Source of the DNA: Tubulanus polymorphus | Lineage: Eukaryota; Animalia; Nemertea | Length of the DNA stretch: 64,000 nucleotides | Assembly (NCBI RefSeq): GCF_964204645.1 | Contig: NC_134036.1 | Location: 2,790,001 to 2,854,000 of the forward strand | Reading direction: 5' to 3' | Shown: piece by piece, positions 1-64,000 of the stretch | Layout: each line of letters opens with the position of its first letter | How positions within the stretch are numbered: the stretch's first letter is position 1 | The notes under the pieces: generated by a model | Databases searched by the model: none | What the model was told of the DNA's origin: nothing | The model's input: the letters and a program-made list of their open reading frames with translations, nothing else | Program-made: the position numbers and the translations under genes

Positions 1-2215
1 GTGGCAACTATGAGCTCTCTGTCCATCGGATTCTATCTTCAGGACAGGTGTCCAATGGAGCAGCTCAAAGGGGCAGCTCTATCTATCTATCTGATCCTAC
101 TGCTGTGCAGAGGAGACCACGGGTGTAGCCATGAGATTCCTATCAGACTCAGAATCATGTAGGATGGAATGAATGAATGAGAGCATCCACAAGCTCCCTG
201 TTTAATGGATACAGTCTGCTTTGGTTCCAGCTAGTTGGCAAAGACAACAGAAGGCTTTCATGGTTTGAGTATTTGCAAACATTTCCCAAAACAGGAAAAT
301 GCAGATACTGACCGCATCTTTGTCGGGCTTTTTTAAATTCCGTTCAGCTACAGAAATTAATGAATGCAAGAGGAGTTTATTTAGAAGGCCGACTATTCCC
401 TGATTCGACTTTTGTAGAAGGCTGGATACCATGGCAACGAGAGGATATACAGACAGACTGAGCGATGGAGCGATGAGAAAACGCCCAAAGACTTCGATGA
501 AGATTATCACATATATCAATATCAACGCAAATATGAATTCATGAATATTAGAGACGAAATAAGTGATATTATCAAGATCAGACATGAGATTGAGAACCTT
601 CCTTATCATTAATGACCAAAGTGCCAGCATTGAAATAAATATCAACATGTGATTGAACTTGAAATTATGTCTATATAAATATTGCCTGTAGAATTCACTA
701 GGGTAAGATTCAATTAGTCCCAGGTGATATCATGTCGTTGTGCTGACATAAATACAATATGCCAACGATAGGAAATCCAATACATATCTAATACAATTAC
801 GTTAACTTTATTTTGTAAAGGACAGATACATATCAAGATATGTTGCTACTTACATGCTCATAATACCTGAAGTTATATCTCTTCGAAAATAAAAGTATTC
901 AAATTTACCTCATCTGAAGAAACATGTAGCATTTCTGAGTTCTCAACAACAAGACGAAGCCAGACAAAATAAACTCGATTCAATCAGCAAAACCTAGAAC
1001 TACTTTTGTTCTATCCTCTTCAGGTTCCTGGTGTGAATTAGCTACCCCTACTATTGTAACTATACCGGTAACTGTCTTTTTCAATAAGAAAAAAAATAAT
1101 AACATTGTTTGCATTGATATTGTGGGTTTCTCTTAAGGATATGCCTACAACAAGTGTCAAAATATGCTAAACCATGGAAGGAAACAAACTATATAATCTA
1201 GTTTATATGTCCATGACCAAACCAATCATTTCCAAGTCAATCATGCTCTTACAAGTTAAGTAACGACATTGCATGTCAATAGCGCCATGCGAGATCAGTA
1301 GTGGTTAATTAATAAACCATGTCCTACCGAATTAAGCATTGTTATGTTATACGCTCAGCTGGTCGACAATTACTTCTTGGGAACCCCGCCAGACTTTCAG
1401 TTTCATAATAGAAAGTCAGACCACTCATATCAAACTACTAATATATACATGACCCTGCCTAATAACACTAACAATCAGAATAGAATTTCACAATGCGTAA
1501 TAGGGCCCTCCACCCTGAGTAGTTGGTGGCTTCTGTGGTTCCTATGACTGCCGTGTGGCCTATTGACGTATTGTTAAAAAGACAATTTGTTGATTCCTCA
1601 CAGCTATGGAAACTTGTATTTTGTGTAGGCCTATGTCAACTCTTTTTAATACGGCATATAGCATTCATCAGCTTTTGATATCAAAGAATTCCTATTTCAT
1701 TAGCCAGCTAGATGTTTTTTTCAGGCAAAATATAATATAACTCAGCCTCTTATTCAATGCGGATGTCCTTTTTCTAACTTGATAACCACTTGATTGGATA
1801 CAGTTCCCAAGACAATATCACCTAGCGGCAACCTATGTTGAAGTAGGCCAACCATATGGTACAAGAATGGATGTTCCAACATCAAGTCTGCATCAAATAC
1901 CAGTACCGGTACCTGACAGAAAGGTACCAAATATTGGGGCACGGCCTGACTTTTAGATGCCACCAATGCTTAGCGTGAGATTTGACTTCAATGTTTTTTC
2001 CGAATAATTTCAAAAGCATAGAAAAGCAGAGAAGTAAGTAGGCCTACCTTTATATTATGTACAGTAAAAACTGTGTTTATGAAAATATGAAATTACAAAA
2101 ATCTGTGATTGTATATACACCTAGATTTCAGCTTGTTTTATAGTTATGTAGTGAGAATGCAATACTTGTTGTCTCACTACAGCAAACCACTGAACCAGGT
2201 ATATGCACCATATAA

Positions 2216-2526
2216 GACTAAAAAATGATAGCTTGTTTCTCCTAATCGGCAGGGGGTCATTTTATGAACTGATGTAAAATTTGTGATCAGTTCATTTCTA
2301 TAACTGTCGAGTCTGTTATTGTTAGCTTGATCATGATTTTTGAAAAAGTAATATACAGGGTAGATAGGCGGCCGACCGGTCAAATTTTAAGCTCAGCAGA
2401 AATGAGCGAAACAAGGTACCTATCTGTACGAGTGAGCACTTACAAGAACTTCTACCTGAATGCTAAATGCGAGCCTATTGTGACTGTTCTACTTGCTGAG
2501 AAACAAGGTATCAATTTGTTTTAGCC
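2216..2526. mobile_element. MITE family A (TIR GGCTAAAAAATGATACCTTGTTTCTC-like, TAA TSD)
   Basis: taa|gactaaaaaatgatagcttgtttctc ... gagaaacaaggtatcaatttgttttagcc|taa. Internal sequence is shared with 21765-22272 and 28051-28270. Confidence 0.7.
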
Positions 2527-2904
2527 TAAAGCTTTTCATATGCAGGAAAAGTTCAGTTTTTTGAAGATCAAAAGCTGTCAACATAAGCTCCACTACTTCC
2601 CAGCAACTTTTATTTTCAGCCAATAGCTGTCAACATAAGTTCCACTTCTTCGCAGCAAATTAGTACAGCATGAATGTCAAAATGTTATCACAGAATGAGG
2701 ACAAAACAAGTCTACATTTATAAGTTTCACTTTTACTCTTGGGTAACCCTTATGTCAAAATGCTTTGTAAAGTACTTCGTTGCAGTGCTATTTATATACA
2801 AGAATTAGGCCAACACATGTGTTTCAGGCTCAGACAAATACTATAACGCACATACAGATAGATAGGAGTTGTTAGAAGAAAGTTCTTATTCGGAACACGA
2901 AAAT

Positions 2905-3186
2905 ATGGTCTCCACGAAACATTGCTGTTACGGTATTTGTAACAGCGACTCCAGGTACGATTACCGACCGCACATGCAAGGAGTTAGATTCATACCATTC
3001 CCGAAACCGAAAAGGTATCCGGCTAAATGTGAAAGATGGTTAAAGGCTTGCGGACGTCCCAAAGAGGATTTCAACGCGAACAAAGTCACGAGGAACACCT
3101 ATATTTGTTCGAAACATTTCGTTGGACAAAACGGGCCCACGGAGGAAAATCCGGATCCAATACCCGCTACAGCATGTCGCGAACAA
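2905..3186 (+). CDS. THAP-domain protein, coding exon 1 (C2CH THAP zinc finger)
   Basis: MVSTKHCCYGICNSDSRY...FIPFPKPK...CERWLKACGR...YICSKHF...P shows the THAP signature (C-x4-C, FP, W, C-x2-HF, P). The exon ends CAA|gtatgt at 3186, phase 0. Confidence 0.9.
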
Positions 3187-3501
3187 GTATGTAGAAATTC
3201 TTTCATTTTCAAACGAATCTAATACCGGTATTATTCAAGTATACAGCTATTTTACGATACAGCTGACACAGTAGATCAAAATGATAGGTCCGACTTTTAG
3301 ACAATATATCTCTTATTTGTTTATAAAGATAATTTGTAGTTATCCAAGTTCTGACAAAAGTTTATATTCAGTGTTTTTCTGTAGAATTTTAGAGGAGCTG
3401 CATTGATTGTATTACATTATGGCTGCTGAACTAGCAAGGCTTTCAATTCCCCCCCCCCAAAATACTGAAACTTCAGCTTAATTTGTGTGTAATCTTCTAT
3501 T

Positions 3502-3751
3502 TCTGGTAGGGGCAGCAGATATTTCATAAGGGGTGGCTGATTTTCAGAGAGTTGAACTGTAAAAATGAAAGGGGTGGCCGTCCCTCTAAAACCTGAACTA
3601 ATCTTTTCTTTATCTCTTGATAAAAGATTTCGGTACAAAACAATTATCAGCACTGATAGAATATTGACATGTACTCTGGTAGGGGCAGCAGATTTTCATA
3701 AGGGGTGGCTGATTTCCAGAGGGGTGGATGTAAAAATGAAAGGGGTGGCCG
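3502..3751. repeat. direct duplication (~80 bp core, ~173 bp spacing) in THAP intron
   Basis: tctggtaggggcagcagat...aaggggtggctgattt...gtaaaaatgaaaggggtggccg occurs at ~3502 and ~3675. Confidence 0.75.
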
Positions 3752-3857
3752 CGCTTCAAAAACATGTTGTGGAGAACAATACTTTGATATTCTAAGTAGA
3801 AAAAATCAGCCGTATTAAATTTTGGCAAAGTAATAATCTATCTTGTTTTACTTGAAG

Positions 3858-4304
3858 GTCGAAGCATTTAATTGTCGCAAACGAAAGGCACCAACAGCGC
3901 GAAAATCAGTTAACAATAAAAAACGTTTGGACGCGGCTGAAACTTTAGTGAATTTAGCTGATTATTTCCCGAATAATCACAGCACTATTCGTGAACTGCC
4001 GTCTACGTCTGGTTTCGAAGCTGATCGAAAATTAGACAGTAAGTCATTTTTTAAGGATGCGGAGACTCAAACTGAAACTCAGTGCAAATGCCGCGTTGGA
4101 ATCTGCTACAGCGACACATCTTGTCAGACCGCAATTTCATACCCTCCGGTTCATGACGAACTTTCTTTGCAAGTCAAAATCGAACCGTTGGATTCGTGCG
4201 ACGAAATAAACGCATCGGCAGATTGGGAAGAACCGGACAATACGTTGTCGTTGTCGTGGGATACGTTCGTAAAACTTGAGGACGTAAAAAACGAGGTTGA
4301 ATGA
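3858..4304 (+). CDS. THAP-domain protein, coding exon 2 (basic NLS-like stretch, TQT motifs, stop); joined protein ~242 aa
   Basis: Acceptor tcttgttttacttgaag|GTC at 3858 is phase 0 and in frame with ORF 3843..4304. Encodes RKRKAPTARK, DAETQTETQ and DTSCQT; TGA at 4302-4304. Confidence 0.75.
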   Translation, partial: VEAFNCRKRKAPTARKSVNNKKRLDAAETLVNLADYFPNNHSTIRELPSTSGFEADRKLDSKSFFKDAETQTETQCKCRVGICYSDTSCQTAISYPPVHDELSLQVKIEPLDSCDEINASADWEEPDNTLSLSWDTFVKLEDVKNEVE

Positions 4305-6579
4305 TATTCTGGTAGCGGACATAAATTTTCAAACCTCAAGTGGACATTTTCAAACCTGTCTAAAGATAATGACTGTCTCTAATAAAACTCTCTTCGGCCA
4401 AGAGTCAATCTACTCTCTTCATCAATCTACTTATTTGTTATACATTTTATTTGTAATTATGATTGATGATGAAATAAATTACATTATATTACAAAGATAA
4501 TACAGTAAATCTTGCCTTAAATATTCATGTCAGGACTTTTGATGAACATGGACAAAAACGATATCATTGTTCTGATTTCCTTACATATTTTTCCTATCCT
4601 AAACTCAGATGTCACTCAGACCAATTTTTCTGGTCTAAGTGTTGTGACTTAGGCGAGGTTAACTGTACTACATATAAGTAGTAGAAATAAATAGATTACG
4701 CATTTAGAACACAATTTAACTGTAGACCTAGGTATAGTTAGTTAGTTAGTCAGTTAGTTGACCTATTGTTAACACCCGAGTCAGATCAGTTAATTCAAAT
4801 ATCATACCAATGACTTTTCCCAGGGCCTACAGTAGTTAGACTTATCTAAACTATTTGTTTACTTTATCTTTTTTTAAATCTCAATGCTGGTCTTTTGGCT
4901 TCCTGGTGAATGATTTTTCTTCATTAAATAGTTTTGGAACAGAGGTTCTGGTGTCTTTAATGCAAAATTCAAGGTGAACTCGGTCAATGTGGTACTGCAT
5001 GCTTAATAATCAGCAGATTGCAGATTATTTTTGAATAATATTCTAATATCTTTTTTTTGGAAAAATAAAAATATCGTACGCAGTACTACTGAAATACGCA
5101 ATGACACTATAGCTAACTTACCTATATTCTACAGGTGCGAAGTCACATACACTTCAGGGGAAAAAACTTCCGAAAATAAATCTTCAATACTATATACACG
5201 CTAAATAATAATCCTGAAATCTCCTTCGGTTTTGGACGGAAACATGAAATGATAATCCCATAAGTAACTAATCCATTTTAAATATAAATCCCTGCGATGT
5301 GAGCAAGAAATAAACTTTTTTGCTATATATCCTATGCGAGTAGTGTTTTGTATTATAGCGATAACAATGTAGACTGAACTAGCATTGCCTTTACCAGGTG
5401 GAATAGGCCATTCATTCAATAGCGTTCTGAAGGGGTGGCAGAATAACTCTACACTTTATATACTATAAATATAGATTTAATATAAATATATTCGTTATTC
5501 GGCGAAAGTAGAAACGTAGCTGGGAAAAAGTTCACGTTTTCGATCGTATGCGTTTCTGCAAGTGTCTATTGACGAAAAAGAAATTTGTCGAGACATAAAT
5601 TCAAAATTCCCGAAACAAGAATTCTTTTATTGCTTTCGTTGTAAATAGAAATATTTAGCGTTCTTTTCATAGAAAGAATGTGGAAACAATTGCGTAACAA
5701 TCCATTCCTGAACTGGCGCTAAAAATATCTCTTAGTTCATAAGTTTGCTTGACAAACAGGAAGGACTAAGTTAGACAAATTAAATATCTGTCAATTATAG
5801 ATGAAATCCAATGAAAGAGAAATTTATTGAAACAAAAAACCACAAAGTTTTGGCTGTTGACTAACAGCCATCATCAGGGCGATTGACCAAAAACAGAATG
5901 TTGATTGAAGTATCTAAACTCATAGTATATTACATAAGCAGTGACTATGGTTCAGAAACTGATATGAAATGTGGTTTCATTTTGAGAAATCTTTTCTCAA
6001 TCATTTAATCCCAGTGTGTGACTTCTCTATACAACTGATAACTTATGATTTTTCAAAATATTTCACTCGATCTTCTTATCTACCTATAACTTGTGGATCG
6101 ACTAGGTTTAAAGACCAGTTTTAAACTTCAATCATAACTCACATGGATGTGAATGAATCAATTTGCAGGGTGTAAATTTTGCAATAAAACAAGTCTGGAA
6201 AAAAGATCCTCTTCCCGGAAAGTTGTAAGACAAAATAGATCTCCATGTGGCAAATCAGTAAATGAAGCCTTTCAAACAAGTGGGTTTAAAGATTGGTTTG
6301 GAAAATAAATTTGCAGGGGGAATCCTGGTCTTTGGAAAAGAAAACAGGTCTGAAACAAATGGGTCCTCTTCGAAGAAGGTTAAGAGAGAGAGAATACAGA
6401 TCCTTGTGGCAAATCAGAAAATAGAGATCCCTGCAAGAGGCACTAAAGTAAAATGCAAGGACGAATTCATCCGATTTTCAAGGAAAACATGGATGAGTGG
6501 AGCAGAAAAATTTCTAGGCCTAAAATGTTACAATACATCCATTTTTTCATTGACTCAAGTATTGATTAAGTAACATTCT

Positions 6580-6770
6580 TGAGTTTTCCAGGTTTTTTTT
6601 GGTAAAATTTGTCAAATTCCCAGAGTTTTCCCTGATTTTATCTAGATTTTTCAGATTCCGTGAGTTTTCCAGGTTTTTTTTGGTAAAATTTGTCAAATTC
6701 CCAGAGTTTTCCCTGATTTTATCTAGATTTTTCAGATTCCCTGAGTTTTCCAGGTCAGTGGCGCCACCCT
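6580..6770. repeat. ~81-bp tandem duplication of a dispersed repeat end (related sequence at ~30300-30385)
   Basis: tgagttttccaggttttttttggtaaaatttgtcaaattcccagagttttccctgattttatctagatttttcagattcc twice. Confidence 0.75.
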
Positions 6771-6820
6771 AGTGAATGGAGGCTATTCTATCGAATGAAA
6801 AACTTATTAACATTCTTTAC

Positions 6821-9800
6821 CTTCTTAGGATCCGTTTCTTCGTAAAGTTTATCAGCCTTATCCAACAATCGGCGATCGACTGCGTAACCTTTGGCGACAC
6901 CGCTGCTTTCGTCCTCTTCGGGAATTCCCTCCGGGAATGTCGTCCTCGACGACGGGTCGACGTCTCCGTCGTCGAACGAGTCGACCTGGATACTGATCTG
7001 ACCGGCGGACGTGAAAAATATCTCGCGTTTACTTTTAACGTCGGTCGGCGCGTGTCGACTCATATCGCCCCCGGCGTCGAGCGTCGGTTTCGATTGTTGG
7101 ACGCGATCGCGTTTTTTCGTAAGACGATGAACAGTCCAGCCGTCGACATTCTCGACGACGATCTCACGTTTACGCGCGGCGGCCGCTCTCCGAGCCGAAC
7201 GCTCCGATTTACTCTCCGGTTTAAAACCGAACTTTCTCGTCGTCGTCGACGATTTCTCGATGCTGTGACGTTTACGATGCGGTTTCGGCGGCGTCGGATG
7301 AACCTCCTCCGCGCGACCTTGAGGATCGTCGGTCTGTTCGGATTCCTCGATTTGACGCAGACGACGTTCCCGTCTCGCCGCTTTACGTAGTTTACGCTCG
7401 TGTTTGTATAACTCACTCCGCGATATTTCACCCTCCGTCGATTTCCTGCGTTCTTCTTCCGATTCGTTTTTCGACTTTTGTTGTAAAATGTTGCGATCGA
7501 CGAGGGCTCCGCGGATACGACTAACGATCGACCAGTTGTTGCCCGTCGCTGACGAGTTTCTATCTTTATCGCTTGTATCTACGACGACAGCTGTTGTAGC
7601 CGTTGCTAGGAGATGATCGTCTTCTCGGGAACATCTGTCGCCATCGATTGCGTCAACAATGTTTCTGTTTATTTTATTATCGATCGTGAATCTATCGCCT
7701 CCTCGGTCAGTTGTCGGCGAGGAGGACGACATATTCCCGCAGCCGTTGTTACCAGGCGACAAATTCATCGCATGATTGTTGATCGCTCGTAACCGTAGCA
7801 ACTCGGCACTGCCGTTTTCCCCGTCATCGTAGACGGACTCGACGTCGGCGTCGTAGCTAAATCGAACGTTCAAATGTCGATCGGACGGAAATTCCAAGAT
7901 GTCCGAACATCGGGAGCTCGATCGACTGGTTTTCTGGTCGACAACGTAGAGACTGTCCTCGTCGATTCGCTGCGGCATGACGGGTAAACTCGGCGAGTCA
8001 AGGCTACTCGTACCGGTGCTGCCCCCGTGAGATGACAACGATCGTAATCGCGATAGAAACGATGCCTCGCGTAATTCGGGCTTCGAATCCGAACGTTTAT
8101 CGTAATCGGGACTTTTCACGCTCATTGCTGCCGTAGCCGTGGTAACGCCGCTGTGCTTACCGCCACTTTTCAATTTCGAAAAGAACGAAACTTCGCGATC
8201 GTTGTTCTCGGAATCGCCGATGTTATCGTCGTAGTGAAACACACTCGACGCCACCGAGTCCGTGCTGTCCATTTTTTTGATACTCGCGATTCGCGAAAAG
8301 AACCACGGACTGCGTTCATTGTTACCATTGTTGCTATTGACGATACGATCGGCCTTACAGTTCGCGTCGAGACTTTCTCCGATTTTTCCACCTTCGCACG
8401 ATTTAAAAACGGCCGTCGGTGAATTTACGATATCGTCGGCCGTCGATATTTTCTTTGCGTTGGCTCTCTCGTCGTCGGGGTCGACAGCCGACTTTTTACA
8501 CATAAACCGCGAAAATACGGACGACTTCCCTGTCTCTTCCGGTTCGTCATTCGCATTTGTCGTCGATAGCAACGATGAGTACTCTTGCGCCGCGTCCGAC
8601 TCGTTCGGAGTCATCGTCGTGGATGCGAGTTCTTGCGACGACGTGCCGTTGCGTTTCAAACCGAATCCGGTGATTCGCGAAAATAGCGACGGTTTCTCGG
8701 TGACGTATTCCTCCTCGCTGTCGAACGAATAATCGCTACGATCCTCGGTGCTGCGCCCTGTTATCAGCGAGAAGAACGACAGTTTACCATCGCTCGATTT
8801 CACCGGAGGTGAACGCGATTTCGGCGATTTAATGGGCGCCTCATTGTTGTCGGATGATTTATTCGCGAGGAATCGCGATAAGAACGACGACCCTTCCGGT
8901 TGCGATTTGGGCGATATTTTTTCTACGTTTGTCGTCTGCTCGAGACCGATCGACTCGGTGCAGTCCGCGGACGTCTTCTCCGTCAAACTCTTTCCGATTA
9001 TGCGACCGAAAAATGAAGAATCAGTTTTCGGGCTCGAGGAAGCATCTTCGTCATCTTCCGCTTCGGGACAATCAAGTTCGTTGGTTACCTTAACGACATC
9101 TTCATTAACGCGCTTCGTACTCTGCTCGCTAGATGGCACTTTTGCGTATTGATTCAACTTTTCCGCTTTTGCGCGTAGATTAAAGAAGAACAACGATTTT
9201 GATTTCGGAGAATCGTCTTCACCGACGGTGGCGCCATCTTCTTCCTCTTCGACTTCGTCCATTTCCGTCGATTCGTCGACTTCCCGCGCGGCGATCGAAT
9301 CGCGGAATCCGGTGAACATCGATTCGAATCCTTTAACGAATCGATTTCCGATGCTGACTCCGCTCGATTTAACGATCGGCGTCCCGGGAACGCGATACTG
9401 AGCCGGATCGAAGTCCGAATGAACGCGTCCGTGCGATACGACGTCCGAACTGGAGACGCCGATTTCCTCGGTCTCGTCTGCGAACGTCACCGATCCTCGT
9501 TTGCGTGTGTCATCGATGCTGATCCTCAACGCGCTTTTCGCGCACGTCTCCTTCCGCGACGGATCTGACGATTTACGACTCGCGCGATCGTCGAAACTCT
9601 TCCCGCTCATCTGACGTCGTTTATCGATCTCTTTTTTCAACTCGCTGCCGCCCTTACTCGACGAGCCGTCCGAATTCCTGCGTCCAACGACGTCATCAGG
9701 CTGCGAACCGCGACGCTTCCCGGGGATCAGAGCGCCATCTAGCAGCAACTCGTGTAATTCCGATTGACTTAGTCGACGTATACCGCCGCCGCCGTTGATG

Positions 9801-12800
9801 TCGCCGCCATCTTTGGAATTTCGTCTCGGTTCATCTTGCGAATCGTGTGACGCTCTCAGCTGCTCCTGTCGAATATCGATGCTGTCTTTACTCGATCGTC
9901 TTAATCGATCTTTGCGGGTTCTTTTCATCGGTTCTTTCTTCATCTCTGTCGCCCGTACGCTCTTCCGACCCGCGCCGCCCGTTTTTTCCGTTTCTCGACG
10001 TGTTTTCTCCGACTGAACGCGAACGAGCTTCCGTCCGATGTTCAGTTCATCGTCGTCGTCACCGCAACAATCATCCTCGATGATTCCCGATTCGCGTCGC
10101 ATCTGTTTAAAACTAGTGCTCTCGACGATCTCTAAACTGGCGCTGGTTGCAAACGACCGGTCCGGCGATGAAACAATGTCCATGTTACCGTGCAACGGGT
10201 CACACGACGATAGATAATCGGTTTCGAGTGTCGTCGATGGCAAATCTAAACTCAACGAACTGGCTCGACTAATCTCGATCAACGCGTTGCGCCAATTCTC
10301 GCCTTTCTCGGCCAATGATCCGATATCGTAACCCTGCGTCACTAAATTCGGTACGAAATCAACGAGACTTTGTTCGATGAATTCTCGCGCGTAAATCGCA
10401 GCCTGTTCGTCGCACGTCTCCTCGTATTCGTCGCGTGTTTCCACGATTATCGAATCGACGATATCATTGATAATCTCGATTTGATACGTTTGATGCGCCT
10501 GTTGGATGATCTCGTTGACGAAGTCGTACGCGCACGTCGTCAACAGGCGGTCGCTAACGACCACGGGCGATGAAGTCTCCATCTCGCCGCTCTGTGATCG
10601 AAGGCGTTGGAATTCGTCCAAACTCGATTCGACCGACGTTTGTTCCGTGCAATTTTGATTGAGAATGTTGACGCTTTCTTGCAAAACGTCGTCGACGAAC
10701 TGCATAGCAATCGCCTCCTCAGACGCGGCCGCCTGCCGATTGGTCGATTCGCAACAATCGTAAATATTCACCGATTGATCGCCGCGACGACGACAAACCT
10801 CCGCTATCACCGTCGTAGATGACAACGCGTCGTTAACGGTATTGTTGGCGATTTCGCTGGTTCGTTCTTTCAAAACGTCGACGGCGTCTTCGATGAGTTT
10901 ATTGACGAAAAACGCCGAGAAATTAAAAATCTGTTCGTCGTCCGTGAGACTGTCGTCAAAATAATACGTATCGTCAAAAACGTGGACCTCGCGAAGACGA
11001 CACGACGATAACGTCGCCCCTGACGACGATGATGCGTATTGTTGCTGTAAGTCGGCGAGATCGACGAGCGAACACGTGTTACTGCCGATCGACGACAGAT
11101 CCTCGTCGCTGATGTCGCAATCGGACGCCGTGACGACTGAAGCTTGTTGCTGATCGCGTATGAATCGTACCCGCGACGCTGGCAGCGCCGCCTGCTGGTT
11201 CGAATCATGAACTATATCTCTAGCGATATCATGCGCGACGTAATTCCCATCACCTAACATCATCAGTTTATACGTTGTTGTCGCCGCGGCGTCCATTGTT
11301 GGCGGTTTTACATAATACTTCTTACGGCAAATACTGACAGCTTGGTCGATGATGTCATCGATGTAACTTTGAACGGTTGTTAGGAATTCCGGATCTTCGT
11401 TGTCGGCGGCGATTTGAGAATAACGGTATACGCGTGGTCGATGGCGTTGCCTATTCGGTGGTGGTGGTGGCGCCGCTGTACATGTCGTCGCGTTCAGCTT
11501 CGAATGGCGTTTCAAACACGATGGACATTTCCGGCGTTGTCGACGTCGTTGTTGCTCGGTAACTGTCATCTCGGCGATGTTCGCTAGGTTACGTTTATCG
11601 GGAATTCTCTCATCTCTTCGAACGTCGTGCGTTAATTTCTCCCAATTTTCAGTCGTTCTATCGCTACGTCGACGCTCGTCTGCATTGCCATCGGTTACTC
11701 GCTCGACTACAGTTGCTATGGTTCTACCGACTAAATGAGCCCGGGATGATGCTGTCCCTCGTTGCTCTGTGTCGACGTGCTTTGCTAGAATGCACCACAA
11801 TCGAGTCATATCCTGTTTTCCGAACTCGGCCGTCTCCGGATCCACGTCCTTGAGATCATCCGTTCCTTCGTGAACGACTTCTTCGTTTACTTCTCGCGCC
11901 ACCTGGTGACCGATTACTTCACCAGTAGAGCATTCCTCGGCGAGGTGCTTCCCCAGTTTACCCCAGCGCGTTCCGATTTGCTCCGGTTGCGTTTCGGCTC
12001 GTTGTTTTCCCGTGAAACTCTCGACGATTTCTAAACTCGATTCACGACGAATTTTGTCGATGATTTTGTCAGTGTCGATCGGTCGATTCTTCTTGGTGTC
12101 GTCGGATAGATGTTCCCCGAGTGTTGCCCAGCGCGGAGTCGCGTATTTCGACGGGCCTTTTTCGAAACTTTGCCCGGCGAATTCTCGTATGATCTTTATT
12201 GTCGTCTTCGATTTAGTCTTCTGCGCCGGTTCATCATCTTCGACGGTGTTGGACTGCGAAACGCCCTTCGAAAGCCGATCCCAATCTTCGTCGTAATCTC
12301 GACCGCTGCACGACTTCAATTTCTGCTCGTCATCTGCAGCGAGGTCATTTCCAAAAATATCTGTAACCACAGCGAAATTTGGACACGACTCCGAGCGCTC
12401 TTTGACGTCGAGTTCCTCGTCGTAGCTGGCGCTTCGTTCGGGAACGAGGAGGCGTCCGAGGTGATCCCATCGGTCTCGCGTACGGATATTCGGAATTTCT
12501 AACGGATTCGCACGCGGACGCTCGCTCTGCGCGAATATCTGATCACCACCAGGTGGCGTTCCCATCACCCCGCAATTCGATAGATCGTTCCACGAACTTG
12601 CTAAACCCGTTGATGATATGTTGATATTCAACGAGTCCATCTTCGATACTTCTGGTTCTGGTTGCATCGCTTTCTTGATGCACAGTTGTAATTTCAAAGC
12701 ATCGGCATCGATGGCGCCATCTATTGAATCCTGGCGTAGTTTACGTATGACTTCTTCTGGGTCAAAGTTCGGCCCATCGCGTTCATTCGTCAGGTTATTC

Positions 12801-14359
12801 AAACTGTTCTGCGGAGTCATGGGTTCGCAGTCTGTGTCACACAGAATACCGAGGTGGAGTTTCTTCTGGCGCACCTCCTCAAGTAGATATGCATTTTTGA
12901 TGCACGGTAGCTCCCCCTGCGACGCGTGAAGTTGCGTCGGATCCGCAAAACTCGTCTGAGGCGTCAACGTACGGTGACATTCGTCTTTTTCATTGTCGTC
13001 CTGGACGACTTCGGCGCTTCGTCGCAGAGCTTTCGACAACGCGGAGGAGCGCTCTTTACGTCGCATATCGAACGTGTCTTTCAACGAGCGTTCCCACGAA
13101 TTTTTCAAAATTCCCATCGGTTTCCGGTCCGGCGCAACGGTGGCGCTAGTAGCATCGGCGGCTTTGTTGTCATCGTCGGTGTTGTCGATCGGAAACGCGG
13201 CGAATTTCGATTCGGATTTCAAACAATGCGGCGAGTTGCAATAATCGTCTTCTTCTTCGAGAACATCGCTGAGATATTTCTGCAGAATCTTTCGCTTCTG
13301 TTCGACGTTGATCAGTTGATCGATGTTCGTCAGTTCGGGCATGCCGTGTTGCTGCATGAAATACTCGAATTTCTTATCGACGAGACTCGCGCTTTCGACC
13401 ATCGTATTATCGAACGCCGCGAACAAATCGACGCCGTCCGGACCGGCGACCCATTCGCGCAACTCGCGTAATTCAGAGATTTTCTGATTCCGTTCTTTCG
13501 CTTGTTCTTTCATTTCGTGGTCGCTGAGCATGCTCCCAGTTCGGAGAAACTTTGCCGATTTCGCCGCGCGATCGTCGTCGGGGCCGACGCCCCCGAGACG
13601 CATTCCTCCCAATTCGTCGAAACCCGTCCAACTCTTCCGTCGATGATCGTTCACCTTCTCGTCTTCATCTTCGTCTTCCTCGGCGATGCTGCGATACGGC
13701 GGCGTGTATAAATTCCCCGAGCCGATACTCGACCAATCGTAATGCTCTTTCATCGCACGTCGCTTTGCGCGGATTTTCTCCATGATCTCTGCGTTCCAGA
13801 AACTCGGCAGGCTGTTCTCGCGCGCGTAACGATCGAAATCCGTCTCCGGCGGAATATGCGGCGCTCCGCTTAACGATGTATTGTTCTTGTTGAACTCGGG
13901 ACAAAGCGGCGCGTCCGGCGTCGAAGTCGACGTCTTCGACGAGTCGTCCGATTCGGATTTAACGTCCGCTTCGTTGGAGTCGCCGAAGTTACCGAAATCA
14001 CGATCGATACTAAACTGCGAGCGGATACCCCATTGTAACGGTTTCGCGGCCGCGGCGGCCATCGGTAAACTAAACGCGTTGTAATTATCGCTATCGTCCT
14101 CGGTGAGCGGATCCGGCGTTACCGGGTAACCGCGCTGTTCTAGATCGCTCAATTCCTGATCGTCGCTGTCCGACGAAAGCGATTTCGCCGGTAATCCCGC
14201 GTTCAACATCATGTTCAACGAACGTCGTAACGTTCTATAGAGTTTATGCGAAGTGATGTCCTCGTTGCCGAGAATGAAGGTCGATAGTTTCGAGCCGTAT
14301 TTATGAAGCGGGATCAAGTCTAAACTCGGCACGGTGAACGCTTGCAGAGCGATTGTTAT
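6821..14359 (-). CDS. PRUNE2: prune giant alternative exon 8B (PRUNE2-like): DHHA2 C-terminal segment plus ~2460 aa disordered scaffold; may instead read through to the stop at 6788
   Basis: 7.5 kb open frame with acceptor tatatttttag|ATA ACA ATC at 14359, phase 0. The first ~48 aa (ITIALQAFTVPSLDLIPLHKYGSKLSTFILGNEDITSHKLYRTLRRSL) align with the short prune last exon. Candidate donor AAG|gtaaag at 6821; in-frame TAG at 6788-6790. Confidence 0.8.
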
Positions 14360-15132
14360 CTAAAAATATATAGAATTATCGTAGACTTAAGTTTCAGCCC
14401 TTAAAGTTGCTGAAAAAAGGTTAAAGATAACCGGCGGATAAATACCAGAGTAACAATAAAACTTTTAAATGTCAACTATCCATTGGTTAACTCTAACCAA
14501 CTTTTGAGCACTTTCGACCCCAGACTTCTAATTTGATCGGAGCCTACGTTAAATTGTTAAATCGATAAAATTTTTTCAAATGTAACTGAATTGAATTCAA
14601 CTGGCGAAAAGGTATTAATGTTGGAGGATCAAGGAAATAAGAAAAAAGAAATCAGTGTAGATCTATACACTTGAGCAAATATGACGAAGATTGAATTGAA
14701 AATCATGGTTTGGTCACATTTATCCATTCATTCATACCAGATGAATTTGGAGAAAAAAAACACCGACAGTGTCAACAACATCTACATGCATTTATGAAAA
14801 AAAAAAACGAAAATGACACTGAAAGCTACTGAAATGTGTAGGACAACATACCTCGGGTCCAGGAGTTTGAGTTATATTCAAAAGCACCATTATCATAGGT
14901 CTGAAGTTTTTCTACTGTTTTTACAGTTTACGGTAATGAATGAGATTCAGATGAAGTGATGTTCCATTCAAAAGATATTTGAGACATATTCGAGAACTAA
15001 AATCTATAGTGAAGTTAGGCTATTTTTTCGCGAGTTAAGCGTATCCAAAAATTTTACGTTGACACAAAATCTAACACAATGACACAAAAAATCGTTTATC
15101 TACAAAATTTTGACTTTCAAGTTTTATTTCGA

Positions 15133-15291
15133 TCACGTAGAAATGACAGTTTTCACGATCGGCAATATGGCTTTACGCGACGCGGCGATATTGCCTTGAC
15201 GATAGGCTATAAAGTCGGCTGACGGTACCGACCGAATCGGAGTGAGATCCAAAACAGGACCGGGAGTGTCGACGCGGAGTGCTCGGTCGAT
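15133..15291 (-). CDS. PRUNE1: prune short terminal exon 8A (PRUNE1-like; completes 368 aa isoform)
   Basis: Acceptor cgcttgcag|ATC, phase 0. IDRALRVDTPGPVLDLTPIRSVPSADFIAYRQGNIAASRKAILPIVKTVIST* matches the prune C-terminal QGN...SRK..LP motif. Confidence 0.9.
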   Translation of the reverse strand: MDRALRVDTPGPVLDLTPIRSVPSADFIAYRQGNIAASRKAILPIVKTVIST

Positions 15292-15907
15292 CTGCAAGCG
15301 AATGATGAAAACAAAGACCGAATTACGAAACAACATCGAAGTATTTACAGTGGACCCGAAACGCAAGTGGTTATTGAAACAAACAATCCAGAGTTGAAAT
15401 GAAATCGCCAAGTTCCACAAACAGATGGAAATAAGATCAGTTTCATAAAAATATTAAGGTGTATGCTCATCTGGGTTTCCCCAGGGTTTCCTTACTCACA
15501 ATTTGAATGTTATCACAGCTCCTATTCTTTGAGAAAACATTTATAAGACTTGTTTTAAAATTGCTGCATTTTTACATTTTGTTATTAGCACCGGTAGATT
15601 TTTCAGGTCAACACCAGTAACACTATCAACTTAAAGTCTTATGTTATAAAATATTATACTACTTAATTTCCTTGTCTAAAAGATGAGAAACTTTATCAAA
15701 ACTGAATCAACATTCCAACATTGTATGCATGGCTCACTGAAGTATCTTTGTAAGGGGTGGGAACACTTATTTCAGGGTCCACTGTAGGGGGAACACTTAT
15801 ATACATAAGACTACAGTGAAAATGTTGACATATCCAAAACAAGTTTAAACTAAAGAAAATAATGTGACCAACATAAATGAAATGCTGAAAGATATGCTGT
15901 AACCTAC

Positions 15908-16066
15908 CTTATCGCGGAGGCTTGGGTTTGTGGAGTATATAGCTAACTGACGTTCAATGCAATCATCAGTAGAGGGAGCCACTGTCAAGATGACGGCAGC
16001 GTCGGCTTTTTGTAGCGCGAGGAACTTCAACAAATCGGAATCGATTTTCGAACGATGGAGAAACGT
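15908..16066 (-). CDS. PRUNE1: prune coding exon 7 (DHHA2 domain)
   Basis: tttcag|ACG ... GATAAG|gtaggt, 159 nt, phase 0-0. Encodes TFLHRSKIDSDLLKFLALQKADAAVILTV...IERQLAIYS. Confidence 0.9.
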
Positions 16067-16143
16067 CTGAAACCGGTGAAAATTTTGATTTAAAAACAGC
16101 CACTATGGCAGCCATGTATGGTACTCGTCAATTTAAGGCTTAC

Positions 16144-16238
16144 CTCCAAGTGCACGGGCACAGAACTCATAGCGATTACAAACGAATTTGAAGTGACGAC
16201 TTTTAAATCTTTGCGTAAAATCTCCAAATTTGTCAACC
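16144..16238 (-). CDS. PRUNE1: prune coding exon 6
   Basis: ttttcaag|GG TTG ... GAG|gtaagc, 95 nt, phase 1-0. Encodes GLTNLEILRKDLKVV (prune/PPX1 L-x-KD-x-K motif). Confidence 0.9.
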
Positions 16239-16839
16239 CTTGAAAAGAAATTAACATGCTTAAAAGAAAGTCGAAGTGAGTGAAAGATGGAGGTACTGAA
16301 AAGGAGATTAATGCTACTGTCCATAAGATGGAGGTATTGAAAAGGAGATAGATCCAAATGTCCAAAAGATGGAGGTATTGAAGAAGAGATAAATGTGAAT
16401 ATCCAAAAATGTTGTATTCTTCCTGAAGCTGTTGATCCAAAATAGGAGTGACTTTTCGATATATTAACAGTTTGCAAATCTTTTAAGTAGGAACATTTGA
16501 TTCGGAAGTGAAAAGTTGTTTTGAAGCCAATGATGTTGGTGTCACAAAACTTTTTTAAGTGAACCAAGATGTTGCAATTATCAGTGAGAGATTCATCCAG
16601 TGTAGCGTTCCAGTGTAGCGTTAAGGTGCCAGTGTAGCGTTCTAACCACTGTGCCACCAAAGCAGCTTGTATCATTGAGAGGTGCTGCCATCTATTGAAA
16701 AAATTACCCGAACCAAAGCCGCTAACATATACCTAACTCGATTTAAAAAAATAACTTCTTGTGCGCACAATGACCTTTTCTCGACAATAAGAGTCGCCAT
16801 CTATGGCACGTTCTACTAACTAAAGCTTTTTGTACGTAC

Positions 16840-16995
16840 CTGTTATGTCCATTTTCGCGGTTTGTATCTCGGAGAAAATCTGTTTGCGTTCGACTTTCGG
16901 CATAAAATCCTCAAGTCGCGTTAAAACGTTGATGTCCTTATCGGTCGTTTTCTTCGCCTCCGGATTCAGACAGATCGTGTCTACTAATATCGTCG
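16840..16995 (-). CDS. PRUNE1: prune coding exon 5
   Basis: tttctatag|CG ... ACA G|gtacgt, 156 nt, phase 1-1. Encodes ATILVDTICLNPEAKKTTDKD...IFSEIQTAKMDIT (DHH-family I-x-x-D-T motif). Confidence 0.9.
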
Positions 16996-18001
16996 CTATA
17001 GAAACATAAAACAATAAAAAAACGTTAGAGAATAAGAGCTTCCCGCCGAATGACCTTAATAAGTTGGTTTGCGTATATGTGGCCGGTAAACCAACTGTTT
17101 CATCTTTGGTCAAGACATATCTGATATTACATAAGGCAATATGACCTTCAGGCCTACAAGTTGTTCTTCCCCATCATATGCCACTGACCAGTTTTATAAA
17201 CTCTACCTAATCTACTGTATCATCTAGCTATGTTACTGCTTTTGCAAACTTTCAAACGCTTTAGATAATTGAATTGACAAGAAGATGACTTTAAATAGTT
17301 TGATTAGCCACATTTGATTTGGAACAACTGTTAAAATTAAATTCTATTCTTATTTGGTGATATTTTATATATTTGCTAACTGTTTTATGTTTGCTATGCT
17401 ATCATTTTATCTATTTGCCCAATGTTTTATGTCTGAAATTTGCAAAGTTTGTTGATACATTTCATATATCAGATTATAAATGAATATCATTATCATCATT
17501 ATTCTTTGAGTATCAAGCATTTAGAATTTAATTGGAAAATAGATGAATCACCAACTTTATCGGGGAAGGCCATAGCCTATGAAGTCTATGGCGAAAATGT
17601 AAAATTTGCACCTAAGACATTTTCGCCTGCGGCCAAGTTTCCCCTTAGAATTGAATTAGAATGAAGTTGTGTGACCAACTTACCTTACAAAGTCTAAAAT
17701 AACTCTAAATTTGACCTAAAAAATCTTTTCTTGCTGTCAGGTATAATGCCCCTTTGAATTGAATTGGAACCAAGATATGTAACCATGTTAAAAACACAAA
17801 AGCCTAAAATCTAACCTAACAATTTTTATCAGTGGCCAATTTAATGTTTCAAGCACTCAAGAATAGAATTGAAAAGTACCAGTAGCAGAATTGCCAATTT
17901 TACTAAGTGAAGCCATAGCTTGTCAGAACTTACACTCTTCAGTAGCATTTTCTCCAACAAGTTACAAGCACTTCAAATCGAATTGAAAGACACATATTTA
18001 C

Positions 18002-18111
18002 CATGTAATAATCCCGCTATAACCGAGTTGAATTTGAATTTTTTACAAGCGATTAGTTTCTCGGCAACCAGTGTACTGCAACTTCCCACGCTTTCGATTG
18101 TCATCTTAGCC
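18002..18111 (-). CDS. PRUNE1: prune coding exon 4
   Basis: Not in the ORF track. tttgtttccag|G GCT ... CAT G|gtaaat, 110 nt, phase 2-1. Encodes AKMTIESVGSCSTLVAEKL (VGSCxTLV motif). Confidence 0.92.
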
Positions 18112-18934
18112 CTGGAAACAAACGCAAAGCGGAATATTAGGTAATTCTACAAATCTCCCTAAAAATATTATGATAGCTTAACTGATAATAGCTGCAATCA
18201 CACGACCACTTTTGACCTGGGCCTGAACCAATCTAGGCCTGTAACTACTATCCACACGAGTGTCAAATGGGCCTGTGCCAAAAACGCTGGACCAGGCCCA
18301 ACCAAATTTTTAGATTTTTTTCGTTTCTCCACCCACTGAGCACCACTCAGGGCATTATCAGCAGGTTTGAGACTTTTACAAGGAGAGAGAGGCCAGAGGG
18401 CGACCATCAACCATGAAACACTGCCACTGCCACAAGTATTTAAAGCTAAACCCTGGATCGTTGAGAGACCAGTACTAAAAAGTTCGTTTTTTTCCACTGA
18501 TGTTTCGCAGTTGATTTAGAAAAGGAAAGTTTCCAATACGTTTTCTATAAGCCACAGGGAAACCTATTAGGGAGATTCAAGCTTTATTTGGCCGTTTATC
18601 TGCGGGAAAAATGCAATAAACTACTCCAAGTTGCTTTATCTGGTGAACCCCTCTCGTTCAGTGGCTGCGGAGATAAAGCCAATAATGAAATGCCCACGAT
18701 TTACTTCTAGTTCCAATCAGTCAAACTATGTCGGCATAAGCTTCATGCCTACAGGCAAAATCCGGCTTAGCTCCGACTGTATTTGAGCACGAGGGGAAAT
18801 TGAGTTCGATGCGTATAATTAGTGAAAACTTGGGGAGGAAATTCTTCCCGATGCTGATTTATTCTCAACAAGTGAATTCTGCAGAACAATTCTGGCATTT
18901 TTACTCCAGAAGATATCAATCAAGGAATGAAAGG

Positions 18935-19965
18935 TAAACCATTTTTAGATACTGATCCTGACAAACTGGGACAGTAAACCTTTAAAAGGCACTATTCCAG
19001 CAATAGTGGGTAGTACATAAACTATGGCATTTACAGAGGCTGATCCTGACAGTCAGGGGGACAGTAAATAATTGGAAGGCACTATTCCTGATAATGAGGG
19101 TAGTAAGTAAGCCATGGATGGCATTTTCAGAGATAGTACCTGGTACAGTCATAGGCAGTTCCTAACAATGAGGGGACAGCAAACCACCTTGAAGGCACTA
19201 TCCCTGATAAAGTGGGGCAGTAAACAAACCATGGCATTTTCAGAGACAGCACCTGACAGTAGACTTTGCAGAGGCTGTTTCTGGGAATCAGGGGGTAAAC
19301 CATTTACAGAGACTGCTCCTTACAATAAGGGGACAGATGAGCACTTTCAGGGAGGGTTCCTGACAATCAGGTGACAGTTAACCAATTTCAGAGACTGTTC
19401 TTGGCAATTGAACGAAACCATTTTTAGAGACAAAATCTGGTAGAGTAGACCTTTTTCAGAGGCTGTTCCTGACAATCAGGGGACAGTAAACCACTTTCAG
19501 AGATTGTTCTTGGCAATCAGAGGACAGTAAACCATTTTCAGAGACTGTTCTTGGCAATCAGAGGACAGCAAACCATTTTCAGAGACTGTTCTTGGCAATC
19601 AGAGGACAGCAAACCATTTTCAGAGACTGTTCTTGGCAATCAGAGGACAGCAAACCATTTTCAGAGACTGTTCTTGGCAATCAGAGGACAGCAAACTTTT
19701 TCAGAGACTGTTCTTGGCAATCAGAGGACAGCAAACCATTTTCAGAGACTGTTCTTGGCAATCAGAGGGCAGTAAACCATTTTCAGAGACTGTTCTTGGC
19801 AATCAGAGGACAGCAAACCATTTTCAGAGAATGTTCTTGGTAATTGGGGACAGGAAACCATTTCTAGAGGCAATACTTGGTACAGTAAACCTTTTTCAAA
19901 GACTGACTATTCCCGACAAATCAAGGAACAGTAGAGCATCTTGAAAGAATATTCTTGACAATCAG
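18935..19965. repeat. 41-bp minisatellite, homogeneous core ~19490-19840 with degenerate flanks
   Basis: Unit aaaccattttcagagactgttcttggcaatcagaggacagc. Confidence 0.92.
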
Positions 19966-20026
19966 GGAGAGCAGGTAAGTCAAGGCATCAATAGTCTGAT
20001 AGATCTATCTCTCATCCGAATCTTAC

Positions 20027-20310
20027 CCTTCCATTTCGCACTGTTCTTTCGGCCGATGATCGATGACCTCGACGACGCAATCGGCGAATTCTTCGTCCGT
20101 CGACGACAATACGTGATGGTCGACCAACGACAATCGTAACCGCGATGATGCGTATAATGCGGCGAGATCGATCTCATCGCGGAATGTTAGATTATCGGAG
20201 CCGACCAGTTTGAACTTGTTCAGTAAATAGACGATCTCCGTGCGCAGGTTGAAATCGGCTTTCGGTATTCCGAGCACCGGAACGATCAACGTGAATTCAT
20301 CGGATTTTAT
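20027..20310 (-). CDS. PRUNE1: prune coding exon 3 (DHH catalytic motif)
   Basis: aattttag|ATA ... GAA GG|gtaaga, 284 nt, phase 0-2. Encodes VPVLGIPKADFNLRTE...FRDEIDL...LSLVDHHVL...VVEVIDHRP. Confidence 0.93.
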
Positions 20311-21764
20311 CTAAAATTACAAATAAAATGGAAAAATTAGTAAAATTATGCACAAATTTCGAACCCATACTAAAAATTTTAATTGACCGACTTTGACCCC
20401 GTTTCTTATTTTGCATGCAATGGCTGACAAAAAATGTGTGCCAGTTTAAACTTCATGCTCAAATGTGTAATTGTGGGCTAATTTTAGGGGTGTTAGGGTG
20501 GCCCTGGCCCCTTAAAAGCCCCGACCAAGCCTCGCAAGAAATCCTGATTTGTGAAAACTATCATATACACTCTTCATTGGGATTATCAAACCATTCGTGC
20601 TCAATAGTGTAATTCAAACAAGTCTCTCTGACTAATACTTCAGTGTCAAGATCTCATGTTTCTTGTCATATTTTTTCAAAAATTTCTAATCTCAAGTTAT
20701 CATCTTTTTTCTCTAAAAAGATCCTCTCAACTTTTTCATTGTCTCAGAGTTTTCAATTTCAAATCTTTTATTATTCTCTTTCAAGTTATTCGTCTTCTTT
20801 TATCATTCCTATCCATTTTCACCCTCAAGTTAATATCTCTTTTTTTAAAAACTCTCTTCTCATTTTTCTAAAATTTCGCTGAAAAATGTTGAAATACCTA
20901 ACATCGCGTAATAGGCCTATAGCTTAGGAGACTGACTTGGATTTCATTTCATAAATTCCCTTTCTTCAAATCGTTCCACCTTCTTTTTCAAGTTATTCGC
21001 CATTCGTATCTCCTTTGAGAGTTTGAAATCTCAAATTTTCACTGCAAGCTTTTATCTCAATTTCCAAGTCTTTTTCTCCATTTCTTTTTCTAAATTTGCC
21101 AAAATATTCAGGTTTTAGATTCCTTATATCATACAACCTAATCTTTAAAGCAATGGAGCAAATGTTTGACCGATAAGCTGGACTTCTCCTATATTACTTT
21201 TCCAATAATTACACAACTATCAAAATCTCAAAATTTTCACCCCAAGCTTTTTCTTTAATTTTCTATGTTTGCCAAAATCTTTTAAAATCATATTAAATTC
21301 CTTAATATCATAAATCTTAAACAATGTAGCAAATGTCCGACTGATAACCTGGACTTTGCTCTCTCATATTATATTACTTTTCCGATAATTACACAACGTG
21401 CCTCAAGCTCACAAACGATACGATCAAAGCCTTTTCGAAATTCGCTAAAGTCGAAATATCTCAAAAAGAAATGGACCATCTCCGATGTCTTCGACGATCA
21501 AAAGATTACAGAAAAAAAAAAACAACATACCGGTAAACGATATCAAAACAGATGAAAAGCACATAAAGCGATATATCATTAAGGGAAACAGGAGTAGGAA
21601 TGTATCATCCGCTAATCTGCACGATGGGAACATCACTTTGGAAAAAAAAACAATTAAGTCCATACGATCGTATCCGGCTGCCGTTTCCCAAAATAAAAAG
21701 CGACGCAATCATCGTCGTCTTTTATTTGAAAATTCTCTGCCGTGTATCTGCATGTTTGAACTAA

Positions 21765-22272
21765 GGCTAAAAAATCCCCCTTGTTCGTTCCCGGCAGGTG
21801 CGGTGGATTTGTAAGCGATACCAACAAATCAGACCAAATCTACCTATCAAATAGATAACAGGGTCAATCCCTATTTCAAGACAAAATTGATACCTTGTTT
21901 CTCATTTCTGTTGAACTTAAAAGTTGACCCCGCTGCCTATCTACCCTGTACATTACTTTTTAAAAATAAAATTGGGCTTTAAAGTTGACCCGGCCGCCCA
22001 TCTACCCTGTACATAAATTTCTTTAAATTCATGACGAAGCTATCAATAACAGACCCAGTAGTTATAGAAATGAACTGATTACAAATTTTAAATGCAGTGT
22101 AAAAAGTTTACCTACCCACCTATGTACCCTGTACATTACTTTAAAAAAAAATCATGATGAAGCTATACCATAATAGACTCGGCAGCTATAGAATTGAACT
22201 GATCACAAATTTCATCACGGTTTACAAAAGTGACTCGCCTGATTAGGAAAGAGGTATCATTTTATCTTAGCC
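21765..22272. mobile_element. MITE family A copy with internal duplications
   Basis: Starts taa|ggctaaaaaat and ends ggtatcatttatcttagcc-like. Repeats aaagttgaccc...ctaccctgtacatt and ttatagaaatgaactgatcacaaattt. Confidence 0.6.
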
Positions 22273-24205
22273 AAAATGGAAAGTCAGTTGAAATTTTGGA
22301 ACAACGTTAAGAGTTGGATCATGCGCGACTAGAACCGTAAACGATTTAGATCTTCAAACGAACCGAGAGTAGATTTCACAATGTTTACTGATTAAAACAA
22401 AGTCGTTTAAAGCCGATACATCAAAATCTCCTTTGATGACAGACGTATCATGACAACATACGAATAGGATTAAGTTGTAGGCACAGATAAGACTTGTAGA
22501 CCGAGCATAGATGCTTGAAATTTGAGGAAATATATTTGAAGATATTTTCGAAACGGGCAAAATAAAGAAGATAAACATCATTGAAATAAAAGGAATCCTT
22601 GGCAGCCTTCCAAATCAAATACTTAGGTCGAGTGACGATGATTAAATTCGAAGTAATGGGTGTAAAATGAAACTGGTCTTATTTTATCGGTGTCATGATT
22701 TCGAGAAAGTCAAAAGTTCCGAGTTGGCCACGTTCTGAGTTTGTTAAGGTTTACTGTATTTATAAGGTTTACTGTATTACTAAATAAACCCAGTCTTTGA
22801 GATCATTTCTGATTTGCCCATTCTCAGGGGCGGATCCAAGGGGAAGGTGCAGGGGGTGTGCACTCCCTCAAAAAAGTGTCAAAGTGCCCGGGAAAATAAA
22901 AATATTAAACTGATTACCTAGAAAGTTTTAATTCATAAGTATGTCCTCTGTATTTCCAAAAGTGAGTTTAATGTTTTCTGATGAGTTTTCTTTCTTTCAG
23001 GATCCCCTTTCAATTATATGATATGCCCTATTTTGGGGCGTGTAGCCCTCCCTGAATCAGACCCTAGATCCGCACCCTGTATACTAGAAACGGACCCTGG
23101 ATTGCGTAATTAGCGAACACGAAAAATATCGAAATCGATACGAGATATGTGAGACTGATATAATATATCGCAGATGAGAATCGATATCAATTAACTGATT
23201 AATGACTGGAAAGAGAACCTGAGGTGTGAGTGATGAGAGATCGTGGTAATTACTATCGCACCCCAGCTCAGTTATCAAGTAGATATAGACAAATTGCCAG
23301 GTAATTAATGAAGCATGTTGTTCGACATGGTGCTGTCTGCCGAGCAGTTACCGACGACGACGACGACGGCGGTGAGCCGCGTATTCGAGTATTGTAGGTG
23401 AATATTTGGAGTATGAAAGTCTACTTGTTACAACCGAAACCTTTCATTTAAAAAGAACTTCCAGCGACCTGAAAATCTGATTGTTATAATCAGCAGGAAC
23501 ACCATTAAAAAGAACTTCAGGTCACCAGAGAATCTATTTGTTACAACTGAGACAGTGAAACCTTTTACATAACAAACCTCAGGAGGCCTGTAGGAACGCC
23601 ATAACTATGAACTTCTTCATCAGAAAATCTATTTTATAACAACTGATATAGACAGTTGAAACCACAGAGGACCTGTAGTTCTATTAAACGTGGATCCTTG
23701 TTACATCACAACAAACTTCAGCAGACCAGAAAATCAGTTTGTTCTAACTGACAGATAGTCTAAAAATATCCAGTTCAAAATAGCGGGGGAGCTCATTATA
23801 ATGTACTTCAGAGGACCAGAGAAATCTGTTTGTTATTAATGAGTTTGTTTAAAAATTATACCCAGGATGAAATAACGGGGGACCTCATTACAACAAAATT
23901 CAGAGGGCCGAGAAAAAACCGATTGTTATATCAATCAGTACAAAATTACAACGGAACCTCATTACTGAACTTCAAGGGACCATGAAATTTGTTTGTTAAC
24001 CTTTACAAAGAAAACTTGACCATTCAAATCAAACTTTCGCCAGTGTATGAGATGTTTTCACAAACTCCACATTAGATGGTCTAATCAAACCATTCCTTTT
24101 GTCCCGAACCACCCCAAAGGTAAGGACAGCCTTCTTGGCAAGATCTAATTGACCAATCACACGCAGCGGTCATGGCCGAATTAATTACGCGCATTATTTA
24201 CTTAC

Positions 24206-24313
24206 TTTGTCGAGAAAATACGCGTACGAAATGGCCGAAATCGCCGAGTCAAGGTCGCAAGCTTCGTTGCCGATGACGACGTGAATGCAGCTGTACGTGT
24301 CGGCAGATGAGAT
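24206..24313 (-). CDS. PRUNE1: prune coding exon 2 (DxD motif)
   Basis: Not in the ORF track. tttttcttcag|ATC ... AAA|gtaagt, 108 nt, phase 0-0. Encodes ISSADTYSCIHVVIGNEACDLDSAISAISYAYFLDK. Confidence 0.93.
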
Positions 24314-26749
24314 CTGAAGAAAAAAAAGCGAGACGAAATTACAGGAAGAATCGGTAGTTAATCAGTAAAATTATGGTCAATCTTCGTTTTATGCAGCGTC
24401 AGTGGATTCAACGTGATAGTTATCATGATCCGCAATCAGTGATTATTATCAGTTATTTGTGTACAGATATACCGCATCGTTTCACCTAATGTTTGCTAGG
24501 TCTACCGGTATATCAGAGTGGTTCTACAATCAATCAGTAACCCATGTGAAATCATGGTAAACTTTTTTATCCCCAATCCGCCGAATGCTATACAGCCTCA
24601 TTAGTGAATTTGAGATATTCGTTTTCTCACAATCAAGGAGAGAGACCAGAGAAGAACCTCATGGTTTCATGTTGTTCAGTGTTAGAATACTGGTGGCCAG
24701 ACAGTTTCAACAACAGAGATGTAACTCAACTATTGGTCAATTAATTAAGTTCCACAGCCCAGTTATCAAGTCTTGACTTAAGCCGAAAAGTGGTCCTAAA
24801 TCTTAAGACATGTCTTAAGTTGTAAGATTGGCTATAAAACTAAGACGGTCTTAGACTTGTATCAAATCTTAGCCATGACTGTGCAACCGACCCCAGCCAG
24901 GGTAACAAAATGTAACTTCCAGTCCTACCAACTCATGTCTTTAAAATTGAACAGAAAAATTGGTTGAATTGAAATTGTTTTTTACTTATCGAAAACATGA
25001 AGAGTAACCGACATTCAAGCAAAAATGAACAATAAACTTTTCCATGAAATAGGACCCAAGCTTGAGGATATGAGTAGAAAATTGAATTGTCAGTTCAAGT
25101 CAGAAAGTCAACAGAAGACCAAGGCAAGTGATACAATGAAACCCCATAGAATTTGATCAATTTCACACTGGTTATAACGAACTATCGGTTATAACGAATA
25201 GATATTCTAGTCCCGAGAAGTTCGTAGTAACGAGGTTCCACTGTATATACTTTTTCTTTATAAATCTCTGATGCACGGTGTTGTTCTCTTTCCCGACCGT
25301 TAACATCTTATGAGCGAAATCTCAAGAGACGGAATTAACGCGAAAGATTTTCTTGCATCTGACAACCTGGAAATCCCGGTGTTGTTATTCTTCAGCTGAC
25401 CGGTCAATCTGGGCAATCAGATAAACCCCATAATGCAGAAGTAAATATCAAACTAAGAAGCTCTACAATCCGTTGTCGATTCCAGCAGGTCGTCATAGAC
25501 ACGTATCCAGTAGATTTTTTTCGTTTAATTCCTAACATTGCGCAACTTGACTTTGGAGAATAGCTTCACCTTGGATTTATTTAATCATTCCCTAGTTTTT
25601 CATTTTCTCAAATCATTCTACCTTTTTTTCAAGTTGTTCATATTCCCTTTTTAGAGTTTGAAATCTCAAATCTCATGCTTTTATCTCAATTTCCAAGTGT
25701 TTCTCAAACAGTTTTTTCTCTGCACCCCAGTTAGCTTTATGCTCTGTGTATTTTGTACGTAACTTGTATTTACCGATGTAACTGTGTCTAAGATTATGTT
25801 TAATGGTAATAAAAAAGATGTTTTTTTTCTCATTTCCCCAAGTGCAAGCCATTAATGCAAGCCATAAACGGTAGAAAATATCAAACTAAGAAGCTCTACA
25901 ATCTGTAGTTGAATCCACCAGATCGACAGAGGCACTGCATCCAGAATATTCATTCAATTCAATTTTGTCACCCATTTTTTCGAAGTTTGCCAGCGAAATA
26001 CACTTTCAGCGACACTGCATCCATAATGGATTCCTTAAACGAGGTGTCCTCTCTAAAAACATGAGAATCATTGGATTGCAATGAGTTCCTAAGCCTCCAA
26101 TATCTCGTAGGCGTCCTCTTCAAAACACGAGAATCATTTGATTGGAATCACATGTAGATCCTCGGCTTACATTGTCTAAGTATTCTATAGACTCTCGAAG
26201 ACTATCATTCGAAAATCTCATCGCTATTCTACAAGCGAAAGCGATATATCGAGTAATCTCGATCTCCGATGAGAATCTTCGATAATTTCACCCTCGGGAA
26301 TTCAACTCGAAATTCATCGTTATTCAAACCGAACACGTTTACACTTTCAATCGCATTTTAAAGACAGTATATTCGAGTAACCGATGGCGACAGTGAATAA
26401 ACGATCATCTCGTTCTGTCTCGCTCCATCACTTTGTAATCAAGTGAAGACAGGTTTGTGATTCAGCTGCTTGTAACTCTAATTGATACAGCTTTGAATCT
26501 ATTAAATCGCCCGACGATGCATTTAAAACCTTGGTTACATTATTCAAACTTGTAAGACACGCAGGAGCCAGGTCGACAGATATACGATACTCAAACTGCT
26601 TTCTTCACAAAATATCAAAATTTATATCGTCTATGTCACAAAATATCAAAGTATATATCGTCTATGTCATCTAATGTGATATCGGGTATATTGATCGATC
26701 TATTGATGGTTCCAAGGTTGTAGTCAACATTCAATTCAGGTTTAATTTG

Positions 26750-27660
26750 AATCCGAACCTAGTACAACAGTTTTCTAGGTTTGACTCTAGATTCAGTACC
26801 ACAGTTGTGCGGGTTTGACTATGGACCCAGTTCCATAGTTGAGGAGTATGAGTTTAATTTGTCTCCGGACCTAGTTCCACAGTTGTGTGAGATTATTCTG
26901 ACTCTGGACCCAGTTCCAGTTGTGAAGGTTTAATTTTTCTCTCAACCCAGTTCCACAGTTGTGAGGATTTAATTTGTCTCTGGACCCAGTTCCACTGTTG
27001 TGCAGGTTTTATTTGTCTCTGAACCAAGTTCCACAATCCATTTTTAAACTACTCCATTTCCCGTGTAAATTGCGTTCGCAAACTGAAAAGTCATGAATAT
27101 TTGTTGTATAAACAGCACATCTCAGCACTAGACAAATGAGTTTCATGTTGCTGAATGAATGTCTGATTGTGTGAATGATGATTAAAATCTCTGCCGGTAA
27201 TTGCTTATTACCACATGAAAGGTTGATTAATTAGATTCGTCGAATCAGCGTTAATTCAATTCACATCGTCGATAGAAACATATGCCATATCATTTTGTCA
27301 TTCTTTAAACCCGCTACTTCATGCATGTTCATTTGAGGGACTGGATCGAATTGAATCTGTGGGTCAAATTAACACACAAAACCATAGAACTGGGTCTAGA
27401 GACATGTTAAAATCGCACGACTTCGGAACTGGACCCAGAGTCACATCAAACCTACACAACTGTGGAAAGGATCCAGAGTCATATTAAATCCACACAACTG
27501 TAGAAATGGGTTCAGAGACAAATCAAACCTACACAACTGTGGAAGTAGATCAAACCTGAAAACAGTGAAACTGGATTCAGAGACAAATTAAACTCACACA
27601 ACTGTAGAAATGGGTTCAGCATCAAATCAAACCTGCACAGCTATGGAACTTGGTACAGAA
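26750..27660. repeat. ~39-bp satellite in two inverted blocks (26750-27035 forward, 27340-27660 reverse)
   Basis: Unit ~ctctggacccagttccacagttgtgNgggtttaatttgt; the second block is the reverse complement. Confidence 0.8.
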
Positions 27661-28050
27661 TTAAGCTCATGAACGTAAAACGCTCGAATTCAGAATCTCA
27701 CCCCGTGCTAGGTAAGGAGGGGTGAGTAATAGCTCAACAAATCGAGACGACAGTAGATTACATCGTCTGTTTCCCCGCTTACCCGTTCGTTCGTTATTCA
27801 ACCTTTTGTCACGGACGACGCTTTATTAAACATGAAACAAAAATAGATGCATTAAATGCGAAGGTATTTCAAAGGCGTTCCCATGGCAACAGAACTACTA
27901 CCGGAAAATTGCGATGCCCTCGGCAACCGTACTAATAAATATAGATATATGCATATGTATAGATATATATATGTGTATAAATATTTAAGTTGTAAAGCCT
28001 TTTTTAAATTGATTGTTCCATATTTTATGTTTTTGCGTTAACTGCATTTA

Positions 28051-28270
28051 GGCTAAAAAATGATACCTTATTTCTCATTTCTGCCGAGTTTAAAAGTTGA
28101 CGCGGCCGGCCGCCTATCTACATGTTACTTTTTTAAAGAAATAACAATCAAGCTAACAATAACAGACAACAGACCCGGTAGTTATAGAAATGAATTGATT
28201 ACAAATTTTATCGCAATTTACAAAAGTGACCTGGCCGATTAAGAGAAACAAGGTATCATTTCTATTAGCC
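28051..28270. mobile_element. MITE family A copy
   Basis: ggctaaaaaatgataccttatttctc ... gagaaacaaggtatcatttctattagcc inverted termini; internal identity to 2216-2526. Confidence 0.7.
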
Positions 28271-29331
28271 TTGTTGCAGTTTGGTAGAAAAAACTTTGCG
28301 TTATTGGTACATCGAATATTGGGCAGGATAATGTACGTCCACCAATAAAAATGCGCAACCAATAACGGAATGGTAAATGAGAATATTACTGTTATAGTTA
28401 AGTGTTTATTGAGTATGGGGACCATGTAAATACCGCAATGAATAACTAACAGGGCCGTTTACGATGGGAATTAAGAGCTGCGCAATACCAGGTCAAGTGA
28501 TAGATGACACCGCAACGCCATCTTGTGATCGCTTCTCTTCCCTCGAGACTTCAATTCAGGAATGATTTAAAAACGTATGTGAAGAATTAGAAAAAAAACG
28601 AACACTTGAAAATATCAGGAATGAAATATGGAAATATATTGTCTCAGAAAATATGTTGAATGAAATTATAACTTTGGTAACATTGAACTTTGCTCTCTTG
28701 GTCACAGTGCATAGTGAATATTTGGTGAAGCAGGAACTGCATGGAAACAAGCGTGAAATGATGTCAACCTACGTTAAGTGCTATCAGAAACAATTTGTAT
28801 TCAAGAACATATCAACATTGAAATATGAAAGTAAATTCCAAAATATTCCAAAGCTTACAACTCAAAACCTTTCAAGAACTCCCTAGTAATGTTAATGTTT
28901 GCAAATATCAGAAAGAAGCACAAACGCTATCGAATAAACATTTCAAAAAATGTTCAAAACGTTCTGTAACACCTTGAAACACAAGCCAGTAACCAGAATG
29001 TCAGTGCTTACAGGGCTTCAATGGGAACATTGAATATGGAAGAAAATGTCATGTAGGGCCTTGAGTAACACCTTTCCAACAGTTCATGCATGCGAGAATA
29101 GTTATCTCATTCATCAGATGGCTACGAATCAACACAAGAAGAAAATGCTCAAAACATTCAGCAATAGTTTAAAAGACAAGCCAGTAACAAGGATGTCAGC
29201 GCTTTCAGTGTTTTGAATTGGAACATTGAATATGGAAGAAATTGTCAATATGAAAAGTAAATGTGAGCCGCAAGCTTCAGTACGACTGTTCCAACAGTTA
29301 TCTATTTCATTAGCAACGCGCGATTGAAAAT

Positions 29332-29898
29332 CTAGTGGTCCGGGCGCGTCGGGGCGCCGGTCAAATTCTCGCGCAGTAAATGCATTTCGTTCAACGCTTG
29401 AGTCAAAAACGGTCGCACCGTGTTCAACTCCATCAACGTCAAAAAGTTCAACTTGGCGTTCGTCGAGTCGCTTTTCACGAATAAATCGACGCTACTGCGT
29501 AATTTCGACATTCGTAAATCCCAGATATCCTTAACGAGCGTACGCACGTCGTCCGCTCGCGGAATATCGTCGGCGGCAACGTTCAACAATAACTGCGACA
29601 CCTCGACGTAGAATTCGTCGGGCATTTCGGTGAAAAGTTCCGAATCGATCTCCGCCTGTTTCGTCGCTTCTAACGCTTCGACGTTCATCCACGCAGGTGG
29701 CGTTATCCGACATTTTTGGCGCCGTTTCAAATTGACGGCTAGCCACAATGGCACGTCGTCGACGGCGACAGCTGCCGAAAACGGACCGACGTCGCCGCCG
29801 ATCATGTAAAGTTTAGCGAGCGTAAAATTCGGCACGATCGTCACGGCGCGTTTCTCGGCGAAGAATTCGACGTCGGCCGGATCCATATAGTCGTACAT
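29332..29898 (-). CDS. GINS2: DNA replication complex GINS subunit PSF2, intronless CDS nested in prune intron (alternative ATG at 29886)
   Basis: MDPADVEFFAEKRAVTIVPNF...GPF...VPLWLAVNLKRRQKCRITPPAWM...IPRADDVRTLVKDIWDLRMSKLRSS...LTLMELNTVRPFLTQAL is full-length PSF2. Acceptor gtatcgttttag|GCG at 29940. Confidence 0.95.
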   Translation of the reverse strand: MYDYMDPADVEFFAEKRAVTIVPNFTLAKLYMIGGDVGPFSAAVAVDDVPLWLAVNLKRRQKCRITPPAWMNVEALEATKQAEIDSELFTEMPDEFYVEVSQLLLNVAADDIPRADDVRTLVKDIWDLRMSKLRSSVDLFVKSDSTNAKLNFLTLMELNTVRPFLTQALNEMHLLRENLTGAPTRPDH

Positions 29899-32800
29899 TG
29901 TTGTCGTCACCGTGGCCGCGGCGCCCGTCGATAGACCCGCCTAAAACGATACAAACAGAAAAACGACGGATGGTAGAGTGAATGAAACAAAAAAAATACA
30001 ATGTGGTGGAGGTGTGTGGTGCTAGTTGGGGATAGGGTAGGAATGGAGCTGAAGGTACGGCTGTGTTATACTAAAGTTGTGCGGTACGATCTCTAGAGCT
30101 CTGGAGTCGTTCAAGCTATTTAAGTTTACGCGATTTGGACTTCGGGAAGGGAACCTCAGTAGGGTGGCCACTTTCCGCCTGTTCGAATATCCTCCTGAGT
30201 GAATCAGAGAAATTCCTTGATCTTAAATGTTACAATTCATTCATTTCTTACTGAATTATGCACTAATAAAGAACTACATGGTCAATAACATCATTCAATT
30301 CCCCGAGTTTTCCAAGTTCTTGGTAAAATTTGTCAAATTCCCTGAGATTTCGCCCTGATTTTTGTCTAGATTTTTCTGATTCCCATAGTTAACCTGATTT
30401 CTAAGTTAAGTGGCTTTCCTACTAAGGCATTGATACAAGTTGAACGGTGAGGGCAATTACCAGAGCATGCTTGAAACATAAATGAAGTGTGAATGGGTTT
30501 AAGGTCGACGACCCTGAAGCAGTGGATTTTAGTTTGTACGTGGTAGTGATGTTTAAAAGAAGTCAGTAAGGGTTTGAGAAGGGCATGCATGCGAACAAAT
30601 ACTCCATGAAAACTAGCTGCCGAGTCTTTATCAATTTGTAATTTCATTCACGTTTCAGTTCTTGTTACCAATTCCGAAACTAAAACGTTTGTGAAGCACT
30701 TTACCAGATATTCCTATCTTTCGTTATTTTGGATTTTAAGAGTGTTCAGTGTATCATGCTCTCTACTTCTTAAAGTGCAAGGCAATTTCGCAACAACGGC
30801 AAGCACATTATCATGACATTCAATGCAGACATTAATCAAAAGGTCCGATTTAAGTGAAATATTGCCAATCTTAATCTAGCTATAAATAATTTTCCAATTC
30901 ACCAGTTCATCCCTGTCTTATTATTAAACTGTTTTCATCTGTTTTACCAATTACAAATTAAACACCTACTGCACGACTGGGGGTGTTTTTTTTACAAGTT
31001 TTACGAAACAACATCAAGATGAAATGAGATGATAGAAAGAAGACTAGTTCGACTAGTTCAATGGATGGGTTAAGAAGTTTTCGTCAACTTATCCAACAAG
31101 ATTCATGGGAGCCATTGCACAACAAACATTGAAAATTCAAAAAATTAAGTCTGGACAATAAAAATTCTCTCAAATTCCAATGTTTTATCTGGGTTTCTGC
31201 CATTCACAGTGACTGGATTTATACTTTCAAGTTCATAACATTTTCCAAGGCATGCTCTTTAACTATCATTAACGTTAGTTTATCAAGATTCGATGGATCT
31301 TCTTCATCTTTTCTATATCGAACATATCCCATCAATGTCAAATTTCTCTCTCCTATCGCTCAAGATGAAGATTCTATTTAAGTAAGTGATAAATTTTCCA
31401 CATGACGAGACGTTGAACGTTTAAATCGGTATCTGAAAAGTCGATCGTATGCTTTAGAGTATTTCTGTACATTACAGAGACATCAAACAAGATACTAAAA
31501 CTGCCTGAAGATACAGATTGAGGTGATACAGGTGGAACTTCTTCTTCACGAACTAAATAACAACAACAACGACGGAAAACACATGCAATGATGGAATACG
31601 CTCACAGCGAAGAGATTAAAGCTTTGAACTGTTGTTGGAACATCTTCTCTTTAAGCGGGAAGGATGGTTTACGATGTTACAGAAAGGAAATGATGGAGAC
31701 TGATAGCAGAGGGATGGGCAAACCTAGTTTCAGAAAGTAAAGGATGTGGAGACAGGAGAGTCGAGCAAAAATTCTTTACTGATGTTGTTGATGAGTGAAA
31801 CAAAAGGATGAACAATGATGAACTTCTTTGACGAACACAAAACCTGGGAATGGGCAAATAAACGTTCCCAATGTTGGCTAAAGCTATTTGAAGTGAAGTG
31901 GAGATGAGTAATGACAGAGAAGATGATGATGTAGACAAAAAGAACAGGGAAGGGATGGGAGGCAGGTTGTCTCCTCACATTAGGCAGAATGTTTGTAATA
32001 ACAGCCATACTGTACCCAGCAATGTCCGGTATTGCCGTCAACACTACGATTTAAGACACTATTTTAAACCGGTCATCGTTTTAGAGAATATTCTACTTAC
32101 AATCAGCCTTAAGATCATTAATGGACTTAATACACGACTAATTAACTGAGCCCTTGGAGTTTAAGTACATTGTTCCCTCAGATGCACGAATTCAAACTTG
32201 CCAAATCAAAAAGTACTGCAAGGGCGATTTTCAAATAGGGCCTTCGTAAAAGTGAGCACACCATCATGTCACATTTAGGTGGCACCTGGTTGATAACGGT
32301 GATCTTTCCATACATTTCTCGGATAAGCAAATTTCCAGATATATCATTTTCAAATTTCCTGATATCCCAGTACTATGAGAACCATGTTAGTTAGCGCACC
32401 AAGGGTTGAAGAAGGTATCAGTGCAGAGCCTAATGGTCGCTGGTTGGTGAAGATGATTTTCAAGAAAAACTACTGAAGAAAGTTGCCCTTGGGCAAGCAA
32501 TTGATGTATCAAAACTATGCTATGTGAAGTGTACAGTGAAATTCCCGTATATTTCTTGGATTAGAGGAAAATCTATAAAATTCCCAAATTTTTCCAAAAG
32601 GGAAAATGTTATTCCCAGGTTCTTCCAGATTTCCCAGTGCTGTAGAAACCACGCAAGTTGTCAACCAAGGGTTGAGGTAGGTATCAGTGCACAGTATGAA
32701 ACCACAGACACTGGAACAGGGTTTGTAACAGCACTGTGGGTTCGTAATGATTCAAATCTATCATTACCTGCTCGATGAGATATTTCAGTAACTCGAGTAA

Positions 32801-33035
32801 CGACGACGACAATGACTGACGATGTTGATAATAATGATGATGAATATAGATGACGAAGATGAAATTGATCTATCGAATTACCCGTACAGATTCATATTTA
32901 TTGATGCATAATACCTATATGTTACATCATAGTATGAAGTATACCATATACAACTACCCCTCACACATTCAACATTGAAGCGTTCAATGTTAACAAAAAC
33001 ATGATATAGGCCTAAAGTCTATAAAATGTTTATCT

Positions 33036-33540
33036 AACATTTCGACTATATCCTAATAGTCATCTATATCCTAATAGTCATCTATATCCTAATAGACATC
33101 CTCAGGAATACTGTATTCCTTGAGCTAGTGTAGTTTATTCACGACTTTATCCTAATAGTCATCTTCAGGAATACTGTATTCCTTGAGCTAGTGTAGTTTA
33201 TTCAACGTTTCGACTATATCCTAATAGTCATCTTCAGGAATACTGTATTCCTTGAGCTAGTGTAGTTTATTCAACGTTTCGACTATATCCTAATAGTCAT
33301 CTTCAGGAATACTGTATTCCTTGAGCTAGTGTAGTTTATTCAACATTTCGACTATATCCTAATAGTCATCTATACCCTAATAGACATCCTCGGGAATACT
33401 GTATTCCTTGAGCTAGCGTAGTTCATTCAACATTTCGACTATATTCGACTATATTCTAATAGTCGTCTTTAGGAACACTGAATACGATTAGAATACTGTC
33501 AAAATGTCAAATAAGTTTACTAGCTCAAGGAAGCACTCAG
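33036..33540 (-). ncRNA. tandem array of type I minimal hammerhead ribozymes (Penelope-like pseudo-LTR / retrozyme-type, 69-bp unit); intact copies at 33199-33242 and 33268-33311
   Basis: The minus strand reads UAUUC-CUGAAGA-U-GACUAU(UAGGAU)AUAGUC-GAAAC-GUU-GAAUA. This gives the CUGANGA/GAAA core, a 6-bp stem II, stem I UAUUC/GAAUA, palindromic ACGU stem III and a GUU cleavage triplet. Confidence 0.75.
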
Positions 33541-34445
33541 ACTTTATATTTTTTTTTCGTTATTATTATGGGATTTTATACATAGGGCCTATATCACAAC
33601 ACAGATAAAGTGTTTGATCAATGGTCATTGAGCTGATATAATATCAACCATCTTGACGTGAAGTCTGTGGATGATCAAAATTTTGAAAGAATGATGAAAA
33701 GAAAATGATATAAGCATCGATCAAATTTTTTGAAGCTAGAAACCAGCGGCGCAAAAACTTATCGCAAATTACAAACTCCATCCGAATTTCTCGTCTAACG
33801 CCGTGGCGAAGATGACAATGACAAACGATGAAATACGTTAATCGAATGAAACATTTTCTCCCGCCGTTGAATTTCAGTTTTTCGCTCGGTTTTTACTCCG
33901 TTAAATTTTCCCGTTACCGGCGACGATGTATACTGTCATCGCCATAGGCGCCGCGAGCGTTTTTGTGTTCGGAACGTTAATTAAACGTTTTCATCTCATC
34001 TCTACAGCGGCGGCGACGGTCTGTTACGCGTGGGAGAATGAGCAACACGCGCAAACGACGTCGTCGTCGTTCCTTAGTCACGTTTCGTTAATTTCGACAA
34101 TTCAGATTTTTTGTACCTTCGCCGAGAGAGAAAAAGTATAGAGAGAAAATGAACTTAATTCGAGCGTAATAGAAACCAATTCTCGTTTTCATGTCTGAGA
34201 GCAATGTGCGGGATTCTTCAGACATTTCGGCTGTTTCTATCGACATTAAATGTCTAATCAAACTATCAACTACTTGGGCGAAGATATTTTACAATCCGGG
34301 GGCTGGTTCCGTTATCCTCCCTAAGAAATAAGACCAGTCCAAGAACATTTCAGTTCAATAGCCAACGTAACAACTCAGGACTAGTCTTAAGATTTAAAAC
34401 CACTTTTGGACTTACCGGGGTATGTCTCCACTGTGGAGCCGGACC

Positions 34446-34602
34446 CTGGACCCAGTTAACAGTCATGACCTAAGTCCCAAAGTGGTCTTCAATCTTAAGT
34501 CTAGTCTTAAGTTGTTACATTGACTACAGAACTAAGATGGTCTCTAAGATGGTCTAAGACTGGTCTTAAGTTTAAGCCATGACATGCTGTGAATCTGGCT
34601 TC
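34446..34602. mobile_element. MITE family C (aaagtggtctt...cttaag...aactaag...ccatgact); related copies ~24750-24895, ~34300-34440 (inverted), ~54547-54668
   Basis: Shared internal sequence among the copies, with cccagtt...gaactg-type termini like family B. Confidence 0.55.
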
Positions 34603-35185
34603 ATAGACCAGATTTCAGCTTCCCAGTTGTGAGTCAGAGTTAAAATTGGTTCATTTTAAAACTATTTAACTCCGGACCGTCAACTAACAACTGAGATTTT
34701 GTATCAATGGGTCCACATCTAATTTCTTAGATGATTATTTTATAGCCACAATAGAAAACTACTAATTTGGTTCAGATCGCCGATAATATTTTGTTAACGA
34801 GACGAAAAACATGAATGCAGCTGCCCATGCACCAGCACGCAACAGCTTCGTGTATCGGCAAAGGCTAATGCATCACATATACAATTACAGAGATACGATT
34901 ACTTATAACGATATGATTATGTTACGAGTTGAGTTAAATATTTCCAGAGCGCACGACGCGAAGATAGACATATTTCCGTCAACTGCTGTCACTAATGGCG
35001 ATAAATCCTAACAGACTGTTCGCGTTCACATGGAGGATTCTGACGTCGTCGATCACGCGGCGGTAATTTCAGAAATTTTAAAACGTCGAGTATGTATTCA
35101 TTATTCATCGCGTCGATACCAGTGATAGCACACGTAATAAACACCTTCACAAATTCGATGCCAGAATTATCTTCTTTACCTCCAG

Positions 35186-35289
35186 GGTCCAGTTCCACAG
35201 TTCCGAGTTGAGATTTAACTCTGAGTGAACTCATTGAAAATGAACTTTAACTCAGAGTTAACTCTAACTCACAACTGTGGAACTGAGTC
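35186..35289. mobile_element. palindromic MITE family B (TIR ~GACCCAGTTCCACAG, CAG TSD; Harbinger-like)
   Basis: cag|ggtccagttccacagtt ... aactgtggaactgagtc|cag. A near-identical inverted copy lies at 52561-52668. Confidence 0.7.
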
Positions 35290-35536
35290 CAGTATTGGAT
35301 AACGTACAGACAGGCAATTCGAAGAAAGGATGTTCAACTTCATGATAAAGTTAGAGTGAAATATATTGGTTACTCTCATGTTTTTCTTAAAGCTAACTGC
35401 TAAGCATTTTTAACCTGATAACTTCTTGCGAATTTAAGCTAAGATGCAGTGACAAAACATGTTCATCACTTTAATGCGCGAAGATAAAACAAAAATCTTA
35501 GAGTTGTTTCTCTACGATGGGATAAACCTCACTTAC

Positions 35537-35572
35537 CAGAGCGGATTTTGCATTCTTCAGAAACGTTTCCAT
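35537..35572 (-). CDS. PRUNE1: prune first coding exon (METFLKNAKSAL); the exon itself starts at an acceptor at 35623
   Basis: AAAATGG Kozak context; CTG|gtaagt donor, phase 0. The peptide resembles vertebrate prune N-termini (ME-x-FL...K-S-x-L). Confidence 0.8.
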
Positions 35573-37684
35573 TTTTAGAGAATTTACTGCTGCTGCTGCT
35601 GCTGCTGCTCGGTCAACAATAACCTATAAAATAAATTGAAAATTGATAGAAAGGAAAAAATACATATTTGCTGTGTGGAGTGTGGAGTGAAGGGCGAAAA
35701 TACCATTCCATGAAATATAGGCCTCGATACTCTATTTAGCCTTGCATCATCTAAAGTTTCGATATAGATATATTGCAAGGTAACCCTCAAAACCACCGAG
35801 CGCCATCCAGGATGTTATTAGCAAGTTTGCGGTTTCTGTATTTAAATTACAACTAGAGGAGTCAGAAAAGAAGACTCTTGGGAGGTAGTGCCCATCCTCC
35901 CCAAGCCGGATCGATAAACTTCAGCACCCTATGCCGGATTTATTCCCCATTCCGAAGGTTTCCGGTTGATTACACACACACGCACACACAATCTCATACA
36001 CCTGTCACTCTACACGGATCATCCGTAATAGGGACGTGAGAGGAGACAGAATTCGCTACACATCATAAACGGAGGTGTTTTTGATGTAGGAAACGTACAT
36101 CACAACGACAATTCATTTGGGAATTTGGTTTTTATGTTTCCGATTCGCATGCAGCAATAACGCTGGAATAAGCTAATATTTTCCGTCACTCCCCCGGGAC
36201 GGAACGGTCGTCGATAACCAACGACGATGCCAACAATGAAAATAACCGTAACCCGAGAGGATTATCGCTAAGACACAGATAAAGAAATAGAATCTTTATG
36301 GATGAAAAAACAAAGTATTCAAAATATGAGCGTATCCTAATAGTTATTGTCATGGAGACAATTGAAATAATTATGCAAATTAATGCAACTCGATACGCTA
36401 TTTGTAAATTAAGACTTCTCGCGTTGCCGATGTTCAAGAGCTGTATGATCGAGTGTTAGGTAAAATCTTGTCAGTTTCCGATGTAGTCACCTAATACGAT
36501 AAAAGCGTCCAAACGAATTCTACCATGAAATCGGATGATTAACATTCAAAGATGATTTAACCCTTTCAGTGTGTCTATACCGCAGTGCGGTGTATAAGTC
36601 AGTGATGGACTTTGCTAGTACACTGCATCGTGGAGTATCAATGTAATTACTTTTTTCTCTAATGAATGAAGGCAGCACCTGTCAAACATAGTGGTATATT
36701 TGTGGAATATACACATTGGCGGTATGCCCATCATTCATTGCACAGGGGTTATTTCTAAAAATTTTCAAATCATTTCCAGCGCTTTCAAGAATTAATTAGT
36801 CAGCTCTGAAAGGGTTGATTTGCATGTGAAACTGACAAAGGGCTAATTTTAATGGGTGTGTTTAATTTAGATGCGTTCAAGACTATATGTATTTGGATTT
36901 TTAACATAACATTTGTCAAGAACCGCCTATGTCTAATGTTCAACTTCAAGTTCATTTCATAGAAAAAGCAAATTATATAGAAAGCGATAAAAACATCCAA
37001 TAAACTTTTCTTTCAACAACCCTTGTATGCCCTCCTACCCCGCCATCCTGTTCGGCCCTAATAACACAGGCCTCAAATGAGCAATTTGCACGGAATGTTA
37101 ATTGCTAAAATCACACCCCAAACCACTTAAGACTAGATCTAATATCTACTTTAACATCTTCCTCAAAACCATAAAACACGATTAACTGTGGCTCCCCCGA
37201 TGATCATGAAAACATAAAACGCAACATAACGGGTGGATTAACCGTCGTCGTCTCATCGGTGACCGCAACAATTGTCACCATGGATACCACGCGAGTCTCA
37301 GGTGTTCGCTAATTGTTTAATTGGCTGAAAGTGTCGCCAGTGACGGCAATGAAGATTCAGATGAATGATGCCATCGGCGGAGTTTCACGCACGAGGACGG
37401 TGGAAATTGTTTTTTTTTATGCAAGGAGGAGCGAGCGTTCGTTGATTCCCGGCACGCTGGTAGCCGTCGACGACAATGGTGTATCGTCGTGTTGATATAT
37501 CAAAGGAACGCGATATGATTAAAACGCAGCGGAATGCCAACTCGATATCGTTCGTTCATAGTATCGTACATTTTTAAGACTAAATTTAATTTCGTAAAAA
37601 ATAGAAGCGAAAGCAATCAATTTACAGAACGTGCGCCGCTCCTAACATTCGAAATAGTCATACCCAGAATGAGGTAGAAACCGT

Positions 37685-37955
37685 AACTGGAACTGTGTCC
37701 AGAGTTGAAATTAACCGACACCACTGTGGAACTGGGTTCAGAGACAAATTAAACCCACGCAACTGTGGAACTGGATCCAGAGTCAGTTGAAAACCACACA
37801 ACTGTGGAACTGGATCCAGAGACAAATCAAACCTACACAACTGTGGAACTGGATCCAGAGTCAGATTAAACCCACAGAACTGTGGAACTAGTTCCAGAGT
37901 CAAACCCATACATCTGTAGAACCACATCCAAAGTCAAATTAAACCCACAAAACTT
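37685..37955. repeat. same ~39-bp satellite, ~6 copies, reverse orientation
   Basis: Unit caactgtggaactggatccagagacaaattaaacccaca. Confidence 0.85.
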
Positions 37956-38432
37956 AAGTTTGCTACTGGATCACAATTTGGTCCAACCATGTTGTAACTG
38001 GGTCAAAATCATCCCGTACGAAGAACTTCTAACTACTGATCTTTCCATGATCCTCAGGTGTCTGATAAATCCCGATGCCAGAATAGTTGTTTGACCTTTT
38101 TCTTTCTCCTATAATCACAATGTCTCCCAATTACGAATGTCATCAATACTTTAACTAATGACCATCTCTACATAAAACACATAGACACATATATACATAT
38201 ACAAGATGTTACCAGCGCTAATGACACAAGGAGATTGTCTATAAACAGAAATAGCTCCTCGGAATGCATTTCCTTCTCTTCTTATCGAAATGGGTCCCCG
38301 AAAACAGTTTCAAACAAACGTCTTTAACAAATGAGCAAGTAATCAAAGGTATGAAATATTCCATTCAGACAGAAACTCATTAGCCCAATAAGAGGCTCAA
38401 GGTATATTTGTGTCATCAGGACAGAAAGGTCA

Positions 38433-38680
38433 TGTTGAAACACTAACAGGTTGCCGCCCAATGGCCACCAGTGCGCCCAAAAAATCTTGGGCAATGTAAT
38501 AGACCAATGAAGGTTCAGCGGCCAGGGTTTGATTGCTTCGTGTTGAAACACTAACAGGTTGCCGCTCAGTGGCCACCAGTGCGCCCAAGAAATCCTGGGA
38601 AATGTAATACACCAATCAGGAGTCTGCGGCCAGGGGTTGAATTGGCATAAGCTTCGGCGGGAGGCAATCAAACCCTGGCA
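38433..38680. repeat. 108-bp tandem duplication with a nested 18-bp inverted repeat
   Basis: tgttgaaacactaacaggttgccgc...gcggccaggg at 38433 and 38541; ccagggtttgattgcttc vs gaggcaatcaaaccctgg. Confidence 0.7.
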
Positions 38681-39639
38681 AGTAAGGATGTCTCAAATGT
38701 CGCAGAACGTTGAGCTGATTGGGAAATGGCAACAGTAATTACAAGTGCTTTCAGGTAATGAACTCAGAAAAATGTATAGGCCACGAAAAAAAACCATCCT
38801 CATCACCAATGATGACAATCTAGTTTAATTATCGCCATGGCGATGATGAAGAGTTTTCTCCGCAGAGACTACGTGCGATGATAACAGAGGTTATATTTAC
38901 TTATAAACAATGAGGCAGATTTGTCGGCGTTGTCAATGTAAAGTAAATCCAGGGGCGGCTGAATTGTGAAATCAGTCCATAATATCAATGACCTAAAAAA
39001 TAAATCCTATGGAATGAATATAATGAAATGGTCCAATTTTAATGTCATTTCCTACAATCTCACTCAACTCTCCCTCAAAACACTTTGAGAATTTAATGAT
39101 ACCTGACAACAACTAAAAATACGTATCATCTTGAAAGGTGAAATTCGTTATAATTTTCCAGTGCCACATGAAATGCTTCACACTATTTCGGAAGACATCT
39201 TCAATATTCCATAAAACCGAATATGCCGACATGCCACACCACGGATGGAAATGCAAAAAATGCCGAGGCATCGTTATCAATATTTCATGGAACACGAGAG
39301 GAGGTTTTTAGAGTGGTGCCAATACTTTTACGCGAGATGAGAATTTTTTTCTGCCTCATACAAAGGGAGACTGCAAAGTAGTTTTGATGCCATTTCGCGT
39401 ATTGATCAATCCCACCATTAGTCCATAACGTCAATGGCCGAGACTTAGCTTTGCGAGGGTGAAAATCAGCTGTAAAATATGGCGGTAAATAACGAGACTT
39501 CGATGTTATTATACGCAACAGACTGTGGCGTAATTCAGATATCTATCTGCTCTGTCTCAGACATTCGACAGATTAAGCACTTCTTATTTATGATCGTCCT
39601 CAGTTCATATGGGTGCTTCACCAGAGTTACTTTAGTCCA

Positions 39640-39862
39640 GACTTCACATGTGTTCAGTGCTTCACTGGAGACATTTTTAATTGAAAATGAACTACAAACA
39701 CCAGATATTAGACATTTTATCAGATCACTTTCAAAAACTGATCGTCCACACTTCACATATTGTGTTCAGTGCTTCACCTGAGACATTTGTAATTGAAAAT
39801 GAACTACAAACACCAGACATTAGACATTTTATCAGCACACTTTCAAAAACTGATCGTCCACA
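39640..39862. repeat. ~112-bp tandem duplication
   Basis: tgtgttcagtgcttcac...aattgaaaatgaactacaaacaccaga...tttcaaaaactgatcgtccaca twice. Confidence 0.8.
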
Positions 39863-40583
39863 ATTGATACATGTTCAGGACTTCCTCTTTGATACCTGCA
39901 TAACAGTGTAACCCTGTACATGTATTCATAAGATCTTCGGGAGAATCTCAACAAATCCATCACTCAAGCTCTTAAGCATCGAACAGAGTTACCAGAAAGC
40001 AATAACCGGCTAAAAAAAACCTGCGACGATAATGGCGCAGTTTATCCACGAAGCTAAACATTAACCTATGTTTCGTATTCACGAGGGAGAGAATCTGTCA
40101 CCTGAACTGTCTCTCGTATATTCATCCAAGGAAATAAAAGCTCCCGGTATCATTCATCACACGGACGAGTAGTCCACTAAATTGAGCACAACATCACAAA
40201 CAGAAGTAGTACTTCTAGTTCCAAATTGCACACAAGTTACTATGAAACTCGTCAATGGAAAAGTGGACCATACCACCATAACACATGGAGCTATTTTTTT
40301 TCGGAACTATCACTGAGCTAGACAAGTTACTACGGAACTCGTCAATGGCAAATTGGATCGTACCACCATATCACACAGAGGTATTTTTTCATCCAGAACA
40401 ATCACTGGGCCGTCCCAGCTGCTAAATATGATTTCAGGTCTCATGTACCCACTTTCTTCTACATTAAGACAAAAACACCTTTCTCAACCTTTGGATGCAA
40501 AACAATTTAAATGTTACTGAGCTATCACTGCGCTTACTTGTCACCTACCAGAACAAAGGATTGTCTGATTCCATACAGTACTG

Positions 40584-40637
40584 GAGCCAGTTGCTCAAAA
40601 GTTGGTTCAAGATAACCAACTTTTGAGCAACTGGCTC
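40584..40637. mobile_element. 54-bp minimal MITE / perfect hairpin with CTG TSD
   Basis: ctg|gagccagttgctcaaaagttggtt-caagat-aaccaacttttgagcaactggctc|ctg, a perfect 24-bp stem. Confidence 0.7.
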
Positions 40638-41767
40638 CTGGATGTTACTGAGTTACCTAACCACAATGCGATGCAATGTACTAGAACACCTCCCCATATA
40701 TATGACAAATGTCTTGTTGTACCTATTCCTCATTAGATCAACAACTAGCTCATATAACATGATTTTCAAGTCCCATGTGATGCTCATTGTTACTGTGTAC
40801 TATTGCGCTGACCAAAAAATGAAATAAAGGATTGTCCATAGATCGCAGGATGTTACTGAGATATCAAACCATAATGCAATACTAGAGGACTTTCCTATAT
40901 TATAATGTCTTGATGTAACCATCCCTGATTAGATCAACAATTCATATTACTAGATGATTTTCAGGTCCCATATGATACACTTTGTTACTGACCAATCAAC
41001 CGTCAGGTACTGTGGGATTACGCGACGTCATGACCCATCCCTCATATATAGCAACACAAATGACATCGCAGTTTGTCGGATCCCCAGTGTCAGTGATCGT
41101 AATGTTATTACCGCTATACTGCGCTGACCTATCCAATACCCCCATTATCTTACGCAGTAAATGATCTCGAAAAAAACAAAGGTTTTCTTTCCTGAGCTGT
41201 CAACCTCCTTGACATACGACACTGCCTGACTAACTGCGCTGACCAATGGTTTATATCATCAACATGCAACAAATAAGTCTACAATTGATGATGCTACTTT
41301 GACATATAACCTATTACATAAGTGTTGACCAATCCCTAATGCGCCATTAAAACTGGTATCAGGTATGAGCCCAAAAGTGGTCAAGCATTTTCAGGTCTCC
41401 GGTTTTTCTGTAGTGAAAGCTTGGGTACCGTGTTGACCAATCCCTTATGGGCGATTACATCCAATGAGGAATCACCATCCAAAAATCGAGCCCAAAATAA
41501 TGCCCTGTTTATTGCAGGGGCACTTTACATCGCGTTCCTAACAGGAATGAATATAGACTTCTAACTGACTGCAGTTTTTTGCTACTAGTTAGTACCAAGA
41601 CAAAATCTAGCATGCAACCACAGCGAACAGGGCTGTCGACCTCTGAAAAGTTGCTATCAGTAACAAATTGATTTTTTTTCAGTGAAAATTTCATTGAAAC
41701 ATGAAAGACAATGCTCAAATTAATCGGTTATAAACAGTAAAATCCTTGATAACTCCTTGATCCTTGA

Positions 41768-41955
41768 TCTTTCATATTTCTGTTCAAATTAATCTGTAAT
41801 CAACAGTAAGACCCTCAGTAATATGTTTCATATTTCTGTTCAAATCAATCTGTTATCAACAGAAAGACCCTCACTAACATGTTTCATATTTCTGTTCAAA
41901 TTAATCTATCATCAACAGTCCCCATAAGACCCTCAGTAACATCTTTCATATTTCA
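41768..41955. repeat. ~56-bp minisatellite, ~3.5 copies
   Basis: Unit ~tttcatatttctgttcaaattaatctgttatcaacagtaagaccctcagtaacatg. Confidence 0.75.
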
Positions 41956-43539
41956 GTATGTGTCAAACACTAATTAAATCAGTATTTCACATTATAAAAT
42001 AGTTACAAATACTGAAAAGTTGGCAGCTCTGAGCACATAGAAACTAGATAAGTTTGCTTTTTTGGTTCTCTTCGTTCATTAAAACAGCGTACTGTGCCCT
42101 TAAGATCTTTGTCATAGGTACACGCGTTAAATATTAACACGGCAGAGAATATTCTTCAAAGTTAATGAAATAAAGCTCGGAAACAAGAGTTTGTTCATTC
42201 ATATTTACTGCGCTCACGCGCCCACGTACACTTGTCTGCCGTATCACTCATCCATTGATCTATCCCAATAAAGCGCTCTCTGATGATCCGCGACAACATC
42301 AACAACATCCATGAGAAATATTATGATAATACTAATATCGTACAAATTGAAGGTAGAAACCACGCCCGATTATTCACTTGAGGCAATGAGTGATTTATAA
42401 CGTTATTACAGCCACGCGAACAGAGCAAAAACATATATGCAGACAACAATCGAAAAATACATCCGATATGCATTGTATCAGAGTATCAGACATATGGCTG
42501 CCTCCATAGATCTCACTATGACATCATAGAATTGATATTAGGGGTTTGTTAGAACCTTCGAGAAAGTGTGGATACGTCCCTGATTACATCATCAACTTGA
42601 TGTTATCACAAATCTCATGTAAAAAATGGCTGCGTCCACAAATACCCCCTAAGACATCATCCAATCGATGATATGAACACTTCCGGAAAAAAATGGTCGT
42701 TTCCATAAATCTCAGGTATGACATCATTAAAATCATGTGGTTTTATAGAGATACTTCAATAAAACATGGCTGCCTCCATCTATTGCTTTATGACATCATT
42801 AAAATCATGAAGCTTTATAGACTCACTCAAAAGATGACATCCTCCGTATGTCCTAAGAGCCTTCCAGTAAATCCACAAATGACATCAACAAATACATTCT
42901 CATACTGAATGACTGGTAGAGATTGATATCAATCTGAGTATTTCAGAGTTAATGAGCAAAACCCACAGTTGATGATCTAACAAATCATTCCGATAGTTTT
43001 TCGAAAGATTCGACCCGTCATCGTGGAAACTAAAATGACATTTTTGTATCTCTGACGAGATGGAGTCTAATAAGAACTTCGAAACTGTTCAGGCGATAAA
43101 CGTTCTAATCATCAACTGCAGGTTTTTACTTATTAACATACTCATACTTCTAGGGGAATTAGACGAGACGAAGAATTACCGGATGAAATTGCTTTAGAAA
43201 AAAGAACCCGCAAACTGAAAACAGTCTAAGAACCCTTTTCACGTGAAAATAAGTGTTAATAGAGTTTTACCCGAAGGCGGTAGATAGAGAACGTCTTCGG
43301 AGAATGAGAGCGAATTTCAGGTCTCCACGACGCCGAGATCGATCACTGTTGACGACGATAGAGAGAAAAGGTCAAACGTTGCCGCAACGATAATTGTTTA
43401 ATGCATTTCGCATCAAGCGAAATTTAACGCAGCATTAAATTGCCACAGCAGCGGCGCGTGATGCCTCATTGGAGTATCCGACATAAAATATTTACGACCA
43501 ACTTGAACATGTTGACACGTAACGGTACGGTACAAACCC

Positions 43540-43754
43540 CTGACAGTTGGGAGCCCTCTAGAAGACCCTGAGAACATGCTGACAGTTGGGAGCCCCCTAG
43601 AAGACCCCGAGAACATGCTGACAGTTGGGAGCCCTCTAGAAGACCCTGAGAACATGCTGACAGTTGGGAGCCCTCTAGAAGACCCTGAGAACATGCTGAC
43701 AGTTGGGAGCCCCCTAGAAGACCCCGAGAACATGCTGACAGTTGGGAGCCCTCT
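43540..43754. repeat. 39-bp minisatellite, ~5.5 near-identical copies
   Basis: Unit ctgacagttgggagccctctagaagaccctgagaacatg. Confidence 0.92.
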
Positions 43755-43774
43755 ATGAAGGATGAAGGCCCATC

Positions 43775-44055
43775 CTGCCCTCTATCTCTCTCCTCGCTCC
43801 CTTTCTCTCTACTCTCTCTCCTCTCACCATTTCCCTCTACTCTCTCTCTCCCTTTCTCTCTGTCAACATCACTCTCTATTATCTCTCTCCCTTTCCCTCT
43901 GCTCTCTCTCCTCTCCATATCTCTCTCCTCTCAGCATTTCTCTCTCCTTTCTCACTCCCTTTCTCTCTATACCATCTCCATTTCTCTATTCTCTCCATTT
44001 TTTCTCTCTCCCTATCTCTCTCCTCTCCCTACCACTCTCTCCTCTCATTGTCTCA
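43775..44055. repeat. degenerate (CT)n polypyrimidine tract
   Basis: ~280 nt almost free of G; a mirror GA-rich tract lies at ~55535-55930. Confidence 0.85.
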
Positions 44056-45384
44056 CCAGAGTTGATTGAATGATTCTGCCGGTTTTGATCAGATATTTTT
44101 CCTACCGCGTCAGATTACGTCGACAGTCCTTTAAAACGTTCATTCGTAACCGACTTTGTTTGTTGTAACGGTATCGCCATCGACGATACGAGGTAATCTA
44201 AGATACGGCTTGATTCAACCTGTGACATTTTGCTGAATTACCGAACTGCGTGAAATAATGAACTAACATCGTCATCGGTTACGAGGAAGCCAAACACAAC
44301 GAAAGAAATAGGCTCGGTCTTTTAAACTCGATGTATTTTATATTGTTGAAATCCGAACCTGGCGGTGCAAAAATAGAATATTATCGACTGGTGCTGTTTT
44401 AGAAAAACATACCACGCTCGCTCCCTTCGACCCATCCTTACTGAGGCTTTAACTGACATATATCACCTACTTATCATCTAAAAGTACCTGCCAAGAACAT
44501 TCTTAAATTGCGATTAGTTACTGATGATGGCCTTCTCATTCTCTCAATGATTCAGTAAAATTATGACAAGTTACTAATGACCACTTTCCTCTTCTTAAGC
44601 ATATCAACAATTCAGTAAATTTAGTATTAGTTACTAATGACAACCTTCTTCTTAATCATTTAAATGATTCAGTAAAATTATTATTATTCAGTAAAAATGA
44701 TTATTTACTATAATGCAACTTTTTCATTCTCAATAACTTCCATGACATGGTGACCTCCCACCTTATAAATCTTTTTACAAATCATCTTGATGGGAACAAT
44801 AATTTTTAAGACGTCACAAAGAAATTGTTTCTAATACTACGATTATCAACTAATAATAACGTTATTCCTATTCTCAATTATGACCGGTAATATTCAAAAT
44901 GATCGAACTATGACATTTCGCAGCCTGTGTTTGCACAAATTTGACGGCGATGTCATCAATTTCAGCGCCTGATGGTATTTGCATGTAATATCAGCGACAT
45001 TGAGTGGTTCTAATAAAGAATGTCAAGATATCATCATTATCCTCAATATATCAATCGATAACTGGCCCTTACTGGCTTTGCTAACTTATTTTCACCCTAA
45101 GCTAGTACACGCATTATAGTAATGTGCTTTGTCCAACTCGGCTTAATTTCCATGCTCTCTAAAGACGATAATTGAATGTTTAGCAACTGCCTTTGTTGGC
45201 AACTTAGTACCTAAATACAGGTAAACATCAAAAGTAATGATAAGTCATGATCAAATAATTATCCTTCGTTGCGTTCATTAGCGTATAGTGCACAGGTTCA
45301 AACATAATTTCGAACTTTATAAATGTATATTCCCCGCATACATTAGATCACTACTGATGATTTCAAAAAATATAAAATTACTAA

Positions 45385-45635
45385 CATTCAATCCTCAATA
45401 ATTTCAACGATTCAGTAAAATTATGATTAGTTACTAATAACAACCTTCTCCTCAATAATTTCAAAAATGAAGTAAAATTATGATTTGTTACATAATGAAA
45501 ACCTTTTCAATAAATTCAAAAATCAAGTAAAATTATGATTACTTACTGATGATGACCTTCTCAATAATTTCAAAAAATTAAGTAAAATTATGACTTGTTA
45601 CATAATGACCACCTTCTCGATAAATTCAATGATTT
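45385..45635. repeat. ~56-bp AT-rich degenerate tandem repeat (also at ~44505-44710)
   Basis: Recurring agtaaaattatgattagttactaatgacaaccttctc...caataatttc. Confidence 0.65.
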
Positions 45636-46494
45636 AAGTATGTTTATGTCTGAAAAGGATCAACTGGCATTAATTTTATATTTGCACACATCAAATAACA
45701 CAAATTGCACACATTTCTTACTTTACCTCAGAAATTCCAAGTTACATAAAAACTTTCAAGCCATTCATATTCACAAACAAAAATCCACATATTCCTAGTC
45801 TGCATAGTTTTTACGTTAAACCATATAGTTTATAACATCTAAGAGATATATCTATATCTGCATTGGTTCGTTCCATAATTATAACTTTAATTTTCCTTTA
45901 CTTACGACGCATATCTATTTCTGAGAATCGCAAAAATCGAAAAACGTGACTGCGCGTCTTTATGGTCGGAGATACAGGTGAATACACTCCCTCCGTCTCT
46001 CGCTGTGACGATGGACAACTTCAAATTCCTATTAATTAAAACACGACAATTTCATCGCTACGACGACGGCACATAATTCAGATTATTATAACGACGATCT
46101 CGCAGTCAGCCACAGTAACGCGAGCGCGCAGAGATGTATCGTCGAGCTCTTGAGGATAGCGAATATGGAACCTTACTCCACTGTACGTAACTACACTAGT
46201 ATATTATTAATACCGATATACCAGATAAAACGATATTGTCATCATTGCCGTAGACGTCATTGTTGCGCGGTTGTCGTGTGGATGCCAAGATGCACCAGTT
46301 TTCAATGGTATCACAATGGCATCATTAATTAACCCTCTAATTTATCAATGTTAAAATACTAGTTTTTGAGTCGTTTATGACAGAGCTAGGGTTTTCTTGA
46401 GTGAATTCATGGTCTAAAAGTAAAATGTGTTGATAAAAATTTCTAATATCTATTGCTTTCATTTGAAAATATCTCTACTGATGCAGTGAACATT

Positions 46495-47175
46495 TCATGT
46501 GAAATGTGGACAATCAGTTTTTTAAAGTGCACTGATAAAATGTCCAATATCTTGTGTCTGCAGTTCATTCTTTCAATTTGAAATGTTGCAAGTGAAGTAG
46601 CAGTATACTAACACCAAGTGAAGTGTGGATGATGAGTTTTTGAAAGTGAGCTGTTAAAATGTTTCAGATGTCTCAGATGAAGTTCTGAACACATGTGAAA
46701 TGTGGACGATCAGTTTTTGAAAGTGCACCGATAAAATGTCCAATATCTTGTGTCTGCAGTTCATTCTTTCAATTTGAAATGTTGCAAGTGAAGTAGCGGT
46801 ATACTAACACCAAGTGAAGTGTGGACGATTAGTTTTCGAAAGTGAGCTGTTAAAATGTTAAAATGTCTAATGTTAATTTTCAATCACTAATGTCTCAGAT
46901 GAAGTACTAAACATTGTGAAGTGTGGAAGATCAGTTTTTGAAAGTGAGCTGATAAAATATTAAAATGTCTAATGTTAATTTTCAATTACTATGTCTCAGA
47001 TGAAGCACTGAAAGTGAGCTGATAAAACGTTAAAATGTCTAATGTTAATTTTCAATTACTAATGTCTCAGATGAAGCACTGAAAGTGAGCTGATAAAATG
47101 TGAAAATGACTAATGTTAATTTTCAATTACTAATGTCTCAGATGAAGTCCAGAACACATGTGAAATGTGGATGAA
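46495..47175. repeat. complex tandem repeat region (~196-bp duplication plus ~60-bp units)
   Basis: atgtgaaatgtggac...gttaaaatgtt duplicated; tgaaagtgagctgataaaa...ctaatgttaattttcaattactaatgtctcagatgaag about four times. Confidence 0.8.
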
Positions 47176-50100
47176 AAATTGTTAGAATGGAGATAAAGTA
47201 TCAAGTAGTTGAATGAAACCAGACCGATGTCTGGTACGAAACAAAAAGAGCTCAAATTATGAGACAAGGTGCAGTAAATCCATATTGTATCTACCGATTA
47301 CTGAACTGTTCACCGTTGATTGGAAATAGATGGAATTTGACGGATATCGACGTAAATAACATATTCACTAGTCTCCGCCTGAATGTCGTTGTCATCGGCG
47401 ATGAAACAGATATGATTGAAGACAATATAATAGACGTAGAATTGATAAAAGATCAGTTATCAACCGAAAAGCGTAAACCTCACCCTCCTCTTCGTAAAAT
47501 GATCTTATAGTACTGAAAGGGTTTGAATCCGAGTCATAATTTAAATCTAAAAGTGCAGCAAATCGTCATAGTGGTCTTAAGTTTAGTTTTAGATTGGCTT
47601 TTACAAAAAATGTCTCAGATGTTTGTACATCCAAAATTGTCTTAGATTGGTCTCATGTTGAATAGCCAGCACACTCAAGACGTGGAGAACAAGTCTAAAA
47701 TCCAGTATATACAGAATTTTAAGATTAAATTGTCTAAAATAACTGGACTTATGCTGTTACATCCAAAATTGTCTTTGATTGGTCTTGTTACATCCACAAT
47801 CATCTCGGGTCTTAAGTCATCTAACTGGTCAAGAAGTTGCAATAATATCCAAAATTGTCTTAAGTTGTCAAATTTAGTGAGGGCAACACTTCAAGAATTT
47901 GACTAAGGGATTTATTCGACTGCTCCATCAAATAATGTCAGATTAGATCGAGGCAATGTCACAAATATTTCCCTAATATTTGAAGACAATATTTAATTCT
48001 GCTCAAAGAATGAACAAGAAATGGAAGTTGAAATGTATGGATATATTTCAACTTAGTGCTTGTGGAAAGCATCTCAGTTTCAGCACCTGCGAATGCACTG
48101 AATCAACTGGTGATAGAATCGACCTAATCAAATCACTCGGCAACAGCAACAATCGATTTCTCCCGTGAATATTTCTAGAATATATAAATACGACGTATCA
48201 GCTCGATCGGTTGGCAATGTTTATTGGTTTTTGTCGTCGTCGTCGTTGTTCTCCATCTGTACCTCCAATGCTCTGATCAAAATAAAGCTCAGGGCTGTCT
48301 TTCTAAATATAGGCTACCACACACAGAATAAGAACAAAAGTATTGGAATAAGGAGAGGAGAGAGGAGTGTGGGCGCGATATTGTTATAAATGCGGCATTC
48401 GGATCAAAACATCAAAATTATGTATTCATCTATTTTCATGTCTTGCACTATAGGTAGTAGAGATATACCAATTGAATCATTGAAGTGTTCATTTTAAAAT
48501 CAAGATTTTCTTCCATCTATCTTTCCCTACAATTTCTTTTCTGTGTGAAATGAACTTGATACTTTACTTATGGTTACAATAAAAATACAATGGCCTATAG
48601 TCAGAATAAGTTATTCAATAAACATGAGGGGAAGTTCATCATTAAAAGTGGCACTACTATTGCCCTGGAGACTAAGGCATGGCAAACATGCAGTTCACTT
48701 TCTATCAACAATTCGTTTAGTGTGAAATAAACTTGATATTGAATTTGAGGTATTGATAAAAACAATGGGCAAGTGAAAAAGTTATTCAATAAACAGGAGG
48801 GGAACTCATAAGAGAGTGAGTACTAGTGGCACTAGCTCTATCCCTATATTTGGGCACACTACTATTACTATTCTATTCATACATACATGCGCGCAAGGCT
48901 GTAGCGCCTGTCTCTACTCATTCAATGGAGTGAACAGTGGTCAGTTTAGCGCAGGGGAAGTGAACCTCGTTCAACGTAGGTTCCACCTTGTAAACACTAT
49001 AGAAGAGCGCATACCGAGAATAATCATGGAATTGTCATTGATTGACATTGGATTGATAGCTACTAAAAATCAATAACACTTCACTACTATCATAACCAGA
49101 TAACACACTGGTGCATCAATACCTGCACACATTGACATGCCTTGATATTGACCCAAAAAATCAAATGTCTTCTTAGTAGAGATCATGTTAACAATACTTA
49201 CTGCCGAGGCTTCTAATATTGCTTTAATTGAGTGCCTTATGAAATCCGCGAAAAAGAACTATCTATGGAACCCGCCATTTCATTCACATCACTGGGGATT
49301 CCCTGGCATAATTGGGATACGGGAGGAACCATTATTGTAAAAAGGGGGTTGGAGGCAGCACTTGATGGTGTGACGATGGGAAGCCAGCAAACTGGTGGTT
49401 AAACACGGAAGCCGTTTAACTGATCGGATGCTATGTACTTAAGTGAAGCCGACTTGTTTAATTCAATATTCCAGTAATATTAAATCAATGTCCAATTTTT
49501 TTCATGCCAGAATGATTCTCCATCCACGAAGATTTTTTAATACAAAAGCACCAGAAGAAAACGCGGCAGTCCAAGATATCAAAAGCAGTCACCAATCTCT
49601 TGACAAAAAGTAGCAAAGACACAAAATTCAAGAACCCTAGCACTTACAGTAACTTGGTCTTCTGATGAACGATCACAAGAATCCAGTCAGAACCGTGCCA
49701 GTGTCCACCTCCCCTAGATATTTTGGAATAGTGCCCTTTTTGCAAATATTACTGTTTTTATCCAGTAGAACATCTCTTTATGGCATTCTCTGTCCCCAAA
49801 ATTCAAACGCTAGGCACGGCACGGCACGGCACTGCACTACAGTCCAGGATACATTTAACCCAGAGAGGTACCGGTACAATGGGGGTTGCAAGTAGATTTC
49901 GAACCATCCCAAAATCAGCAGCATCAACAGCAGAGACCTGCAGGTGTAGTGGGAAGTGAAGGCCAGTATGGAGAAGTAAATAAACGAACAGAACCCGCCG
50001 CAAACTAAAGGAACACGTTGAGTCTCTTCGATTTAAACAAATTTTCATAATTTATTCATATATGTATATTCATAACACAGTTAATTGTTTTTCAATAAAT

Positions 50101-51258
50101 TTTTTTGCACATTACGCAGCAGATGTACACAGGTATTATGAGAGCTCAGCCATCCTTAATAACATCCATACCAACTAACAGAATTAATACCCCAATTTGT
50201 TGTACAAGTCATTTGAAAGCTAATAAACTAATTTCTCAACTGAGTAAATCTTTTCTATTACGGGGCTTGTATCAAGCCAACTTATTGATTATCGTTTATA
50301 CACTTATCGTAATTTTTCTTATTTTACTATATTTTTTTTCATCACTATAAACAATTGAATGATTGTTCATTTGACCCAAAAACCTTTTACAAGACAATCG
50401 TCCATTTACTACAACATGACATTGAACTCTTTGATTCTTAAAGCCATCAAGTGTTTAAACTAATGCAGCCGTCAATCTGCTGTCTGTACCCAACCACCTC
50501 AGACGATCATCACTCTTTGAATGACAAAGTCTGGACTAACAGATTTCACAAATGGTGAATGTCTGTCTAAAATTGATGGTTCAGACATTGCACCGTTATT
50601 CATTTGCAAAGAAAAAATGTCTGGGGTACTGCCACGGGGGATGGTGACACCTGGTTGGATATGGTTTTGGAAAATGGTGAATGTTGTCTGTCGAAAGTCT
50701 GGAAGGGGGGAGGTGTACAGACAGCTGGTTGATAGCTGTATGATAAATGGGTGATAGGTGAACGCTCGAATTAAAACTAAATTCTATTTTCAATGAAGCA
50801 CCATTTCCAATGATAATAACCATAGAACGTTAAGTAATCTTAGAGCGAAATACAGTAAAAGTCCTGTTGGGGACCATGGAAAAACATGGCATTAAAACGA
50901 ATTTGGCAGCTTTATAAAAGATGGTGTTTTCATTGAATTTGACTTAGATTGGGCAAATTTATTCCCTTAAAAATGATTAGTTTTATGAAAGCAGTGGCAT
51001 TAAAAAGTATAGCGGTATAACAGACTTTGACTGTAACTTCTAAGTCTCTAAATCAATCATAGCTTAATATACAAGATGATTAGGCTAAGCCTGGTGTGAG
51101 TTTAATATGCAGCCAAACAAAAGACTAGTCTCTAGATCGGCACATTGATGATAGGCTACATTGCAATTACAATATTTGAAGAAAAGAATAATCGAATTGA
51201 GACAATTGTAAAGTCTTTGAATTAAAAAGAAAGCTTAGAATGAAACCTTATAACTCAG

Positions 51259-51386
51259 GACCCAGTTTCACGAAAAAGTTTAAGCCTAAAACGGTTAAGT
51301 TTGAATTGTTGTCCTCATTAAAAACATGAAGTAACCAATAGCAATTACACCAAAAATTTGAGTTAAACTTTTTGTGAAACTGGGCC
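51259..51386. mobile_element. MITE with CAG TSD (Harbinger-like)
   Basis: cag|gacccagtttcacgaaaaagtttaa ... ttaaactttttgtgaaactgggcc|cag. Confidence 0.7.
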
Positions 51387-52560
51387 CAGGCTACAATTTC
51401 ATAAAATAACAAAAGCACATTTATAATAGACTGCTAGCACAATACATAGCGTAGGATATATAATGATAGTGTGTGTCGAGGCAGAGCTACCAACTTCAAT
51501 TCGAGCTTGTTGTACATAAAATGCTGTATTATGCTCAGTTCCACCAGACAGGCGACAGATGTGCGTCGGACCCTCTCGCTTAAGACGAGTGTACACAGTA
51601 ACGACAACGATACCCATCACGTTATGGGACTGCCTCTTTTGATAAAGCTGAAAAGTAGCGCAACTAACAGCTATTTTCGATACTTTTACTTTTCCTTGCG
51701 ACTTCAAGTAAATCCGAAAACATGTTACAATGTATTCTTTTTCCTTGATTATTCTTCAATCATCAGGAAAATCTACATCGCTATTTTTGATATATCGGTT
51801 TAACTTCTCTTTTCGTATGAACGTCAGGAAGATTCGCTATTTTTTCGAAATATTGCTATTTCTAAGGTAGTGGATCATTTTTCCGGTACGATCTGTCGTC
51901 TTTAATTAAGTGGCACCAACGTTGTTAAATTAGGAAACTCTGATTTGACGCAATATATGCTGTAAATACTATGAAATTCTAAAAATTCAACATAGTGAAA
52001 ATCAGAAAAAATATCACTACTTTTCAGCTGCACCAAAACATACGGTCCCATAACATGACTTATATGATAACATTCGCTGCCAACTTAGAGATCAGCCAAC
52101 ATTGCAACTACGAGATATCTCAAAGCGGATTCTTCACGTCCACTTACATTTTCAGATGGAACAATTCCCAATCGTCTAGTACATGGCTCATCGGCGTTTC
52201 GTGAGCAATGGAGCAATCTTTTTCCCCATAGCGACAATGAGATATCTGAAAGCTAATTTTTCATGTTCGTATTTTGTCTATTTTTGCACTGTGGCATTCG
52301 GAATGACATGTACTGGCAGTGTAAACTCATCTTTATTGCTCATTGGGAAATTATGAACGATAGTCGACTATGTTATTACTTCTTCTGCTATTTACAAGAA
52401 AGCAGAGAAGACTGAGGTAGCAACCTGCTAAATTGCCAGATCGGCAAAAATACCTAAGACTAGTACATTCAATAATTCTTTAATCTATAGTTACATATTG
52501 TACTAAACATAAACATCAACCGCAACTGGTGTTTTTGCCCGAACATAAAATAACAACAAG

Positions 52561-52668
52561 GATCCAGTTCCACAGTCATGAGTTAGAGTTAACACTGAGT
52601 TAAAATTAGTGTATTTTCAATGAGTTAACTCTGAGTCAAATCTTAACTCACAACTGTGGAACTAGGTC
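52561..52668. mobile_element. MITE family B copy
   Basis: gatccagttccacagtc...gagttaactctgagt...caactgtggaactaggtc; matches 35186-35289. Confidence 0.65.
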
Positions 52669-53083
52669 CCGATGTTTTTGGAATTTCAAAAATCTACAAC
52701 CACATTCTTCCTATTATCACAAACAATTATCCGTAGATTGTCCAAGATTCATTTCTCTTATTCCGATCTCAATTAACATTTAGCGACTCATTCATCCAAA
52801 CAAGAAGTGATAATCTATCCTCTATACATCTTCGCATCCCCGAAGGGCGAAGTGGGCATTTCCAACATTTCACCTGAAGACAAACCTCCGAGGAAAGTGG
52901 TTCACCGTCCGAACACACAGAAAGTTTGGTTTCTTCAGTTGTGAATTTTTGTACCTTTAAAAATCTTTCCTTTTCTAGAACGGTGAAGAGGAAGTATCCC
53001 TCGAACATCCAGGAAAAGTGAGCTGATTCACATCCAACCAACGAGCAAAGTTCAGTTTTTTTTCAATATTTCAAATTTTTCAC

Positions 53084-53592
53084 CTATTCCTCGTAGACTT
53101 CGGACGACACCTCCACAAACTCGCTCGACTCCTCAGCGGGAGTCATCGCCATCGACGACGCCGATGAACACGACGAAAAGTCTGTTGTTTCTTCCGGCGA
53201 TGGAACGACGACCGGCGCGTCGATATCATCATCATCATCATCGTCGTCGTTGTCGTCGTCATGGGTACTACCAGACGGCGATTGTTGTTGACTAGAAACT
53301 TCGATGCTACGTTTAGTCAACGACCGATCGTAGACCCAATGTTCGCCGACTTCATGGAAGTATTTCGTTTCGATCGACGCGCCGCTTTCTTTACGATCTT
53401 TCGCCTCCTCTCGTTGGCGTTGTTCGAGTTTGTGTTTGGCTTCGGTCGCGTCTTCGATGCGGCCTTTTTTCAGATTGTACGTGACGTCGCGCCACAATCG
53501 TCGCGATTCGAACTCGCCCTGCTGGTCGAGCGGTTGTACGCGCTTTTTATGAATCGCCATCGCGGTCGTGTCGACAAACTTTTCGTTTTTCC
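53084..53592 (-). CDS. OSBPL9: OSBP-related protein 9, terminal coding exon (end of ORD plus acidic tail)
   Basis: cttgcag|GG AAA, phase 1. Encodes ESRRLWRDVTYNL...ATEAKHKLEQRQREEAK...FHEVGEHWVY; stop at 53084. Confidence 0.92.
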
Positions 53593-53926
53593 CTGCAAGA
53601 TATTAAAGGCGTAGAAATTTGTAGGTAGTTTTACAAATGATGCCAACCCGGCCAGACTACCTTGATAATCTAACATTGTAGTAATTTTCACCACAATTTG
53701 ACACCTAAAATAGTAGTTTGATAAAAATGAACCATTCTGATTATGAGTATATTTTGATACTTATGCTCTTGGCCGGTATATATCGATGGTTGGCTGTACA
53801 TACAAATATTTCCTGTCTAATCTTTGATCATCCATAACAGAAGATAAACACCCTCTCCTAAAATCTTCTCCTCTTTGAAATGAAATCATTCTAGCTTTCT
53901 CAGGTCTGTTTAGGTCTGTTTCTTAC

Positions 53927-54144
53927 CTGATGTATATTTCGCCCACATAACGCCGTTCCATTCTCCTTCGATACGACAGAAACTCTTCCCGTCGTCGGGC
54001 GTGATGATATCCGCGGTAACGCGATGTTTCTTACCGCCGTAAAACGGTTTTGTCAAGAAGTCGATGTTCGCCGAGTAACCGGTTTTAGCGCACGTCACGG
54101 CAATACGTCCACCGAGTTCAACCCATGGCACCGTCAGTATAGAC
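53927..54144 (-). CDS. OSBPL9: OSBP-related protein 9, coding exon 4
   Basis: ctctgtag|G TCT ... TCA G|gtaaga, phase 2-1. Encodes [12 protein letters not shown]...[24 protein letters not shown]...IEGEWNG. Confidence 0.93.
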
Positions 54145-54734
54145 CTACAGAGACAGAGAGAGAGAGAATAAAATCAGTGAAGCACGTCAAGCATTACAGT
54201 TTCTTTTGATTGGAATGAGTAATTAATTCTTAGCACATTCATTGATAGTAAAGTAAGTAAGGGTCATTTGCACAGTCAAGATTTTAGGACCAGTTCTAAG
54301 ACCATAGCAGATCTATTGCCAAACTAACATCATTGAAGACTATTCGTAAACTGATATCATTACAGGAGCAGATCTAGGAAATTTGGGAGACCTGAGTACA
54401 AAAGAAGAGACATTTTTCCAGATTAAGCAGCCATGTCAAAGGCTATTAGCAGGGTCCAACCCTTGGTGTAATCTAAGAAATACAAAATTGCCGTAAGGAT
54501 TAATGTCAAATTTGCAGGTTTTAGACCACAACCTAAATCCTCCACTGGGCCCAGTCTTTAGTCAAGACTTAAGTCCAAAAGTGGTCTTAATCTTAAACTG
54601 TTAGATTGGCTATAGATCTAAGTTGGTCTGAGACTGGTCTTAAGTCAAAGTCATGACTATGGAACTACATTTGTAGCACCTACACTACTGCACAACTATA
54701 ACCAGACACTGTTTCTAGATATCGAGATACATAC

Positions 54735-55302
54735 CTGCCGTAAGCGCTGGGGAATGTAAGTATATACTCCTCGTCATGATCAAGCACCGATATAACGGCC
54801 TGTCCGATCATATGAACACCGATCGATAAACCGAGAAATTTAGATTTCGTCCAAATATAACCGTCCATCGAAATACGTTTATTATAATGTTCGACGTACA
54901 TGGCTGATATCGGTGGATGGTGCGACACCTGTTCGGCTATAAACGCCAGACTATCCTTGCGCGCCCACGGAATCGGACCGTCGGTCGCCAACTCATCGTC
55001 GTTGTCGCGACTACCATTTTTTGAATTCGTATCGGCGGCATTTGTTGTCGGTATATCCCAGTAACATAGGAACGACTCGCCGAGAATTGGGTTGTACGGT
55101 TTTTTGGCAACTTCGCCGCGACGACTTGCGTGGAACGCTGACAGGTACCAACGCACGACTTGTACCATACGATCTTGCGGCGTTTTCTGGTCGGCTATGG
55201 CGACGAACAGATCGGGATGGGCGCAGAAATCTGCGTACATTTCTAACAGCGAACGTTTCTCGAGGATAAACGTCGGCAAAACGATCTTCGTTAAATCCAT
55301 TC
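54735..55302 (-). CDS. OSBPL9: OSBP-related protein 9, coding exon 3 ([11 protein letters not shown] fingerprint)
   Basis: ttttctag|GA ATG ... GGC AG|gtatgt, phase 1-2. Encodes [30 protein letters not shown] and [10 protein letters not shown]. Confidence 0.95.
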
Positions 55303-55936
55303 CTAGAAAATATGAAAACCACGAAAATGACAGATTAGATTATCAAGTGTTCTGTTCCACAATTCAGCCATTAGGCCTACTAGCTCAATGTTTTAATTAT
55401 AGAGTCGAATTTAACTCAGAACTGTGGAACTGGATCAGGGGGTTACTGTGACTGTAAATGATGGCTTGAGAGAAGAATAAATAGTTTATTTTCATGAGGT
55501 GTGGTTCATTTGGAACAATAGCAAATTTGCTAGGTTAAAGAAGAGGATAAGAGTGACAGGTAGAGAGAGAGTAGATTGTGTGAGAGAGGTAATGTGGAAA
55601 GGATAGAGAAAAGGGAGGGAGTTGGTGAGAGAGTGGAGAGCATCAGAGTCAAGTTAAGTGGGTACAAAGTGTAGAGAAGAGTTGCAAGGGAAAAAGATGA
55701 AATGGAAAGTTGGAGAATGAAATAGAAGGGAGTAGTGTGAAGAAAGATGATACGGTAGGAAAGGTATCGGAGTGTGCTGAAGGAAGGAAGGAATCTGGGG
55801 AGAGTTAGAGGACAGAAAGGTTGAGACAGCAATGCTGTAGAAAAAGATGGTATTATGAACTCTTGAGTAAAGCGATAGTGTACAACAAAAGAAGGGAGGA
55901 GAGTGAGGAAATAAGATGAAGGGAACAGAAGGCCAG

Positions 55937-56118
55937 CAGGCTGCTCGTTTCACTCTGCGGAGTACTCTAAACAGTGCCATCTAGCGGAATTCTCGCTGCC
56001 CCACCAAATTTTGTGGAGTAGCAGAGTAGCGTCTGAAAGAGTCACGTGACCTGTTCTAGTGTATTTCTTTGCTCCGCACAGTGTTCGGAGTACTCCGCAG
56101 AGTGAAACGAGCAGCCTG
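55937..56118. mobile_element. MITE with perfect 31-bp terminal inverted repeats in OSBPL9 intron
   Basis: caggctgctcgtttcactctgcggagtactc (55937-55967) and its exact reverse complement (56088-56118). Confidence 0.75.
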
Positions 56119-56332
56119 TAGAAGTCTGGTGAGAAAAAGTGGAAAAGGAGAGATAACAATGAGGCAGAAAGAGATGGTTATTTGATCTTAAAATAGGGAT
56201 TGTCCCCATTATTTATCTATTTGGCTGGTAAATTTTGTTTGATTTTTCGATTGAGTGTCCCTTACAGACCCACCACACCTGCCGGGAGCGAAACAGGGGT
56301 GAGATGGTTATTAACCATATAGTGATACGTAC

Positions 56333-56533
56333 CTATTCGAACTTGTGATAGTAGATGTGTGATAACGCTTCCATGTTGATCTAACGAACCGAGATCATCT
56401 TCTTCATTACAGTCGTACAACTCATCGAATTGATCGTCTTCGGACGCGATCACTTTCGGCGGAATTCTCTCCACGGGTGCGTCATCTTCGTCAGCAGAAT
56501 CGTCGAGCGTTTTAGGAATTTTACCGGTTTTAC
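56333..56533 (-). CDS. OSBPL9: OSBP-related protein 9, coding exon 2
   Basis: aattccag|GT ... ATA G|gtacgt, 201 nt, phase 1-1. Ends SVITHLLSQVRIG, the start of the ORD. Confidence 0.9.
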
Positions 56534-57719
56534 CTGGAATTAAGGAGCGATTAGAGAATTGAAAGATGTTGTCCATAAGAAAATGTGAAAGGAACGATGG
56601 AGAGACTGCCTCTAACTTCTTGGAGCAGTAAATAGGATAACAATGGTCTCAAGAAAGCTTAAATCTCTATTAGAAGAACTCAGCAGATCTGGGAGCATTT
56701 CCAACATCCATGCTTGAGTGCATAAAATTTAAAATCGTGTTTGTAAGAATAGATGTAGTCTCAACAGGAATAGGACCTAGGTGAACTAAGCTTAGTCATG
56801 TCTCAACTGCAGTGAAATCATCAAAGCGATCTTGCCTGATATCTCCTTGAAAAGCAGGCCAATTAATTATAGCTTAGTGTAACTAGTTTTGGGGGAGAAA
56901 TTGTCTACCAATTATCAAGAGATAACCAATAATCTATATGCTTGGTATTTCTAGAAATTGTGTTATCCCTTACGCATAGTTTCTTCTTCTAGAAATTCTT
57001 CCACAAAGAAATCAAATACCGGTACTAAACTGTTAGAATAACGTTTGAACGTTGGTCGCGAGATCAAAAATCAAATTCGATAATCAAACAGTAATCAACA
57101 ACAGACATCAAAGTTCTCTGTCACGTCGTTTCAAAGATAACATTTATAGAACTGGTAATCAGCACCGCAGATGTATAACTATCCCTGATTGAAATATAAA
57201 AGCAATCATAAAATACTTAGCAATTCGATTTTTATATCTCTAAGCTGTCTCAATGCACAATTTGTTATTCTGATTTTCTTATGTTAAGAACAAACGTACA
57301 TAAGATAAATACATTTCGAAATAAAATGTTCTCCAACCCTGGGGATTGCCTAGATGGAAACCGAGACCATGAAATCATATATGGATGTTTTGGGAGGAAC
57401 ACCCATTATTCTAGCCGTTCTACATCACCGCATCCAGCAGCTGGGGGATTTATGAGGTTGTTAGTGTATCCATATTAAGGAAGTATCGATTTGATGATGT
57501 CATGGGGGGATTTATGAGGTTTCAGTGACTCTAACAGTGACGTATAAGCCCGTGAGGGCTGGGTATTAAAAAAAAATTGTTAACAAAAAAAAAGGAATGT
57601 TATTATACACATGTCACTCTAATAAAGATACCATATCAATGTATCGATTTGATGATGTCATAGGGGGATTTATGAAGGGATTAAGAGGCAGCCATGTTTA
57701 GTAGGACACCCATACGTAC

Positions 57720-58575
57720 CGGTCGGACTAAGTTTAGGCGTCAATTTCGACGAAGAGCCCTCTTCAGCGTCGAAAAAATCATCTTCATCGCTACTGCTAT
57801 ACGAAACATCCGGGAATGTAGATGGCGCCACTACCGGTCGCGTGACTACTCCGTTTTGAGCGGCTTTCACCTCGGTCGTCGTCGCCGCGACGATAGCGTT
57901 ATCGGGAACCGATTTCATTGACGCGGTAACCGTCGCTGTGGTTGCCGATAGTAACTCGGGGTTATTGTTGGCGTTGTTGTTGATAAGCGATTGAAATGAC
58001 GGACCGTCGAGTAACGGGCTAATCGTGTTCTGTTTCGCGATCTGTAAATGAACGATTGTTTGTTTGATCGATTCGACCATCGCTTCGGCCGTCGTTTTAA
58101 CGTTCGAGAGTTTCTCGCGCGTTGCCGGGTCCGTCGTCACGTACTCCATACGATCTTCTAAACCGCGGATCTGTTCGATCAACAATTGCAGGTACGCGTC
58201 GGCCTCCGAGAGTTTCCGATCAAAACTCGCCATCGACGACACGGCGGTGCGGGCGTCGTCGCGTCGAGCGGACGAATGACGCACGATCGCGTCCTCGAGA
58301 CCGTTCACCCATTTCTCGCGTTCGTCGCCGTCGCGCGCTTGAAAATGGAACGTTTTCTGATCGACGGTGATCGTGAACGTGCTATCGTCTTCGTCGTCGA
58401 TGCCGATAATCGCTCCTTTCAAACGGACGCAACCTCGTCGCGAACCGCGCATCATTTTCTCTTTACTCGTATAGTATGATAAAAGTCCGGCGTTCTCGTC
58501 CAACACGAACCACCGATATTGCCAGCCTTTCATAACGTTCGTCCATTTACTCAACGGTCCTTCGATCGTCGTCAT
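57720..58575 (-). CDS. OSBPL9: OSBP-related protein 9, coding exon 1 (PH domain, coiled coil, FFAT motif)
   Basis: [55 protein letters not shown] is an ORP9-type PH domain; [13 protein letters not shown] is an FFAT motif. Donor G|gtacgt at 57720; upstream acceptor at 58643. Confidence 0.95.
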
Positions 58576-59984
58576 GGTGACGCAATGAGTGGTGGGCGGT
58601 TATACTTTCGATTGTCGAAAATTCGGGTGCCTGCTACCGGTACCTGGAAGAAAAGAAAAATTAATTCGTTGAAAATTAGTTTTCAGTTACTTATGAGGGT
58701 TAAAAGAAAAATTTGATTATAGGCGCTAAATAGTTATATTGCATTTGTAGGTTTAGGAATCTAGGTTAGAAAAAAATAATAATTGATTGATAGTTACCTA
58801 TTCATTGGTAGGACATTAGGATGACATTAAGATGACATTTGGGTCAATTTGTCTATTTGTAAGCAGTTATTGTCTATACCAGTTTAGGAATGAGAGGGTT
58901 AAAGAAAAAAACTTTGTTTAATTTATAAGCCTATGCTGAAAGATTACTAGTTGTGCCTAATGCCTTGGTTTAGGAACTTAAAAGGTTAATAACAAGAGGT
59001 AACTTATTTGCTAATAATAAGTAGTTAGGCCTATTGTTTATTACGTTTAGGAACTTAGAGGTTTAAAGACAAAAACAAAGTCGACACACGTAATTATTGT
59101 CTAGGTTTAGAAAATAAAGAGGGTTAACTTAGCCCGATATACAGAGTGACAGAAAATTCAACCAAAAAAATTATTTCCAAATGTTGAAGCTATTAAATAA
59201 AATCGGGCCAATCTTTATATTCTTATAATAATAGCGTAGTTTTGAACAGGTTGAAGGCTATAGGCAAATGGTAAAGCTATGTAGACCTATTGCTAATGAC
59301 ATTGTAAAGGAGATGATCTTCTTGCCTTTACCCTCTCTTAGACCTCATTCATAAAATAATTCAAGCAAAATGTACAGGATGCCATCAAGGTTTATGATAA
59401 ATAACACTATGAATCACTAGATTATGTAATACCAATTAAATATTGGGCACCAAATATTGGCATTATAGGCTAAGCCTGCATTAGGCCTCCTACTTGTCCC
59501 AAACATCTTTACTCAACTAAAGATTCCATTAGAAATCCAGGTCTACAGCATGAAAACATTTCCAATGTACCATGGCATTGCCATTGGCATTTGGGGCATA
59601 GACCTAGGAGAGGCTTTGCCTGTGAAGGCTAACTCTCTCTTGACTTCTGACTAATTAGAGACTTGGTCTCCATTCTCAAAATATCAACAATTAGGCCTAG
59701 GCCACTGGTAGGCCATTATTATATTTCTTTACCCCAGTATTTTCAATATGTTTAGATTATTTAGACATCGTTTGAATTGTTGGTGTGAATATGGGTGGGT
59801 GAGAAACGATGTTTATGGTAGGCTATGGCCTTATTTTTATGTTGATCATTTTGATGGGAGTGATCTCCAACCAGTTATTCTGCCGTTCCTTGTTCGTTCT
59901 AGACATACCAGTGGCCCTTCAACTATTCACAAATGAAGAGTATTTTAAAGGATTTTTTGCCAGTCGTCAAACGGGCGTACTTAC

Positions 59985-60120
59985 TTCAAAATTCAGACTT
60001 TAATCGATCAATAATCGGCTCTTAACTGATAACTACGACCACCCGTTACGCTTTACGTCATCGAGTTCTGTGCTGTTTTTTTTTCTCTACTGGATAGACG
60101 GCAGCACTGTACTGTCGACA
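59985..60120 (-). promoter_or_regulatory. candidate OSBPL9 5' non-coding exon / promoter region
   Basis: Strong minus-strand donor GAA|gtaagt at 59985 within a local CpG-rich patch. The acceptor at 58643 requires an upstream exon. Confidence 0.4.
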
Positions 60121-60774
60121 GTGTCATGGTCAAATATGACCTAGGAAAAAATGCATTCTATTGGAGGAATACAGCAGTAAGTAAATGATGGCTGTTAGCC
60201 AACAGCCGAAACGTTGTGGTTTCGTAATAATAAATTTCATAGTATAATTTCAAATTCGAAGTGTGGGATTTCTTCATTTATCTACAGTTTACACGGATTA
60301 TAGTGTTTATTCGACAACTAACAGCAGTGAGTGCTTTATCACTTCACGTACGTCTCAGCTACGAGCAATTGAGATAATTGCTCGTTGCCTAAAGGCATAC
60401 CAAATGCCAACTTATTCATTACCAATGATCAAGTTTTTGCAAGAAGCAAAGTCTGGTCGAATCTAGTCACCCACTCCTTTCTCAAGTTCAAAACACTTTC
60501 GGCTTGGACGCGGCTTTACGTTAACAAAAACGAACCAGTCGATAATGAATTAGATATTTTGCTAGAAATAAGTGATTAAATCAATCGATAATAATAAAAA
60601 CTAATTTGTTTATACCGCTACTAGTAATTATCGCACCTTACATGAAACCACATGATTATAAAAATGTCATTGCAAAACAAGAACATAAAACACTGAAGCT
60701 GAGACGTTATTCAATTAATGGTAAAAAAGCTTTCCTAACCCTAACCCTTTCCTCTAAAAGGCGCAGAGACAATA

Positions 60775-61140
60775 GTGTATCTTATAAACACTGACTCAGG
60801 AGCAGCTAGTGCATCTTATAAACACTGACTCAGGAGCAGCTAGTGCATCTTATAAACACTGACTGAGGAGCAGCTTGTGCATCTTATGAACACTTGAGGA
60901 GCAACTAGTGCATCTTATAAACACTGACTCAGGAGCAGCTAGTGCATCTTATAAACACTGACTCAGGAGCAGCTAGTGCATCTTATAAACACTGACTGAG
61001 GAGCAGCTAGTGTATCTTATAAACACTGACTCAGGAGCAGCTAGTGCATCTTAGAAATACTGACTGAGGAGCAGCTAGTGCATCTTATAAACACTGACTC
61101 AGGAGCAGCTAGTGCATCTTAGAAACACTTGAGGAGCAAC
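60775..61140. repeat. 34-bp minisatellite, ~10.5 copies
   Basis: Unit cttataaacactgactcaggagcagctagtgcat. Confidence 0.92.
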
Positions 61141-63369
61141 AGAGACAATAGTGGACTTCAAAGTATAGTAAAGTAATGATTTATTTTTTTAATTAATTTA
61201 CACTTGTACAAACTGGTCTAGTCAGAAATGTACTTCACGAAATTTACCAGATTACAGTCTACTTGTTAGTAGTGGTAGAACGTTAAGTTAGGTTGGTGAC
61301 GCTGTTTAAATGATCGCATCCACAGCCTAGTTTCGACTCAGGTCGGTTGAGTTGCGCTTTAACGCGACATATAATGTCAACATGATATTGGGAACTTTGG
61401 ATAATATTGGGAAGTTCGGATAATTTTTGATACTTAATTGAGCATAGGTTTGAATGATTTGTGATAACAATGACATATAAACCTGGATGAATTGGTCTTT
61501 TAGTCTACTATCAACCAATGTTAGAAATAGTGGTTCATTTTATTTTCCTTAGTGTGAAATAATGTGCTTAGCCTGAACCTTAAGTAGTCAGGATTTTAAA
61601 GAGTTGTATGTGCGAAAATATGTCGACATAAAATTTTAGACTTTTAGACGCAATAAAAAAGTTCACATGAATTCACATGAAAGAGGTATAGCCAGGAAGA
61701 ACTTGGTCTTAAGTGAAAGCTAAGAATACTTTGAACGTTTAATTAATGATATCACTGTTGATTATTCATTGATAGTATAATTATTTAATGTTGTCTATAG
61801 CTGGCCTGCAATTAGGTAAAATTATAGTTTGCTAATAGAAATAATGTAATAGAAGCAACTTGTTCAATGTTGTGGTTTTCAGTGGTTCATAAAATACCGA
61901 TTTAATTAAGGTCCTGTCTGATATAGAGGAACAGTCCCTTAATAAAGAAGAAAAAACGTCAGAATAGCCATCTCAAGCGAATTCATTATGTTTGAAAATC
62001 TTTAACTTACGACTAGGCAAAGTTTGCAAAATTATATTTTCCTAATAAAAATAATGTCAACTAAAATGAAATTAAAGACGGATTTGTTAATCTTAGGCTT
62101 TTTAGAGTGAATTCGTAGTTTTATCCCTCAGATTAATGCTTTTATGTTGAACTGTTTTTGCTATACAGTTCACGTGTTTGTTCACTAGGAACTTATGTGA
62201 TAAATTCTTTGATTATAATACCTGTCATTTAGATGCGTATAATAGTTGTCATAGGAATAAAACGACATACATGTTCATCATCATGTTATAACTCTTTAAT
62301 TGTTAATAGTTTAGTTTACAGCAACTTTTTCACCGTTGTTTAGTTTTCAGTGGTTCGTGATAGCGATTTAATCAAAGTCCTATCGGAAAATAGAGTAGAG
62401 TTTCGTGATAAATGTGTATATACGAACATTAGTAAATTGTCCTAGTTTATAGTTTATACGTCCATTGTGGTTGGTATTTTTTGAAATACAGTCATCGTAT
62501 ATTATAATTTCCTCATGGACGTAATCTGGCATTTTCTATAATTGTTGTATGAAAATAAATATGATTCACCTTTCATGAAGTTTTTAGCAACAATCAAAGG
62601 TGATTCAAAAGATCTTAATAGATCCCCGAAAAGTGGATGTATTAGGATTGTGGTTATATGGGTGTGTTTAGGCCCATGTCAAAGCTAAATTCTGATCTAC
62701 CATTTGAAGATGGTACGCCTACAAACTATAGTTCAACCTCGTTACAACGAACTCTTAGAAGGGCGCCAGAAAATATGCTCGTAATAATCGAAAGTTCGTG
62801 ATATCCTTGAAAAACAATTGATGAAAATGAAACTTTTCCTATTTGGGACAATATTCTAGGTTTGTAATACTGGAATCCGAGGACGCCTCTGCCGAATTAC
62901 GGCGATGTTTTCGCTACCGGCAACTTCGTTATTGCCAAAGATATTAGTCAGGTCTGATCAATTGAAAAGCAGTCATTGTTGATACGCTGTGTATGTCTGA
63001 ACAATAAAACGCACGGTTCCCCAAAGCGAAACAAGTCAATAAGAAAGTCCATAAGAAAGAAAATTTAATGCACTGATTTTGTTTTTTCATAATTCATTTA
63101 ATAGTTATATAATATATAGTTAATAATTACATAATCAATTGCTCTTAACATCTCAGAAAATACATGTATCCATCATACATCACTGAAACAAGTACATAGC
63201 CCCACCCGCAGAATTCATTATTATTAAACATCCAGCAAAATTTTCATTTCATTCACGCACCAAAAGAAGAAAAAACATGTCACAAAAGGGTAAAACAAGA
63301 GATCTTCATTTATTTGTAGGGCGACCGCAAAAATGCTTAGGAAACCGGTCGACACCTTTTGGCAGTATT

Positions 63370-63589
63370 TTATTTAACTGGTTGTCGAACTTCACTCACG
63401 CAGTGATCAAAACTTCGAAACATCGACGCAACTAGGATGTGGCCCATAAACGTGGCAGATAGTCCACTGGCAGTGTTACTGATGTACAATTTATCCTCGT
63501 CATGGGAAGGAATCAGGACTTCATTCCATCGACACCATGCGTGTGCTAACAGCATGAATACAAACAACAATATGGCAGTGGAACGGAAC
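63370..63589 (-). CDS. possible terminal exon of a membrane protein gene lying mostly beyond the window
   Basis: Acceptor-like ttgcattttaag|G TTC; the open frame has two hydrophobic segments (STAILLFVFMLLAHAW; GLSATFMGHILVASMF). No family recognised. Confidence 0.3.
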
Positions 63590-64000
63590 CTTAAAATGCA
63601 AACCCCTTGGCGATAAATGTATCTCGATTGATGTAATCTCGGCAACATAAGCCGCCATCTTACATTGAAACCACATTGATCACGATTGATTAAAACTTAA
63701 GCACATGAAACCGGACATGCAGCAGGGGACATACAAAGGAATCATTCATTTAATTTACGCACAATGTTTCATCATTACTGATAACTACGAACGCGAAAAC
63801 TTCATCTGCCGAAAGGAAAATTATCGTTAAAATATACACGTTCATTTGAAGAAGGTACGAAAATATTAAAAAAACCTTCTTCGTAAATAAAGAATCTGAG
63901 CGAAAAAATGAAGTATCGTTTCTATAATTTTCAGTATCTCATATGGGTCAGATTTGACCGCGTTTTGCGCCACAAATTAACTTCTTTTCGTAAATACTAA

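Follow-up and report, generated by a model that had tools for sequence, protein, structure and literature searches.

The window analysed here comprises 64,000 nucleotides of the nemertean Tubulanus polymorphus (contig NC_134036.1, positions 2,790,001 to 2,854,000 of the forward strand) and harbours a prune gene on its minus strand. The coding part of exon 1 (METFLKNAKSAL; 35537..35572) ends, according to sequence reading, in the phase-0 donor CTG/GTAAGT. Exon 2 (ISSADTYSCIHVVIGNEACDLDSAISAISYAYFLDK; 24206..24313), which by its splice sites and frame runs from phase 0 to phase 0, covers the DHH motif I region with GNEACDLDS, and exon 3 (20027..20310) encodes the core of the DHH domain with VDHH and IDHRP, the conserved DHH Asp/His motifs being present in both. 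Exon 3 matches the yeast exopolyphosphatase PPX1 (2qb6; E=8e-6) and is single-copy in the 268-Mb genome. The predicted product carries the domain that characterises DHH phosphoesterases and would be assigned to their prune/PPX1 branch.

Exons 4 (18002..18111), 5 (16840..16995), 6 (16144..16238) and 7 (15908..16066), likewise on the minus strand, are covered by a 1102-nt contig of the RNA run X4, and the splice sites of exons 4 and 5 were also read from the sequence. This contig joins 18002-18112, 16839-16995, 16144-16237, 15908-16066 and 15132-15291, and contains the junctions 16995 to 18002, 16066 to 16144 and 15291 to 15908; the 421 nt upstream of the placed pieces equal, by arithmetic and not by direct alignment, exon 3 (284 nt), exon 2 (108 nt) and 29 nt of exon 1. 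The DHHA2 domain starts in exon 6, the only DHHA2 match in the 268-Mb genome, which scored singly reaches 19.3 bits (E=0.0015; profile positions 15-42) against a Pfam cut-off of 27 bits. Exons 7, 8A and 8B gave no Pfam DHHA2 match when scored as single exons. Exon 7 comprises 53 codons from the middle of DHHA2, is in phase 0 at both ends and closes with the donor AAG/GTAGGT; further phase-0 donors were read at exons 1, 2 and 6.

Beyond exon 7, the initial annotation had described a phase-0 donor at 15908 facing phase-0 acceptors at 15291 and 14359, one leading into an exon that stops after 52 residues and the other into an exon open for 7.5 kb. All coordinates and frames are borne out, with 52 codons plus TGA in the former versus 2513 codons in the latter. 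Exon 8A (15133..15291, minus strand; stop codon 15135-15133) opens at the acceptor ttgcag/ATC, encodes the DHHA2 tail with GNIAASRKAILP, and is followed, 4 nt past its stop codon, by an AATAAA poly(A) signal (15123..15128, minus strand). It is the terminal exon of a 368-aa PRUNE1-like isoform. The junction from 15908 to 15291, for which a search had been advised, is present in the X4 contig, and since this RNA joins the prune exons through exon 7 to 8A, the 368-aa form certainly exists.

Exon 8B (6821..14359, minus strand) spans 7539 bp in phase 0 at both ends, between the acceptor ttttag/ATA and the putative donor AAG/GTAAAG, and consists of a 47-aa start resembling the DHHA2 tail and a long low-complexity region. 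Only one copy of it occurs in the genome. A TAG in the 8B frame overlaps the acceptor at 14359, and Met first appears at residue 50. In the comparison of a DNA contig of run X1 with the window over 12600-14359, 23 of 24 variants are synonymous in the 8B frame, and six 8B variants fall at residues 9-36, ahead of this Met; judged by this pattern, purifying selection acts on the 49 codons before it. With synonymous variants ahead of the Met and a TAG directly at the acceptor, 8B must, from its sequence, be a translated internal exon that needs in-frame splicing to an upstream phase-0 exon. Moreover, contigs of X4, a spliced RNA run, cover parts of 8B (13364-13745 and 13980-14150) and none lies in an intron; 8B is therefore transcribed. 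Searches of protein libraries with residues 1-400, 1-300 and 401-2513 found no significant relative, vertebrate PRUNE2 included, and phmmer with residues 1-150 found no significant match among 1.84 billion representatives; these searches revealed no homology between the giant exon and vertebrate PRUNE2.

The only BNIP2/BCH gene of the genome lies 8.8 kb downstream of 8B on the same strand. The BNIP2 profile (PF12496) matches with 79.4 bits (E=4e-22) at C12:2786199-2787013, on the strand of prune, and CRAL_TRIO_2 (PF13716) with 27.6 and 18.9 bits on successive exons of this region. PF12496 followed by CRAL_TRIO_2/BCH, the arrangement of the group-I BCH members of the BNIP-2 family, is present in this gene. 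Exon 9, whose acceptor side lies at C12:2788016, opens with an ATG directly after the acceptor, and the phases of 8B and the downstream exons 9-14 are compatible in the chain 0, 1, 1, 2, 2, 2. The link between 8B and the BCH exons is drawn from phase, strand and proximity. The locus has the PRUNE2/BMCC1 layout on one strand, with seven DHH/DHHA2 exons, a giant eighth exon and BNIP2 plus BCH exons in phases that are compatible throughout. Prune and the BNIP2-type gene each occur once in the 268 Mb searched with PF12496, DHHA2 and the DHH exon.

We lean towards a single transcription unit with two outputs, the choice being made after exon 7 between splicing to 8A with polyadenylation and splicing to 8B. 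In the route seen in the RNA contig, exon 7 joins 8A, translation stops after 52 codons and the mRNA is cleaved at the AATAAA beside the stop, yielding a PRUNE1/PPX1-type DHH/DHHA2 phosphoesterase of 368 aa. In addition, the prune gene probably runs through the 7.5 kb coding exon into the BNIP2/BCH gene and would thereby yield a PRUNE2-like giant protein. On this second route the 8A acceptor and poly(A) site would be skipped and exon 7 joined to 8B in phase 0, in which both agree; the DHHA2 domain would end in the first roughly 47 residues of 8B instead of in 8A, a low-complexity stretch of about 2460 residues would follow, and the phase-0 donor at 6821 would join the exons 8.8 kb downstream that encode the BNIP2 region and BCH (CRAL_TRIO_2). 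The product, of roughly 3200 aa, would have the architecture of vertebrate PRUNE2/BMCC1. Since prune and the BNIP2-type gene are each single-copy, the locus would cover roles that vertebrates split among PRUNE1, BNIPL and PRUNE2. The two exons had initially been called mutually exclusive, a term that we withdraw: tandem-duplicated exons of that kind were rejected, as 8A and 8B share their phase but measure 156 nt versus 7539 nt, and 8A, which carries a stop and a poly(A) signal of its own, acts as an alternative last exon in competition with read-through splicing.

The start of 8B had also been described as homologous to 8A. Anchored at the exon starts, the two peptides reach a BLOSUM62 score of 15, attained by 60 of 20000 shuffles, and the 8B start ranks second to third among the 702 AG-preceded open 47-codon peptides of the window when these are anchored to 8A, corresponding to a p of about 0.003-0.004. 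On the other hand, local Smith-Waterman alignment gives a p of about 0.05, tblastn with 8A does not single out 8B in the window or the whole genome, and BLAST, HMMER, Pfam, PDB and Atlas searches leave the similarity undetected. No DHHA2 similarity was found in the first 50 aa of 8B, in a test without power, as Pfam, PDB and Atlas searches also miss the genuine 8A peptide. Homology of the first 47 aa is thus suggestive, upheld by the anchored comparison (p about 0.004) and invisible to BLAST and HMMER. In 8B neither the Arg of SRK nor the next Pro is conserved; MAFFT pairs SRK with TSH, while the pairing of SRK with SHK requires a one-residue shift. A change from SRK to SHK may alter the catalysis of the long form.

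Of the proposal that short and giant forms are splice isoforms of one locus, the short form in the RNA contig, the layout of the locus and the nature of 8B as a translated internal exon speak in favour, whereas the junction from 15908 to 14359 is absent from the contigs of four runs, among which X4, the only one shown to be spliced RNA, leaves 14151-14359 without a contig. Between 8A and 8B, at 60 nt upstream of the latter's acceptor, a high-copy dispersed repeat (14419..14510) breaks assemblies; its summed depth runs into thousands in all three runs that hold this stretch, with many loose ends. This missing junction is also what an arrangement of two adjacent genes would predict, in which prune ends at 8A and 8B belongs to the BNIP2/BCH gene, whose internal promoter would lie between 8A and 8B. 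A short first exon would then be joined in phase 0 to 14359, for instance the candidate at 14852..14896 on the minus strand (MIMVLLNITQTPGPE), which an ORF and donor scan found to have an ATG and the phase-0 donor GAG/GTATGT, although it may be a chance match; the product would be BNIP-XL-like without DHH, and the likeness of the 8B start to a DHHA2 tail would be fortuitous or a relic. This arrangement is further favoured by the weak similarity of 8A and 8B, by a contig of run X2, which may be DNA or RNA, that crosses the 8B acceptor unspliced (13784-14463) and continues into the upstream intron, and by the internal-start isoforms that exist for vertebrate PRUNE2 too. Against it stand the 49 pre-Met codons under purifying selection, whose best anchored match is the very exon they would replace, and the giant exon itself, which agrees in position (eighth) and phase with the human gene structures (PMC2655648, PMC8569853). 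Several candidates at chance level moreover occur in the 772 nt, the mini-ORF at 14896-14852 among them; X4 has patches on 8B but no contig on 14701-15082 and none on the candidate first exon, a weak argument at its low coverage. On balance we regard two genes as the less likely arrangement but a serious alternative.

The donors of exons 1, 2 and 6 are also in phase 0, and with the upstream junction of 8B absent from the contig data, 8B might be joined to one of them instead of exon 7, giving a giant protein without most or all of the DHH/DHHA2 fold. We hold this to be very improbable, as the 8B start looks like the peptide usually encoded after exon 7, such long-range exon skipping is unusual and, by analogy, exon 7 joins exon 8 in human BMCC1 (PMC2655648). 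At the other end, the long form could stop within 8B, the donor at 6821 remaining unused and the BNIP2/BCH gene starting independently at the exon 9 ATG, which directly follows its acceptor. The 8B frame indeed closes at 6788, 11 codons past the putative donor (read-through tail VKNVNKFFIR, then stop; 6788..6820, minus strand), and the link to exon 9 has no RNA support, the junction from 6821 lying outside the stretch compared with the contigs. Nevertheless, neither AATAAA nor ATTAAA occurs in the 780 nt downstream of this stop, as opposed to 4 nt after the 8A stop, the donor AAG/GTAAAG is strong and in phase with exon 9, and the architecture resulting from its use matches PRUNE2 (PMC3313917), all of which makes an end within 8B improbable.

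Returning to the single unit with two outputs, we tentatively suggest as a possible history that the ancestral animal prune locus led from DHH/DHHA2 through a giant exon into BNIP2/BCH, with an early terminal exon for the short enzyme. After the vertebrate duplications one copy would have stayed fused (PRUNE2), another would have split (PRUNE1 and BNIPL), and other BNIP-2 paralogues would have lost the prune part, while Tubulanus would keep the undivided state and obtain both products by alternative RNA processing. PRUNE1 is a neurodevelopmental disease gene and encodes an exopolyphosphatase, and PRUNE2/BMCC1 is a tumour-suppressor locus that hosts PCA3 and is treated as a paralogue separate from PRUNE1; we know of no explanation so far for the origin of the PRUNE2 phosphoesterase-BCH fusion. 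If one invertebrate locus makes both forms, the fusion predates vertebrates, the human PRUNE1-BNIPL neighbourhood is explained as a split copy of a prune-BNIP2/BCH unit, and a simple system becomes available for studying the role of a DHH module attached to BCH. Such a locus would matter chiefly for evolution and annotation; it reveals no new mechanism.

Human PRUNE1 and BNIPL are, as we assume, directly adjacent. Variants in one stretch of about 100 kb on human chromosome 1 have been linked to both (PMC13486847). Human annotation keeps the two genes apart, whereas here prune and BNIP2/BCH are bridged by a coding exon of 7.5 kb. As with BNIP-2 family genes (BNIP2, BNIPL, ATCAY) in invertebrates, which have a single BNIP-2-type (group-I BNIP2+BCH) gene per genome (PMC3313917), Tubulanus has one BNIP2+BCH gene, directly downstream of prune on the same strand. 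The short form is, like PRUNE1, Drosophila prune and yeast PPX1, a DHH/DHHA2 phosphoesterase, and as in human PRUNE1 it is built from eight coding exons, the eighth being terminal (PMC8569853); at 368 aa, however, it ends right after the DHHA2 tail, whereas human PRUNE1 (453 aa) continues into a disordered C-terminus of roughly 100 aa. Some BNIP-XL proteins carry DHH/DHHA2 N-terminally (PMC3313917), and the Tubulanus locus resembles PRUNE2/BMCC1/BNIP-XL in its DHH and DHHA2 exons, its multi-kb low-complexity eighth exon and its C-terminal BNIP2 region and BCH. The giant exon of 7539 bp and the modelled protein of about 3200 aa compare with an exon 8 of 6598 bp and a protein of 3088 aa in human BMCC1/PRUNE2 (PMC2655648). 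An early study found no PRUNE2 homologues outside amniotes, and exon 8 of PRUNE2 diverges quickly even among mammals, with a human-chimpanzee dN/dS of 1.38 (PMC2655648). Unlike PRUNE2, the giant exon described here has no detectable sequence similarity to the proteins searched, is under strong within-species purifying selection (23 synonymous versus 1 non-synonymous variant), and is preceded in the same gene by the short terminal exon 8A, the full-length transcript being modelled. In immunoglobulin mu (secreted versus membrane) and calcitonin/CGRP, an alternative last exon is chosen by competition between splicing and polyadenylation, and in Tubulanus, too, splicing to downstream exons would compete with a terminal exon that lies further upstream and brings a stop and a poly(A) signal of its own. 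Unlike in these systems, the downstream exon 8B appears to start with a diverged copy of the 8A coding sequence, and both products would complete the same domain.

The prune-type gene on the minus strand comprises eight coding exons, placed by splice consensus and reading frame: exon 1 (35572-35537, METFLKNAKSAL), exon 2 (24313-24206), exon 3 (20310-20027), exon 4 (18111-18002), exon 5 (16995-16840), exon 6 (16238-16144), exon 7 (16066-15908, both ends in phase 0) and the short terminal exon 8A (15291-15136), which is closed by a TGA at 15135-15133 and followed, 4 nt past this stop, by an AATAAA at 15128-15123. In total, these exons amount to 368 codons. Exon 3, which encodes the DHH part, matches the yeast exopolyphosphatase PPX1 (2qb6, E=8e-6) and is single-copy in the organism's own genome, while exon 6 provides the sole DHHA2 match of the 268-Mb assembly; hence, there is one prune locus. 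A search of the same genome for retrocopies preserving a junction found exon 3, 8A and the head of the giant alternative exon 8B each in a single copy, and metagenome scans with exon 3 and the BNIP2 exon as queries yielded no relatives. The 11.2-kb intron 1 harbors, on the strand shared with prune, an intronless ORF of 202 codons (29335-29940, minus strand) for the GINS subunit PSF2 (PSF2_N, 84.8 bits; Sld5, 58.6 bits).

The initial annotation assigned a short PRUNE1-like and a long PRUNE2-like form to this one locus, and the short form is now proven. Four public sequencing runs of the same organism were compared with positions 12600-18300 on the level of assembled contigs. In run X4, which represents spliced RNA with zero contigs on introns, a contig of 1102 nt links 18002-18112, 16839-16995, 16144-16237, 15908-16066 and 15132-15291; the predicted junction of exon 7 with 8A (15908 to 15291) is therefore present and the short isoform confirmed. 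This contig stops at 15132, 1 base past the 8A stop codon and ahead of the AATAAA; probably, heterozygosity at this site interrupted the assembly, or a short 3' end was clipped off. X4 also contains patches on 8B (13364-13745 and 13980-14150), showing that this exon is transcribed. The long form is not demonstrated, the junction 15908 to 14359 being absent from the contigs of all four runs, with the 8B acceptor uncovered in X4 (no contig on 14151-14359). A very high-copy dispersed repeat with many divergent flanks lies at 14419-14510, 60 nt upstream of the 8B acceptor; its summed contig depth reaches thousands in three runs, and because of it the assemblies break just upstream of the acceptor. 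X1 covers introns evenly and behaves like genomic DNA, while the contigs of X2, which may be DNA or RNA, are unspliced, one of them spanning the 8B acceptor (13784-14463). Contig depth in X2 was set aside as evidence of promoter use, since it is one figure per contig in a run of ambiguous nature.

Exon 8B (14359-6821, minus strand) begins 772 nt past the 8A stop at the acceptor ttttag|ATA and extends over 2513 codons to a phase-0 donor, AAG|GTAAAG, at 6821; its open frame closes 11 codons after the donor, at 6788. The coordinates, phases and translations of the initial annotation were all correct on re-reading of the sequence. The strongest new evidence on 8B is its pattern of synonymous variants: comparison of the X1 contig with the window between 12600 and 14359 yields 24 differences, with 23 of them at third positions and synonymous when read in the 8B frame. 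Six of these variants fall at residues 9, 10, 14, 27, 35 and 36, upstream of the first Met of the frame (residue 50), and an in-frame TAG overlaps the acceptor. Since this stop abuts the acceptor, the codons preceding the Met are translatable only via a phase-0 splice to an upstream coding exon. Hence, 8B is shown to be a translated internal exon rather than an independent first exon whose translation begins at Met50, the variants leaving its upstream partner unspecified.

With respect to composition, 8B has a G+C content of 52%, and its observed/expected ratio for CpG, 1.91, compares with 0.45-1.0 in neighboring introns. Word-indexed searches with residues 1-400, with 1-300 by themselves and with 401-2513 returned zero matches, and the lone phmmer match of the first 150 aa among 1.84 billion representatives (P0001) was dismissed as a repetitive junk ORF devoid of a Pfam family. 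No homologue of 8B is thus detectable in any library searched, despite the almost purely synonymous variation within the species. In the translation of 10355-11375 (minus strand), stretches that read as amphipathic helices with the pattern FVxxIIxxA, e.g., YDFVNEIIQQAHQTY, can be seen several times. In addition, a short dispersed repeat (translated ...NLENSGNLTNFTKNLE...) has copies at 6547-6772, directly past the stop of the 8B frame, and at 30266-30405 in prune intron 1.

A CRAL_TRIO_2 scan of the assembly gave a match 3.4 kb beyond the start of the window, on the strand shared with prune. This region (C12:2780001-2790000, in contig positions of the organism's own assembly) holds a clean minus-strand chain of exons 9-14: exon 9 (C12:2788016-2787884, phase 0 to 1, with an ATG at its start), exon 10 (C12:2787465-2787214, phase 1 to 1), exon 11 (C12:2787013-2786674, Pfam BNIP2 with 79 bits), exons 12 (C12:2786592-2786461) and 13 (C12:2786295-2786209), both matching CRAL_TRIO_2, and exon 14 (C12:2785813-2785715). 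The genome contains a single PF12496 match. Exon 9 has a phase-0 acceptor, with which the phase-0 donor at the end of 8B is compatible over an intron of 8.8 kb. This interval also contains, on the opposite strand, a THAP zinc-finger ORF (2869-3222, PF05485, 42 bits), possibly a domesticated gene or one derived from a transposon, and a 153-aa ORF (3843-4304, plus strand) without a Pfam match.

The most likely reading, which we favor with some reserve, is that of one gene with two outputs, in which the terminal exon 8A competes with read-through splicing. Splicing to 8A leads to the stop and polyadenylation, while read-through splicing would pass over 8A and join exon 7 to 8B and subsequently to the BNIP2/BCH exons. 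Mutual exclusion of the two exons, as initially proposed, does not describe this arrangement, which is not a pair of cassette exons: 8A, having its own stop and poly(A) signal, is an alternative last exon. The long PRUNE2-like form is putative and well motivated. The main rival, to which we give a rather low probability, assumes that a start lies internally, in the interval separating 8A from 8B, so that 8B would belong to a BNIP-XL-like gene devoid of DHH; a candidate first exon is available in a 15-codon ORF (14896-14852) with a phase-0 donor, GAG|GTATGT. As lesser variants, 8B might be spliced to another phase-0 prune exon (1, 2 or 6), or the long form might terminate at 6788, a frame end after which a poly(A) signal was not found within 780 nt.

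The proposed N-terminal homology of 8A and 8B proved weak. When anchored at the exon starts, the peptides have in common I1, A4, L5, T9, P12, LDL, P18, S24, FI and GN; the score of 15 was equalled by 60 of 20000 shuffles, and the match comes 2nd-3rd when the 702 AG-preceded open peptides of the window are compared, corresponding to p ~0.004, a value valid for a single a priori comparison. The similarity was not seen by unanchored tblastn, the genome-wide search, Pfam, PDB or the Atlas, all queries here being individual exons. Pfam gave zero matches for the single-exon peptides of 8A, 8B and exon 7, PDB sequence searches gave spurious matches only, whether the query was 8A or a profile built from the two sequences 8A and 8B, and ESM Atlas look-alikes of 8A and the 8B head offered nothing usable, the 8A control being equally blank. 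Because the genuine 8A tail fails as well, such library tests, including comparison with the DHHA2 HMM, are powerless on pieces of ~50 aa. A complex predicted from three separate chains, namely the 8B head plus exons 6 and 7, scored 0.02, which weighs neither for nor against the homology. In the basic SRK motif of 8A, initially read as altered to SHK in 8B, the Arg is unconserved in either alignment register, as is the Pro four positions further on; judged from the peptides, the 8B form may reasonably be expected to have an altered substrate-binding site.

A description of the prune-BNIP2 arrangement as seen here was not found in the literature. Exon 8 is the last exon in human PRUNE1 (PMC8569853), and the giant exon, of 6598 bp, in human BMCC1/PRUNE2 (PMC2655648). 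A single BNIP-2-type gene is reported in invertebrates, the four vertebrate members are ascribed to two genome duplications, and some BNIP-XL and BNIP-H proteins carry DHH/DHHA2 at the N-terminus (PMC3313917). Moreover, PRUNE1 and BNIPL are both linked to variants that fall within a single ~100 kb stretch of human chromosome 1 (PMC13486847). The present locus fits an ancestral prune-BNIP2 unit. Taken together, the prune exons, 8B and exons 9-14 follow the order of parts of PRUNE2/BMCC1, i.e., DHH, DHHA2, giant exon, BNIP2 and BCH, and the locus constitutes a variant form of an already known architecture, whose interest is evolutionary.

Follow-up and report, generated by a model that had tools for sequence, protein, structure and literature searches.

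Gene layout of the prune locus

The window analysed here is a stretch of 64,000 nucleotides from Tubulanus polymorphus (contig NC_134036.1, positions 2,790,001 to 2,854,000), and all positions below count from its first letter. We recognized a prune-type gene on the minus strand, and all features given below lie on that strand. An open stretch at 20026..20310 holds an exon with the prune DHH motif (…LVDHHVL…), which matched the yeast exopolyphosphatase PPX1 (2qb6, E 7.4e-6). This match and the readable DHH motifs indicate an N-terminal DHH phosphoesterase region of the PRUNE2/BMCC1 type. Pfam searches with single prune exons gave no match, and DHHA2 was absent in a six-frame scan; the missing exon-by-exon DHHA2 match was expected, because the pieces are short. 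An upstream constitutive prune exon was found at 15908..16012 (5' end approximate), ending in AAG/GTAGGT, phase 0.

Two alternative ends follow. The short terminal exon 8, corresponding to a PRUNE1-like end, lies at 15133..15291, with a cag acceptor in phase 0, a TGA stop and an AATAAA at 15123-15128. The giant alternative exon, of the prune/PRUNE2 type, lies at 6821..14359. A tttttag acceptor abuts its start at 14359 in phase 0, a donor-like AAG/GTAAAG stands at its end (6821/6820), and the frame stays open to a stop at 6788-6790. The corresponding ORF (6788-14332) encodes 2514 aa. The G + C content of the giant exon is 0.51-0.52, versus ~0.38 in the flanks. Short exon 8 is paralogous to the opening ~50 codons of the giant exon, which starts right after its acceptor. 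A BCH (CRAL_TRIO_2) match of 43.6 bits lay downstream on the minus strand, 3.4 kb outside the window, past its start.

The setting in a giant prune exon, as described in an earlier note on this DNA, is borne out by the PPX1-matching upstream exon, the tttttag acceptor and the paralogy with the short terminal exon. Judged from these sequence features, the DHH exon, the giant exon, the donor-like site and the downstream BCH match support a PRUNE2/BMCC1 layout, with a predicted splice to the BCH part. Both a PRUNE1-like and a PRUNE2-like end seem to arise from one locus, via a duplicated exon 8. The same note had proposed splice-switchable isoforms. The short and long alternative ends at one locus agree with this, whereas transcript support was nil: one possible RNA run gave zero matches on the stretch, the constitutive exon included. 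The reads that did match the exon stretch came from DNA and not RNA, because their contigs cover the introns.

Among these DNA runs, the giant exon had 25 synonymous versus 8 non-synonymous variants (pN/pS ~0.09), and therefore purifying selection acts on it. In the region of the helices described below, variants were few (6 synonymous and 4 non-synonymous, the latter all in linkers), and the constraint there is not above that on the rest of the exon.

Candidate helices in the giant exon

The earlier note had reported ~7 A-kinase anchoring protein (AKAP)-like helices at 10355-11375. We recovered eight quoted peptides, all in the ORF 6788-14332, at aa 987-1325 (nt 10358-11374); the candidate helices H1-H8 assigned to them span aa 986-1331 (nt 10340-11377). 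These predicted helices are 18-22 residues long and amphipathic, with a small or beta-branched aliphatic face and an acidic polar face. In AKAP helices, the face contacting the D/D domain follows a hydrophobic register of positions 2, 5, 6, 9, 10, 13, 14 and 17 (PMC12083921). In an 18-residue register, most of these positions were occupied by small or hydrophobic residues in all eight helices. They agree with the description of an AKAP helix (14-18 residues, amphipathic, in register and free of internal proline), except that H8 has a Pro at position 15, which terminates the helix.

Three sequence measures were applied to the ORF. The first was a 12-residue AKAP-type regex, and beside it we used a strict core, [AVIL]xx[IVL][IVL]xx[AS][IVL], from the published AKAP consensus LxxxAxxIVxxAIxxA (PMC3682517). 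The third was an in-register BLOSUM62 comparison with six validated D/D-binding peptides (Table 1 of PMC4526808). The strict core was present in H1, H3 and H5; H2, H4 and H6 were close to it, and H7 and H8 deviated.

H1 (TVQSYIDDIIDQAVSICR; aa 986-1003, 11324..11377) is in register, predicted helical, and carries the strict-core match IDDIIDQAV. H2 (VAHDIARDIVHDSNQQAA; aa 1032-1049, 11186..11239), with a Tyr just before it, is in register and matches the 12-residue regex. It scored 23 to AKB-RII, and its IARDIV..QQA resembles the LAKQIV..QQA of AKAP-is. H3 (FSAFFVNKLIEDAVDVLK; aa 1138-1155, 10868..10921), also in register, matches the regex twice and contains the strict core VNKLIEDAV. Contiguous with it and in register is H4 (RTSEIANNTVNDALSSTT; aa 1157-1174, 10811..10864), the poorest fit among the eight to a profile built from all eight helices. 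H5 (SEEAIAMQFVDDVLQESVNILN; aa 1204-1225, 10658..10723) has the strict core VDDVLQESV, and of all windows in the ORF it scored highest against the validated peptides (31, to AKAP-is). H6 (CAYDFVNEIIQQAHQTYQ; aa 1267-1284, 10481..10534) is in register and fits the eight-helix profile most closely. It is contiguous with H7 (IINDIVDSIIVETRDEYE; aa 1287-1304, 10421..10474), which is in register and scored 24 to RIAD. H8 (YAREFIEQSLVDFVPNLV; aa 1314-1331, 10340..10393), 9 residues after H7, is in register and has Y-A at positions 1-2; an FA or YA start is an RI-type determinant (PMC12083921). H1, H2 and H5 are set apart by linkers of 28-88 residues.

Clustering of the AKAP-type patterns

The 12-residue regex had five matches in the ORF, and 5/5 fell inside a 356-aa region around the helices, which makes up 14% of the ORF length. 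Shuffles of this region gave a mean of 0.79 matches, and 24/5000 reached 5. All three ORF matches of the strict core were in the region, a number reached by 5/5000 shuffles. From the windows scoring >=18 against the validated peptides, 7/13 of the ORF's were inside the region, and 1/1000 shuffles reached 7. A composition artefact as the source of the array was rejected, since shuffles seldom match the observed counts. The hydrophobic moments of the eight helices (0.20-0.55) and their net charges (-1 to -5) were similar to those of the validated peptides (0.36-0.53 and -1 to -3), with somewhat wider ranges. The generic hydrophobic moment failed to single out the array region (6/26 windows). Membrane binding by the helices was rejected because their polar faces are acidic. 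At the DNA level, residual similarity was found among helix cores, with one family (D1) in H1, H3 and H6 and another (D3) in H5 and H3.

Homology and family searches

Scoring against the Pfam AKAP families, which the earlier note had proposed as a check, was negative. Neither the whole ORF nor its pieces matched RII_binding_1 (PF10522), AKAP_110 (PF05716) or other AKAP families at E up to 10, with sub-threshold noise only; the RII_binding_1 model is very short and its negative result has little power. A search of the organism's own genome with the AKAP_110 profile gave no match, and the same search matched no control genome either. The NCBIfam scan returned noise only. A PDB sequence search with the array region gave no AKAP match, and the eight-helix profile retrieved no AKAP chains from the PDB. 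No homologue was found by word-index searches with the array region, the whole exon or aa 175-375, nor by an exhaustive phmmer search of the array region against 1.84 billion representatives. In its own genome, the array region matched itself only, and the eight-helix profile recovered only the eight helices it was trained on.

In a language-model search of the ESM Atlas, the nearest named clusters to the array stretch were AKAP4 (0.82) and AKAP11 (0.79). The AKAP4 cluster carries AKAP_110 plus RII_binding_1, and the ten best named matches all belonged to a single family or clan. No match was returned for a control stretch from this exon. We take this AKAP resemblance as a lead only, because the scores were <0.9 with low ‘recognition’. 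The fit to the RII-binding pattern, as claimed earlier, is upheld by the register, the clustering relative to shuffles, the similarity to validated peptides and these AKAP4 and AKAP11 clusters.

Kinase sites and potential partners

About 80 aa after H8 starts a cluster of seven RRx[S/T] sites, a basophilic-kinase (PKA-type) consensus, within 143 aa (aa 1412-1554, 9671..10099). The whole ORF had 11 such sites versus 2.6 expected, and 0/2000 shuffles reached 11. Five RIIa (PF02197) loci were above the cut-off in the genome. One is an exon of the RI type and another an exon of the RII type, a third is an RII-like subunit that has cNMP domains and lacks introns, and the remaining two are R2D2-type domains. 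By domain assignment, potential D/D partners are thus present in the same genome.

Anchoring, folding or other roles of the array

The array is a plausible multivalent candidate anchor for PKA or other D/D-domain proteins. The best explanation of the data, to which we give a probability of roughly 0.38, is that the array of a PRUNE2/BMCC1-type long isoform docks D/D domains and forms a splice-switched PKA scaffold. Aa 986-1331 would be a genuine module of the long isoform, apparently translated, acidic and rich in helices, and either lineage-specific or fast-evolving. At least some of its helices, if exposed, would dock in the groove of dimeric D/D (RIIa-fold) domains, with PKA RI or RII subunits or R2D2-type proteins as partners. 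The long isoform, where expressed, could concentrate one or several PKA holoenzymes, depending on its valency, on a scaffold with a DHH head and a BCH tail. The anchored kinase could phosphorylate the RRxS/T cluster just past the array, and the choice between the short and the giant exon 8 would switch the scaffold off or on. In its fullest form, with the invertebrate PRUNE2 orthologue as an up-to-eight-valent anchor of PKA and/or R2D2 proteins, carrying its own substrate cluster and switched by giant-exon choice, the proposal is unlikely.

A tentative alternative, which we consider a serious one, is that the helices are elements of one or several self-contained, lineage-specific folded domains, with their faces packed against each other and no D/D docking. 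H3 and H4 could form a hairpin or a long helix, and H6, H7 and H8 a three-helix bundle. The AKAP resemblance would then be the generic look of amphipathic helices, and amphipathic helices of ordinary folded proteins also fit the AKAP register. The contiguity of H3/H4 and H6/H7 and the short gap between H7 and H8 are in agreement with such packing. So is the composition of the array region, which looks ordered, with V, I, Y and C raised and K, G and P depleted, and so are the linkers, which have hydrophobic stretches and a predicted beta-hairpin. Contiguous helices, a V/I/Y/C-rich composition and hydrophobic linkers would all be expected in a folded domain with buried faces. The negative AKAP searches in Pfam and the unremarkable hydrophobic moment also favour folding.

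Single-sequence AlphaFold2 models of a 381-aa region and of aa 1258-1338 bear on both readings. Helices were drawn at all eight places, with low confidence, and in aa 1258-1338 there were three helices with short turns, as a bundle would have. However, the pLDDT of 37 and 51 and the pTM of 0.26-0.34 mean no confident fold, and the packing of the helices is not judgeable from these models because of that low confidence. Further points against a private domain are the isolation of H1, H2 and H5 by their long linkers, and the Ile/Val/Ala/Ser-rich, AKAP-like faces, with a validated-peptide similarity above that of composition-matched shuffles. The ESM Atlas likewise pointed to AKAP4 and AKAP11 and not to a bundle family. 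Folding and anchoring can also coincide: a helix in a talin bundle can still serve as an AKAP site (PMC10990152).

Rather improbable is that the helices dock another partner that grips acidic helices, or self-associate the scaffold, without PKA, the RRxS cluster then serving other basophilic kinases. The acidic polar faces, with their net charge of -1 to -5, would suit such a partner, and the Pfam, NCBIfam and PDB scans gave no family assignment. PKG uses RRxS too, and related basic motifs serve other AGC and CaMK kinases. Against this, the register and the residue choice match D/D binders best, and no specific alternative partner was indicated. That chance or composition produced the array, in a functionless and rapidly evolving part of the giant exon, would explain the failure of the word-index and phmmer searches to find homologues, but is very improbable given the rarity of the observed counts among composition-preserving shuffles, the purifying selection on the giant exon and the residual DNA similarity among helix cores.

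Comparison with known anchoring systems

If docking of D/D domains is true, the poorly understood giant middle exon of PRUNE2/BMCC1 would gain a testable function, and it could be suggested that this exon is, at root, a kinase-anchoring scaffold. The splice choice would decide whether a small enzyme or a large signalling scaffold is made. Multivalent anchoring would extend to invertebrates (here a lophotrochozoan), and multi-helix AKAPs would predate the vertebrate expansion. If the helices instead belong to a private folded domain, the region would be an ordinary lineage-specific domain.

The closest comparison is with the AKAP_110 group (AKAP220/AKAP11, SKIP/SPHKAP, AKAP3 and AKAP4), which are large scaffolds with more than one amphipathic helix docking R subunits, as proposed here. 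AKAP220 and SKIP sequester several PKA holoenzymes (PMC12083921). The likeness lies in the nearest named language-model clusters and in the YA start of H8, similar to RI-selective helices. In contrast to that group, the sequence here had no PF05716 or PF10522 match and no detectable homology, there are eight candidate helices versus two, and the host protein is a phosphoesterase of the prune type with a predicted BCH tail. The AKAP_110-group AKAPs arose at or after the vertebrate base, whereas the gene here is from an invertebrate; in surveys, nearly all AKAPs, and every multi-helix one, are from vertebrates (PMC12083921).

The eight helices have their register in common with Ht31, AKAP-is, SuperAKAP-is, RIAD and AKB-RI/RII, and also the aliphatic pair at 9/10, the small residue at 13 (and at 6 in H2 and H4) and the acidic polar face. 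H2 has ..IA+.IV....QQA in common with AKAP-is. Unlike the validated peptides, several candidate helices have Phe or Tyr at 5 and Asn, His or Arg at 14, besides the Pro15 of H8.

Vertebrate PRUNE2/BMCC1, a protein of 340 kDa, combines a prune-like N-terminal part, a large middle part and a BCH domain at the C-terminus, a layout described in PMC4669766 and PMC3765211. The locus here is alike in its DHH-type head, its single giant exon and the BCH/CRAL_TRIO_2 match downstream on the same strand. It differs in apparently giving PRUNE1-like and PRUNE2-like ends from one locus, and its giant exon has no detectable similarity to any library protein. An AKAP role for PRUNE2 was not found in the literature searched.

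The mAKAP-PDE4D3 complex is an AKAP-phosphodiesterase signalosome, in which PKA is anchored beside a signal-degrading enzyme; here, the enzyme would be fused and not recruited. The earlier idea of a cAMP signalosome was based on a cAMP phosphodiesterase activity of prune. This basis is disputed: the activity was undetected in later work, which found a short-chain exopolyphosphatase instead (PMC7788287; see also PMC3022644).

Outside the list of the earlier note, a possible extra helix lies upstream of the array (IGHQVAREVNEEVVHEGT; aa 807-824, 11861..11914). It is the second-best ORF window against the validated peptides (score 25), and its register score is high.

Helix array in the giant exon

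The single very long ORF of the window is a minus-strand open frame of 2514 codons (6788-14332), with a G + C content of 0.51-0.52 vs ~0.38 in the flanks. It belongs to the predicted optional giant exon of a prune/PRUNE2-type gene. All eight peptides described in the earlier note as an array of AKAP-like helices lay within it (aa 987-1325, nt 10358-11374). The minus-strand registers of these helices, 18 residues long, started at aa 986 (H1), 1032 (H2), 1138 (H3), 1157 (H4), 1267 (H6), 1287 (H7) and 1314 (H8), and that of H5 at aa 1204/1208. In each helix, most of positions 2, 5, 6, 9, 10, 13, 14 and 17 were occupied by a small or hydrophobic residue; these positions form the face through which AKAP helices contact the docking (D/D) domain of PKA regulatory subunits (PMC12083921). 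The register was also broadly compatible with the aliphatic AKAP consensus LxxxAxxIVxxAIxxA (PMC3682517), H7 and H8 deviating from it. The first residues of H8 were Y-A, “FA/YA” being a determinant of RI-selective helices (PMC12083921). Upstream of the eight, register and peptide similarity pointed to an extra candidate helix, IGHQVAREVNEEVVHEGT (11861-11914, minus strand, aa 807-824), the exon’s second-best window against validated D/D-binding peptides.

A 12-residue AKAP-type motif from the literature, written as a regular expression, matched the ORF five times, always inside the 356-aa array region. Residue shuffles of the region gave 0.79 matches on average, and at least five in 24 of 5000. 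A strict core motif, derived from the published AKAP consensus, had three matches in the ORF, all inside the region (three were reached in 5/5000 shuffles). Six validated D/D-binding peptides served as reference set (Table 1, PMC4526808; Ht31 also PMC2169452). By in-register BLOSUM62 comparison, 7 of the ORF’s 13 windows scoring at least 18 were in the array region, a number reached by 1/1000 shuffles, and the top-scoring window of the entire ORF was H5 (31, to AKAP-is). The array is confirmed and statistically real, and the proposed fit to the RII-binding helix pattern held up, with motif and peptide similarity clustered beyond shuffles. Hydrophobic moments (0.20-0.55 vs 0.36-0.53) and net charges overlapped those of the reference peptides. 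Generic hydrophobic moment alone did not set the region apart within the exon; the enrichment is in AKAP-type residue choice rather than in amphipathicity as such. At the DNA level, short repeat families linked the cores of H1, H3 and H6, and those of H5 and H3, which hints at internal duplication.

Family, homologue and structure searches

The giant ORF and its pieces had no Pfam match to RII_binding_1, the check suggested in the earlier note, nor to AKAP_110 or any other AKAP model. NCBIfam and PDB searches gave no relevant match. Neither word-index searches nor exhaustive phmmer (1.84 billion representatives) recovered homologues, which is weak evidence of absence given the libraries’ sparse coverage of nemerteans. 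The same genome held no paralogue of the region elsewhere. In an ESM Atlas feature search, the nearest named clusters were AKAP4 (0.82; AKAP_110 + RII_binding_1) and AKAP11 (0.79), scores that are leads only, being below the calibrated 0.9. The best ten named matches were all in one family or clan, and a control of equal length from the same exon (aa 1400-1780) had no usable match.

AlphaFold2 without alignment placed helices at all eight positions, but at low confidence (pLDDT 37 over the 381-aa region, 51 over aa 1258-1338). Candidate AKAP-like binding is the single best-supported mechanism, with a probability of roughly 0.38. Nearly as likely, the helices are elements of a private, self-packing helical domain. 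This is a serious rival because H3 adjoins H4 and H6/H7/H8 likewise form a contiguous run, the region has a rather “ordered” composition, and its linkers contain hydrophobic stretches. If the AKAP-like reading is true, the AKAP class would gain a candidate member of unusual valency, in an invertebrate and in a host protein new to the class.

Coding constraint

The sequencing runs containing the stretch were read as DNA because their contigs span introns at even depth. They are therefore uninformative on expression of the giant exon, yet their variants are usable. Among the 33 variants listed for the exon, 25 were synonymous and 8 non-synonymous, giving a pN/pS of ~0.09 at a synonymous to non-synonymous site ratio of ~1:3.5. 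The exon is clearly under purifying selection. Among the variants listed for the array region, six were synonymous and four non-synonymous; all four of the latter were in linkers, which is consistent with helix constraint, though not significant.

PKA-related context

RRx[S/T] sites numbered 11 in the giant exon vs 2.6 expected (0/2000 shuffles reached 11). Seven of them clustered in 143 residues (9671-10099, minus strand, aa 1412-1554), ~80 residues after H8. Potential D/D partners encoded in the genome included one RII-type and one RI-type D/D exon, two R2D2-type RIIa domains and an RII-like PKA regulatory subunit. This subunit, at locus L005 (G000:C5:5067370-5070462), is read from an uninterrupted frame of 374 aa and combines a D/D domain with an RRHSV inhibitor site and two cNMP-binding domains. 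Its gene appears to lack introns, in contrast to the RII-type D/D exon of locus L001. D’Angelo et al. reportedly found cAMP phosphodiesterase activity for PRUNE1 in 2004. Later work confirmed short-chain exopolyphosphatase but did not detect the phosphodiesterase (PMC7788287; PMC3022644), which leaves the “signalosome” element of the earlier note weak.

Gene context

Upstream same-strand exons, searched exon by exon, were readable as a prune/DHH phosphoesterase, the DHH exon matching yeast exopolyphosphatase PPX1 (E 7.4e-6). Exon 7 ended in AAG|GTAGGT, phase 0. The predicted alternative to the giant exon is a PRUNE1-like short terminal exon 8 (15133-15291, minus strand), with a cag acceptor before it, a TGA stop, and AATAAA after it. 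The giant exon had a tttttag acceptor at 14360/14359, also phase 0, and its start was a paralogue of the short exon (shared I..AL....LDL.P...GN...K). Close to its end, ahead of the stop, was a donor-like AAG|GTAAAG (6821/6820). On the prune gene’s minus strand, outside the window and 3.4 kb from its start, a CRAL_TRIO_2/BCH match (43.6 bits, G000:C12:2786199-2786594) fits a PRUNE2/BMCC1-type C-terminus. Judged from these exons, the predicted locus is of the PRUNE2/BMCC1 layout and has, in addition, a PRUNE1-like short end, both in one locus.

Between the two versions of exon 8, short and giant, the intron contained a highly repeated short element (14437-14633), with a word depth of 600-15000 vs 20-50 around it in the DNA runs and numerous loose ends at 14469-14512. 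The first large prune intron held a single open frame for a PSF2/GINS2-like protein (MDPADVEFFAEKRAVTIVPNF…; 29335-29940, minus strand, as prune). Within the giant exon, nine short S-[FL]-[FL]-S-[RK]-[IFL]-like copies (SLFFFNL, SSFFGRI, SSFLSRF, LSFFSLI, SLFSRI, SVFSRF, WFFSRI, SFFSKL and SFLSRL) were found at 8040-9196 (minus strand, aa 1713-2097), 35-70 residues apart in Ser-rich surroundings. They resemble a second array, its short motifs being of a basic amphipathic or lipid-packing-sensor-like kind.

What the first reader, a model, noticed from the sequence alone, without database searches (positions are those of the whole stretch)
29332..35623. Essential replication gene PSF2/GINS2 sits as a same-strand, in-frame alternative exon inside prune intron 1
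Seen: the PSF2 CDS is intronless, lies between prune coding exons 1 and 2 on the same strand, and begins behind an acceptor at 29940. The 42 nt to the first ATG are open and phase 0 (AGLSTGAAATVTTT-MYDYMDPADVEF). Prune exon 1 also ends in phase 0, so splicing 35537->29940 yields METFLKNAKSAL-AGLSTG...-PSF2 in frame. Inference: a retroposed or relocated GINS2 captured the host promoter and first exon. One transcription unit would then choose among three unrelated outputs (PSF2, short prune, giant prune) by alternative last exons. Alternatives are a separate upstream promoter or spliced-leader trans-splicing.
Basis: partly seen in the sequence, partly recalled or inferred. Interest (0 to 1): 0.8.

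Follow-up and report, generated by a model that had tools for sequence, protein, structure and literature searches.

The report
PSF2 retrogene riding on prune's first exon
[quoted passage not shown] At least some of its mRNA is made by splicing prune's first coding exon onto it, an arrangement of a kind already known from other animals.

Summary
The prune ATG is at 35572 and its exon 1 ends in phase 0 at 35537, followed by GTAAGT. An acceptor sits at 29941-29942, then 42 open nucleotides, then a 188-aa PSF2 reading frame (29898-29332). This is the only GINS2 in the 268-Mb assembly.

The predicted splice is real. One RNA contig in run X2 joins 35537 to 29940 exactly, with GT..AG ends. A sister run, X3, holds a contig that runs unspliced 17 nt past the acceptor. 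Both forms therefore exist, and contigs cannot say which dominates.

Retroposition is well supported. In a gastropod, an annelid, the nemertean Lineus and amphioxus, PSF2 lies head-to-head with a DUF3754 gene. Four introns sit at the same positions in Lineus and amphioxus. Here all four are gone, and the DUF3754/DUF3736 neighbourhood on another contig holds no PSF2 remnant. That makes this an "orphan" retrogene.

Not shown: translation from prune's AUG, which would add a 26-aa leader, and the absence of a private promoter.

Hitchhiking retrogenes (Taf9/Ak6), orphan retrogenes and the VAChT-in-ChAT locus are known, so this is a new member of a known kind. The scan noted the same pattern elsewhere in this genome (PTAR1 in MRPS18B).

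The parts
35537..35572 (-). Coding part of prune exon 1 (ATG plus 11 codons, METFLKNAKSAL). It ends in phase 0 and is the shared 5' exon joined to PSF2 in RNA.
   Evidence: Sequence and translation. The X2 contig carries 35537-35567 joined to 29940. An X4 contig carries 35537-35578 joined to 294 nt lying outside the laid stretch. The stretch is single copy in the genome.
35573..35623 (-). 5'UTR part of exon 1, behind a possible acceptor (AG at 35625-35624). It contains a CAG repeat. The true 5' end and promoter were not determined.
   Evidence: Sequence. Codon score is non-coding-like in all frames. Read laying skipped 35579-35650 as repeat.
29941..35536 (-). The 5596-nt intron removed in the chimeric PSF2 mRNA. 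It is the upstream part of prune intron 1 and holds highly transcribed repeats.
   Evidence: Joint 29939/29940 to 35536/35537, 'skips 5596', ends CT..AC on the + strand, which is GT..AG on the - strand. Run X2, contig depth 84, 31 letters on the short side.
29941..29995 (-). Pyrimidine-rich tract and acceptor (TTTTAG). Its TAG is also the in-frame stop that closes the frame for unspliced RNA.
   Evidence: Sequence. The X3 contig runs colinear with the genome to 29956.
29899..29940 (-). The 42-nt linker (AGLSTGAAATVTTT) between the acceptor and the first PSF2 ATG. It is GC-rich and coding-like in the fusion frame.
   Evidence: Translation. Codon log-likelihood is 16.1 bits in the fusion frame against -2.0 and 10.5 in the other two frames. 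No intron window reaches that value.
29332..29898 (-). PSF2/GINS2 coding sequence: 188 aa plus stop, no intron, only copy in the genome. The canonical start MDPADVEF is the second ATG, at 29886.
   Evidence: Pfam PSF2_N plus Sld5. Human GINS2 match at E about 5e-66. Single genomic match. Homologues start MDPxEVEF.
28623..29331 (-). Inferred PSF2 3'UTR of about 709 nt, with an AATATA hexamer at 28640-28635. Inferred only.
   Evidence: The X2 contig extends 1077 nt below 29700. If it is colinear with the genome it ends at about 28623, 17 nt after the start of AATATA.
24205..24312 (-). Prune coding exon 2 (ISSADTYSCIHVVIGNEACDLDS...). Phase-0 acceptor; it is the competing downstream acceptor for exon 1.
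   Evidence: Sequence. No PDB hit on its own at 36 aa.
20026..20310 (-). Open frame holding prune coding exon 3, with the DHH motif (LVDHH).
   Evidence: phmmer hit to yeast exopolyphosphatase PPX1 (2qb6), E 7.4e-6. Pfam alone did not score the single exon.

Best explanation
PSF2/GINS2 here is an 'orphan' retrogene. A reverse-transcribed, intron-free copy landed in sense orientation in intron 1 of the prune (DHH phosphoesterase) gene. The original intron-bearing gene, next to the DUF3754 gene, was then lost.

The retrocopy is expressed, at least in part, by hitchhiking. Transcription starts at the prune promoter. The donor after prune's first coding exon (35537) is spliced to a strong acceptor at 29940, and the transcript most likely ends at a poly(A) site inside the intron near 28620, as an alternative last exon. 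When that acceptor is skipped, exon 1 joins prune exon 2 at 24312 and prune is made.

Exon 1 ends in phase 0 and the 42-nt linker is open in the same phase. A ribosome starting at prune's AUG, which has a strong context (A at -3, G at +4), would therefore make PSF2 with a 26-residue leader: 12 residues shared with prune and 14 from the linker.

Shown: the gene's identity, its single-copy status, the loss of all four ancestral introns, the departure from conserved synteny, and the existence of the exon 1-PSF2 junction in RNA.

Inferred: that this is the main mature mRNA, the poly(A) site, that prune's AUG is included and used, and that the leader is tolerated.
For: (1) Junction in RNA. The X2 contig (1348 nt, depth 84) joins 29940 to 35537 with GT..AG ends. 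It ends exactly 31 letters (I take the assembler's word length to be 31) into exon 1, as expected where an assembly graph branches at a shared exon. X2 has the least intronic background of the runs and no unspliced contig across the acceptor.

(2) Both sides of the junction are single copy, and there is no second PSF2 locus. A processed DNA copy therefore cannot explain the joint.

(3) An X4 contig (a different study, 2014) carries exon 1 joined to 294 nt that do not lie in 29700-35650. Exon 1 is thus also spliced elsewhere, presumably to prune exon 2.

(4) Ancestral state. PSF2 is head-to-head with DUF3754 in Gigantopelta, Lineus, Owenia and Branchiostoma. In Liolophura a 531-aa gene with no Pfam hit on record sits in the same position. 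DUF3736 is also nearby in Owenia and Branchiostoma. Four introns lie at identical positions in Lineus and amphioxus.

(5) In this genome DUF3754 (contig C3, 9.45-9.46 Mb) and DUF3736 (C3, 9.496 Mb) remain neighbours. An 80-kb search at E<=1 finds no PSF2 relic there.

(6) The linker scores as coding in the fusion frame: 16.1 bits, near the top of real PSF2 CDS windows and above every intron window.

(7) The mechanism has precedent in the literature: PMC4772013 and PMC5408686 (Taf9 using the first exons of Ak6).
Against: - The junction rests on one contig in one run, with only 31 letters on the exon 1 side. It stops 3 nt short of the ATG.
- In run X3, from the same sample, the assembled PSF2 contig is colinear with the genome to 29956 and shows no junction. 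No X3 contig is laid on 29957-30097, which could mean transcripts start just upstream, from a private promoter.
- Run X5 has a contig at 29963-30236 at about half the PSF2 exon depth.
- No PSF2 homologue among 120 has a prune-like or long conserved N-terminal leader. Nearly all start at MDPxEVEF, so a 26-aa leader would be unusual.
- No poly(A) remnant or target-site duplication was seen at the copy's ends.
- Run kinds are not on record, and contig depth cannot rank isoforms.
Confidence: 0.6

Rival explanations
1. An ordinary nested gene with its own promoter. Most PSF2 mRNA starts a few tens of bases upstream of 29940 and is single-exon, translated from ATG 29898 or 29886. The exon 1-PSF2 junction is then a minor by-product of prune pre-mRNA meeting a good acceptor. 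PSF2 would still be an orphan retrogene.
For: - The X3 contig is colinear across the acceptor to 29956, with nothing laid just upstream of that point.
- Run X5 covers 29963-30236.
- Unspliced RNA has no upstream ATG between about 29985 and 29899, and the in-frame TAG lies at the acceptor.
- Carelli et al. report that most expressed retrocopies evolve or recruit their own promoters (PMC4772013).
- VAChT has private promoters inside ChAT intron 1 as well as shared-exon transcripts (PMC3053374).
Against: - In X2, the run with the least intron signal, the assembled form is the spliced one and no unspliced contig crosses 29940.
- X3 and X5 carry intron coverage across the whole 5.6 kb, so pre-mRNA or DNA background can explain their unspliced pieces.
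- The X3 contig ends exactly 31 letters after a variant at 29926. That is an assembly-graph signature, not a mapped transcript start.
- No promoter evidence was found: Inr-like hexamers occur near chance level and there is no E2F motif upstream.
- The linker looks coding in the fusion frame.
Confidence: 0.27
2. The chimeric mRNA is the main one but the protein is not a fusion. Either transcription for this isoform starts inside exon 1 downstream of prune's ATG, or ribosomes skip that AUG, so that normal PSF2 (MYDY... or MDPADVEF...) is made. Being in frame would then be coincidence. This is a sub-case of the best explanation at the RNA level.
For: - The contig does not reach the ATG.
- The canonical N-terminus MDPxEVEF is nearly invariant across animals.
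- Being in frame and open has about a 1 in 4-5 chance expectation (my estimate).
Against: - Prune's AUG has a strong context (AAAAATGG) and would be the first AUG.
- The linker is coding-like in exactly this frame.
- An out-of-frame or leaky arrangement would cut the output of an essential single-copy gene.
- Crystallised human GINS2 chains with a few extra N-terminal residues exist (2q9q_A aligns from its residue 6).
Confidence: 0.2
3. Not a retrogene. PSF2 moved by a DNA-level rearrangement and lost its four introns one by one, or by gene conversion with cDNA, at the new site.
For: No poly(A) tail remnant or target-site duplications are visible. The DUF3754/DUF3736 neighbourhood has been locally rearranged relative to Owenia and amphioxus.
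Against: All four deeply conserved introns are lost while the copy moves to another contig, sits in sense inside an intron and gains a new 5' intron. That is the classic signature of retroposition (PMC4772013). The hallmarks at the copy's ends are expected to erode in an old copy.
Confidence: 0.08
4. The junction is an assembly artefact, or the acceptor is served by spliced-leader trans-splicing.
For: Only one contig shows the junction, with 31 letters on one side.
Against: - The joint falls exactly on a GT donor that ends a phase-0 coding exon and on an AG acceptor behind a pyrimidine tract.
- Both sides are unique in the genome, so no shared word could cause a chimera.
- The partner is a cis exon 5.6 kb upstream, not a leader sequence.
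Confidence: 0.03

Closest known systems
Taf9 retrogene in the Ak6 host gene (mammals); the 'hitchhiking' class of nested retrogenes (Carelli et al. 2016, PMC4772013; review PMC5408686)
   Same: An intronless copy of a core housekeeping gene sits in sense inside a host gene. It is expressed as chimeric transcripts that carry the host's first exon(s), driven by the host promoter. The two products are unrelated.
   Different: In this genome the host exon contributes the start codon in frame, so the predicted product is an N-terminal fusion. TAF9 and AK6 are reported to be translated from different reading frames (PMC7749173). Evidence here is one RNA contig rather than CAGE plus transcript models.
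Orphan retrogenes, i.e. a retrocopy that replaced its lost parent (Ciomborowska et al. 2013, PMC3548309; Carelli et al. 2016)
   Same: The only copy in the genome is intronless. The parental locus, recognisable by conserved neighbours, is empty. The coding sequence is intact and conserved (60-70% identical to other phyla).
   Different: Nine of the ten mammalian orphan retrogene families of Carelli et al. owe their broad expression to CpG-island promoters that they evolved or recruited (PMC4772013). This one is seen using a host exon. The lineage is a nemertean-like invertebrate, and the gene is a subunit of the CMG replicative helicase.
Cholinergic gene locus: VAChT inside the first intron of ChAT (PMC3053374)
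   Same: A single-exon ORF lies in the host's first intron on the same strand. Output is chosen by alternative splicing and promoters within one locus, and private promoters and shared-exon transcripts can coexist.
   Different: VAChT and ChAT are functionally coupled and the arrangement is conserved from nematodes to mammals. PSF2 and prune have no known functional link and the nesting is lineage-specific, since Lineus keeps the ancestral locus. From my own knowledge, the shared cholinergic exon is non-coding.
Chimeric fusion retrogenes: jingwei (Drosophila), TRIM5-CypA (owl monkey) (reviewed in PMC5408686)
   Same: A retrocopy recruits upstream coding exon(s) of the host gene in frame.
   Different: Those create new functions while the parent gene remains. 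Here the predicted fusion adds only 12 host residues to the sole copy of an old essential gene, so it looks like a change in regulation, not a new protein function.

Membership tests
GINS subunit PSF2 (GINS2) | N-terminal PSF2 beta domain followed by the Sld5-type helical domain | tested here: met
   Pfam PF25005 at E 3.5e-24 (residues 10-69) and PF05916 at E 6.7e-16, both over their cut-offs.
GINS subunit PSF2 (GINS2) | Full-length colinear similarity to experimentally solved PSF2 | tested here: met
   Aligns to human GINS2 residues 1-175 (2e9x_B, 6xtx_B and others) at E about 5e-66. It is 60-70% identical to mollusc, annelid and nemertean PSF2.
Retrogene (processed gene copy) | Lacks all introns of the parental gene within the copied region | tested here: met
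   Introns lie after residues 31/69/102/~146 in Lineus and 30/68/101/~145 in amphioxus. None is present in 29898-29332.
Retrogene (processed gene copy) | Lies away from the ancestral (syntenic) position | tested here: met
   The PSF2-DUF3754 head-to-head pair is seen in 4-5 species of 4 phyla. Here DUF3754 is on contig C3 and PSF2 on C12, inside prune.
Retrogene (processed gene copy) | Poly(A) remnant and target-site duplications at the ends of the copy | tested here: not met
   None is visible by eye in 28400-30400. This is expected to be erased in an old copy, so it lowers certainty about the mechanism only slightly.
Orphan retrogene | No parental or other copy left in the genome | tested here: met
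   One match genome-wide at E<=0.001. No relic at E<=1 in 80 kb around DUF3754/DUF3736. Caveat: this covers the assembly only, and very short exons could escape.
Hitchhiking or chimeric retrogene (Taf9/Ak6 type) | Nested in a host intron in sense orientation | tested here: met
   It lies between prune coding exon 1 (35572-35537) and exon 2 (24312-24205), all on the minus strand.
Hitchhiking or chimeric retrogene (Taf9/Ak6 type) | RNA junction from a host exon to the retrocopy | tested here: met
   The X2 contig joins 35537 to 29940 with GT..AG ends. This is one contig in one run.
Hitchhiking or chimeric retrogene (Taf9/Ak6 type) | Transcription depends on the host promoter, with no private promoter | tested here: inconclusive
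   The unspliced X3 contig reaches 29956 and X5 covers 29963-30236. Contigs cannot show transcript starts. Motif scans were uninformative.
In-frame fusion protein (jingwei/TRIM5-CypA type) | The host start codon is on the chimeric mRNA and is translated through into the retrocopy | not testable with these tools
   The frame is open and the linker is coding-like. The contig stops 3 nt short of the ATG, and there are no proteomic or ribosome-profiling data.
Spliced-leader trans-spliced gene | The acceptor is joined to a short leader that is not encoded upstream in cis | tested here: not met
   The sequence joined to 29940 is the unique cis exon at 35537-35567.

The most novel reading that the evidence does not exclude
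The sole GINS2 of this animal would be made mainly or only as a fusion that begins with prune's own start codon and first 12 residues. One promoter and one AUG would then feed both a replication-helicase subunit and a phosphoesterase, including its PRUNE2-like giant form, with the ratio set by a splice/poly(A) choice in intron 1. It would also be one instance of a genome-wide habit in this lineage, alongside PTAR1 in MRPS18B, of replacing old intron-bearing housekeeping genes with retrocopies that ride on host first exons.
Probability: 0.3. Interest if true: 0.6.

Novelty: new member of a known kind. Interest (0 to 1): 0.45.

Why it matters
GINS2 is an indispensable, normally proliferation-regulated subunit of the CMG helicase (established knowledge). 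If its only copy depends on another gene's promoter, first exon and perhaps start codon, two things follow. An essential gene can be re-housed by retroposition without losing function. And PSF2 and prune outputs become mechanically coupled, competing for one pre-mRNA.

The case is unusually easy to date, because Lineus keeps the ancestral intron-bearing locus. Together with a second reported case in the same genome, it suggests this lineage could be a good system for studying how orphan retrogenes acquire expression.

It also matters for annotation. The gene callers gave a 188-aa product and would miss the shared exon.

Tried and rejected
- **Own-genome look-up.** The look-up of encoding contigs on the window's own PSF2 protein was withheld, so no annotation of the locus could be read.
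- **Pfam on single prune exons.** Nothing was found at E<=0.1. Exon 2 alone also found nothing in the PDB. Only exon 3 gave a hit, to PPX1.
- **E2F motif (TTTSSCGC).** The window has 4 sites against 5.9 expected. None lies upstream of PSF2 or at the prune 5' end, and the one at 29715 is inside the PSF2 CDS. Uninformative.
- **Initiator-like TCAKTY.** There are 18 sites in 3.5 kb against 12.7 expected. The TCATTC at 29985-29980 is therefore no evidence for a start site.
- **Rfam at gathering threshold on 28000-36500.** No family matched.
- **N-termini of 120 PSF2 homologues.** None is prune-like, so the fusion, if real, is lineage-specific.
- **Contig depth.** I did not use it to rank spliced against unspliced forms. 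The tool warns against this, and the three runs of one sample disagree.
- **Joined exon 1 + PSF2 protein.** Exons were handled by reference, one by one.
- **Costly searches and folding.** The large representative-protein search, structure prediction and complex prediction were not used, because family scans left nothing open.

Full report
**1. The observation**

All genes concerned lie on the minus strand.
- Prune's first coding exon starts with ATG at 35572 and encodes METFLKNAKSAL. It ends in phase 0 at 35537 and is followed by GTAAGT.
- About 5.6 kb downstream, a pyrimidine-rich tract ends in TTTTAG and an exon starts at 29940.
- From 29940 the frame is open for 14 codons (AGLSTGAAATVTTT). 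It then runs into ATG 29898 and a 188-codon ORF that ends at 29332.
- The in-frame stop just upstream is the TAG that contains the acceptor AG itself.
- The ORF is PSF2/GINS2. It carries Pfam PSF2_N (E 3.5e-24) and the Sld5 helical domain (E 6.7e-16), and it aligns to human GINS2 residues 1-175 at E about 5e-66.
- Prune coding exon 2 is 24312-24205, with a phase-0 acceptor and the motif VVIGNEACDLDS.
- The next exon, about 20310-20026, carries the DHH motif and matches yeast exopolyphosphatase PPX1 (E 7e-6).

The in-frame, open arrangement would arise by chance about once in four or five tries (my estimate), so on its own it proves little.

**2. Only copy in the genome**

A six-frame search of the window's own assembly (268 Mb, 77 contigs) finds one PSF2 match, and it is this one. 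The exon 1 stretch and the acceptor stretch are each single copy.

**3. RNA evidence**

All four are Logan contigs and their library kind is not on record.

*Run X2.*
- A 1348-nt contig (depth 84) lies on 29700-29939/40 and then jumps to 35536/37. It skips 5596 nt whose ends are CT..AC on the + strand, which is GT..AG on the gene's strand.
- This is exactly the predicted 35537->29940 splice.
- The contig ends 31 letters into exon 1. That is what an assembly with 31-letter words (my assumption about Logan) does where a shared exon makes the graph branch. It also means the contig stops 3 nt short of the ATG.
- X2 has the least intron signal of the three sister runs, and no contig crosses the acceptor unspliced.

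*Run X4 (another study, 2014).* One 429-nt contig carries 35537-35578 next to 294 letters that lie nowhere in the laid stretch. A small PSF2 contig shows low expression.

*Contrary evidence from the sister runs.*
- In X3, from the same sample as X2, the PSF2 contig is colinear with the genome to 29956, 17 nt past the acceptor, and no junction is listed.
- That contig ends exactly 31 letters after a variant at 29926. The variant is C>A on the + strand and is synonymous in the fusion frame. The end is therefore a graph effect and not a mapped RNA end.
- Nothing from X3 is laid on 29957-30097.
- X5 has a contig on 29963-30236 at about half its PSF2 depth.
- X3 and X5 carry patchy coverage over the whole intron, so pre-mRNA or DNA background can explain these pieces. 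A private start site just upstream of the acceptor cannot be excluded.

Conclusion: the chimeric splice exists, an unspliced form exists too, and their ratio is unknown.

**4. Origin**
- PSF2 lies head-to-head with a DUF3754 gene in the gastropod Gigantopelta, the nemertean Lineus, the annelid Owenia and amphioxus. In the chiton Liolophura a 531-aa neighbour occupies the same position but has no Pfam hit on record. Owenia and amphioxus also have a DUF3736 gene on the other side.
- In Lineus and amphioxus the coding sequence is split by four introns at the same residues, 30/31, 68/69, 101/102 and about 145/146. This is therefore an old bilaterian gene structure and neighbourhood.
- In the window's genome, DUF3754 (contig C3, 9.452-9.463 Mb) and DUF3736 (C3, 9.496 Mb) are still neighbours. 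tblastn with five PSF2 proteins finds nothing at E<=1 in the 80 kb around them.
- A gene that has lost all four ancient introns, left a deeply conserved neighbourhood, sits inside another gene's intron and has gained a new 5' intron is a retrogene. With the parent gone, it is an orphan retrogene.
- No poly(A) remnant or target-site duplication is visible, as expected for an old insertion.
- Other agents of this scan call the genome a ribbon worm. Lineus, also a ribbon worm, keeps the ancestral locus, so the move would then have happened within Nemertea. I did not verify the taxon myself.

**5. How it most likely works**
- Transcription starts from the prune promoter.
- The exon 1 donor is joined either to the proximal acceptor at 29940 or to the acceptor of prune exon 2 at 24312.
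- The first choice gives PSF2 mRNA. That mRNA probably ends near 28620, where the inferred end of the X2 contig lies 17 nt after an AATATA hexamer. This is inference only.
- The second choice gives prune.
- With prune's AUG in a strong context (AAAAATGG) as the first AUG, the predicted product is PSF2 with a 26-residue leader.

Two points speak for translation of the linker:
- Its codon usage scores 16.1 bits in the fusion frame, against -2.0 and 10.5 in the other frames. That is near the top of real PSF2 coding windows (mean 7.7) and above every intron window tested.
- Six of its eight CpGs sit at codon positions 2-3.

Two points speak against:
- Nearly all of 120 homologues begin directly at MDPxEVEF, and none has a prune-like leader.
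- The mRNA contig does not reach the ATG.

**6. Comparison with what is known**
- Retrocopies that integrate into a host gene and are expressed as chimeric transcripts with the host's upstream exons are a described class. The textbook example is mouse Taf9 using the first exons of Ak6 (PMC4772013, PMC5408686).
- Orphan retrogenes that replace a lost parent are described too (PMC3548309, PMC4772013).
- In architecture the locus resembles VAChT in the first intron of ChAT, where private promoters and alternative splicing coexist (PMC3053374).
- In-frame recruitment of host coding exons is known from jingwei and TRIM5-CypA (PMC5408686).
- What is particular here is the combination: the sole copy of a CMG helicase subunit, the use of the host's coding first exon in frame, and a datable event in a little-studied phylum.
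- The scan has already reported the same pattern elsewhere in this genome, an intronless PTAR1 in MRPS18B intron 1 (s1-511874). In that case the host-exon junction was not shown; here it is.

**7. Verdict**
- Dominance of the chimeric form, inclusion and use of prune's AUG, and the terminal-exon status all remain to be shown.
- This is a new member of a known kind, of moderate interest.

Noticed in passing
window 33046-33444 (also 34277-34475 and 35073-35470): A 69-nt tandem repeat (4.3 copies, 95% matches) and two other intron segments reach contig depths of thousands to tens of thousands in the RNA-like runs, with many joints and loose ends. They are abundantly transcribed repeat families inside the intron that the PSF2 splice removes. 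Another note (s1-487746) reads 33036-33540 as tandem minimal hammerheads. Rfam at gathering threshold finds nothing there.
   Followed up: partly
G000:C3:9452000-9497000 (loci L005-L008, L012-L016): The ancient DUF3754-PSF2-DUF3736 neighbourhood, seen in annelid and amphioxus, survives here without PSF2 and with a changed order and orientation. DUF3754 is on the + strand and DUF3736 on the - strand, about 33 kb downstream of it.
   Followed up: partly
window 28960-29250, minus strand: The presumed PSF2 3'UTR holds two or three diverged copies of a segment of about 80 nt (starting ...TTCTTCCATATTCAATGTTCC...) spaced about 190 nt apart. TRF did not report it at score 50.
   Followed up: no
window 29332-29940 and 6788-14332: Coding exons have a very high CpG observed/expected ratio (about 2.0) against 0.6-0.8 in introns and UTRs, and CpGs are concentrated at codon positions 2-3 and 3-1. 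This makes a simple and strong coding-frame signal in this genome.
   Followed up: partly
window 29926: A variant, C>A on the + strand, separates the X3 contig (A, unspliced) from the X2 contig (C, spliced), although both runs are listed under one sample. It may be allele-specific splicing or just a pooled sample and assembler choice.
   Followed up: no
window 35573-35623: The frame stays open upstream of prune's ATG back to a possible acceptor at 35624/35625 and runs through a CAG repeat (polyalanine in this frame). Its codon score is non-coding-like. An upstream non-coding exon of prune may exist.
   Followed up: no
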